Source: Botryllus schlosseri (lineage: Eukaryota). Taken from it: a stretch of DNA of 60,000 bases. The position numbers and the translations under genes are program-made. The stretch spans positions 11,286,001 through 11,346,000 of the forward strand of contig CM119372.1 in assembly GCA_051294905.1 (NCBI GenBank), in the 5' to 3' direction. The notes under the pieces were generated by a model that was given only the letters and a program-made list of their open reading frames with translations, ran no database searches and was not told the origin of the DNA. This document shows positions 1 through 60,000 of this stretch, piece after piece (position 1 is the first letter of the stretch; each line of letters begins with the position of its first letter).

Positions 1-330
1 TACGATTTCTACTACGATGTCAGTCATAGTACAGACTTCGTTTCAACACGCGCGCTGAAAATGTTGTGGAACATGAACATGCAAGAAGCAAGGAACCTGC
101 ATTCCACAGGTAAACTGTGAATACTCTGCGGATAATTCATATTTCAACGATTATATTTTGCTTCCGTTGATCACTGCTGTGGACACAGACATAGAGTACC
201 AGAAAATTTCTTGAAAGCTCAGAGTACGAGCTAAAACACTTCTCTATCCACACAGATGTGTAACTAGTAATTTATCTATAGATGTTTCGCCGGTGACTTT
301 GTTGCAGTATGCCATAAACCGTGCTTTGTG

Positions 331-1875
331 ATGACTAATACAAATGCAGAAACGTTGAATACTGAAGCTTGTGGCTTGGAGCCAATTTTCGGCTCCCTCT
401 TAGAAGCTTATTATGACGTCATTGGTCATATTCCGAGCAAGCGATGGAAGGAATTCGCACGTATTGGGCTAGGCGTTCGTGAGCAAGACATGAATGATAT
501 TGCGGAAGATTATTCTTTCGATATTAGGGAGCAGAAATTTCAAGTGTGTCTTAAGTGGGGTGAACTACAAGGCGTCAATGATAAAGATGCTTGTGCAGCA
601 GAGTCGAAAGAAGTAAATGCCGCAAAGATATTCTTATATCGGATTATGAATCATTTTATGTGGCCTGACAAATGTCCGAAACCCGATAGAATACACACAA
701 TGCACAAGCGAGACAGACAGAGTTATTGCGATCGCGTCGGGAATGTAGTTTTATCCAACAGTACGAAAGCCACACGTGGCTTTCTACCATGCTATCAGCA
801 GAAAAGTCTGATGAAGCAGGTCGTTATATTCAACAACTCATTCACACACTCCCATAAGCTCAGGCCTCGCCTGGGATCAAAAGTTGATGTCGCAAACATG
901 AAGAATTTGTGGAATGAGCTTGGATGTCAGGTTGCCATCCACGAAGATTTCACCGCAATAGACATGATGACGAAACTCAAACAATACGCCAGTGACTGGT
1001 GTCAGTTGGCTTTCTGTGCGGTAATTGTGATGTCACACGGTGATGAGGATGACGCCATTTACGGCGAAAGCTTCGAAACGGTCAATTTTGTCCGTGCACG
1101 TAACGTCACGGATACGTTTAGTACAACGAACGCGCCGCGTCTCGCTGGAATTCCGAAACTATTTTTCTTTCAATGTTCCCGCGGGGGCAAAGCGGGCGGA
1201 CCGCGTTTTCGCCATCCACCGCGGAATCAGACTAATCGCGATGCTGTCGTTGGCTGCGCTGGGAATGGAATTCGAACCTTCACCATGGAAGCTCCGGTCA
1301 AACCACACTTTGACAAAACCGGCCACGCTCCACCGCTCTCAGATATGTTAGTGTGCTACTCCACAGCTCCTGGGTATTCCTCGTTTCGCGACCCAAACAA
1401 CGGTAGCTGGTTCATCAACGCCATAACGAATGTGTTTATGAAACATGCCAAAAGCGAACACGTGGTCGAACTGATGATGAAGGTCTGCTCAGAGATGATG
1501 GACAAATCAGCCTCGGGTGATGAGATCTTGGAAGGCCAAACATGCGTTCCTTCATTTGAATGTACATTGACAAAACTTCTTTACCTTGATCCCGCCAATG
1601 CTCTTAGTAGACATCACGAGGAAGCTGAAAAACTAGCCAAAGGCGTCCAAACAGAGCATTCTGATGATGCGATTATGCTGAGGAAGGTACTCATGGAAAT
1701 AGCTTCAAATGATAGAAATGATGAACGAAAGAAGATGACCACTCGCTCGTTCAATACTGGCGATGTTCTATTTACCGAATTTTCATGTCGAAGATTTTTA
1801 GAAACGATATTACTATCATTGGGAATGATTATAGCCTGGACTTACACTCCACACTTACACGATTCAATCAATTGA
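331..1875 (+). CDS. Intronless caspase-like protein with N-terminal death domain and probably inactive catalytic site (QCSRG)
   Basis: Death-domain-like WKEFARIGLG...IREQKFQVCLKW; caspase motifs IFNN, RLGSKVD, VMSHG, PKLFFFQCSRG, SDMLVCYST.PGY, GSWFI. First ATG at 331; possible 5'UTR intron 110-307. Confidence 0.85.
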   Translation: MTNTNAETLNTEACGLEPIFGSLLEAYYDVIGHIPSKRWKEFARIGLGVREQDMNDIAEDYSFDIREQKFQVCLKWGELQGVNDKDACAAESKEVNAAKIFLYRIMNHFMWPDKCPKPDRIHTMHKRDRQSYCDRVGNVVLSNSTKATRGFLPCYQQKSLMKQVVIFNNSFTHSHKLRPRLGSKVDVANMKNLWNELGCQVAIHEDFTAIDMMTKLKQYASDWCQLAFCAVIVMSHGDEDDAIYGESFETVNFVRARNVTDTFSTTNAPRLAGIPKLFFFQCSRGGKAGGPRFRHPPRNQTNRDAVVGCAGNGIRTFTMEAPVKPHFDKTGHAPPLSDMLVCYSTAPGYSSFRDPNNGSWFINAITNVFMKHAKSEHVVELMMKVCSEMMDKSASGDEILEGQTCVPSFECTLTKLLYLDPANALSRHHEEAEKLAKGVQTEHSDDAIMLRKVLMEIASNDRNDERKKMTTRSFNTGDVLFTEFSCRRFLETILLSLGMIIAWTYTPHLHDSIN

Positions 1876-2139
1876 ACAGCACTTAGGAAGGGATTCTAGA
1901 GTCGACCTCTGTCGGACTTGGACTCGCAACCAGTTGATATTACAGCGATCCAACGTATCACTAAGCTATCTCTCCAGGCATGGTACTAGAGATGCTAGGG
2001 TGCCGCGAAATGTTTTTCCCATTCAGAGGGTGCCGCGGGGTCAAGAAGGTTGCTAACCACTGCCCTAACATATAGGCCTACTTTCTACTTATAAAGTATT
2101 AATCAGGCTCTGTGATTAAATCCTCCAGCTACCTGTAAC

Positions 2140-3074
2140 CAGAGGTGGTCAGTAACGAAGTACTTCTACTTTTTGGAAGTACTCAAGTAGTTTCCCTCTA
2201 CTTCTGGTACGTACTCAAGTAGATCTGATTTTCGCTACTTCTACTTCGTAATATTTTGTTATCTACTTACTTACTTTTCGCTATTTTCAGTTTGTCAAGT
2301 AGAAGTAGTTTAATCCCCCAATACGAAAGATAGCCTGAGGAATTTCGGGGCTGTTTTCACGGAGTTCCAACATCTAATATTCATAAAAGTCAAGTAAAGC
2401 CCAGAAATTTTTATGCGCTTCGCGCATAGTAGTGACGGAGTGACAAATATGTTTTCACGAAAGTATCAATGAATATAATTTAGGTACCGGATTGCTTTGT
2501 TCCGCTCACACCGTATTGTCGCCCATGTCAAATATTTCATCACAGTAAATATGGCCCACCGTTTCGCAATCTAGCAATTTCCTATCATATTATAATCTAG
2601 CAGCCCATAGCTAATCTGGAAAATCCGACTTTTTTGAACGTTACATCTGTTTTAGCCGATCACCTTCGAAGCTTTATGGACAAAAGACATGAAATATATT
2701 TTCCGCTTTTTAGAAGTGGTATTTGTATTTCACTTTCAACTGCGAGTATCATACTTTGAGTTTTAATTACTTTCAGTTCTTTTTTTTCTGCTGAACAGAC
2801 ATGTTGAAGCATAAAAGCAAGTGTAGTAATGCCTCTATTTTCCGAATATAAAGCTACACTAAATATATATTTTACGATCCACAATAATAATAACAAAACT
2901 ACTTACTAATACTTGAGTAGATTTAAAGTCAATCAATTCTACTTCTACTTCAAGTAGTTTTAGCCTTTTAGGTGGCTTATGGCAAAAGTACTTCTACTCG
3001 TACTTGGGTAGATTTTTTCGTCGCTACTTCTACTTCTACTTGAGTAGCTTTCTGGACTATTTGGACCACCTCTG
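2140..3074. mobile_element. Non-autonomous DNA transposon, CAGAGGTGG-TIR family with (TACTTC)n subterminal repeats
   Basis: cagaggtggtc ... gaccacctctg termini; same family as 45386-45643; no clear TSD. Confidence 0.7.
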
Positions 3075-3482
3075 GACTTCGAAATGTTTATAAAAATCCA
3101 TTTTCTCCTGTGATATATATGACCATTTTTCCATAATAACTTAAAGATAAGCTGCTAGATATAAATGACCAGGCTTGACGTTATATGTTCATTAAGAAAA
3201 TTTGTTGGCATATTTTTGCGATCATATTTGTTGCTTGTGTCGTCAGAAGCGTTACGTGTTATTATCACATTAGCCACAACCTACATTTGGGGAAATGGAT
3301 TTTTGGCATTCGTTAATATCCTATCGAAGGCGCGGATTTTCAAGACACGACCCCGTATTTCAAGCAACACTATTGCAGAATTCGCTTTGAAGTAATAGAA
3401 TTCAACTCAATTTCTATATGGATAGTATGATCTTATTTTCAAGAAAAGTCATTTTGTTTCTGTTTATCACCAAGCCTATAGT

Positions 3483-4200
3483 GATCATCTATCATTGGTT
3501 TATTAGCAATTTTTATCAGTTCAATACACCACAAAATGCGATACAATGAAAAGATAGGAAGGTGTCGAATCGACTTGGAGTAGTCTATGGAATCAGACAC
3601 ACACCTTGGCCTAGGCGATGTAAAGAGGAGGCATGCACACAGAATGAAAAGTAAATAAGATAGTATAGAAAAAGGCAAGCAGCGAGCAATGGGGTGGCAT
3701 GTCATGGAAGGCGAGATCGATAGGTCAGTCGTGGTCCGGTAATCTTGAGGATGGACTAATATTCACTAAGTAGTAATTGCTTGTATTTCGACTTGAATGT
3801 GGACATGCTCGTCGACTGTCGGATGGCCGGCGGGGTATTGTCCCACACATCAGGTCCGGCATATTTGATAGAGCGATGATCTTTTCGGTCGATCATATGA
3901 TATTTTGACGACGTGGACGAGCGTGTGTTGTACTTGTGCCCTTTTGATTCCGAGGTAAAAAAGTCATTGAAATGTTCGGGGCAACGACCGCAGAGGAACT
4001 GCTACATAAACTTGGCGATTTCTAGTTTCCGCATATCTTCTATGTTTAGGACACCGAATCTCATCAGTAGCGGCTTGTTGGATGGACAACCAGGGCCCTG
4101 TGGGGCCCTAGTTATGATACGGAGTACCTCGTGTTGTAGTTTTTGCAGTGGCTCGAGTGCAGTTTTACTGGCAGCCCCATTTGCACAAGAACGATGACGA
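3483..4200 (-). mobile_element. Degraded 3' end of a LINE (L2/CR1-like)
   Basis: Minus strand reads ...RKLEIAKFM.QF..., typical of an L2/CR1-group ORF2 C-terminus; 3'UTR shared with 41818-42084 and 46988-47545. Confidence 0.65.
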
Positions 4201-4304
4201 TTTCACGATAATTGAGCTAAATTTGATCTAAAACTTTGTGGGGGTCCGCGGGATCCTTGACGGTCCGAAAGGGGTCCGCGAAGACAAAAAGGTTGAGAAC
4301 CACT

Positions 4305-4385
4305 CAGAGCTGTGGAGTCGGAGTCGGTGGAGTCGGAGTCGGGGTTTGGCTAATTTTCGCTTTATGGAGTCGGAGTCGGAGTCTT
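4305..4385. repeat. (GGAGTC)n MITE end
   Basis: cagagctgtggagtcggagtcgg; related to 13307-13464. Confidence 0.6.
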
Positions 4386-4490
4386 TATCATGTGAACAAA
4401 TTCTTTATCATGTAAACAATTTCTTTTCAAATATATCTTTTAAATTACTTATAATAACTATAATAGGATGTTATTAGTAACGAAACAGAT

Positions 4491-5340
4491 CAGGGGTGGC
4501 CAGACCGTGCCCCGTAAGCCAAATGGGACCCGCGAGAAGGTTTTGTGTGGCCTGAGAGGAAATTCTCAAAATTATATATACCATCAGGTAAAATTGCACG
4601 CCCAACCAAAATTTGATTAACCTAACCGCGAAATTTGATGATTACTAAAACATTGACGCATTGGCATAACCAGGGGCCACTCACATTCAGCGCAGATCTT
4701 CATATATGACCATAAAGTAGAATATTCCGTAGCATATTTATTTGACTTGAAATTTTTCTTAGCACTTCGCCTGATTTATTGTCACATTTTTTGCATTTTG
4801 TATTGGAAACCTTCCTAGAAATTATAAATACGCGAAATTAACAGAATTGAGTCCAACTATACCCATTAGGAGATAACGTGTCGTCCAACGTGGGACTTCG
4901 GTTGTGCGCTCGAAGCGAGATCGTCGGCGATGAAACATTTGCGCAAAACGACATGGCCATGCATGCTCACCGAAACCGTCGATATTGCTCTGTCTAAAAC
5001 GCCAAATAATCCTGTACTAGCCAAATTAGCCCATTGGTATGCAGAGGCGACCCCCAAATGTGCAAGTAATATTTATTGATCGAATACATTCATTACCTTT
5101 GAAAAAATTTCGTGCTTCGCGCGACCAGGGCATGACTGCACTCTGTACAGTTGCACACTGAGTTTTCACGACATATTTGTTATCAATTTTAAAACGCAGT
5201 GATATTAGTCTTGTTTTCAATGTTACCGAATACGGTTCGTTCCTATCGGGCGACTAAAAAAGTTATCAACATTCAGGCTGCCCGCGCAATGGTTCGTAAA
5301 TCTCATGCGACCCTTTGGCCGAAAAGGTTGGCCACCCCTG
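4491..5340. mobile_element. hAT-like non-autonomous element
   Basis: TIR caggggtggcca / tggccacccctg; flanks aaacagat / acatagat (6/8 match). Confidence 0.7.
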
Positions 5341-5557
5341 ACATAGATAGAATTGAACATTATTTGCAAATTACAATTCAGTTGCATTAAGAAAGAAGCA
5401 ATATGCATCTTCGCGATGCAATCAAAATAAATTGATGCAATTTTTAGAATTATATCATGATACTGTGACAGTAAATATATCGTCTGGTTTTGTAAAATTG
5501 TGATATTGATGTAAATATAACTATAACGCGAAACAATAACTTCATATTGTTAATTTA

Positions 5558-5597
5558 TTCGCTAAAAGCTTTTCGACTAACTCTCATCAGTAGCGAA
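5558..5597 (-). ncRNA. Minimal type I hammerhead ribozyme (left-arm copy)
   Basis: Reverse complement of 8149-8188. Confidence 0.8.
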
Positions 5598-5769
5598 CGT
5601 TAGTGATGGGGTGAATCAAATTCGAAATGTAAGAACTATTTTGTCTGTATGACGTAATAATAACAAAAACAAACAACTAGTAGACGGGCTAGATACGGTA
5701 GTAACGGTACAAAACAAACGTTACGAGTACATATTCGGTTATAAATAACCGAAAACACAACACATAACA

Positions 5770-7143
5770 TTAATGAAATATTCCAAGAGTGTAGAGGCGT
5801 TCCTTCTGGCGACAGAGAATCGGCTTTCGTAGCTTTATGATCGTAGATTCCAGGACCTTTAAATGAAAAAGAGAACGGCCACGAGCAAGTATAGAAAATT
5901 GACTGTCGTTGTAGTGATCAGCACAATCTGGATGGGATAAGAGATGCTGTCCAATAGCCGAATTACAAGCAGTAACTTGATCATAATCACGCAGTGTGTC
6001 AACAGACTGCGATGAAGGAGTTGGAGAAACATTATTTATTCTAATTTGCCGTGGGACATGCTGGCGAATTCTTTGCTGCAAGCGCTGAGACGTGCGACCT
6101 ACATACCGACTGTCACATCGGCACGTGTATTCATATATTATATTGCTTTGATTTGTCGCAGGTAGCACATCCTTTTGTGTTGCAGGCATCAGAGATTTCG
6201 TCGTGAAGATTATCTGAGGTTCTACTTGTGAAAAACAATGGCTCACTGACGATTTAATTTGTTTTTCAAACCTGTTGGACACTTTCCCAATCCAAGGAAG
6301 ATGCAAATAAACAGGACATTTTCTAGGTCCGAACGGTTTAACTTTTCTGAAATCTTTGAGTTTACGATCTATGGTCATTTTAATGATATGATCAGGATAA
6401 CCATTTGACTGAAAGATTGACCGAATGTTCTCCAATTCAGAATCAAGTTTGACTTTACTACATATCATCAGAGCCCTGTGTACCAGAGTTCTTATCAAAT
6501 TTACTTTACGTTTTACTGGACAGAAAGAATCCCACGAAATGTATTGCCCACTGAATGTAGGCTTACGGTAAACTGATGTAACAAAATTAGCACCCGTCTT
6601 TTCCACTACAACATCAAGGAATGCTAATGAATTATTAACCTCTTTTTCCATGGTGAATTTCAGTGATGGGTGAAGACCATTCAATTTGCTCAGAAACAAA
6701 TCACACTGGGATTCATTTTCAAACATGGCGAAGGTGTCATCAACATATCTTTGATACATTAATGGTCGATCAATATCTTCGAATAACCGTTTTTCGTAAT
6801 ACCCCACAAAAATGTTAGCCAGAATGGGACCAAGCGGCGATCCCATTGCAACACCGTCGATTTGTGTATATATGGTGTTATTGAAACTAAATTCGACATC
6901 ACAAGTGATCAATCGCATTAATTTAACAAAAGAAGACCTTGAGAATGAAGGAGATGGAAGGACACCACCATAGAGTTCATTGGCACAAATCTCTATAGTC
7001 TCTTGAACTGGCACGTTCGTGAATAAACTAGATATATCAAACGAACACATAGAGATTTCGGACTCATCGAGATCAACATTACGAATGGTATCAGCAAATG
7101 TGAACGAGTCACGAATGCAGTTACCACCATAGAGCAAACTCAC
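5770..7143 (-). CDS. Penelope-like reverse transcriptase plus GIY-YIG endonuclease, N-terminally truncated
   Basis: SFDISSLFTNVP, QIDGVAMGSPLGP, YQRYVDD, FLDV, VYRKPT; endonuclease IIYEYTCRC..YVGRT..RL..RIRQH...AIGQH. Confidence 0.93.
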   Translation of the reverse strand: MSLLYGGNCIRDSFTFADTIRNVDLDESEISMCSFDISSLFTNVPVQETIEICANELYGGVLPSPSFSRSSFVKLMRLITCDVEFSFNNTIYTQIDGVAMGSPLGPILANIFVGYYEKRLFEDIDRPLMYQRYVDDTFAMFENESQCDLFLSKLNGLHPSLKFTMEKEVNNSLAFLDVVVEKTGANFVTSVYRKPTFSGQYISWDSFCPVKRKVNLIRTLVHRALMICSKVKLDSELENIRSIFQSNGYPDHIIKMTIDRKLKDFRKVKPFGPRKCPVYLHLPWIGKVSNRFEKQIKSSVSHCFSQVEPQIIFTTKSLMPATQKDVLPATNQSNIIYEYTCRCDSRYVGRTSQRLQQRIRQHVPRQIRINNVSPTPSSQSVDTLRDYDQVTACNSAIGQHLLSHPDCADHYNDSQFSILARGRSLFHLKVLESTIIKLRKPILCRQKERLYTLGIFH

Positions 7144-7163
7144 CGGCTACATCAGTTACATCG

Positions 7164-7976
7164 GTTACATCAGTTTACCGTAAGCCTACATTCAGTGGGC
7201 AATACATTTCGTGGGATTCTTTCTGTCCAGTAAAACGTAAAGTAAATTTGATAAGAACTCTGGTACACAGGGCTCTGATGATATGTAGTAAAGTCAAACT
7301 TGATTCTGAATTGGAGAACATTCGGTCAATCTTTCAGTCAAATGGTTATCCTGATCATATCATTAAAATGACCATAGATCGTAAACTCAAAGATTTCAGA
7401 AAAGTTAAACCGTTCGGACCTAGAAAATGTCCTGTTTATTTGCATCTTCCTTGGATTGGGAAAGTGTCCAACAGGTTTGAAAAACAAATTAAATCGTCAG
7501 TGAGCCATTGTTTTTCACAAGTAGAACCTCAGATAATCTTCACGACGAAATCTCTGATGCCTGCAACACAAAAGGATGTGCTACCTGCGACAAATCAAAG
7601 CAATATAATATATGAATACACGTGCCGATGTGACAGTCGGTATGTAGGTCGCACGTCTCAGCGCTTGCAGCAAAGAATTCGCCAGCATGTCCCACGGCAA
7701 ATTAGAATAAATAATGTTTCTCCAACTCCTTCATCGCAGTCTGTTGACACACTGCGTGATTATGATCAAGTTACTGCTTGTAATTCGGCTATTGGACAGC
7801 ATCTCTTATCCCATCCAGATTGTGCTGATCACTACAACGACAGTCAATTTTCTATACTTGCTCGTGGCCGTTCTCTTTTTCATTTAAAGGTCCTGGAATC
7901 TACGATCATAAAGCTACGAAAGCCGATTCTCTGTCGCCAGAAGGAACGCCTCTACACTCTTGGAATATTTCATTAA
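7164..7976 (+). pseudogene. Inverted second copy of the Penelope RT C-terminus and GIY-YIG domain
   Basis: The 242-aa ORF translation matches the C-terminus of the 5770-7143 ORF. Confidence 0.9.
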
Positions 7977-8148
7977 TGTTATGTGTTGTGTTTTCGGTTA
8001 TTTATAACCGAATATGTACTCGTAACGTTTGTTTTGTACCGTTACTACCGTATCTAGCCCGTCTACTAGTTGTTTGTTTTTGTTATTATTACGTCATACA
8101 GACAAAATAGTTCTTACATTTCGAATTTGATTCACCCCATCACTAACG

Positions 8149-8188
8149 TTCGCTACTGATGAGAGTTAGTCGAAAAGCTTTTAGCGAA
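8149..8188 (+). ncRNA. Minimal type I hammerhead ribozyme in the Penelope 3' repeat
   Basis: Stem I ttcgcta/tagcgaa; core CTGATGA (8156-8162); short stem II gagttagtc; GAAA (8172-8175); palindromic stem III aagctt. Confidence 0.8.
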
Positions 8189-8263
8189 TAAATTAACAAT
8201 ATGAAGTTATTGTTTCGCGTTATTCTGAAGTTCTGTACCACAAATCACTTGTTCAAATATAAC

Positions 8264-11200
8264 TATAGAAATTAAACTTGGAACGGCAACGACCGATTTT
8301 GCAGCTTCGTTCCGCTTCGCCGAGGCTGGAGTGAAGAATAGGCCTTTTGCAGGACTTCGATCACGTGACTAGATACGCATAGCAACAACAAATTGGTTAG
8401 CAAGCTACTTTCTCGCGCACCTGCTTCAGTGCTAAATATCGCATAGTGTACTGTTGATTTCTGGTTGTAAACGTTTCGGAAATTTGTTGTAGAAGTCATC
8501 AGAGATTAACCTATGCTAGATGTCAATCCTGTACAAAGCACATAGAATGATATCGTCAGAATTACGCAGAAATCCGTCGTTAACGTAGCCGTATTTCGGA
8601 TACAGTATATTATCGTTTTCGGGCTGTAAACGTTCGCAAGTGTCATGGAGATGCGCAAGGATTCAAATATGTTGGATGTCTTTGATTCATGAACTATGGA
8701 AACTCCTTGCGTCAAAATGATCAACATTGTAGCCGTTATTTGGTAGTCAACTATGATTTTATGACACAAAATTCGACATTGCAGGACATTGACTGCGTGA
8801 TATTTATTGCATCATTAAGTTAGGTGTGGATAGTATACTATAGTTGTATTGTAGCGGTAGTTGGTAATCATTGCAGCATTTTGATGATTGATATCGATTG
8901 CAATATATATAGGATACTGCTATTTTTAAGCCTAAGAGACAATGACTGCCAGTGCCAGTACGTTGATGTGTTATGAATTCATGCAATGTGCTACATACCA
9001 TATATATATTAAATATCCTAAGCTATTGTATGACTTCTCAGTTGAACAATTCAAAATATTTAGACCTCTACACCTATATTACAAGTTATTGATCATTCTG
9101 TCATGCTGCCAAGTGCCACTACCCGAAGGAAAATGATCATCAGCTCCAATTGAGGGTGAAACAAACTGTCCCGGGGCCTGGATTACTTGATTGATTGCCT
9201 GGATTGGATTACTTCACTCTATGGCACAGTGCAAATATCTTGAGTTTCAAGACATATGGCTATACCACATGCATACGGATTAATGATCTGATGGATTATC
9301 CCAAGAGAGCCGAACATAGGCAACTAAGAAATTGATGATGCCCTCGTCAAGAATTCAGCCTGGAGCCAATTATTATCACCACATAAAATTTGGTCATGCG
9401 GTGGAAGGCAGCGTGGTTTCATGCCAACAGAAAATGTCAGCAAATGATCTGACCACTGACTAACTGTCCTGAACTTCTTTCCCGATGTTGATGTCTGCTT
9501 TGAAAATGATATTTCATTTGTGTACAGCAAGACAAGTGCTCTTCCGTGGATGCTATGAATATGTCTAGACAAGTGGCTATGGAGGTAGAAGAAAATACAT
9601 AGGCATAACAGTCTCGGCAGTTATTGAACTTGATAAGGTTAACATCCATTTTTCTTCAACTATTTCTTATGCTCTGGGTATCGAATGCACAAAAATTAAT
9701 AAATCGATCTTCTTTGCAAGTTTATTTGTAAATTCAATGAATCAAAGAATATCATAAGTTCGGAATATTACGGAGTCAATGCGAAAGAAACAATGTTAGT
9801 CGTCTTTAGAGGATGTTTCTGAGTTGGTTGAGCCAATACACAGAGGGGGTCAGCAACGAAGTACTATTTTATCTGAGTACTAGCGTCATTATGAGTTTAT
9901 GCTACTTCCACTTCTACTTGACACTTTTTAGGTAGTACTTTTTTGTCAGGTTTGGGATTTTGTCAACTAGAATGTAGCTTTGGCGCATGATTGCATCCCC
10001 TTCAAGCGTGAGGTTGAACTGGGCAAAATAGCCCCAGTACCACGGTAACTAAATTAATTTTTGAAAATTGCACTTATTTGTGGTGTCATCACCCTTTTGC
10101 GTTGATCAAGAAGATGCAACATGCAATGTTTACAGTTGTCACATGGCATCAATTTCTAAAACTAAGTGACCCTCAACCAAATCTACTTCATGTAACGAAT
10201 TTCTTGACCGCTTTTCAGAAATTCATTTCTACTTCCACTTGAAGTACTTTGGACATGTCCTGGAAGTAATTAGTGCTACTTGTACTGGAGTATAAATTAA
10301 GGCATTACTTCTACTCGGTTCCCAACAATGACCACGTTGACCACGTCTGGGTATAGGATGACCGATCTTGTCACTGCGTTTGAGCTGCTCTTAGAGTTAT
10401 ATGATAGTTACTTCCCTTAGTTCGCTAAATATCGCACATATGTCACATCAACTATTTATCAAAATCGAGTGTGATTTGCCAAATCTACTTCAATCGCAGT
10501 TGCGAAGTAGTGGTAATAAAATTGGCATTGTATAAGGCAACAATAAAGTGCACTGATTTGCTTAGTCTTGACGGCAGGTTCTCCCAAAAGATACTTCCGA
10601 TGTGTTCAGCGACATTTGTTTTATAGCAGGCCGCCCGCAGTCCCGCACCCAAACCAGCAGACAGTATATCCTAATCCTTGCGGGTCCCGGCTGCTTCAGC
10701 CATATCTTCCATCCAAAATCAGGCTCCACAACAGACAAATAGTACTGCTTGAACTAACAAATACTCTTACCAGAATATAAGCCAATCGCTTTATTTCAAA
10801 TGCATAAATTCAAGTACATATGATCAGAGTTGAGTACAGTAATACGACTAGGTTACCGATGGATTTCTGCGTAATTCTGACGATATCATTCTAAATGCTT
10901 TGTACAGGATTGACATCTAGCATAGGTGAATCTCTGATGACTTCTACAACAAATTTCCGAAACGTTTACAACCAGAAATCAACAGTACACTATGCGATAT
11001 TTAGCACTGAAGCAGGTGCGCGAGAATGTAGCTTGCTAACCAATTTGTTGTTGCTATGCGTATCTAGTCACGTGATCGAAGTCCTGCAAAAGGCCTATTG
11101 TTTTGCGTAAGCGACCGTAGGATTTCTGGCAATCCAAAAGCTATCTTCCCGAGCGCAGAAATTATTGAATCTGGTCTTGATCGAAAGCTACTGTTGCACC

Positions 11201-11612
11201 GATTCCGAAAATATAATTTAAAATAATGATCAGGCACTGATCCACCTACAATCCCCCTCCAAGTCTGAAATATCGGCATTGTTCGAACAATCGGAGAGTC
11301 GCAACGGGTCATTATTATTGCCATTGTGTTGCGGTTACCCGATTGTTCTGAACAATGCCGATATTTCAGACTTGGAGGACAGATTCTAGGTGGATCAGTG
11401 CCTGATCAATATTTTAATTTATATTTTCGGAATCGGTGCAACAGTAGCTTTCGATCAAGACCAGATTCAATAATTTCTGCGCTCGGGAAGATAGCTTTTG
11501 GATTGCCAGAAACCCTACAGTCGCTTACGCAAAACAATTCTCCACTCCAGCCTCGGCGAAGCGGAACGAAGCTGCGAAATCGGTCGTTGCCGTTCCATGT
11601 TTAATTTCTATA
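8264..11612. mobile_element. Long-TIR (about 320 bp) foldback-type non-autonomous DNA transposon
   Basis: 8264-8585 is the inverted copy of about 10855-11098 plus 11537-11612; termini tatagaaattaaac / gtttaatttctata; flanking direct repeat (a)atataac at 8256-8263 and 11612-11619. Confidence 0.8.
11099..11536. mobile_element. Hairpin MITE-like element inside the right TIR of the foldback element
   Basis: About 195-bp near-perfect inverted arms tgttttgcgtaagcga...tcgcttacgcaaaaca; absent from the left TIR. Confidence 0.8.
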
Positions 11613-11774
11613 ATATAACCCACTTGACAAGCTTAAAACAAAAATTTTGTAGCTTAGCTGCTTGGGTCGAACAAATGATTAAGAAAAACTGCAAGTCCTA
11701 GTCCTTGAATACTTGACTAAGTGCATGTAGACCAGACATATGCTATTTGACTACTTCCTAAATTTCGTTTATGA

Positions 11775-12899
11775 TAGGGTTGCCATATTTTTGTGTAGCA
11801 AATTCCGGACACTCTTTAGCGCCTCCTAGCGGATTTTAAAATGAGGTGGGTGAAACACATTGGCCGTCAATATGACGTCACACTTTCAAATCATTGCCCA
11901 TCGACTGTATACACAATACAGGAATGAAGTGGAACATAGGTCATGAATTGGGCAATCTGTAATGTGAGCTCTGGTGATTACTACTTGCTAGGGTTAGCAA
12001 TAGATTCCTCTACGGGCCGGATGAAATCATCTGGCGGGCCGTGTCTGGCCTGTCAGGATTGTATTTGACAGCCCTGCTATACAGCTACGTCGGTGCGGCT
12101 ATCTGCTTATGTGTTTTAATCAGGTCCGAAACAACATTTTTTCTCCTCCCCCCCTCAAAGCACTGATCTTGGGCCCACCATAGGGTAGTCGATGTAACTT
12201 GTTGGACACTTACTATATGCATTTGGCTGTTATATTTTATGTATGAATTCTGTGAATAATATTGATTCTTCAATATATTAGGCTACTCTAAAATGCACCA
12301 GCAGGTTGCACATCCGGTGATTTCCAACCTCTTATGCTCGCGACCTCATTTCCCACTTGAAAATGTTCAGTGGCAAAGCTCAAAACTTGATAAGCTGATT
12401 ACTAAAAAAAATCAGCTTGCCCAAACTTACACACGGCATTTGAAGCTGATTACGTTCAACATCATCGCGATCTCCAGATAAAGGCGGGCGACCCCACAAG
12501 ATTTGGAGCCACTGTATGTGATTGAAGAATCCAATCGGCCTTAACCAACTCTAGGAATATACCGTTAGCTTATAATTGCGATTACAATCAGACTTATTTC
12601 AGTAAATGATGGTTATTTATATTTATTTTGATTGCATTTTTTGGCGAGGTTGGTGCCTGAAGCCCATACTAATATCCTTATACGTTGCAAACTCGCGCGG
12701 GGCGCGAAGAACAATTTTGAATAGCATAAACCTGCTTGAAAATAATATTGTTTATGTTGATTTACGAAAACCTTTTGAGCCTGCTTCAAGCCTTCAAAAT
12801 TCCGGACATTTAGGTATATTTTTGAAATTCCTCCCGGACGCGGATTTTTCAGTGAAATTCCGGACATGTCCGGGAAATTCCGGACGTATGGCAACCCTA
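11775..12899. mobile_element. hAT-like non-autonomous element
   Basis: TIR tagggttgccata / tatggcaacccta; perfect 8-bp TSD gtttatga. Confidence 0.88.
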
Positions 12900-13306
12900 G
12901 TTTATGACCACCAATGTCTATCAGTAGTGAGAGTGTGTGTGCTTGTAATCAGTGCAGTGTGTAATGATAAAATTAGTAAGATGCATCTCATACACAAGAT
13001 CAACACTCCGATTGTTTTATCTACATTTTAATTATTCAGTATGGGATGTATGTCGTGTTCGAATGATTCATACATATTAGGTTATTAGAGATGAGTCCAT
13101 GTTATGAAAACTGACAAAATATGAAAAATATGAAGGAAATTTAGAAAGGCAATCTTTCATGCATAGTGAATAATTCGAGCTGTGCCACAATGAAACAATT
13201 TTGCATGCCATCGTTAATCATATATTTGCATATGTTTAATGGTTATATGATAGTCATTTAACCGTCACTGCGGCATATAATTTTCGAAGTAAATTGGTAA
13301 TACTGC

Positions 13307-13464
13307 TGGAGTCGGAGTCGGAGTCGGAGTCGGAGTCGGAGAATCAGGAGACTCAGGAGTCGGAGTCGGTTCATTGAAAATGTGTGGAGTCGGTCCATTG
13401 AAAATGTGTGGAGTCGGAGTTGGAGTTGGAGTCGGTGCTAAAATTTACCGACTCCACAGCCCTG
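13307..13464. repeat. (GGAGTC)n-rich MITE remnant
   Basis: Tandem ggagtc units ending in ccgactccacagccctg. Confidence 0.65.
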
Positions 13465-13490
13465 GCTCCACTGCACTATGCTATCTCGCC

Positions 13491-14006
13491 TAGTGATGAG
13501 CATCGGAGCGGAGTTGGAGTGGATTCGGAGCGGAGTTTTGCCGATTTTGTGACAGTCGGAGCGGAGTCGGAGTTTACTACAGATATTTTTTCGGAAAATT
13601 TTGGAGTATTGTAACTTTTGTCTCCGATATCTTTGGACAGCTCTGACCAGAATACACTCTTCATTATGATTACAAACCAAAACACGGACAGTTGACACCT
13701 TGCAAAGTTGTAATATGACGGGTAACATGCAAAATTGATTGCCAAGTGCATAGAAATCAGCCATCTGCACTGCAATTGTGGACTGGAGAGTAGACAATAC
13801 TACGAGGCCAACCCTATTATCCCATTAATTTAGTAAAACACATTACCAAGTGTACCACGCTTGCCACTGTTTCGGATACTTGACGAGATTCATCGGAGTA
13901 TCTCAGAGTCTGGGATTGAGCTCTTCGGAGTCGAAGGGAGTTTTCCTCAGACACTAAAGTTGTCGGAGGGATTCGGAGTCTCGAAAAGCACTATCCGCTC
14001 ATCACT
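13491..14006. mobile_element. MITE
   Basis: TIR agtgatgagc / gctcatcact; tctcgcc repeated at both ends. Confidence 0.7.
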
Positions 14007-17000
14007 CTCGCCACATTAAACAGAAGAGCTTTGTGAATTACGGCGCTAGGGGGCAATCGAGCATATAATTTCACCAGTTGTTGGTTGTTTTCTGCAGTGC
14101 TTACAGCGCTCAGTCATCGACGACTGTGATGTCGGTCGGAGATGCGATGCTGTCGGAACAGAGGCGCCGTAACGATAATAATGGTGAATCTCAAAATGAA
14201 ATTTGAAATATTTTCAAATCGACATATTATGTTTGAGCGAGTCAACTGATTACCAGTTATGGACTTTGACACTATACAAAAGGAATTCGTGCATCCAGGA
14301 ATGTTCATTTATGTAGACTAAATGGAGGATAGGCCTACTTTTCAACTAACATCGCACTTGATTAGATTAGTGAGAGGGAACAGAGCGTGGAGCGTCTCAT
14401 AGTTTCGTACCGGTGTTTTCAGTCTTTGCAAGCCCAGCTAGCAGTGCACTTCATCTCAGCAACATAAAGTGTTAGGTGCATGTTATCGTATGTTATGGTG
14501 TGATACTGTTCATGTACCTTTACTGTAACTGTACCACGGTATGCTGTTGCAGTAGGCACGTACCGTATAAACCGAGAACGACCTACTCTGATTACAATCA
14601 CTAAAGTTTGTGAGTTCTCAAGGCAGTTGATTTCGTTCATTGTGATGAAATGAAAGAATGTATGCAAAATATGAATGATATGCTCCACTGATATGTTTGA
14701 GCTCGTAACAATAATTGGATCAACTTGTAAATATTGAACATCAGTGATATTTACACCGAAAATCGCATCAAGTCGAATGTCAGGCAACTAGGTAATATGG
14801 AATCGGTGTCCTGTGCTCACACTATGTTTTATTTTTTATTAAATTACTTTAACTTGGAAAATCATCGCTGCTCACCTGATATATCAGGCAAAACAGCCAG
14901 CGATTCTAGTCCGGCTAGGTATATGGTAAGCCTGGTGCTCGGTAGGCTAATGATGTTAGTGATTTATGAATATAATAGCAAATTCTTATTGCTAAGCGAG
15001 GGCTGTGGCCCAGTAAAGGCATAGTGTGTAATATGATGTTACTTGAAGTTGATGATGTTTTCCATTCTCTTGTGCTGACGTCTGCTGTGTTTGTTTGTTT
15101 CTTACTTTCTTGTATGCATTGGAACTGTTCATCACTTGTTATGCTCATATGCCAGTATACTTACAATAATTTGTCTCAACTCGCCGAGCGGAATTGGTGG
15201 CAATGTCACCTGCAACTTCTCGTTCAATTACTTGACTATGCCATGCGAGAAACCCTTTTGTCACGCTCAACATATTGCCGAAAACAATCACTGTTTCCAG
15301 TCAGGTCAACTCGAAGACCTTTCAACTATGAAATTCTGGTATATCACCATCCATGATAGATTTATGCTAAAGTTCATTGAGGTGTCAAGAATTTGCCCGA
15401 TGCCGGTTCTGACAGTAGCATCATGTAGTTTTCGAAAACAATTAGGTACGGTAATAGGTATTGGTGTTACAAAGCACCACTATTATCATCATTTTTCATA
15501 GAACTATAGCATGGGTGAAATTAATCAAGCATAGGTACAAGGAATTTCAGTGCCACAAGATTGAGCCTGTAACCATGCTACCCTGTATCTCACCTACGAC
15601 ATCACGTTTGTTTTATACAAATCAGATGAACTCACTTACAAATACACCTAAATCCATAATTTTCCGTACATGGTACCAAGAACGGATGAGAAACTATTTG
15701 GCCCCGATAACGTGTCAGATAGGCCCCTGTCAGCCTGGTCATTGTTGCCGCCGAGTACCCTACTTTAACATCCTTGAATTTTTTGTCTTGTATACTGTGC
15801 GTAACCCTCCAGGACCTGACATGTTTAATTGAAATGAAGAAATCCAGATAAATAGGCTATTATGTTTCGACTCTACTTGAAACATTTTGAAAGTTTAGCG
15901 AATAGAGAGATTGACATCGTTCTTCTTGAATTTTTTTTCAAAAAACATGCACCATGCTTGCATGACTGAGAATTTGAGATGGTACCATTTCTCCTATTGA
16001 TCTTTGATGATCAATAGTAGTTTACCTTGTACAGTACGGGTGTGCTCTAGGTTTTGCGTTGAATACTGAGTCGAACATACAGACAGACAGAAGTTTATTT
16101 CCAGGTGTAAGAAAGTAATGCTGTGAAATGGTGGCAAGCGATAAGACCAAGAACAAGAACAGGAATGTATTTTGATATAGAAGAAAAACATGTACTATAG
16201 GGAGACAACTCTTAGACGCTCGACGGCTACCGACCAAGTGACCGAGATCAACATAAATCTTATGAAATATTTAAAACACCCATCGATAAATATACCTTGC
16301 CGGAGCATTAATTCCTAAATACTGGAGTGAAGACTTCCATAGTCCTACAGACTGACTAGAAAGTATTTGCCGTATATATATACATATGATTTTTGAACTT
16401 CAGCACTGGTATTCCCTCATATATTCATTTTCAGATGTAGTTGTGTTGTGTCATACGAGTCCTATCGGAGTCTATACTATTCCAGGGGTTAGGGGATGTC
16501 ATCTATGATTATGAATAGCAGAAGATTACATTCCATTTTATTACAGAACTGTGAATGCTGTCAGGCGTTAATCAATCCTCACTATTCTGCTGTGATGTCC
16601 TAAAGACATGAATTTTTAATTCGAGATGGGCAGTCCGGACTAGAGGACGTAAACGATCCCTGGCAAAGTCCTTGTGCCAACGGAATCATGGGTTAGCGCA
16701 ATCTGCTGTATGTGACACCAGTGGTTGGCCTATGCTATGCAACCATTAGGAAATAATACTGTCCCAATTTGTAGGTTCGCTTCATGGTGTAAGCACAATC
16801 TTGCTACTCGGGGTGCTACTGAAAAAACGCCTGAGGCGTCTTAAGTCTCTCGTCCTATACAGGAACAACAAGGCAACCAAAAGTATATTTGCACTCTCGC
16901 GAATTCGATGTCGATGAAGCTAAATTTCGCGATACTATCTAACCGCGATTTGCAGACGCTTGCTGCGATAGCGTCGAACCGATGTCGGTTGATATCAGAG

Positions 17001-17594
17001 CGAACGCGCCAAGCAATACTCGCAATGTATGCTATGAAATATATATGAAGTATCCATCAGCGCAAAAACTTGATGTACTCCCGCTGCGTTGGTCACTACG
17101 AGCATTTGAACTTTGAGAAAGTTACGACTTGTTATCACTCTGCTATTCGTGCGAACAGTTGAAGGAAGCGCAGATACTGTTATTAATAACCAACGGCCAT
17201 TGCTTCGTGAACAGGTGCAGGCAGGCTGTTCTGTTTATTACTTAGCGATAACGGCGTTCGGAGTAGAGTATTCGTTGCAGTCTTAGAAGACAGAACTACG
17301 TTTTGCTTGTAGCGCTTGGTTTTTCGCAATATGCATCACACATCCTGGTGTCCTGTGACCAAGTAACTTACATTAGCTGGGCACGAGGAATTTACGTTTT
17401 GGTTATGTCACAGTTATATCTATACGCGTATATATATATTTTAGCAAGTAATTTATTATCGGAACAATATGCGAATATGCTGATGTGAGTTTGGAGGCGG
17501 ATCGTTAGACGTTTATACAAGTAAGTGCTGCAAACTAGGATGCTGATATTTGACGCTGTTCTTACGAAGATCTTATTCCAGCCAATGCAATAAT

Positions 17595-20500
17595 ATGAAT
17601 CAAGTGTTTTGTGCAGCAACGATATTTCTCGGCGTCGTTTGCGCCATGAAGGAGAAGAAACCTTTCGTATCCCCATCGAATTCCGGTATGTTATCCGTCT
17701 TCATTGATTTGAAGGGTGCAAGGTCGTGGACTTTGTTGTTTTCGCATTTAGCCGAACGCAGGCTTTGATACCCTGCAGTAAAATCGTGATATGCGTTTTA
17801 TTTTCACACTATCTTTATCGCACCCTTCGCTGCTTGCTGTCCGGGGTTCAGATTCTCGCGGTATACCCTTGTTGCAGTCTAACAATGACTGTGATTATAT
17901 GGACTTGTTACTTGTAAGTGAATCACAGTTATGCCATCAGTTGGAATGGCAGTGTTATGTTGCTTAGTTGTTCGACTTCCATTAATCTGTTGCGGCGATT
18001 GATTTCGTTAATGAAAGTTTGTTTTGTCCTGGATTTGTCGTCCGCGATAGCACAAAGGACGGTAGCAGATAAGTAATAACGAAGAACGTATAATTTTGCA
18101 ATTTGCGTATTCTTTTGTCGTTTTTCACCGCGACCGTTACCGACAATGCTTTTTTAATAATAACGAATCTTGGCGCATGGTTACACTTGCATCCGCTCAT
18201 CACATGAGGCTGAGTTGAATTTATTCACTGAAGTATACTACCAGTATTCCGGATAGGAAATCGATTTGCACGCTCATTTCTCATGAGGTAATTTCCGGTG
18301 TTTCTTTCATCCGAGGGCCTACGTCATAATAATGGGGAGCACTTGAAAGCACACGTCCTTGTGAATGAATAATGTTCGCGACGACGGTGGTACTCGGATT
18401 ATGACGTAACAGGGGATCAAACAAGCGTGGTTGGGTGATTCTTCCCTTATCTTGATTTCTTGGAAAGCGGTGACGCCTATCGTTATTGATGCTGAATTCT
18501 GATTTCTGAACGAATGGGATAACCTTAACCTCCTACATCTCATCAGCCTTTGAGTACACGCTGAGCGTATAAGGGTCTTGTGTGTGCGTGATTTGAATGT
18601 GGATTCAGAAAGGTTTCCTGATTGTCTAATCAATTTTGCCATTGATAAGTTATGTCCGTTTAACGAGAAGACGATCATTGTCGACTTTACCAAAAACGCA
18701 GATATCCGGTAAGGAGTGAGGACTAAATTTCACAGATGCTAAGAAAACGCTACCAAACCCATGTACTGGAGACTGAGCGAATATGTTTCACTGTATGACG
18801 GATGTTAATCGGTTACTCGTTTGACTACTCATACACCTCAAATAACAATTTCACTAAAATATGCTAAATGCAAAACATTACGATTTATTTGTGCTTCTTA
18901 TAATGAGCATAATCTCTATGTGCTTTCATCTTCTTGTCTTGAACAGGATTGTATAATCGTTTTTGATTGATAACTCGAATGTAAATAATTGTTCCCACCA
19001 CGACGTTGTGCGTGCATATTTAGAGCGAAAATTCAATACCGGTAGCTGCCTCTGCCTTCGAAATTTGCGATGTTGCTTGTCCTGGTTACATCATTCGACT
19101 CATAACCCCTCGTTGTGGTTGTTCTCTTTCAAGCAACCTTTTTATCCATTGTATTACAATATATTTTTAGTTATCTTTAATACCAACTGGCAACGCATCG
19201 GAGCATGCTACAAAACTTCAAATATTGTAACGTGAATATCAAATGTTGAAACTTTGAAAGGAATTGTTCAGTATGAAAAGTATGTTCCGGTTACATGTCA
19301 CGGAGCACTTGCATGGGGCATAATGCGTTCGGGGTACTGAAGCCAAATATGTCATCGTGGTTCCCGACGATCCCATGCAAGCGCTACTGAAGAGCTCATT
19401 AAATCCGACTGACGCGAGCCTTTTGTTTCCTGTGCGTTAACGCGGGCGCTAAGCACCCAGTCGGAAATTGCGGCGTCGGCGCACACGGCACCTAGGTTAC
19501 GCCGGCGCGACCATTTACGTCTCGTGCCGCGGTCAATCCCCGTGCTATTCGGGCGCACGGCGCCACGCGTAATTAACAATTAATAGCGCAAAGCGCAGAA
19601 CCCGTGAGTCGTTAGATTCACCGTGCGTGCCGGATGTGAGTCTTTATTGTCATAAAGCAGGCCATGATTTCACTTCGTTACATCAGTTCGGTGACGCTTT
19701 TTTGGTTGAGGATTAGCGAATCAGCCACCATTTGACTATTGCGTATGATTCAAGGAACAAATGTTGCGGAAAACAATATAATACTCTTGTGCGCTTTATT
19801 TTTCAAACACTGTTCAATTCATCATAAAAATACAACGTTACAATGTACCAGCTGCAGAGCGGTTGTAAATATGCCGATTCTCTGAGCGCAGTTCCAATTC
19901 TTCGGCTCAACGGCATTTCACGACAGCACAATAAAAGATGCCGTCAGTAGTTTGGGTTTCCTGGTGCTACGTCCGGACTCGATCGTTTGGTGATGCGTGA
20001 AGGATCCTTTCGTGTCGTATCCAGCTTCCTTGACACAACCCTGCCAATTACAGACGTAGAGCGTAACTTCACAAACTGTGGCTAATTGCAGGGACACGGA
20101 AAATAATCTTTGTTGGTCATTGTCCCGGCAATTGGATGCGTGCGAGCAATGTGCAATAGTGAATTTGTTCTCTGAAGCGGGGTCGCGGATCATGAGATTT
20201 CGAGAGCCCTGGCATTGAGAATCCCATCAAAGTGGCTAGTTCTCACTCAAAGTCAACTGAAAAGGTGGTGCAAATCATCCGATTGGTATTCCTGTAAGGA
20301 TAAACTCATGCCGGCGATCGAATTTCTCCCGTGCAGGCTCAGGAATATGTAACGCCGACATTGCCGAGCACTGTATCATTGCCTCCGTGGGTTTGGTAAC
20401 TTTATGCTGTTCGTCTCCCGTTGTTATTTAGAGAATTCGGTTCCAGTTGGCTGTAGTTTTGGGCTAAGCTAACCTACTGTTAATACGCGCTGGGAAAGAA

Positions 20501-23500
20501 TTTTCTATGCCGTCATCAAATGACATCATCGATACGCGGTCGCAAGTTGACCGTATTTCCCAAAAATTCAAGCACGCAGAGAAGTCACAATGATGCGTGA
20601 CAATGAGCGCCTTAGTTTGTTTGAGAATCGGGATACATGATACTTGCGGGAGCTTGCCGTAAAAATCGCTCCTCAAACATTCGTTAATCCTCATTTGCTA
20701 GTGCAAATCTGGCAACCCGGCGTTTATTGATTGTAACCGATGACGTGCAATATCTGCAATCGCTGTACTGCTACTATTATGGATCTCGTCTGTAGGTTAC
20801 CTCGTTCCTGCTGTACGTTCGACTTTTGACGGATATATTTGGCAGTATTTGGGCTACCATTATTATTATTATCCAGTAAGAAATACGTAGCGCATTAAAA
20901 TGAAACAGGAAATATATGTAGAGACGTGACGAAAATGGTTTGAATGGTGTTCTAAATATGTCGACCTAAACTGAGGCCGATCCCCACACGCCTACACATA
21001 ATCCCATACTGATGTTCGCTTGTGATAATGGATTAGTTAAAGCTGCTGGCCGTTCGTCGTAACTCGTCATTCCGAACTGTGAAACAAATCCAACCCCGCC
21101 GTCGGTATCGTGTCGAAAATTGGTAGCTTGATCAACCTTTCTGTTATTTCGCCGCTCGTGAATTTTGAAACGGTGCGGAGTTAATTGCGTAACTGAAGAA
21201 GCGGAGCTTTATTATTTTGTAGCGATGCTCACTCCGTGAATGGTGTATATGGTTGGTTATAGTATTTCTACTGTAGTAACGAGTAACGTTCGCCGACGGG
21301 CCTGCGCCTCGGGGCGATCACAAGACAGACTTCGAGTTGCTATCGTTTTCTCTTTTCTCCATTATTACTAGGCGATTTTCCTGTATTTGAAATCCTTTGT
21401 ACCACTTGTTATTGCATCACACACGCTCGTATTATTACCTCCGTTTGGAACAAAACACCATCCCTGTTCTCCTTGTGATGTCGATCTCATTTTGGCTGGC
21501 AGTGAGCAACCGCCAAGATAAAGCGATGACGACTTTTTGCTCTCTATAGCTGGAGATCTCGTAGCAGCACTCCTGAAATTCGACATTGATAACACGTTGT
21601 TGCTCGCTGATATGAGTTGCTGATAAGCTTGATAAGGACCGTGTCGCGGTTTTCTTGTTTTATTCTCCTACACGATAAGCGCTAATGCATCCGGCCGAAC
21701 AAGCCAAATCCCGTAGCACCCGCCATTGGTTGAATCGGCGACGTTAATCTATTGATTGGAACTCTGAGATAGTTGCGTCCCGTAACTTTTTGTAATGAGA
21801 TGGTGTTTTGTGACCGTTCGGGATGCTGACTAAAACGTTGTCATACGGTACTTTAATGTAATTATGCGCTCACAGGGCTATTAGCGAGATGGGGCAATCC
21901 ATTCTGTCGTTCGTTAAGTCCCGTTGTGTAACCGATAACTAGGTATCTCGAGATTATTGTGCCCTAACCGAAGTGGGTGCTTTCCGAGATATTGTACTTT
22001 GTTGTCACATATTTTGTTCGAGATATCAGTTCCCGTTTCAGATGCGAAGCGTAACATCGGGATAAAAATACACCCAGGTCCGAGTTCATACGCGTATTCA
22101 AATTCTGTCGTTTCAAATCGTCTGGCCGAAGCCCCGATCTGGATCTTACATTTAATGTAATCGTACTAGCGGAGAGAAATTCTGTTCTTTTAGGGTCTTC
22201 ATTCTTTTGAACGGCGTGTAGTAAAGCAAACACAATTGTGGTACCCGTCTGCGAAATATATATTGACGTCAGCATTTTTCTCTTTCCTGGTAAACGACTA
22301 AAGATTGAATACAAGCCTCCGCGACATGTGACGTTGAATTGCTTATCCAAATCATGTCATACTTTACGCTCTTGGCGGCTCGTGTCGGCCGATGCGTCAA
22401 GTGTCGCTGTTAACTACAAATCTACCGAACGCGCTGGCGACAATATTTGCACTAAGATGAATGGGCCTCCATACCGGTGACTCAGCTCTGGATAGACGCG
22501 GTTAGCAAATAATATTCACTACTCGATTCCTGAAAGTGCTCGAGTTTCATACTCATACGTTAGATATCACGGAAGTCCGAATAAGTGGGTTTATTCATCG
22601 CTAACCCGGATTTATCCGTATGATGCGAAGGGAGAAAGGCGTATTCCGAAAAAGTGATTACTACTCGATTATTCGAGGACTGCATTGCTCATTGCTACGA
22701 CGGTCGGGTCGAATCGAGAGGCGTAAACTTGAGTACATTGTAATAAAATCATCCACCGTGACTATATAGCTGTAGTAAAAACATCGCCGCTCGACTGATC
22801 GCGAAATCTCGCCAACTCCATGGCTGTAATGTCTGCTAACAGAGTCGTATAAAAGTACTGTGTTTATGAGGATCGATAGCCCAATTATGACGATTGACGC
22901 GTTCATAATGCCCGATCGGTGTGCGACGAATTAGTTTGTTTCACGCCTACCCTGCGATTCGCACGCGCGACAACACCATCTTTGTTCACGGAGAGCGGAT
23001 TGTTTACTCGCGATCGGCTTTGTTTCGAGGGAGTAACATCTGCAATATTAGCTGATGCCGACTAGTTTTCTCCTCAAAGCGGGTCGAATGATGTAACTCG
23101 TTGACCATTCGTTCACGGGTTAGCGGTTTGCGCACACAGAACCGAATTTGCGACGCCGCTCGCTTTCATCATCGAGCTCCTTATTTTGTTTCGCGTACTC
23201 GCAGGTCTATGGCATTACGTGATTTTTCGCCGGAGCACTTCAGCGCCGGACGAGAGCCGCTGGTTTTGTTTTTCCTTCGAACCGTTGTCATCACAGCGTA
23301 TCTCGAGCGCTTTCGGTATTCCTTCCCTGCAAAGCTAACGAGTGCACTTAAGCGCCGTGAATCATTGATGCCGCAGCTCAATACACCGATCCCGTCCATT
23401 ATTTTCCAAGATGGGTATTGAATCAGCTTGATAGATAAGCTACCCCGTTATTCGTCCTTTTAATGATAAAACGTCGCGGCGTGACGTATTTGTTTGTTAT

Positions 23501-26500
23501 CGCTCCTTCGCGATTTGTGTGCTTGGAAACACTGCGCTATTATAGGCGGTAGGCGCTACGCCCTCCGAAATGCTTGCCCTTGAAATCCGGGAGAACGGGA
23601 AAGTAATTCGGATTAAGTGTAATGCGTTGTTTGGATACGTCATCTCCAACGCGTAGTGTATCGGCGACGGGCTGTTTCAATTAAGTTTCTCGTCGCCATC
23701 AATTGATAACTTTTCCAATAGGAGGGGCGTAGCTAATTACCTCATTATTTGGTAATATTTCCCAATCCCGTAACTAAAATATAACTAGAAAAAGGAGTTA
23801 TTTCTGTGATTCGATAATTGTTCCTTATAATCTGATGGAAAATCTTTACGACCGTTTTGCTCTCATGAAAATACTTTATTCGTTGGTGGATGGGTTTTTG
23901 TGTATCTAGGGTAGAATAATGAGCCGATTGCGCACACAATGATGTCATTGGCCTTTGGTATACTTGTAATTTTGTGGGTATGGTTAGTATTTTTGTATTG
24001 GTTTGACCCAAATATGGTGGTGACTGGTGTTGATATTATACCTCTCATTGGCTAGTAAATGATTCAGGGTAACGTACATTAATGTAATTTGTGATACATT
24101 TTGTCTTGATCATGTTCTACAAGTAGGAATTATTGGAAGAATTGTGAAATACCGTAACAGAAACGGTCACTCATTATTTCTTTCTGTGTTGTTGGAATTT
24201 CGCGACTTCCAATCTCACAGCAACACTGTTTGCAGTATTCCAATTTCGTTCAATATTAATGAATTCTTGTGTGGATATTATCGTTTTAACCTGGGCAAGT
24301 CTGCGCCTCTTCGAGGTTTTTATCAGATGGGTTTGTATTTATTTGACCGTAATGATAGACAATTCGTATTATATTTAGTTACTCATTAACACTATGTATA
24401 CAAAATTGAGTGGACACTATCATGATAACCATTAATGATTTTGAATTTTCTCTGGAAGACTCTTTTTTAGAGTCCTTAACGTGGAACGCAAAACCATTCT
24501 GGCGCTTGCCAAATTGCGTTAATGAAGAGTGCTATTGTTTCCCTTGACTTGACATAAAAAGAAATGTATACCATCGATACATTATGGCCCAGTGGTATTG
24601 TTCTGCACTGCTACCTCTTAATACGGCATTTCCTGACCCCATGGTGAGGGCGCAGTGAAAATGATACTAGCTGTCAAATGTTGACCTCTGCAATCTCAGA
24701 GTGTATTATTTTGAAATATTGTGTATGACAGTCTCAGTTGCTATGCTGTACCTTAATATTTACTGTTGTTTTAGAATTGGACACTTTCCATACTTACGCC
24801 CCTTCGGATACATCAGATTTTCGAACACTCACTATCGGAAGTGACAAGAAGACTTTGTTCGTTGGAGCTAGGCAGAAAGTTTTTGGAAAAGTATTAAGTA
24901 AGTCATGTTGTGCTCCTGTCGCTGCGCATTTTGCTCATGCATATTTTTTCGACAGGTGATATCCGCCAAGATGCGTTTCGTTCCATAGTTTGGCCGTCCA
25001 CAAAGAAGAATGATTGCGCCGGTTTGCCGCAAAGCGCGTCCGGCACGAAATGCCATAACTTGATTCAAGTTATTGTGCAGATGAACGACACCCATGTCCT
25101 GATTTGCGGAACTGATTCTATGTCGCCCAAAAACAAACTACTCGTCAGAGAGGTGGGTGTATTGGATATACCGTAGTTGCATATAATTATGTTGCAGGTC
25201 TTCTTACAAAACTTCGCAAAAGAATTGTCATACATTGGTATTGTTTCGGCTAAAATAAAAATGAAAAATAAAGATTGTATTTTAGCGTTTTTATGATCAC
25301 TTAGCGATTTTTTTTTACATAAAAACGGAGGATTTTGACCTAAAAAATCAAAATTTGACATTTTTTGACCTAAAAAACACTCAATTTTGACCTCGCGTAT
25401 GCAAATTAGGTGTTTTCGCACATGATGTTAAAATTGTACTACTTATCTTCATTTCTGGTTGGAACTTATGAAGTAGTTTGGCATTAAAAAACATTTTTGA
25501 CTTGAAAACTGACAAATTTTCACATGAAAATACGTATGTCTCTATGTGTGTATGTAAATGTCTCGAATTCTTTACCGCATTCGGAATATGTGCAAACTTG
25601 GGGTTTTTGTCACGAGATTTCTGCTTTTCGGACGGTTTCCATGACAAACCCACAATTTGGAAATTCCTCTGCCTGTAAAACATCTCTTGTGGCAGCACCG
25701 AATCATGAAAGTAGAAGTGGTCGTGACGAAATCGACGTTATTTTTACCTGAAAAGCACCTAGAGCTCAGACTGCTCGATATACCGTGGACATGTAGGAGA
25801 AAATTCCACTGCAGTGCTCAGAAAACCGACCAATGTCCGCCCCTGCCCTTATATTAAACAGACCCGAACCTGAACTCTAACCCGAACAAATTTTGCAGAA
25901 CACAGACAGTGACTTTGTGCTAGAACACCGGAACGTGCTCAATCTGCCTGTCTGCAGCTTCGATCCCTTGGACACCGTTACGTCTGTGATAGTTCCGACA
26001 AGTGACGGCTCCCGGAATGTGGTGTCCACGCAACGTAGCCTCAGCGATTCCATTTCTTCGCTCATGAAGCAAAGTCTGGACAGTCCGACTCTGCTGACCT
26101 CTGGCCAAACGAACAGTGACAAGCCGCAATACGTCACTTCGTTTTCCGAATATGACCGCAACTCTTCTCACGCTATGAGGAAAGTGTACACCGTTTCTTA
26201 TGAGACCGCGAGTGAGATGAGCCCGGCAAGTACGATTCCTAAACCGACCATAACTCAGGTGTGTATAATGTATGCAGTCGTATTTGTAGTATTATCTGCA
26301 GAGGCAGACGGTAATGGAGTGCTTATACTTTTTAAAAATAGAAATTAAGTTTTGCCTATGACTTCTTGCACTACTTACTCGAGTGTTGATGATTTTATAC
26401 TTATTCCACTTTACCTGAACAGTATTTCAGGTGAAACTAGTCACTTTTTATATTTTGTAATTCGCAAAGTAGTACCGGTAGGGTTGTATTTGTATTAGTA

Positions 26501-29500
26501 CATGCTGATGTGGATATTATTTGCCGGTGCCCAATTGGTTATGTACTTTTTGTTCTTTGGAATTTGAAAAGTAGAAAGTGGCTGTGGGATAAGTTTGCAC
26601 TGTTTTTTTGTCTGGAATATGAACCCCGTGAAATAGCCGTCACTGTAACTGCTGAATAGCGTATATTTTTGAGATGATGCAGCATCATTAGTAATTTTGG
26701 GTCAGTCTCGAAGATGCGTCCTGCAATTTAGCAAAATAGTTACCATCGATTTAACTGCTCAAGTACGCCATGTCTGGACCAAATTTACTCTTTGGAACTA
26801 CTTGCTTGGGCACTTTTCAGTCTTTTCATTTTCTACTTGCCCTTGAAGTAGTTGAAATCGTTACTTTTACTTGTAATCAAGCAGAATTTACCGTGTTACT
26901 TACACTTGAGCAGCAACTCTGACCACTTTTTTGACCACCTCTGATTACACGGCCTGCTTTTATTTAGCTCTGCGCTAACGATGTCGGCGGTAAAAACATT
27001 CTAAATGGAAAATGGACATCCCTCCTGAAGCTGCGTCTGCAATGCGCCACCGTCGACGAAAAATATCCTCTAAAATTCGATTTGGTGTCCGATATGGTTC
27101 GGGGGAGCGGGGATATTTTGTACGGAACTTTCATGACGAGTGTATGTGTGCCGCGTTTCTATGCGTTTCGGCCGTCTTGCACAGTTCTTTGTTTTTCAGC
27201 ATGAGACCGCAAGGTCAAATGCGGTTTGCTCGTTTCGACTGGGGGAGATCCAAGCCGCTTTTTCGAGCGGTCACTTTTACAATACTAAAAGCAAACCGTA
27301 TGTTAAAGTCCCACCGAGCGAAGTTAGCGCAGTGAGTATTGATTGTTTGACGCAATAGCTATTTGGATTGTCTGTTCATTCTTTCATTTATGTGCCTTGG
27401 AGTCGACTTGTTAAAATTCGCCAACCTAGTTTGTGCCAATAGAAGGAGTTTTTCTGTAATCGAAAAATACTACATTGAGCTTGAGCCATCTGACCGCGTC
27501 AGTAATTTGAGTTCTTATGCGGGCATCGTCATATCTGGGAGATATGATTGTTTGTATAGAAAGTTCTCAATTCTCTGCTAGTTGCTGACGATTACCTCCG
27601 ACGAGTGTCAGCCGAAAATATTTGGGTTTATTTCAATATGAATATATTATGCAATCGAATATCTGCCTTGCCAACGCAAAATCTTGACACTGAAATTTGC
27701 GTTTTAGCTAAGTCCTTACCGTCCGGGTATGTGTGCCTACAGCGGAATGGACCCGGACGACCCCACAAAGTCGACCAGCAAGGATTTTCCCGAAAACCTG
27801 TTGAGATTTATGAACGATAGATTCCTGGTGAATGACACGGTGAAGCCCGCGTTTCCTTCGACCAACGCCAGCAGCAAGCCCTCGACGAATGGACCCTTGT
27901 TTGTGAAAGCTGGAGAGAAATTCACAAAGGTTTGTTTCGCGCTGGTATTGTCGCAGATGTGCCATGTGTTGGGCCCGAATAATGTATACGGAGTTGAACG
28001 TTGGCTCTCTTGGCGGAGGTACAAAATTTCAATATCGCGACAAGTAATATGTTCATTTTGGTAAATCTGTTTTACTTTAATCCAGTGTTTCTTAACCCCT
28101 TGAGCTGTGATGAAATGTTTCTCGTACCCCCTATCCAGGATCAGAACAGCACTTTGTCAGGCCGCCCCCAAAATCTGGTCTTGGGTCCCGTAGTGTTTTC
28201 AAAACAACTTATGGATGGACTCGTTCCCCACACCCTCTTATACAGGTCGTTATATCACTATTGGTATACACGCGGTTAACTGATGAATAGTCTGTTCATA
28301 ATATTTGATATATTGCTAACAATTTTTAGCCACTGTCCGGTAGGGCTGCTGCTAGTGGAATCGCCGTCAAGCCCGTTGAGTGAAAATTCCACACAGCTCT
28401 CGAGTGTATTTTTCTGAAAGTCGAATGACTCCCAGTCCTGTTTGCGTTCGCGATATATAGCGCTAAGTCAGTTTCATAAGTGTTCCCGTGTGAAATTACT
28501 GGGCGCTCAAAGTTGCCAATCTGAGTGATGCATACGATGTTGTGATTTTTCATTAATCAGTTGTCTACTTCCTTGCGCCAATCGACCGACCGGCCATCCC
28601 TTGACGATAGGTGATGTCAACAATCGATGTTGCTTTTTCGTGTGATCAAACTTGTCGTGCAAATTACGAACATAGCAGCGCAGTCGTGGCGGTCTCATTC
28701 TAAGCATATCTCTGCCATATATGACTCTTCTTTTCAGATCGCAGTTCAAAAAGTTTCAAATTTGACCGGCGCTGTTCACGACGTGCTGTTTGTAGGCAGA
28801 AGCAACGGCCAGATTCATAAGCTGTTTTCCATCGACAAGGTAAAAGTTGGGAAATGCTCATACTCTTGGTCACGAAAAGTCTGTGTCTAAGCCATTTTAA
28901 GGCGATGTGCTCATTTGATGTTATTGACTTCGGCGCTTCTGTCGTACCGTAAATTAATTTTATGGCCATAAACAATTATACGTCACGTCAGTGCCATTTT
29001 TGGTGCTAATAAATATCTCACGTGATCGATATGTAGAAGGTCAAATGCACAGTAAAAACCCATTGATATGATTCTGCAGGTTGCAGCATACATTCAATTG
29101 GTAGGGCTCTGTACTCCGGCATCGGTAGTTGAATTGATTAGATCTTGAAATATATTTGCGTGGCTTCTATAGCTAGGATTCTTTGTATCCGAGAAATATA
29201 TATCACCAGTATTCTGTGTTATGGTCGCTTTTCATTTGTTCAAAATTGATTCAAAGATATCCGTCAGACGTGTGGCACTGCAAGTCTTGAATATTTTGCA
29301 TTATATACTGCATAGTGTTGAAATTTGGCATTGTTCCGCCATGCGGTTCTGCTTCCGTCAGGACTTCGTTTGTCTTCCTGTGATTGTGCCAATACCTTTT
29401 GATGATAGGTCCGCTAATATGTTTTTGATCATGGAAACGGAAGTACCTGACGTATGAATCTCATTGTGTCTTTTATACTCTCGCTAACCCATTTGCTATT

Positions 29501-32500
29501 CATTATTCCAATATCAAGTACTTCCACTTCCGCCTTTTGAAACTTTTCCACTTATTTCAGGGCGACAGCATCGAAACCATCGAATTAGCGACATTAAAGC
29601 CGTCCAGCGATCCAATTTTGAGCATGGCGCTCTCGCAAGAGAAGGAACAACTCTACATCGGCACCGAAACGGCTCTTTACCAGCTGTCGACTTCAAACTG
29701 CAAGGCTTACACGAAATCGTGCGAGTTTTGCGACCCGTGTCACATGTGCGTGCTGTCGAGGGACCCGGGCTGTGGCTGGGACACTTCTGCAGAGGTATAT
29801 CTTGTATGTTATTCTGTCTAATGCAGTGGTTCTCAAACTAGGGGAGGGAGGCTGCGGCCAACTGAAAAAATTCTCTGTGTATGGTCGGAACTTCATATTT
29901 GCGAATTCTCTCATGAAAAGTCGTTACCTTCCATGCCACCAAACTATGCGTTGGGATTGCTAGCATTCTGGTTGCAAGGCACGCTGAATTTTTCACTATT
30001 AAAAAAGTTTGACAACCTCTGGTCTAATGCTACGATAAATTTCTAGTACTGCTTGTTGCATTTCCTGATATTATATATTGATTTTATAAATACCTATTCA
30101 ATTTTTTTGCATCATTTATGTTCATCTTTTTCCCGCTTTCTTAGCATATATGATTGCTGTGTATGCATAATGTGCAAACATGTATGTGTAGATCTGCGTA
30201 TTTAATATGTAGCGGGCTACAGATTCCGCCAAATATTGCAGCAGGGGCCAACTGACTCTTATGTATCTATATCCCTATTCTTGTTTTATTGGTGTGACAG
30301 ATGAAAAACAAAACTTGTGACAGATGAAAAACAAAACTATCTACCTGTCAATCGTTCGATCATAGACGACGGATATGATTGCCCGAGTTATTTTTTTCAG
30401 GCATGTGTTTCCGTTAAAAGTGGCGACAAAAGCAATATCAAGCAAGACATCTACTACGGTGAGACCTCTTCCCAATGCAAAAGTCTCGGTAAAGCCACAC
30501 CATCTCCTCAGCAAGGTGAGAATCGCAGCATTGATTCCATCGATTCCGTTACACTTCATACCTTGATTGCAGCCTCGAAAGGTGCCACCGCTCCTTTGGG
30601 GCATCGCGTCACGAATCCGACCGTGACGGTGCAATGGTACAAATACGACAAGGGCGCCTCTGGGACAAAGAGACGCGTGTTAGGTAATGCATCCAGTACT
30701 TGCTATCAGACTTGGGCAACTGAAAAATTTTCACATTTTCCAAATTAGATTAGAATTAGAATTACTGAATCTGTGAAAGCTTATACATTGAATTAAGTTC
30801 CGTTAATATCAAATCACGAGCGTGGGAACAGCAAATGTCTGTACAGCAAGCTTGACTCAATTCGTACTATACAGTTCTCATATAGCATTTGCAGGAAAAC
30901 CGGAAATAAGAGCATGGAAACGTTCAAAAATTAGATTAAAATTAGATTACTGGCATTTCTCTTTAATTAGTCTACTATTATCTACTACTAATTAGACAAC
31001 TAGAATTATCTGTATGTCCAAGTCCGCTTGCTACCGACTTTTTCTTCTGATGCGAAACTTGTTTTTCGGTCGTCAGACGTCGCCGACAAGTACAGAATCG
31101 ACATGGAAGGGCGGCTGCAAATCATGAACTTTGACCCCGATACAGACTCGGCCGTTTACGAGTGCGAATACTCGGCCGGTAGCACTACGCTGAACGTGTC
31201 TTTGTACAAATTGTCAGCGACTGGGGACAAGACGCCTACGGTGACGGGTAAGTGTCGTTTGCGTATGTCTCGTGTTTTTTTAGTTCATTGCATCGTACTG
31301 CTTGGCCGCATGATCCTACGACAGTCCTGAGTTTGAGCTTGGCATATTCATTTGTTACAGTAGTGCCATTTGCTTGGTAATTAATTTTTTTATTTGCATT
31401 CATCATTTATCGCAGAGTGGAAAGATTGCGATATAAGTTTGAAATGATGGTGTGTACGGATAACAAGGGGATTTTCGTCCAAAATAATCAACTGCGATCA
31501 TTTTGGCGGTAGTAGAAGTAGCTGTTCCAGTCAGTTGCTCGGGTATTGCTTATATTATGATTTGCATTTATCATGGAATGGAAAGATTGCTGCATAAGTT
31601 TGAAATGACGATGCACACAGATTATGACGGTTATCATCCAAAATCATCGAGTGCGATCATTTTGCCGCCGGTAGTAGTAGAGGTAGGGACAGTCCATTTC
31701 CCCCCACCCTACTCTATTTACGATTGACTCGTATGCCAACTGCGCTCCTCAATTCGATATGGGTCTTGCGGTCAAGCCTTGTTTGACGTTTGGTTGACAT
31801 TCTCCGCCGGTTACAGTGCCGCCGCCAGTCAAACCCACAATATTGAGCGGCCGCAACACCACCGGGGACTCCGGACCCGGGGTCCCTCGCCCGATCGAAA
31901 CTACTCAGTCTCCGCCTGGCTCTCTTTCCAATTCCGTGGGCCTCATCGCCGGTGCGTTTCTGCCGAGTAGGCTGTGTCTTGGCTCGTCGCGTTATTGCCT
32001 CCTCGTTTACAGGTCTGGCCGTCGCACTCGCTGTTGTTTTGATATTCGTGGTGGCGGTCGGGATATGTTTTAAGAGAAGAAATAAAAAATACTCTCCGTC
32101 TCGGGAAAAGTAGGAATTACTTGCTGGTCTCGTTCTTGGCTTGCAAATTCCAACGTCTGTTTGTTTCTGATTTAGAAAAAGCGACCTCAAACCAGAAGCT
32201 ATGCCGTTGCCGAGCACCGAGAACAGGAGCGGGAATAACAATTCCGGTCTTGGCAGAACGCAGAGCGAGTTTGACGACCGTGCGCACCGGCCGTTGCTAC
32301 GTCACAATCCGTCGGACGTTAGCAGTTAGTATCGTTGAATGCGTTGTTAAGAGTCTGTCTCGATAGACTACAGTAGTACATACATCTAACCACTCATCAA
32401 ATACATAACTAATAAATTACTGGTACCAAAAAATAACCGTGCATCAACAGAGTTTTAATAGGACGCTACCATTAAAATATAATTTTCACACAAAACGAAA

Positions 32501-35500
32501 ACATTATAATCAATGTTCATTACAAATCAGCGCGACTTCTCCTGTTCCCTTTCAAATACCAGTTCAGAAATGCGTGTCTTCAACTTCAGAAGTGCTATCG
32601 TGTTCTTCGGTCGAAACGAAACAGCGTCATACCACTTGCTTCATTCTGACAATTTTGTCTACATCACAATTTTTCATCGTGTGTTTGCTGATATAAAAAC
32701 CAATGCCGATTGCCCACGCAGACTTGTTACAGTTAGGATATTGCGGTACACTGAGCATAACACCATGCCGATCTGTTTGTTTCATTTGGCCGTTTATGAT
32801 TCACGATGAGCAGACAATGGGCCGTCTACAACGTTAGGCCGATAAATCGGGCTGCAAGCTGTAAAATATCAATGATAAGTTCACCCACAGTTCAAGCATC
32901 TACGATACAAATGAAATGCAGGTTGCAAAAAAAAATCACCCTACTGATGACCTACACGGCCTTGTCATCACAAATCACATGTATGAGGGGAGTGTGTGTC
33001 TGACCTGCAGCGGAACCCCGGAAACTGGATCACGGAGTCCCTAGTGTTCCTTAGAACACAGGTTAAGTAACCACTGGATTAGAATCTATCTATTTAAAAT
33101 CACACGATCGATGCAAAGTGTTTTTGCCAACTTTGCACCCCACACACAGTCGCTCCATGGCAGATCTCTCAAACATGTGGCCCGCCGGATTATTTCACCT
33201 GCTGTGGTGCAATGCTAGGTAAATGAAAATAATATTTGCAGCATCAAGCACATGGGAACATTTTTAGATATTTAATATGATACACGTCCGAGTAGGTGAA
33301 CCCTCAAGACAGCAAATGTCGAGCATGCTTCTTCCTAGTCCACATATTAATGTTGTGTTTTCAATCTAGTCACCACTAGTCATCGGCACCAAATTCCAAG
33401 AAGTAATAAAAACTTCTTCGTATCTGCCACTCTCTTTATTGCAGACTCGATAACTTTTTTATGTCGCGTGACTCGTAATCTTCCGTGAATGACAACTTGC
33501 GTTTACAGTAAAATCTCTTGTATTCCTCACAACATGGGCCAACACCTTATCATTAACTCAAAGGGACCATGGAAATAAGCCAGCTTATGCCGCCGTGACC
33601 AGAGGGTTGAAGAATCTGCTTTAATTGGTTTCTAATTGCATTCAATACCCCTATCACCCATTGTTGACTAATAAAGATGTTGTAGTATGTGATATTGTAT
33701 GTTATGTATGGTATCATGATAATGAAGCTTCCGAGTTGGAAACTACAGCACGTATAATATCGTAGGTAATCGTAGGCATCATTTGGCCAATCCGGCCTGC
33801 AAGCAACAAAGAGCCTGAATAGCGGAAGTGACCCGATTTGAGTTTGCTCGGCCTGATCTGCAGAGTCAAGGAATAGGATTTCACCATGACGCATTGCTGA
33901 GCATGTAGTTTATACATCGGTTTTTGGGCAAAGTCCTTCCTATGTAAATAATGTGATGACCCAAGTTTTCCATTCATTGGTGTATACTAATTCGAAACTG
34001 CGCAATTCGTCTGATTCAGCTATACTAACGAAGTAGCTTCCATTTAGATGTCGATGTCGAATCGGCGAAAATCGCTAGGACGCCGAGTCAGAGAAATGCA
34101 AGGAGTATGGACAACATTTGTGAGTCATCATGTTTTCTAAAAAGCTACACAATCGATCCACGTTAACTGTGGTTTGCGTTTAGTGAACAATCGAGATGAC
34201 ATCCAGTATATGGACGCCGACAACGACTCGGACTCGTCAGAAGACAAGAGGCCCACGAGACAAAGTTCGATGCGCGAAACCAGTGGCAGGCAGAGAGTAC
34301 CACCGGCGCGTACCAAGTCCATGCCCGGTTCCGCTCTGTATGTTGTGTACGGTGGACAAAAGTTGAAGTAAGTCGAACATCATTGAATTTGTTCGAATCT
34401 ACGAAATATTTCTTATCGTGTCCAAGCATAGGGGGTGGAAGAAGTCCATGTTGCAACTCAAGTAGAAGTAAAAGTAATGAAGTAAAGGAGCGGTCTGTAA
34501 AGTACTCGGCTAAGTAGCATGAAAAAGATGATTTGGTCGAGGGAACGCATACTTTCAGCAGTTAATCGCGGGTGGTTTCATTTGAAGTTACAGGATCTAT
34601 CTTCACGAATAACACAAAACGACTGGCGACTAAGGCTTAGCACATTGATTTGAGTACTCCAGCAGTAATTGTAATGATTCAAGTCGAGTAGTGCAATATG
34701 ATTTTTTTCGAGTACTAAAATTTCATGACACAGTTACATTATACATTTTTCCCAACCCGGAAGCCCGAAACCTCAATTGTTCGTATCATAGGATCCAAAA
34801 CGTGTAGAGTTAAGCTAAGCACGTTAGTGGAAATGACGTTTTCTATGATGCCGTGTCAACCGACAGCAATATCGCGATGTGCTATGAAAGAATACGAAAT
34901 ACCTCCATGTGGTCTATAACTGGCATTTTCTTTGTGGTCGCATAAAAGGTACATCTTATAACTTTCCGCGTCTTCCATGCTCTTGTAACGTCATAATGAA
35001 AGTGATACTCAAATACTTGAGTAGGAGCCGAATTCTCTATTACATAATCTAATCACTCAGGTACTCTATTTTTCCCGGCTCCACTGACTACATTACGGTT
35101 AGGCCCGATCTATCAAAATATATTCAGTTGCAATGATACAGCGATGGAGGGCAGTTTCACACAGTTCTTGTGAGTGTGAAAAGTAACTAAGTTTGCCTGA
35201 AACTATCCAGGGGAAGTTGAGGAACAGAACTCCTCGAATATGTAGTGAAAGTGGGCAAAATCTACTTGAGTACTCTATAGACTGACCGATCAAGGGTAAT
35301 CCGAGGATTATCATCGAAAAACTCATATAACTCCGCTTCTACTTGTCAGAATTGAGTCAAATTTATTTTTCATCGTCTTTGAAGACAGCTCAACAATTTC
35401 ATGGGGTTGGCAGAAAAATTTGAAATTTTTTAAAAAAAATTTTCCCTAACAAATTAAAAATTTTAATTAGATCTACAGAGTCCTATGCTTGTTAGAATTG

Positions 35501-37614
35501 AACCAAAGTTGGTGTGCAGCGTTTTTTTGGGTAACCTGACAATTTAATCAGTGAATGGCTGGAATCTGGGAAAAAAAGTTATTTTTGAACAGCCCTACTG
35601 ACCATATGTCCTCTTAGGAGGATTTGTCCTCTTTCTTCAATAAATGTTATATGTCCTCTTTTTTCGCATGTCGTCCTCTGTCTTGCTTTGAGTTTCAGGC
35701 GATTAGACAATGAAGACTAAAAAAAAGTCAAACCGACTCAAACTACACATAAAAACCGGGTTTTTCAGGCAAAACAAAATAGGTCAAATCACCTAGAATC
35801 ACAATTTTCTGTATAAATTCCCCGTTTTTTGTCTGTAATTGCAACCTGAAATAAGTGTCCTCTTTCTTGGATCTGAAACTATGGTTACCTGAGTACTCCA
35901 AAAAAGTGAAAGTTTTTCATTAGTGACAATATCTGTGTCCAAGTCCGTATCCGATAATGACTAGATTGACAGATATTTTTTCATAAGTCGCATGCGAAAA
36001 TCGTAAACTACCAGGAATTCCGTATCCAAGTGTGGTAAACTCTGACGTCTTGCAGATGCAGCACGCTGCAGCGCAACAAACAAGGCGCGTGGACGATCCA
36101 GGTGGAACCGAACCAGTCGGGAATGTCGGAGATGGCCACGGACCAGGACGAAATCATCGATATCATCAACGACGACGGGACCAGGGTGGAAGAGCGGTTC
36201 CTTCCGTCGCCCGAAAACAAAGCATCCCGGAAAAGCAGGGAGGACGCCCGCAAGGCCTTTTTCGACGACAACCACGGCGGCTCGAACCCGAGTCGGTCCC
36301 CGTCAGTGAACTACGTGACGTCGCCGTACGCGGGGCTTGGCGCGACGCAAAAGCCGAAAGTCGCGCCCAAACCGCCGGACCTCTTGGAGAGGGCGGCCAG
36401 CGTGCGGAAACCGATCGCGGAACGCCCGAGCCGGACCAGTCTGCGGAGTTTCGATCGGAATTCGTCCGAGGACCGAGACAGCGACTCGACGATGAAGGGG
36501 TCGTTGGCGACACTGAGAGCCGACGAGAGCCGGACGTCTTTGAGCAAAAGCTCGCCGTCGTACGACGTCGCCGGAGAGGCCAAATCCGCGACGCCTTCGG
36601 GGTCGAAGGCCGGGAAGAATCGATTCGATCCATTGAATTCCAATCGTTTGTCGGGTGGTTCCGATGCAGGTTGGTTTCGTTGTTGCGTGTGTCTCTCTGT
36701 CTTTTAACGCCACTATGCAGAGGTGGTCAGTAACAAAGTAGTTGTACATTTTCGCAGTGCTCGAGTAGGTTTTGGCCAGCTGCACCTACTTGTTTGTGCA
36801 GTTATGATTTTAGACTAAAGCTACTTGGCAGTTTTTCAGGCAAAACTAGACCTAGAACACAACATTTTTACTTACCACTATATCACGACTTCAACTTGAG
36901 TAGAAATTTATGACTTCACTGCTACTTGAATACCAACAATTATTACTTTGACCACTTCTGCTACAATATAGGGAACAAATACCGATATCGCGATGTACGA
37001 ATATTGCGATTCTAATCATTGCGCGTGTTGATGTGCGTCGCTGTGGCCCGTCCTTGCGATAGTTGTTTCATGGCTTCAGTGGTGGGAGGGTAGTGTCGAA
37101 ACGGTAATTCCCGCCAGTTAAATAGTTCTTTGTTGAAATATGCGTATCACTTCGGTGCTCAAAAAATTGAATTTTACTACTTGGCTCAAATTTTTTCAAT
37201 CAGTACTTGACTCGTTGTGCCCAGCCCAGACTTGTACAAACTACGATTTTTTGAGTAGTTCTAGTTACTTATTTTAAAAAGTGAGTAGTTCTAGTTGCGC
37301 ATTTTAAAAATCCAGTAGTTTGTACAAGTATGGGCCAGCCAGCCCTGTTTTGAAGTGAACTTGACCCCTAAAAGTCGATCAGCTCACGCCTAATCCTCGT
37401 CTAATAATTATTCCTCACACAACAAGGAACACATCGTCCCCCTTTTTCAGACGAGCAGCTACACGGGCGCGACACGCGGTCAAAATCGCAGATAAGGAAT
37501 TTGCCGGACTCGCCGTCAAAACAATCGAGAACATCTCACAGCTCGTCGTCGTCAGGAGATTACAAGTCGGCGAGGTCGTCCGTGGTCGGCGAAGCCACTA
37601 ACGAGCAAAGATGA
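17595..37614 (+). CDS. Transmembrane semaphorin (signal peptide-Sema-PSI-Ig-TM-long cytoplasmic tail; class 4-like architecture)
   Basis: Phase-consistent exons: 17595-17685, 24775-24897, 24956-25152, 25899-26258, 26968-27141, 27200-27331, 27708-27929, 28738-28839, 29561-29794, 30401-30683, 31077-31247, 31817-31951, 32013-32109, 32176-32324, 34049-34118, 34163-34337, 36056-36669, 37451-37614. Motifs LFVGAR, CHN.I..ICGT, LCANDVGG..KWTSLLKLRLQC, RPGMC, CVLSRDPGCGWD; TM GLIAGLAVALAVVLIFVVAVGICF then KRRNKK. Confidence 0.88.
32510..32935 (+). repeat. Dispersed repeat (internal transposon segment) with a second copy at about 52800-53175
   Basis: Shared cagttaggatattgcggtac...gagcagacaatgggcc...gaaatgcaggttgcaaaaaa. 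Confidence 0.7.
36718..36960. mobile_element. CAGAGGTGG-family MITE in semaphorin intron
   Basis: cagaggtggtcagtaac ... tttgaccacttctg. Confidence 0.7.
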
Positions 37615-38072
37615 CGACAGCTGCCGGAAAGCAAAACCGGGCTTCGGCCCAGACGAGATTCACTTCGCGAACATTCCAGACCGGTGATCATACACCTGGG
37701 TCTCGGCGTCGGTGATATATCGCAGTAGATCAAGAGTGTTAGAGAACATAGCCGCCCTCCCGTCGGAAGAGCACGTGGGATCAGCAGATAGGACCGAGGT
37801 CAATGTCACAGACTCACGCCACTACAAACCTACCTATGAGAGGCATCCTTATTTATCCAGTTTTATCGTCTGAGTTCGTGAGGTAGTACATAATACTGCA
37901 CCTTGGTCGCTGCAGAACGCCGTTGCCTGCCGAGAAAATGTCGCTCAGTACGTGTTTTATCCTGTTATTCCTGTACGGCTATATCAATGTTGCATTCTCA
38001 CACGGACTGTCCACATTATGTCTTCATCTTTTGCTTTTGTTTGCTGTCCAATCATTATTTTGCTTTTCGAGT

Positions 38073-38078
38073 AATAAA
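38073..38078 (+). promoter_or_regulatory. Probable semaphorin polyadenylation signal
   Basis: AATAAA about 460 nt after the stop codon, followed by GT-rich sequence. Confidence 0.5.
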
Positions 38079-38983
38079 GTAATATCTTAGTATTGATTGT
38101 GGATGTTTGATGATGATTATCAAAGATGATATTCCATGACCGGCTGGTAAATGTGTACTTCTAAAATTGGGCACTCTGCAGAATAATTCGCTTGTGATAC
38201 CGAACCGGCATAGCATGTTCAATTCTTACAGCTGCAGTATAGGGGACAAGGTTTCAGAAATGCATATCCTAAAAATGCTGTTAAGCCTTGGTTGATTACC
38301 TTGAGCTGCTAAATTCACTGCACAATTGAACCTTGTTCTCACTATTTCCCTGTTTGCTGCTGTGAGTGATGTGGATTATGATAAGATCTTGCTGTAGCTT
38401 GTGGAAACCTTAATAACAATATGATGGGTCCTTGCTGAATTAAGCCTGCTGAAATTTTAATCAGTTCAAGAGGTCCTTTTCAAATGGATTCCTCAATCAT
38501 TGTGAATCTTATGATGTGAAAGGTATCACTATTGCTATGTACGATCATGTGTTTGTGGTGCTGATGCACTTGATGCTAGCAACAAAGCAAGTTGAAAAAG
38601 ATGGTTTGGTGAAGGCTTGGAGAGTTAGCGAATGAGAGTCCACTCGACATTAGATGCTAAAAATTTTTCATTAAGAAGTGTCCAAGGTGGATATTTATGT
38701 AAAATCCTTATATGAAGCATACCACAATTCATTTTTAGTTTTGAACTCGTCAAGGTTTAACATAGCCTAATACACGAAAGTGACATAGCGACAACAAATA
38801 TGCGTAGGACGGGTAATCCCTAGAGCAATGATCTATCTTCAACTAATTGGCTAATGTCAGCTGTTATACTCCTTTTGTATTTTAGATTAGACGCGGCTGA
38901 TACACTTATATTTGAAAAGAAGATAGATAAAAGAAATTGTTTGATGATAAAAATACGATGCAGTAAAATTCAGTAAACAATGG

Positions 38984-39400
38984 CTACACTTTGAACGTTG
39001 CGGAAGCTTTTGTGAGTCCGTTTTTAGCTTCTGCTAGGAACGTTTCATAAGTTATTTTGTCCACGTCACCGCCAGTTGGCATCAATTCAAAGTCTTTCAC
39101 ACCGATAGTCCGCAGGGCTTCTGAATATTGCTCTTTAGTGATGAAACCTTGTTTAGTGGGGTCCAGCATACCAAATATTGCTTGCAAGTTTGATTCGTCA
39201 AACAGGCATGGATAGTACATTCCTGTTTGTTGAGATACCTTCAACTTTTCCAGCTGCTCAACTAAGTATTCCTTCGGATCGTCTGGCTTATTGTAAATCA
39301 ACATTGACGTCATGTTATCAAGGAGTTCAATAATTCGATGCCGTTGCAAATATGTCTTTGTGTCTGCTTCTCGAACATTGCCTGTGGTAGTGTCAGCCAT
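38984..39400 (-). CDS. EFCAB10: EF-hand calcium-binding domain protein 10 (138 aa, intronless CDS)
   Basis: YLQRHRIIELLDNMTSMLIYNKPDDPKEYL (RIIa/Dpy-30-like) plus LFDESNL.AIFGMLDPTKQGFIT EF-hand; ATG at 39400 downstream of a splice acceptor. Confidence 0.85.
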   Translation of the reverse strand: MADTTTGNVREADTKTYLQRHRIIELLDNMTSMLIYNKPDDPKEYLVEQLEKLKVSQQTGMYYPCLFDESNLQAIFGMLDPTKQGFITKEQYSEALRTIGVKDFELMPTGGDVDKITYETFLAEAKNGLTKASATFKV

Positions 39401-41145
39401 TATGTGTATACTCGATATATTCCAGTTATAATACAGCTGTAGAGAAGTGGAATCAGAGCCGACATGAAATACCATATGAGTCACTAGCCTCATAACGTTA
39501 TCGATTTAGTTTTATTGGTAATTTTATCAATTTGCCTACCAACACGTAGGCCTACCACTTCATTTTCATCGCTTGTTCTTCTTATGGTATTTGTCGAAAA
39601 ACAACATATTTGAATCATCCATGCCCTAATACGTGTCGCCTTGAAATGTAATAAACAACTTGTAACAATTATAGCTGGGACAGGTTTCGATCTCAAATTC
39701 TCTGACGCATGTCTAACCTAAGCTAGCTGGAGTCTGCAGTCGGGATGCTTAGTTCCATGTACTTGATGCCTAGTTTGTAATCTCAATATATCTGTTTCGC
39801 CTCATTTAAACTAGATGCCAGCATGATTCATTCACATTTCTGAAACTAAACATAGCTTGAGAATATTTTCTGTTGAAAAATTGAAATATCTGGGAGCGAA
39901 CATCTGACACAAACACCGGAAACAGTACTATTAACGAAAATAAGAACCATTTACGGTAATTTTGCCTTCGTCGATAATGAATTTCACTGACACTCTTGAT
40001 CGTCGGCAGAATTTAGATGTTTGGACTTTGATATCATTACAGAGGGCTGCGCAGGAAATTTTATTCGATTATAATTAACTCAATTCATGAAAGTCATCTC
40101 TCTTCGAAATTGCGAACGCAAACCTATACAATTGATACACTGGTATATAGCCATAGTGGAATTGGTGGCAACGTCACGCGCAACTTTTATCTTCAATACT
40201 TCATTATTTTAAGTAAAAAACCCTTCTGTCACGCGCAACTCATTGCCGAAAACAACCACTGTTTCCAGTCTGGGTATATAGCACTTTGTAGCACAAATCC
40301 AATGTAACTCCACAATGTATTCGTTGCCATGACACTAACTTCAGGATCACTGAGCTGTGTCGAGTCCATGGCCAACAAGATTAGTCTCATCTAGCTTAAT
40401 TTCATTATTTTATAATAATCCGATAGATACTTCACTTAACCTTCGCTAAATAGAAAAAAATATATCACCTACAGCCACTGAGCTATATAAACATGTCCAT
40501 TGACCATTCTTAATCTGAGGTCCAATGTCCAGTTATGGGCAAGTTGTCCATGCAAACAAGTTTTTCGAGAGTTCTAGCTGTTTGAAAATAATTCCGCTCA
40601 GTTACTGGTTGGTTATTTGTCCTGAAAAACTCGAAACAAGAGCTATGTATGTCTCAATAATAACGTAATGCTATCCATTGATCTCACTGTATATATTTAC
40701 GATTACGACCGATAAGTTTTGAAAAGCAATGCTTTGTTGGTCCGGTTATGTGATGTGATTCAGTATTAACATTTTCCGGGACACTCGCAAATAGATTACC
40801 AACCTAGTCCTATTATAATGTCCTTGATTGATTGGAGGCATCACTTGGCGGTTCATATAATTTTTCCGTGTAGGATAGTTATGTACAATTGTACAATTGC
40901 AATAATAGTAAATTAGCCACATCTCACTCCATCCGTTTCCTGTCAATCTGCCGCAGTCAATGTTATCGTAGGATTCGTAATATTCGTAACATTACTCAAT
41001 ATCTAGGCAACAAAAAGAAATTGCAGTTTGTAGTGCGTGCATTGAGTGGGTGAGGTACGGAGAGCCGGGAGAGGGCGAGTTCGTTAGTCGAGTTGAACCT
41101 TGAACGTTGAACTAGTCTGCCATAATTTATACCAGGGTTGTTGGT

Positions 41146-41666
41146 GGGGCTGGGCACAATGATTCGAGTACTCGAATCTGAATCGAGTATTAATTTCAAT
41201 GATTCGAGTCGAGTAGTAAAATACAATTTTTTCGAGTACTGAAATTATACGCTCCTCGCAACTGAAAGCTAGTTTACTAACGAGAAGTATAGTTTGGATA
41301 ATATTTTCCACTAAGGAAGAGTTGAAACCATGATTGGCCGTGTTGCAGCATACGAGACATAGTACAAAGCTACTAACGTTATTGGAAATGACACATTTCC
41401 GAAGTCATGATCATCCTACAACATTGTCAAGAAGTGCAATGAAATCGGTATGGTCGAAAAAATACCAAAGTATCTGTAATGTGACGGATAACAGGCATTG
41501 TGTTCTCTGTGGTGGCATAAAAGGTACATATTTGTACTTTGACATCGTACATTTTGTTGTGACGTCATAATGAGTGATACTCAAATACTCGAATACTCGA
41601 CTCGACTCGAAGAGTAATACGTGATTCAGAATCGAATCACTCAGGTACTCGATTTTGCCCAGCCCT
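41146..41666. mobile_element. MITE; related copy at about 34650-35080
   Basis: TIR gggctgggca / tgcccagccc; shared internal sequence gcataaaaggtacat...cgtcataatg. Confidence 0.7.
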
Positions 41667-41817
41667 TGTTGGCTGTTGCTTCAGTGTTTATATAGCTCTG
41701 TGGTTCAGCCAAATACGGCATTGTAGTCCACGACGAAAGTTTCCAGAACAGAGCGCAGAGGTAATGAGTGCGAGAGGAATACATTTCTGTCAAACTGGAT
41801 AAAAGTTATAGACTGCT

Positions 41818-42084
41818 ATGATCATCATCATCATCATCATTGGTTTATAAGCAATTTTATCAGTTCAATACACCACAAAAATGCGATTCCATGAAATGAA
41901 AGGAAGATGTCGAAGCGACTAGGAGTAGTCTATGGAATCAGACACCCACCTTGGCCTAGGCGATGTAAAGAGGAGTCATGCACACTGAATGAAAGTAAAG
42001 AAGATAGTATTGAAAAAGTAAGCGACAAGAAATAGGGCGGCATGTCATGGGAAGCGAGATCGATAGGTCAGTCGTGGTCCGGTA
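41818..42084 (-). mobile_element. LINE 3'UTR fragment with (TGA)n tail
   Basis: Similar to 3483-3740; (atc)n run at 41821-41840. Confidence 0.7.
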
Positions 42085-42229
42085 TCCGAACTAACTAGAC
42101 CAAAGTAGAGGCAATAAACTTGATTTAGCGGTTCTATGTTAACTTTACAATTTCAGCAATCACTCCACCGCAAATCAGTGAAATAAATCTCTATTTTCTG
42201 TTTCTTTTTAGGCTCATTTCAAATAGAAG

Positions 42230-43752
42230 ATGGATCCAATCTTTTATGTTGCTGCGGCAGTCATTGTTTCTCTGCTTCTTTGGTTTGCCATACGATCTAG
42301 GACTGGTGAAAAGCCGGATGCTGGTAACGACACGAGAGATCAACCCCAACCACGTCAGGCAGGTCGTGTACCAGTGCGACGAAGAAATGTTCTCTCGAGG
42401 ATACAGCAACGTGCCCAAGGTACTCACAACTTGTAATGAATATTCAACTGTGTATTAGTATCATTCAACTATTCTCGAGTTCTGGAAGGAGTTCTGAGTT
42501 CTCTACCAGTATGTTACGTCCATTTGTAAAGTGTGCTCAGTTAATGTTCTAATTATAGGAATGCTTTAGAAATTGTTTTGAGTTCATGCATTCTGTCCGT
42601 ATATCTACATGGCATGCCTTATTGTTTATTGGCACAATTGGCATGGATTTTTTAGTATGGGACATAAGGTAAAAATATTTGGAAATTTGCGAAGCTACAT
42701 CAATCACCACCTGAAAATAATGGTTATTTTAGATTTACATCACTTGAAATTGTCATAACTACTGGGCAATGTTTTATGATAGCAATATATTCATGGTGAT
42801 AATAATTTACACTATTATTTTGCATTAAGTCACAGAGATGCTACTTTCAATTTTAAAAGATATAGATTGACCCCTCGTCCCTACCTACTTTTTCAACTAC
42901 CTGGGTAGTCTTCTAATCATTAGTGTTCTACTTCTACTTAATTTTGACATATTAGTAACCACTGCTTCTACTTCTAATTTGGTAGAAATTCACAGTATTT
43001 CCTAAAGTTGAGTTTGATCATCTCCGATTGCACTTCCTGCGTACTGAGACCTGTTCCCTTTGAAGCGACATTCTATTATTTCCTAACGCTGTCACAATAT
43101 CCTTGCATTTTCAGAAAATCAACTCAATGACCAAGATTCCGATGACGAGGATGCAGATAGCAAAAAGATAGGCGCGAAGAAAAGGAAGAAACTGGAGGAG
43201 AAAGAAGAGCGGAGGAAAATGAGAGAGATAGAGATGAGGGAACGGGAGGAGCGAAAAAGGGAACAGGAAGAGAGAGATGAAACGAGGCGTCTCGACGATG
43301 AGAGAAAATTAAAGGAGGAGGCGAAAATTGCGGAGGAAAAACGTGTTGAACTTGAAGAAAAAGAGAGACGCGAACATGAGGAGTATCTCAAGCTGAAAGC
43401 CATGTTCTCAGTGGAGGAGGAAGGGGATGAAGCCATAAATACCGAAGACGGAGGCGAGAATATGCTACTGCAATTTGTTGAGTTTGTCAAATCGAAGAAG
43501 GTTGTCCTTCTGGAGGACCTGGCTTCTCATTTTGGGTTGCGGACGCAAGAGGCCATCGACAGGGTGCAGACGATGTTGAACGACGAGATTTTAACTGGAG
43601 TCGTCGACGACAGGGGGAAGTTTATATATATATCGAACGACGAACTGAATGCGGTCGCAAAATTTGTAAAGCAACGCGGACGGGTGTCTATAAGCGACTT
43701 GGCGCAGGCCAGTAATTCATTAGTGAATTTGATTTCGGAAAGTGCAACCTGA
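42230..43752 (+). CDS. DDRGK1: DDRGK domain-containing protein 1 (UFBP1), two coding exons 42230-42419 and 43115-43752
   Basis: N-terminal signal anchor, [50 protein letters not shown]; phase-1 splice is consistent. Confidence 0.96.
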
Positions 43753-44584
43753 AACTCGAACATTACTATGGCGATGGGTGTTCTGCGGGTGACATGTTGA
43801 ATTTCAAAAAGTTGGCAACAGTATTTTGTGGATGGCATGGCAGGTCTGCCATGATATTTGCTTGGTTATATATTTATTGAATCGTCTATTGAGAAGATCT
43901 AGATAGCAATCCTTCCATTCGACATTTCTCATGTTGTATTTATATATAAATCAATGTATTCAACTGTTAATGTTGGCAGTGCTGGCTAGAATTAGATATC
44001 TATCCGACAGGCACAAATTTAGCGTTGTGAGAATGCACTGGCCTTGCTGTACTCGGATTGAGATCATTGACTTTTGAGAGTTTAAGAGAAGCCGTCTTCG
44101 GTCGAACCTGAAAATACTAGCGAGTTAGAGCATGCTGTTTCTGTTGTATGTAGTCTCCTACCTTCTCAATTTTAACGAGCATGGGGCCGGATGATGGTGT
44201 GCGATATGTTCCCTTATGTTTTGTCCACTTGTCGCAGTGCAGTTTCTATGTGGACAATAGCTATTACTGCAGTTCTAAAATGTAGCTATGAAAACTATTG
44301 CTAGAGTGATATGATATATGTCCTACAGAACTAATCCAAGTTACTATCATTGCTTGGTCTATCGATTAATTTATCATTTCATCTCGCCAGAAGATGTGGG
44401 TACAGTACCCTCTTATCAAAATATCACGGTTTTCCAGTTCATAACAAGAACATCAAACTGCATTGTACATTTGTTCCAAGCTGGATGGTGGTTCAATGGT
44501 TATGCGAAATAAACCATATTGTTGTTGGCTGCGAGTTGACTTGAATAGTGAATACTGATAATGTGAGTGACATAGTAAGTTTAC

Positions 44585-44932
44585 CTGTGCTAGATCCTTC
44601 CTGCCGCTGGTCTCCATTGCTCGTATGCAAGCTTCCACTGGCTTGTTGCGATTAATATTTCGCCAGGTAACCAGCATCTAGGTTCCAATAATATGTTTTA
44701 AAGCCGCTACAATGACGGCTACCTAACTAGCCTTAACCCGGAAGGTGCTCAGTTATTGGCTCACATTGAACACTTTGTCTCTTTGGTTATGCCGATATTG
44801 TGCGGCTAATGTTGACACTTGCTGGCGGGTTAAACCGAGGTTGTATGCGAGCAGCTCCCATTCGTGACCGATATAACAAGACAAGTTCATCAACATTTTG
44901 TCAGAGAGGGTATCGAGTTCTGGTCCTGTCAT
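44585..44932 (-). CDS. Small death-domain-only protein; exons 44932-44765 and 44677-44585, 3' end unresolved
   Basis: Spliced translation MTGPELDTLSDKMLMNLSCYIGHEWELLAYNLGLTRQQVSTLAAQYRHNQRDKVFN|MLVTWRNINRNKPVEACIRAMETSGRKDLAQ; phase-0 GT-AG intron; in-frame TAG two codons before the ATG. Confidence 0.8.
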
Positions 44933-45385
44933 TTTCTATCCCAATACGTTAGCATATCTTGATGGAAGTTCTGTCGTTAGCTGGCAAACTTATCAGTAGG
45001 GTAATTATTCTTAGCCTTGCTTAAAAACTAGTAGAGGTAATCAAAGTAGTCATCGTTGTTGCCAGGTAGCCAAAGTCTACTTGAGTACTTTGAGAAAGTA
45101 GAAGTACTTCGTTACTGACAACTACCACCCCCGTATCATCTCGCGGCGGCCTGGGCTATCGTCTGTACCGCGTACCTTTACAATACACATCTGCTAACTG
45201 CTTACTGAGGCACAAATATAATTATAATGGCAGAAAATCTGATCGGGTAGACCGCCATGATCGTTTTGACATGTGGCCGTCAAATTCAGCTGTTAAACAA
45301 ATCGTACCCTACACTATTCGGTGTCTCTTTTATAGAATAATTGTTTCGCCACCTTCGCATCTTTTTATCGTATCGCAATATTGAG

Positions 45386-45643
45386 CAGAGGTGGTCAGTT
45401 ACGAAGTACTTCTACTTTTTGAAGTACTTGAAGTAGATTTTGCCTACTCACACTACTTTTTAAGTAGTTATGATTTTAGACTACTTCTACTTCTACTTGA
45501 CAGTTTTCAGTTTTGTAGGCAAAAATAAGCGTAAAATACCTACTTACTTGTGAACCACCACTCCTACTTCTACTTGAGTAGAAATTCCGGCGTTACTTCT
45601 ACTTCTACTTGAGTAGCGACGGTGACTACTTTGACCACCTCTG
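45386..45643. mobile_element. hAT-type MITE (CAGAGGTGG family)
   Basis: TIR cagaggtggtca / tgaccacctctg; perfect 8-bp TSD atattgag. Confidence 0.9.
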
Positions 45644-46987
45644 ATATTGAGGCGTATTGATTGGATGAAAATTTAATAATAAACAGAACTGAATCTTTAC
45701 AAGCAGGACTCGCCAACGTCTAATAGTCATAAATTCTAGATTTATATCCATCGAAAACTGAAAAGCATAGCTTGTGCACTCATTATTCTAGTCCCGCGAT
45801 TTCAAATTGATCGGTTCATACTACTTTTTCATTACTAACACCCGCTTTCACCTTAACACGGCCAAAGTTTAAAAGGCCCAACTCATCAATACGCTACTCA
45901 ATTATCGCACTGACATATATAGGCTCGTTCTATGGCCCAATATAATGCTGCACTCATTTGTGGCTCGTTACGTCGTTATAAGTATGTCGCCCATGTAATT
46001 CCTTTGTTATAATCAGTTGTCAAATCAACTACCACACCCATGGTATTTTGTCTCACGTTGTTTACGTTCTTTGTCCAACAGTTCCCATGTTATAGCAAGT
46101 AATCTATTGTTTTAGTATTGTGATTATATCGGTCATAAGCTGTGTTATAATATAATATATGTTTATCGTCTCACAGGGTTACCATATTTTGGAAGGGACA
46201 CTTTTTCATGGTAAATTTTCTCCATTTCTAGGTCGATTGACTAAATAAAAGTCAACTTTCTGGCTCAACTCCCGAAATACAGTTTTTCTTCCACATTATC
46301 CATTGCTTTATTAAAAAAGGTCAGCTTTCCGGCTCAGCTACCGAAATAGCAGCAGGAGCGTTACTTCAGCTCTAATTTACCGCATCTCGGTCGGATTTTG
46401 CCCTATATTGAACCAAAATTCTCAAAAAAGAGGAAGTTTGGGCGTCCTCCGAGGACACTTTCAAAAAAGTCAAAAAAGAGGACAAATCCTCTTGAAAGAG
46501 GACGTATCGTCATGATGTTACCATCTTCCACGCTCATTTCCATCGATCCATAGCAATAGATCATGGTTGGATAAAATCAAATTCAATACTAATTGGTGCT
46601 CCGTGGTCAGTCTACTGAATCTATATTATGACGTCAGGGTTTGACAGACAGGTGATACAGTGGTTGGACTGGTTGCAAAGTTACAATCACTTTGATGTTT
46701 ATTTTGCGAATAGGGCGTTATGTGTTGGGGTGTTTGACCCTAATTCAAGACTATGGATGCTTTGCCTTAGATGTAGCTTTATATCAAACTTTACGCGGTT
46801 CCAGAATACCAAGATTGAATTTCGGTCAAAATTTTACGCCGGGAAGATATGCTGACTTTTCTCATCGTTACAAACTTGCTTTTGCTGATGAGGATGAACG
46901 TCGGTAGGGAACTTGAACTGTATCAAATACAGAAATTCATCTTATCTAATGACCTAAGGAATTATATGTATAATTGTAAGTTGGATC

Positions 46988-47545
46988 TCAATCAATCAAG
47001 TTTATTAATATTTTCATCGTTTCAAAACATCACAAGACTGCGATACAATGAAAAGATATAGGATAGTGTCGAAACAAGCCTTTAAGATCAGACACCCACC
47101 TTAGCCTAGGCGAAGTAAATAAGAGGCATGCACACTGAATGAAAAGTAATGCAAAGAATACAATACGCAAGCGACAAAATGAGGTGGCATGTGGCGGAGT
47201 GCGAGGACGAAGTTAGGTCGTGGTCCGGTAATCCTGAAGACTGGCTAGTATTCATTTAGAAGAAATTGCTTGTATTTCGACTTGAATGCGGACATGTTCG
47301 ACGACTGCCGGCGAGATGCTGTTCCGCAATTGGGGTCCGGCATACTTGATATAGAGCAATGAGTTTTCTTGTATTCAGTCCTGATCATATGGTAGTTGTT
47401 CTTCGTTGACGCGCGTGTGCTGAACTTGTGCGCTTTCGTCTCCGAGGTGACGTAGTCGTTGAAATTTGAGGGACATTGACCGCAATGGAACTGATACATA
47501 AACTTGGCAATTTCTAGCTTCCTCATATCTTCTGTTCTTTGGATC
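46988..47545 (-). mobile_element. LINE 3' fragment (L2/CR1-like) with (TTGA)n tail
   Basis: RKLEIAKFMYQF..CPSNFNDY...HKFSTR...FKSKYKQFLLNEY* followed by the shared 3'UTR. Confidence 0.75.
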
Positions 47546-47707
47546 AATCGCAGTGAGCATGCAGATTTTTAGATCTATGTTACAATAATTTCACTAGGAT
47601 AGACTTAGTTTGCAACAAGAAACTAGCTTTAAGCAGTTTAGACGAAATAGGCTTGAACGCTCTTTCGATTATAAGTCCTTTTCTTACTAGTTTCATGAAA
47701 ATTGCAG

Positions 47708-50700
47708 CAGTTGGTACCACTTCATGCGAGTCGTTAGAAACGTCTGACACAAGCGCTACATGCAGCGATGATTTCAAAGTAGGATCGCGGTGTCAGCTGA
47801 CGTGTACTAACCCCAAGCAACCATCAATCGCTGAAGTAACGTGTGTTTTAGTCGATGGTATCATCGCAGGATGGTCTCCAGACAAGCCTTCATGTATTCG
47901 TGAGTGATCTGCAATCATCATCAAGTGTTTATGACTACCGCTAGTGTAAATGACACCTGCATTTGAAACATATATTTGTATGCCAACAAGATTGTCATAT
48001 CATTAATAATGACTCGCACATTAGGTTCTATGCGGCATAGACGTTGAGTACAATGTTTATTTTGGAATAGCTTTCTACAAGAACGTAATTTGAATATACT
48101 GAACAGTACATCGATACGTTATATCAGTATACATTATACGATACAGCAGAGGTCTCAAACACGCGGCCCGTGAGAGCATTTTGTGCGGCCCGCGACGGCA
48201 TTTTGGATTTTAATGTATTCGAAAATATATTTAACTTATACATATATTTTTCATACTTGACTACTTAAATTTTAATGTAAAACTATTTCAAAAACCAGAA
48301 ATCTTATCAAACTTCACTATCACAACAATTGCAATAGCTACCATGTGATGGAAGATCAGCTATTATGTCACATTTCTAGTTTGTGATGATAAAACATGAC
48401 CCGTTGATGATTTGTGTTGCCCCCATGATGCATAGGTAGGTACATCCAGGGTGATCTTCGGTCTCCTTATCCATGTTATTGTCGACAGTGGCGAGTAAGG
48501 CGGTGGTACGATCCGCAGCTGTTATTCCAATGGATTCTTCGGCGATCGGGCATTTCTATTCCAGGGGTACTTAACCAGGGGTCCACGGATGCCGTCGGGG
48601 TACGAGATGGAATTAGGCCTATATGCTATGTACAGCTTCAAATTATTTTGCAAATCAACAAAAAGTGGAATGTTTTCGGGTAAATTTATTCAACTGAAAA
48701 ATATTCTTTGTGCCATACGCGATTTTATGTGCATTGGGTTTTTGGTTGGAACCAGGGGCGTATCCAGAGCGCGAAAAAGGGGGGGTTTTGCGTTACGAAA
48801 TTGGCTATTGTGACGTCATCATTACGATCACTCGTCTCCACGCCATGGCGAATATTTAATATATTATAGTTTAATAATAAACAGAGATTTGCGGTGAGTG
48901 GGAGATGTACGAATACGATACGGACATTGCCTGAAAATCGCGTTTCTTTTACGGTATGATTGAAAGAAATTCGTAAATGCTCACATTTAGTCATGAGCTG
49001 GCAAACGCCGCCCGTCTTCAAGCGCCTAGTTCCGGTCAGAGATGCGCGATTTTGTTGGGTTTCGACGATATTATGCGCACGGTCGGTAGTATCGCAGCGG
49101 ACGAACAAGCGCGGAATAGGGCGGTAGCATAAACGAGGGCGATCGCGATCGCCACAGCGTGGTGTGGTGTGAACAGTGTACGTCGTACACGAATGTGTGC
49201 TTTTCGATGGCTTTACTAGCCATACGGCTGAGCGTGTAGTACGCGCGAAGATAATTAGACCTTAATTTGCAAGCACGCAAGTCAGTCAACTAATACAGAG
49301 TACACACTGGGATAATAACTTGATCGACAGAGAAACTTGTCAGCGGATATAATTAGGTTAACTTTACTACTAGGCCTACTCAATTCTCCCGTTCGGCGAC
49401 AACATAGGCCTGTATTTGGACGACAGCAAGCCACCTAACAATCGGGAACGTAGATTGCTAGGCTTGTATTTTGAAATGTGAATGTCAATCCTAGGCCATT
49501 TCTCGCCAATAATCGCGAATACAACGTGGATTTGAGAATAGCATTGTCGTACTGGTGCCGTCGTGTCTGCGTCTCGCTGATCAAACAACACGCCGCGTGC
49601 AATTCTTAATTAGGATTTCAAGGCGAGCAGGTGCAGCGAATTCGCGAGCAATGTTGATTGCCGACAACTTCGTCTTTGCAATTACGTTCAATTAGATTAG
49701 ATTTTCCTAAAATGCGTCTCTCGTTTTAGCAAGGCGAGAGAGAAATCGAGGGAAGAAAGTTGAGAACGTCAGCAATTGCCACAGCTGAAATGTAGCTGAA
49801 CAAACGCAGAATTCGTATGGAATAAGCGAATTATAATGACCTATTTTATCCTTTCGACTAATTCGGCGCATAATTCCAATATTTTGTAGGGGTGTTAGTC
49901 CTCTTAAATAACATTAAGACGCCATATTCGCCTTCTCATACGTAAAAACGAATATGTTAAACTAACAAATTAGCAAATATTAGAGGCTATATTTGACATC
50001 AATTTTTAGGATTTTGAAAAGGGGGGGGTTCCGACCCCCTAAAACCCCCCCCTGGATACGCCACTGGTTGGAACCATCGTAACAAAGTGGAAAATGGCGT
50101 CACCAAAAGCTAGGAAATTGGCCCGCGAGCACATTTGAGTTTGAGACCTCTGCGATACAGGATACAGTACATCAGACAGCAGATAACATAGAAGATACCA
50201 CACACAAATCGGATTCATCAACACAAATTACTGATTAATCAATAATAATGAAAGAGTCGTGACAATGACCAACGAATTCTAACTTGGAACCAAACGAAAA
50301 CCTGAATGGCACTTTCATCTATAGATTTACAACAATGCCGTGTGAGTGGATTGTCCACAACCAAGTTGGATAGTTGTATATATCATTTTGAATGTCGTTT
50401 ATCGTCAATCATATATTTCAATATAATATTCGAAAATCCAATGAATACATTGACCATTAAAAGTTATCACATTCCTTCCAGTATGCATATAAGAGTTTGC
50501 ATTGTTTTATGTTACAGCATCTTGCTGGCCGGAAGAAATTTCCATTCTGAATGGTAGTGTGGCATGTACGGATGGAAACTTCAAAGATTCCGTGTGCAGT
50601 TTCACCTGTGATGACGGCTTCCTGATTTCTGAAACGAGTTCGGTCGTAACATGCTCCGACTCATCCGGCACTGGATCGTACGATTGGAGCATCTCTCCAC

Positions 50701-53700
50701 CATCTTGCACAAGTAGAGCCTTTCCTTAGATAGTAACAACTTTTTGGCACTTAACTAATTTCTCACTTTGAATTTCTCATTATGACATTTCACTGAATTT
50801 GAATCTAAGCAATCATCAAATGCGCACAAAATGGGTGTTGCTTTGCCCTTGTCCTTTCATAACACAGCTCTACTCTTTCTCTGACTGATGTGCTTCAGTT
50901 ACGTTGTTCTGCATTCACGCATCTGCCAAGGCCCCGCTTTGTTTCCAGACATTTGTCGGAGGAATCGGGAGATTTGGTAAGAGTCACAACAGGGGACTGA
51001 GAGTCACCGGTAGCCTAGAAAATAACATAATTTAGTTCAGCAAAAGCATGGAAGAAACTAAAATCGGCCTTAACTTAGGCTGAAAGCTGATCATCTCATT
51101 TAATTTTTTGATTGCACTCCAAGACTGTTAGACTGAAACCGCATACTTCTTAAGTATTTTCTGGTGATTCGACTTGACTCGAGTTATTTTCTCAAAATAC
51201 GGAAATGACTTGAGTCAATCCGTGTTTTGACTCGACTTGGACTCGAGTCATGAACCAAGTCATATGACTCGAGACTCAGATGCCCAAGACCGACATTTCG
51301 TTACAATTTCGAAGAATAGTTAAGTAACCACACTATAGGGATTTCGTCTATTGGTACTGGTGCTTAAAATGCAACCAGCAACTGCTAAAAGTGAGGAAAA
51401 TTAGTAGGCCTATATTATAAATGCGAACCATTGATATCACTAAACAGAGTTATATAAAGGGGGTTTAACAAGATTTTAACTGGAAACTGAGCAGTCAACA
51501 CAATGACCTGGACTCGGAATCGAGTCATAATACCATGACTTCTGACTTGGACTTGACCCGGTGGTGAATTGAAAATGACTCGGCTTGACTCGAGTCAAAA
51601 CTATAAAAGTGAGATTGACTTGTGACTCGGAGCCTTGTGACTGTTAGACTGTGAATATTGGTATATTTGTTATATCTTAGAGGCGTTGCACTGTTGCTAG
51701 TTTATTTCATATTCAAACATAGCAATGGCTGTAAAGTTGTGAAAGTATATGATCTGAAGTATTGGAAATGCGCCTCGAGATGGATGCCATACCTTTTGAA
51801 TTTGGTTATCGGTTTTATCGATATTGGCTAAAAATCCGATGATTGGTTGCACTCTAATTTTAATATACCAATCAAGTGAGGTAAGTGTATGATAGCAAGT
51901 ATCTGTTTTATAGAGATTCCTATACGCTGTCCGGAGCTCATCCCCGATACATTTTCACCTCACATGGAACATAGTTGTACTGATGATGATTTTGAGGATT
52001 CGGTGTGTTCATTTGCTTGTGGAGGCGGCTCTCGGTTAAATGGCAGTATTGCGTCCACATGTGTCAGGCGAGGCAGTGCAAGTGTAGGAGTGTGGAATCC
52101 TAAGATACCATCGTGTATTTGTAAGTATATATATATATTAAAACTGACAAAGTGAATAATGGTCTCGTCAAACATGCGTCACGATAAAATGCCACAATAA
52201 CTTTTATACAATTAGTTGTTTTTGACAAAGCCAAATTTTGAAATTCTACTCTGAAAATATTGTGAAGCATAACACCATTTACTACTTACTCTTGTGCAGC
52301 TCAGTTGTGAAGATCGTTACTTCGAATCCTGGTAGGGTGACTTTTCTGCGATGATGAATATTTACCCCTGTAGCGTCAGTGTCTACTTTGACGACACCTG
52401 CATGGCATTTTTGCTAGTTGTGCGGTCAGTAAAAAAGTATTTCCACTTTTTCAGAGTACTTAAGTAGCCTAGGCTTACCCCACTTGTACTATTTACTCAA
52501 GTGGTTATGTTTTTGACGACTTTGGGTGATGTTTGCATCACTTTTGTAAGTGAAATTGTCATAACATCTGAGCCAAATATCCCCCCCCCCCCCGGTAGCT
52601 GAAGATATTAAGTAGTGATGTAATTATTGAGGCGATTTTTTTACCTAAAAATCGGAAGGTTGCGCACTCAAAATAGAAATGATGACGTTAAAAAACTTAA
52701 TTTGGACAAAATTTTGCTCTCATGTATGTTAATTCGGCGTTTTCGTACATAAATGTAATACAACAAAAGATACTTTCCTGCATTCTCGGGTAGAAAGTGT
52801 CTTTCCTTACCAAGTAGCTTGCCAAGAAAAGCAAAAGACTGTTCAAGAGCAACATTTGTTGGCTGACAACACTGAAGTTGACACACTGTGTTGCCTCGTT
52901 CTGACAATGTTGTTACATCACAATTTTTCATCATGTGCTTCTTGATATAAGAACCAATGCTTATGCCCAGGAAGTCTTGCTGCAGTTAGGATATTGCGGT
53001 ACGTTGAGCATAACACCATGTCAAGCTATTCGTTTTATTTGACCGTTTATGAGCAGACAATGGGCCTTCTACAACGGTAGGTCTATAAAGTAGGCTACAA
53101 GCTGTAAAATGTCAAATAATAAGTTCACCGACAGTGCAAACATCTACGATGACCAACGAAATGCAGGTTGCAAAAAATTTTTGACTTTGTAAACAATTTT
53201 CACAAATTTTTGACCTAACCCTACCATTTTGACCTCTTCTGCAATGTCAAAAAAAATCTCCCGAGTAATTAGCCATCACAAGTCAGTCACAAAGATACAT
53301 CTTGCAATATTTTGAAAGTACCTTCTTCCAATTAACTGGCAAAAGTATGAGACCCCTCGATCAAATCTACTTTTTGAAACTACTTGAGCGATGAGCACTT
53401 TTCAGAATTTTGTATCCTACTTCTACTTGATGTAGTTTTGACATGTATTGGAAATGGCTAGTTCTATTTGTAATTGCACAGAAATTTATGACGTTAATTA
53501 TGCTCGAGTGGCAACGCTGACTGCTCTGACCACCATTGGTTGTGTGTTATGTGCTGTACGATAATTTGCTTCCACAGCTCCATTTTGTGACATGGAAGTT
53601 GTCGAGAACGGCAATATAACCTGCAATAAATACACGCCCGGAGCAACGTGCACGATATCGTGTGAACCTGGGTATCAGCCGACTTCCTTTGCTGCCTTCG

Positions 53701-56700
53701 ATTGTAGCATCCATGGTCAGTGGGTGGGAGATATACCGGGATGTGTTCGTGAGTACAACACAAACGGCATTAATCCGGATGATAGTTACTCAACTTGCAA
53801 CCGTGTATTCAGCTTCGTCGTGTCAACCAGCACTTGAATCACTAGTTGGGATTACCGCGAGTTGCACCGATAAGAATTTGCCGGGATCCACTTGCAAAGC
53901 AGTCTGTCCGAGTTCATCCAGTAAATCTACATTCTCGTGTCCAAGTGCTACTGGCCCGCATCCTGGTTTTTGGACCGGAAATGTGATGGAGTGCTTTGGT
54001 ACGCATTTTCGCATTCACAAACTGATGTTGACTAGATTCGACCGGTGTTCCTTGTTGTCATTGACTCGATGGTGTGAAGAAAGTGTTTCTCCTGGCAGTA
54101 GAGATAGCTATTCTTATACGAAAGTCGTGTCTTTGGATATTTTCGGTAATATAAGTGAGTCTTGTGAAGAAGAGTAACCATTAACAAACGACAAACGTCC
54201 GATTGCAGGCTTCGGCTGAATTATTGTCTACACTGCAAATTTGTCATGTATATTTTCCTTGTGTATTCGTGTGATCTACCTATATCTATCTATCAGCATA
54301 CAGACTATGTGGCATTTATACGTCGGAAGCCTGTTTCCAAAGGTGGTTAGTGACGAAGTACTTCTATTTGGGAGTACTCAAGTAGATTTTCGCTAATTCT
54401 ACTGCTCCCTCAAGCGGTTATGGTCTTTGACTACTTTCACTTCTGGGCAGTTTTCAGAATTTTAGGCAAAACCAATCATAGAATAATTACTTTTTACTTA
54501 CTTGGAGTAGAAATTCATGATGTTACTTGTACTCGATTATAATAATTATATATATATATATCATAATAATTATAATTATCAATGATGACTACTTTGCCCA
54601 TATCTGTTTATTTTGCATTATTTCATTTGCCACAGGAATATGTACGGCGTTTATTTGCAGGGTGCGGCAAAGGCATCATGGATCTCTTGCTCATCATTGA
54701 TGGTTCGGAGAATCTATCGGAATACGAATTCAAGGAAGTCAACAAATGGCTCGGCGACTTGTTCGTCGAAATCGGAAGATTCTTCGATACTGGATCGGCA
54801 TGGATAAGCATTGTTATTACCGGTGGCGATCCGCTCAACTGCGACGCCGCGGTGTCTAAACGAGTAACCACGGTACGGTATTGACCAGAGGTGGTCAAAG
54901 TATTCGGCATTGCTACTCAAGTAGAACTAGAAATAATACTGTAAATTCTACTCAATTACAAGTAGAATCGGTTCCCAAACATGCCAAAACTGCTTCAAAT
55001 AGAAGTTGAATTACTCCAGTAAGTGATTCGCCAGTGGCTTTTTTTCGAATTCATAACTACCATCGCAGCTAACACATCACAACTAATAACAATGCTGACA
55101 GGTGCACTTTCTAGAAAATGTTATGCTCCCCATGATACAGGAGCTATTTTGTATGGTCGTCAAGGCAATTTTACTCGTAAAAGTGATGGAAACGTATCCA
55201 AAACTACTTTCTACTCCGCAAAATCAGAAGTGTACAAAAGTAAGTAGTTGTAGAAGTGGGAGTTGTCCAAAAGCATATAATTTACAGAACAACAAATATA
55301 GCAAGATATCATCCCTACACTAGGGCTCTATTCACCAGATCGATTAAATATACAAAGTATAACGATATGTCTAAGACGTGCATAGTTGTAGGGAAAGAAC
55401 GAACATTACTGTGAAACAAACAACATACTACATATTTTGTTTGTTGACGGTCAACTACTAACTGTTTTTTGAGTAGTTGTGTTTTAGTTATTTTTGGATT
55501 TTGAAAGGTGGTTAGTTCAGTTCTATTTGTAGTTGTGAGTATTAAGAATTGAGTAGTTCTCGTTGTGCATTTTGAAAATCCGTTAGTTTGTACAAGCCTG
55601 ACTACTGTAGTTGGAATGCACGTCTAAATAAAACGGTTTTGATTCAACGCTTGAAGTGAGTAGTGCAATTAGGCAAAGCCTTAATGAGTGTTCCGATATA
55701 TTAAAAGTAGCCTACTTCGTTACTAAGCACCTCTGGAGTTCATTGCTTTTCAGCCTTTTTTCATGTGACATAATTTTACGATACACTGCAGACGGCCGTA
55801 CCTTTGCGTCACATGTCTTCGGCTCTGTTGCGACGCAAGTTGCTCGCTCTGAGACCTGTTGGCGGATGCCTCCATTTGGCTTCCACTATGAGCCGCGTTG
55901 TTAACGATTTCGGATCGGGAATTCGCGACAATATTCCCACTTTGGTCATGGTAGTCGTTGGCGGGGATAGCGTGGATGATTACAGCAACACCGCAAGATT
56001 ACTCGCGTCTGGATACGGTGGTTTCTGTGCTTTTCGTGTTGTTGCTGTCAATAGATTCGATTTGGTGTTTAGGCCGGCCGCTGTATTTCATCGGGGTTGG
56101 AATTCATCTCAGAAGAAAGGCCGTGCTCTCGTACATAACTCCGCACGCGTATGCTGCGTCCGTGCGTCTGCTGTCATCGATTACGATGTCCGTTCTTAAC
56201 GCAATCATAAAGAGGACCTGTCCGAGTATGATATCTCTCTTTCTCTGTGTAGCCATGATCGCGTGATTAGTGGCACTCCAGATCAGATTAAAATTGACCT
56301 ACTTCAAATTAACTTGAGTCGACTTTGTCTCCAAATGCAGACCCAACAGAGTATTCAATATTGACAGATTCTAAAATTAGATCACGGATTACCACAGGGA
56401 TTCAACACCTTTCTTAGTGCAGACCAGACATGGGGTGATTACTTCGTGAATGTAATCAATTGCGATTAAGATTACTTCTGAATGACGCGATTACGATTAC
56501 GATTACAGCAAAATCAGGAAGTAGTCGATTACGATTACGATTACATTGGAAAAGTAATCACGATTACTCACGATTACATTTATTTTGCATCTTAGAAGTT
56601 ATATTATAAGACAATATATGGATTGCGCTGAAAAGACCTAATGAGATTACAACTTTCTTTAAAAAAGATGCGACATATTGCTTGTTACGTCATAAAGTAC

Positions 56701-59700
56701 CCATTGCCCATTTTATATTGGACGATCTATCGCACCCAACGATTTGCATTCTTGCCAGGTCCACAACTGCCGCACCCCAAATTTCCTAATAGGATGGGGA
56801 GCGAGCTCGAAGCAGACTCAAAAGTATTTCGTAAACCAACAAAAATTATAGACTATTTTCGAGAGATTTCATGAACTTGGAAATTGTCTACGAGCATCGC
56901 GATATAAATGACTCTAGATAGCTTGATTTTGAAATACATAGCCTACGTCTCCTCATCCAGTAAAAAAGCATGCATAATTTATAGGCATTTAGGTGCCCAC
57001 CAATACCGCGTCACGACACACCAAATGACATATGCAGTTTCGGCCAACATGCGAATCCACGAAGGGTGCTACTAATGAAGGACATTGGCCGAAACTTCGG
57101 GTATGTGTCCATTGACAATATCCGCGCTGCGTGGGCGTGACTAATAGTCCGGTCCTTCCAATCTGAGCCCACAATGCAAATGGCACCCGGGCACACAGAG
57201 CATTAAAGACATGGCAATTTGTGTGTGCGTCTCACGCAAGTATTTCTTTTATTCTGCTACGTTTTGGACACAACAATATCTTTTTATTATATAACAGACC
57301 GGAGGTCACGAATTAACAACATACCCTAATTGTAATTATTAGAAGATACCAGATGTTATAATTTAGGGCTACCATACGTCCTCCTTTAGGAGGAATTGTC
57401 CTCCTTTTTCGGGTTTTTGAAATGTCCTGCGAGGACCCTCAAATCTCTCTTTTTTTGAGATTTTGTCCTCATTTTTTAGAAGTTTAGTTAAAATTGAACC
57501 GAGATAAAATTGCTCTGAATTCACGCTCAGGCGGGTATTTCGGGAGCCGAGCGAAAGTTGACTTTTTGTTTTAGTCAACCGACTAGAAGTGGAAAAAATT
57601 TACCATTTTTTCAGGATTTTCCGCAGGTATTCTAAGTTTGAAAATTTTGAAGAAGTGTCCTCCTTTCTCGATTCCAAAATATGGTTGGTAACCCTATTAT
57701 AATTATGAATTACGTGCTCCCAGCTCTTCAGGTAAATCTGACAATCGGGGACTGAGAGAGGATTAAAAATGAATAGTAATATAATGCAATTACCAATATC
57801 ATTGACGAAATTAAATCTTCAACTTGAAAATTACTACCCTATGGGGCCCAATACCAACGTTTGGATTGGGGGACGATTTGCTGTTTTTGTCCTGATTTTA
57901 GCTACAAGCAACGCTAACATTGTATGTGGCGACAGGTCCAAATGTTGAGTAAAGAATTGTGAAATAACGATTGGCGCCCGTTTCAAGCAGAATCATATCA
58001 GAATAAGAGAAAGTGAATATAAAATTCTGCCTTCAACCTAATACAGATAATGTCATGCAAGCGGCCATTACGAGAAACGGCTCTGTTATGATATATATCA
58101 GCAGCTGTTGATTTTTAATGCTTCGTCGTGGAAACCCTAATGTTTTATTTGACGAGTAGGCTACAAAATTTCAAACCTTTGTCTGGTGTACGTTCGTACT
58201 ACATAGGCCTACTGCTCGCCAAGCAGCAACGGTCAAACTGCGTTTAACTAAGCATAAACAAACATCAATACAAAAGTTACTATTTTAAACTAGGCAAGGT
58301 GGTGATTAATTATCCTGCTGCGAGGTAGTGGCGTCTGGATTGTATTGATAACCTGATATACAGCACGGCAAGTGTTCTTACGATCACACTAATGTACATC
58401 GAATATTTATTCACTATGTGTGGATAGCTGGATACTTCTTACGCAATGACGAGCAAAGCTAACAGGCCACTTCTGACGTAATAATGAGCAGTGGCATTTA
58501 ATAATCTGACGTTTGTGCTATCACTATCTGGTATAATACCTCGTCCTTGTTCACGAATGTTCAGTTTCTGTTAGTTTCTGTCCTGTACAAATAAAAAGTA
58601 ATCGTTCTTTCACAAAGAAATCGATTAAATATGGGAAGTAGTCGATTACGATTACGATTACTTCTGAATTTTCTCGAATGTAATCGATTGCGATTACGAT
58701 TACTTGAAAATGCTGTAATCGTCGTAATCGATTACGATTACTAATCGCGATTACCCCATGTCTGGTGCAGACCCCTAGATTTTTTTGGTTGTTGCGTAAA
58801 ACCCATAGTGGCGACATATGGGAAGGTGATGATTAAAAAAGGTCTCTCTCGCCCAGTCCTAACAACGGCCTCACCGGCATCTGGTCTACATGATGCCTAA
58901 AAAGCGACCAGATGAGTATAATAAGCCATCTCTTTGGCCCAGCCCTTGTCACGGCCTGATTACCAATGGGAGTGCAAGTATATTGGTTCGTATTGTCCGT
59001 GTGACTATTATGACCTGTGGTGAGCAGTGAAAATTAGATAACATAAGGACATAAACTAACAGTTGTTATAAATAAGTTGTAATGTCGACCTTGGACCAGG
59101 GTTGTAATTGACTCAAGTCAAGTCTTGACTCGAATTGACTCGAGTCGTTTTCTTAAAATTCGGAAAATTGACTTGACTTGAATTGTGCTCGAGTCATATG
59201 ACATGAGATTTGGACAGCCAAGACAGGCCTTTCATTGTAGCTTAGAAAAATAGTGAAGTTACCACATTATTGGTATTTCATCTATCGGAAAAGGTACTTG
59301 AATAATAGGGTCAGAAACATTAATATTATGAATGTCAGGCATTCAATATCACCCAAGCAGAGTCGTACAAAGTGGGTTGAACCTGTCTTGAACTTGATAT
59401 TGAATGGTGAGCACTATGACTCGGTGATGAACTGAAAATGACTCGACTCGAGTCAAAACTATAAACGTAAGATTAACCTTTGACTTGGAACCTTTTGACT
59501 TGATTACAACCCTGCCTTTCATGGGCACGCTCAAGCGAGTTTGTGGACTTCCAAGGGTACATATATCCTAGGTTAAGAACCCCGGGATTAATGGAAATTG
59601 TCAAAAGTGCGAGCGGACCCGCACCTTGATATCTTTAAATATGATTCAGACTTGAAAAATCTCATCGTCCGCCTATCTCGTTCTCTTCAGGCATGTCAAT

Positions 59701-60000
59701 GTGTAGGAATCCGATCGCCGATGGCCAGTTGAGGTGTACTCAAATAGAAGGAAACAAGAAAGTATTTGACGAGATGTGCACCACTACTTGCGATGTAGGC
59801 ACCGTGCTAGTCGGGAACAAGACCAGCAGGTGCGGTGATACCGACATGGACGGAGTGATGGAATGGATAACTCCGAGCGCAACTTGCGCAGGTTTTACAC
59901 TCAGAACAACTAAATGCAACGACACGGATACTTTGAATTTGTATTCCAGTGATCCGCTGCGACGATCGTCGGGGATTCGAGAACGGCGCCGTCAAATGCA
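47708..60000 (+). CDS. Multi-sushi (CCP) plus vWA domain extracellular protein, partial
   Basis: CCP exons 47708-47899, 50518-50712, 51914-52120, 53578-53748, 53813-53998 (C..C..W....P.C pattern); vWA exons 54661-54872, 55792-56017, 56073-56225; further CCP exons 59691-59891 and 59950-end. First exon not identified. Confidence 0.8.
48147..50152. mobile_element. hAT-like non-autonomous element (outer)
   Basis: TIR cagaggtctcaaac / gtttgagacctctg; perfect TSD cgatacag. Confidence 0.9.
48753..50066. mobile_element. hAT-like non-autonomous element (nested)
   Basis: TIR caggggcgtatccag / ctggatacgccactg; perfect TSD gttggaac. Confidence 0.9.
54886..55735. mobile_element. CAGAGGTGG-family element with additional inserted sequence
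   Basis: cagaggtggtcaaagta ... gcacctctg. Confidence 0.6.
56425..58764. mobile_element. hAT-like non-autonomous element with (GATTAC)n subterminal arrays
   Basis: TIR cagacatggggt / accccatgtctg; perfect TSD gtgcagac. Confidence 0.9.
57364..57696. mobile_element. Nested MITE; relatives at about 35595-35890 and 46174-46510
   Basis: TIR tagggctacca / tggtaacccta; perfect TSD ttataatt. Confidence 0.85.
59097..59514. mobile_element. (GACTC/GAGTC)-rich MITE; related copy at about 51170-51640
   Basis: TIR cagggttgtaat / attacaaccctg; shared tgaaaatgactcg...gagtcaaaactataaa. Confidence 0.75.

Follow-up and report, generated by a model that had tools for sequence, protein, structure and literature searches.

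Organization of the locus and the encoded protein

On its forward strand the window (the whole stretch of 60,000 nucleotides of Botryllus schlosseri DNA that was analyzed) contains a frame that is free of stops from 271 to 1875 and has its first ATG at 331. Single contigs from two public sequencing runs, X11 (255-2075) and X15 (312-2075), cover the ORF at 331-1875 without a joint, in agreement with the uninterrupted ORF described in an earlier sequence-only reading of this DNA. The features of the gene are listed below by position in the window.

331-1875, + strand: single-exon ORF of 514 aa, comprising a death domain, a pseudo-caspase domain, and a tail (ORF translation)
397-660, + strand: death domain, aa 23-110, of the TNFR/DR3/RIPK1/Fas type (PDB matches, model)
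820-1584, + strand: caspase (Peptidase_C14) domain, aa 164-418 (Pfam E 1.4e-39)
868-870, + strand: Arg180 (RLGS), an S1-pocket arginine, invariant in 14 Cys caspases and in 3/3 Ser proteins
1033-1041, + strand: SHG with the catalytic-position His236 (alignment)
1171-1185, + strand: QCSRG, with Gln281, Cys282 (position -1, ancestral), and Ser283 (TCC, nucleophile position) (alignment, contig runs)
1186-1335, + strand: disordered intersubunit linker (pLDDT <50 at aa 288-334)
1381-1413, + strand: p10 substrate-binding segment SFRD...NGSWF with Arg353 (alignment)
1488, + strand: C>A variant giving a premature stop at Cys386 in one X18 contig (contig comparison)
1552-1569, + strand: last beta strand region, with F[EQ]CT common to the three Ser proteins (alignment)
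1633-1656, + strand: octamer resembling an LC8 (dynein light chain) site, aa 435-442 (fits the LC8 rules, found post hoc)
1795-1839, + strand: hydrophobic C-terminal stretch, aa 489-503, a possible tail anchor (KD 1.93 over 15 aa, 1.33 over 19)

The 10 kb upstream of the gene contain no long ORF of note, and directly downstream, at ~2140-2400 and beyond, is a high-copy interspersed repeat at which contig depth runs into the thousands. A retroelement ORF with a reverse transcriptase match (Pfam 2e-9) and weak similarity to GIY-YIG is found at 5770-7146 (-) and 7104-7976 (+), together with a partial duplicate of its 3′ part in inverted orientation, and is Penelope-like. An EFCAB10-like ORF at 38984-39505 (-) and a DDRGK1-like ORF at 43087-43752 (+) are ordinary neighbors with no evident link to the gene.

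The protein possesses the p20 and p10 domain and the fold of the caspases (Peptidase C14A) together with the catalytic His, but the Cys of the QxCxG motif is absent and its place is taken by Ser283. Caspase-9 is the best PDB sequence match, and the AlphaFold2 model of the protein (mean pLDDT 76, pTM 0.60, 27-row alignment) has a caspase fold that agrees with solved caspase structures (Foldseek TMt 0.87 for caspase-3; VIA Z 30.1, rmsd 2.7, 227 aligned). The codons at 1171-1185 are CAA TGT TCC CGC GGG, which encode QCSRG. When the protein is aligned with caspase-9 and with 29 other caspases, Ser283 falls in the nucleophile column and Cys282 in the one before it (-1), with no gap. As the sequence-only reading had described, the SHG histidine (His236) and both S1 arginines are retained, Arg180 in RLGS and Arg353 in SFRD at 1381-1392, which is followed by NGSWF at 1399-1413, and with Gln281 the S1-pocket set for a P1 Asp is complete. 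The residue at the Gln281 position of caspases acts at the P1-Asp site, and in the closest orthologue, P0002, it is replaced by Glu (ECSRG), so that the earlier description of an intact pocket is true of the B. schlosseri protein and does not extend to that orthologue. Within the disordered linker, Asp304 is a candidate cleavage site. The last beta strand of caspases is the dimer interface, and the F[EQ]CT found there in the Ser proteins is absent from all seven Cys relatives compared.

The death domain, which the sequence-only reading had only inferred, is supported: all 16 PDB sequence matches of residues 13-120 are death domains (DR3 at E 1e-4, RIPK1, TNFR1, and Fas), and the model forms a six-helix bundle at aa 23-110, with pLDDT mostly >90, that aligns with the death domain of FADD at a Z of 9.4 (rmsd 2.6, 77 aligned). 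An insertion before the last helix is common to this protein and P0002. The Pfam Death family gives no match on this protein and does match P0003 and P0004.

The tail past the caspase domain has 95 residues here and 108 in P0002, and the two tails produce no BLASTP alignment to each other. A hydrophobic C-terminal end, which is stronger in P0002 (KD17 2.08) than here (KD17 1.58, in a short stretch that holds a Glu), is missing from all 28 other caspases (KD17 <=1.01), and the Ser protein of Styela clava has neither the tail nor the hydrophobic end. The octamer at aa 435-442 conforms to the LC8 motif rules of PMC6607443 (branched residues at -1 and +1, Gln at 0, Lys/Arg at -3, Asp/Glu/Pro at +2, and an extended region), and a canonical TQT version of the motif is present in the P0002 tail. 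Shuffling of the two tails gives such octamers at frequencies of 3e-4 and 6e-3, for a motif that was noticed post hoc, and the pattern occurs also in P0006 and P0023. The LC8-like motif and the hydrophobic end are possibly a binding site and a membrane anchor, and we offer them as a lead only.

The serine codon, polymorphism, and expression

Eight public runs were compared with the window at the nucleophile codon. In five of these (X9, X11, X15, X16, and X18), which represent five studies, none flagged as the source of this DNA, a contig passes over 1171-1185 with no difference listed; a contig of X5 also lies over the codon and has one undisplayed difference, and X10 and the raw RNA run X24 have no coverage of it. 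The Cys codon TGC occurs in none of the runs that cover the position. An assembly error at the Ser codon is ruled out, because the codon is identical in contigs from five studies, and the natural Cys-to-Ser replacement that had been read from QCSRG is thereby confirmed.

For the selection test, 42 coding variants were pooled from among the variants listed, which do not include differences close to contig ends. The caspase domain contains 12 synonymous and 6 non-synonymous variants (pN/pS 0.14, binomial p 7e-5), the ratio being 0.07 once changes private to X18 are removed, and the death domain contains 6 and 5 (pN/pS 0.22, p 0.015). The corresponding counts are 0 and 2 in the linker and 3 and 8 in the tail, for which the pN/pS of 0.77 is not significant. 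The polymorphism pattern is that of purifying selection on the gene, and neutral evolution, against which the sequence-only reading was to be checked, is not borne out. Besides the nonsense variant at 1488, X18 has four private missense changes. The nonsense variant is probably a null allele, possibly segregating, or a contig error, and in combination with the missense changes it means that some individuals may be able to do without the gene.

Expression of the gene is only hinted at. In a raw single-cell RNA run, of which ~3% was read, mean depth is <3 on parts of the gene and five reads come from a single start. In seven contig runs, whose kind is either guessed or unknown, cover of the gene begins at 245-545 and leaves 141-210 uncovered, and none of the matching runs is recorded as RNA.

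A serine clade of ascidian death-domain caspases

The nearest named relatives of the protein are from Styela clava and Ciona. Two other proteins carry Ser at the nucleophile position, the Logan protein P0002 (46% identity, ECSRG) and S. clava XP_039256627 (36% identity, QTSRG). Searching 1.84 billion representatives with a profile brought in, beside P0004, the Cys-bearing sisters S. clava XP_039253563, P0009, and P0016. No further homologues emerged from other profile searches or from word searches restricted to the domains, a metagenome scan gave none, and the ESM Atlas gave generic caspase clusters only.

In a 26-row tree (LG+G4, with five motif columns dropped and rows chosen from the top matches and the genome G000), the three Ser proteins form one clade (100/97) within a QCCRG subfamily (95/95), and support for the clade is 86-93 in trees with fewer taxa. 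In a tree of the death domain only, the Cys protein P0004 falls inside the Ser clade (85/90). A pairing of the two S. clava paralogues is rejected by the AU test (p-AU 0.0004), and a grouping of P0003 with P0004 is not rejected (p-AU 0.085). A single origin of the Ser is likely on these trees, as opposed to two, and S. clava keeps both members of the subfamily, one with Ser and one with QCCRG. The Cys-bearing sisters P0004, P0008, P0009, and P0016 have QCCRG or QCCRT, and because QCCR is present in all four that are intact, the ancestor would have been QCCRG, which a single base change, TGC to TCC, converts into QCSRG. Ser at the nucleophile is an old trait of the whole clade. The sequence-only reading had picked up neither this trait nor the LC8-like motif and hydrophobic end of the tail, nor MCA4 as a tested precedent for pseudopeptidases with His and Cys-Ser.

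Summed over branches, divergence within the Ser clade is ~2.2 changes per site. Eighteen columns are conserved at >=90% among 14 Cys caspases; the three Ser proteins show no variation at 15 of these, with the nucleophile column counted as Ser, compared with 38 of 149 variable columns. All three retain His236, Arg180, Arg353, Ser359, and Trp360, the exception in the site being the Gln281 to Glu change of P0002. Judged from this conservation, the active site of the clade is still under constraint.

A pattern scan of 152 retrieved proteins found 163 Cys and 7 Ser motifs, with 7 proteins having no readable motif. Five of the seven Ser cases lie outside this clade, and they include a tandem caspase of Mytilus edulis (P0057, XP_071176331) that has one QACRG domain and one SHG...QCSRG domain. 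P0057 is likely to have reached the same motif independently, in a layout like that of caspase-X.

Caspase complement of the genome

The genome searched for caspases (G000, 495 Mb) gave 38 matches. Among 25 long caspase frames that were parsed, the nucleophile is Cys in 23, Gly in one (L011, in which His is also replaced by Tyr), and Ser in one; L015 has lost the His, and broken or degenerate caspase copies are present as well. The Ser gene appears to be single-copy and unlinked to the cluster of death-domain caspases on C8. G000 contains no intact Cys-bearing member of the gene's subfamily, and the sole candidate sister, L027, is degenerate: its open frame includes no death domain, and both Arg180 and the p10 loop are missing. 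These observations argue against a simple pairing with a sister caspase in B. schlosseri, where a partner would have to come from among more distantly related death-domain caspases (L002, L004, L009, L012, or L014). The genome also has L032-L036, a set made up of four death-domain exons that are nearly identical and lie on C16, C1, and C4, and of a fifth death domain (Pfam 2e-7). These are the closest G000 death domains to that of this protein and are candidate recruiters.

A candidate death-domain-recruited regulator

We lean toward the explanation that, in the manner of cFLIP or Aedes CASPS18, the protein is a catalytically dead regulator that is recruited through its death domain and dimerizes with active caspases. 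The Ser is fixed and the gene is under purifying selection, and the regulator or decoy put forward by the sequence-only reading is the best reading. That the enzyme would be dead is suggested by the inactivation of caspases on Cys-to-Ser replacement, which abolishes activity in caspase-15 (PMC12292325) and has been used to inactivate procaspase-3 and -6 (PMC7586219), and by the natural analogue MCA4 of T. brucei, which has His, Ser219, and Cys218 and is reported to have no peptidase activity (PMC3220528).

In the mechanism that we propose, an ancestral QCCRG death-domain caspase was duplicated and one copy exchanged its Cys for Ser, and His with Ser and no thiolate would give no proteolysis. 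The death domain would take the protein to receptor or adaptor death-domain assemblies, and through its conserved last strand it would pair with a death-domain caspase that has the Cys, whose activity it would tune or block in the way that cFLIP acts on caspase-8. The retained Arg/His pocket might hold an Asp-bearing linker or substrate, which would account for the pocket still being selected, and in B. schlosseri and P0002 a putative tail anchor and LC8 site would pre-dimerize the protein on a membrane. Taken together, the selected death domain, last strand, and pocket suggest that the protein is recruited to death-domain platforms and pairs with caspases that are active. Two comparisons speak against the pairing part of this explanation: cFLIP and caspase-X have lost both His and Cys, whereas this protein retains a His for which a pure dimer scaffold would have no use, and MCA4, the closest active-site analogue, is described as having no apparent influence on other metacaspases (PMC3220528).

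In the next alternative, which we think rather unlikely, the protein is an inactive trap or scaffold that stands alone, binding Asp substrates or inhibitors such as IAPs in its intact pocket or signaling via its death domain, with no caspase partner. Retention of His, both arginines, and the p10 Ser/Trp over ~2.2 changes per site speaks for such a trap, G000 offers no intact sister caspase, and MCA4 acts without affecting other metacaspases. However, the Glu of P0002 places an acid beside the P1-Asp site, and the conserved F[EQ]CT of the last strand, which is specific to the clade, points to a dimer surface under selection.

We consider it improbable that the protein is a serine-nucleophile protease within the caspase fold, with Ser283 and His236 as a working dyad and a narrow substrate. 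Ser, rather than Ala, Gly, or another residue, is invariant together with His in all three proteins, in which only 38 of the 149 variable columns are, and the other dead paralogues in G000 lose His (L011, L015). Nevertheless, caspases with an engineered Cys-to-Ser change have no activity, MCA4 was assayed for just such an activity and proved inactive, and Ser is a one-base, isosteric exit from Cys that recurs in five unrelated matches. No serine-nucleophile enzyme of the caspase fold was known as of 2011, according to PMC3220528. Only catalysis by the Ser would turn the finding into a major result.

The sequence-only reading had also allowed for an enzyme with a shifted nucleophile, with catalysis taken over by Cys282, and this possibility, which we regard as very remote, is largely rejected. 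The -1 Cys is present in both this protein and P0002, but it is ancestral, being found in all four intact Cys-bearing sisters, and the -1 column varies freely in Cys paralogues (A, M, I, F, S, and C). The Ser protein of S. clava has Thr at this position, and inheritance of the Cys together with the Thr in Styela makes a shift unlikely; in addition, the alignment register is kept without a shifting gap and the equivalent Cys218 gave MCA4 no rescue. Finally, an artefact or decaying duplicate without current function would explain the nonsense-bearing X18 contig, the broken or degenerate caspase copies of G000, and the thin raw RNA cover, but this reading, to which we likewise give hardly any credence, is already largely refuted by the same codon in five studies, by the caspase-domain pN/pS (0.14, or 0.07 without the X18-private changes), and by open frames with the same Ser in the two relatives at 46% and 36% identity.

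Comparison with known inactive caspases

As a regulator the protein would have several counterparts. It resembles MCA4 in keeping the His, in having Ser at the nucleophile position, and in having a Cys just before it, and MCA4 itself has been shown to be inactive and membrane-associated. MCA4 differs in being a metacaspase (Arg/Lys specific) of independent origin that has no death domain, is lipid-anchored, and lies downstream of MCA3. CASPS18 has Ser in place of the catalytic Cys. It is an enhancer of CASPS19 (PMC4840389), and CASPS18 and the dipteran caspase-like decoys are inactive duplicates that modulate an active paralogue (PMC3141678, PMC4840389). CASPS18 is of the effector type and its active sister is known, whereas G000 seems to be without such a sister.

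Within the ascidians, the QCCRG caspases (S. clava XP_039253563, P0004, and P0009) share the subfamily, the death-domain N terminus, and the -1 Cys with the Ser proteins, but they keep the catalytic Cys and end at the usual LYL(Y/F)PG with no tail. Ascidians belong to the sister group of the vertebrates. In vertebrates, cFLIP (CFLAR) is likewise a conserved inactive caspase paralogue with a death-fold prodomain, and its caspase domain, in which His and Cys are replaced by Arg and Tyr, functions as a regulator (PMC5668880); it is reported as vertebrate-only and absent from Ciona. The likeness to cFLIP, which is in the likely regulatory role, stops at two DEDs and membership in the caspase-8 clade, as opposed to a single death domain with His kept and Ser at the nucleophile, and in our tree the protein groups with tunicate death-domain caspases, apart from the DED-type row L026. 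Coral caspase-X has an inactive caspase domain, without His and Cys, as a regulator (PMC4715348). In caspase-X and in P0057 of Mytilus edulis, the inactive-type domain is paired with an active one and both are in one chain. Bacterial pseudo-orthocaspases carry Tyr/Ser (PMC6426788).

Pseudo-caspases as a kind are therefore already known, and Ser at the nucleophile is recurrent. The apparent novelty lies in an ascidian clade that is conserved, has a true death domain, keeps the His and arginines, and possibly has a membrane tail. No description of the ascidian Ser clade was found in the main texts of the literature searched, including PMC10923776, PMC7836458, PMC13736523, and PMC11463336 as far as their available sections go, and the work of Weill et al. 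2005 on urochordate caspases may bear on its novelty. The clade would represent an independent, long-lived ascidian pseudo-caspase, built on a true death domain and altered at the nucleophile with the rest of the site mostly kept. It would provide a single-copy candidate brake or enhancer for ascidian death-domain signaling, and a clean test case from nature for the retention of the His and substrate pocket by a dead enzyme.

Other caspase genes in the genome

At 2.35-2.40 Mb on C8, six single-exon caspases lie in tandem (L002, L004, L005, L009, L011, and L012), most of them with death domains, and three of the cluster's caspases have QFCCG or QSCCG, with Cys in place of the Arg that follows the catalytic Cys. 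In L011 His and Cys are both gone and the frame is still open, with a dN/dS of 0.41 versus L004. There is also a large expansion of QMCRG caspases, which together with other members (in all, L003, L006, L007, L010, L019, L021, L025, L027, and P0010-P0012) have short N-terminal or linker segments rich in Ile/Gly/Asn/Gln; these segments presumably resemble amyloid motifs of the RHIM type. Open frames of 580-640 aa with weak caspase similarity (E 1e-7 to 1e-3) are located at C16:7.51, C3:22.97-22.99, C11:26.44, C7:4.19, and C3:17.98 Mb.
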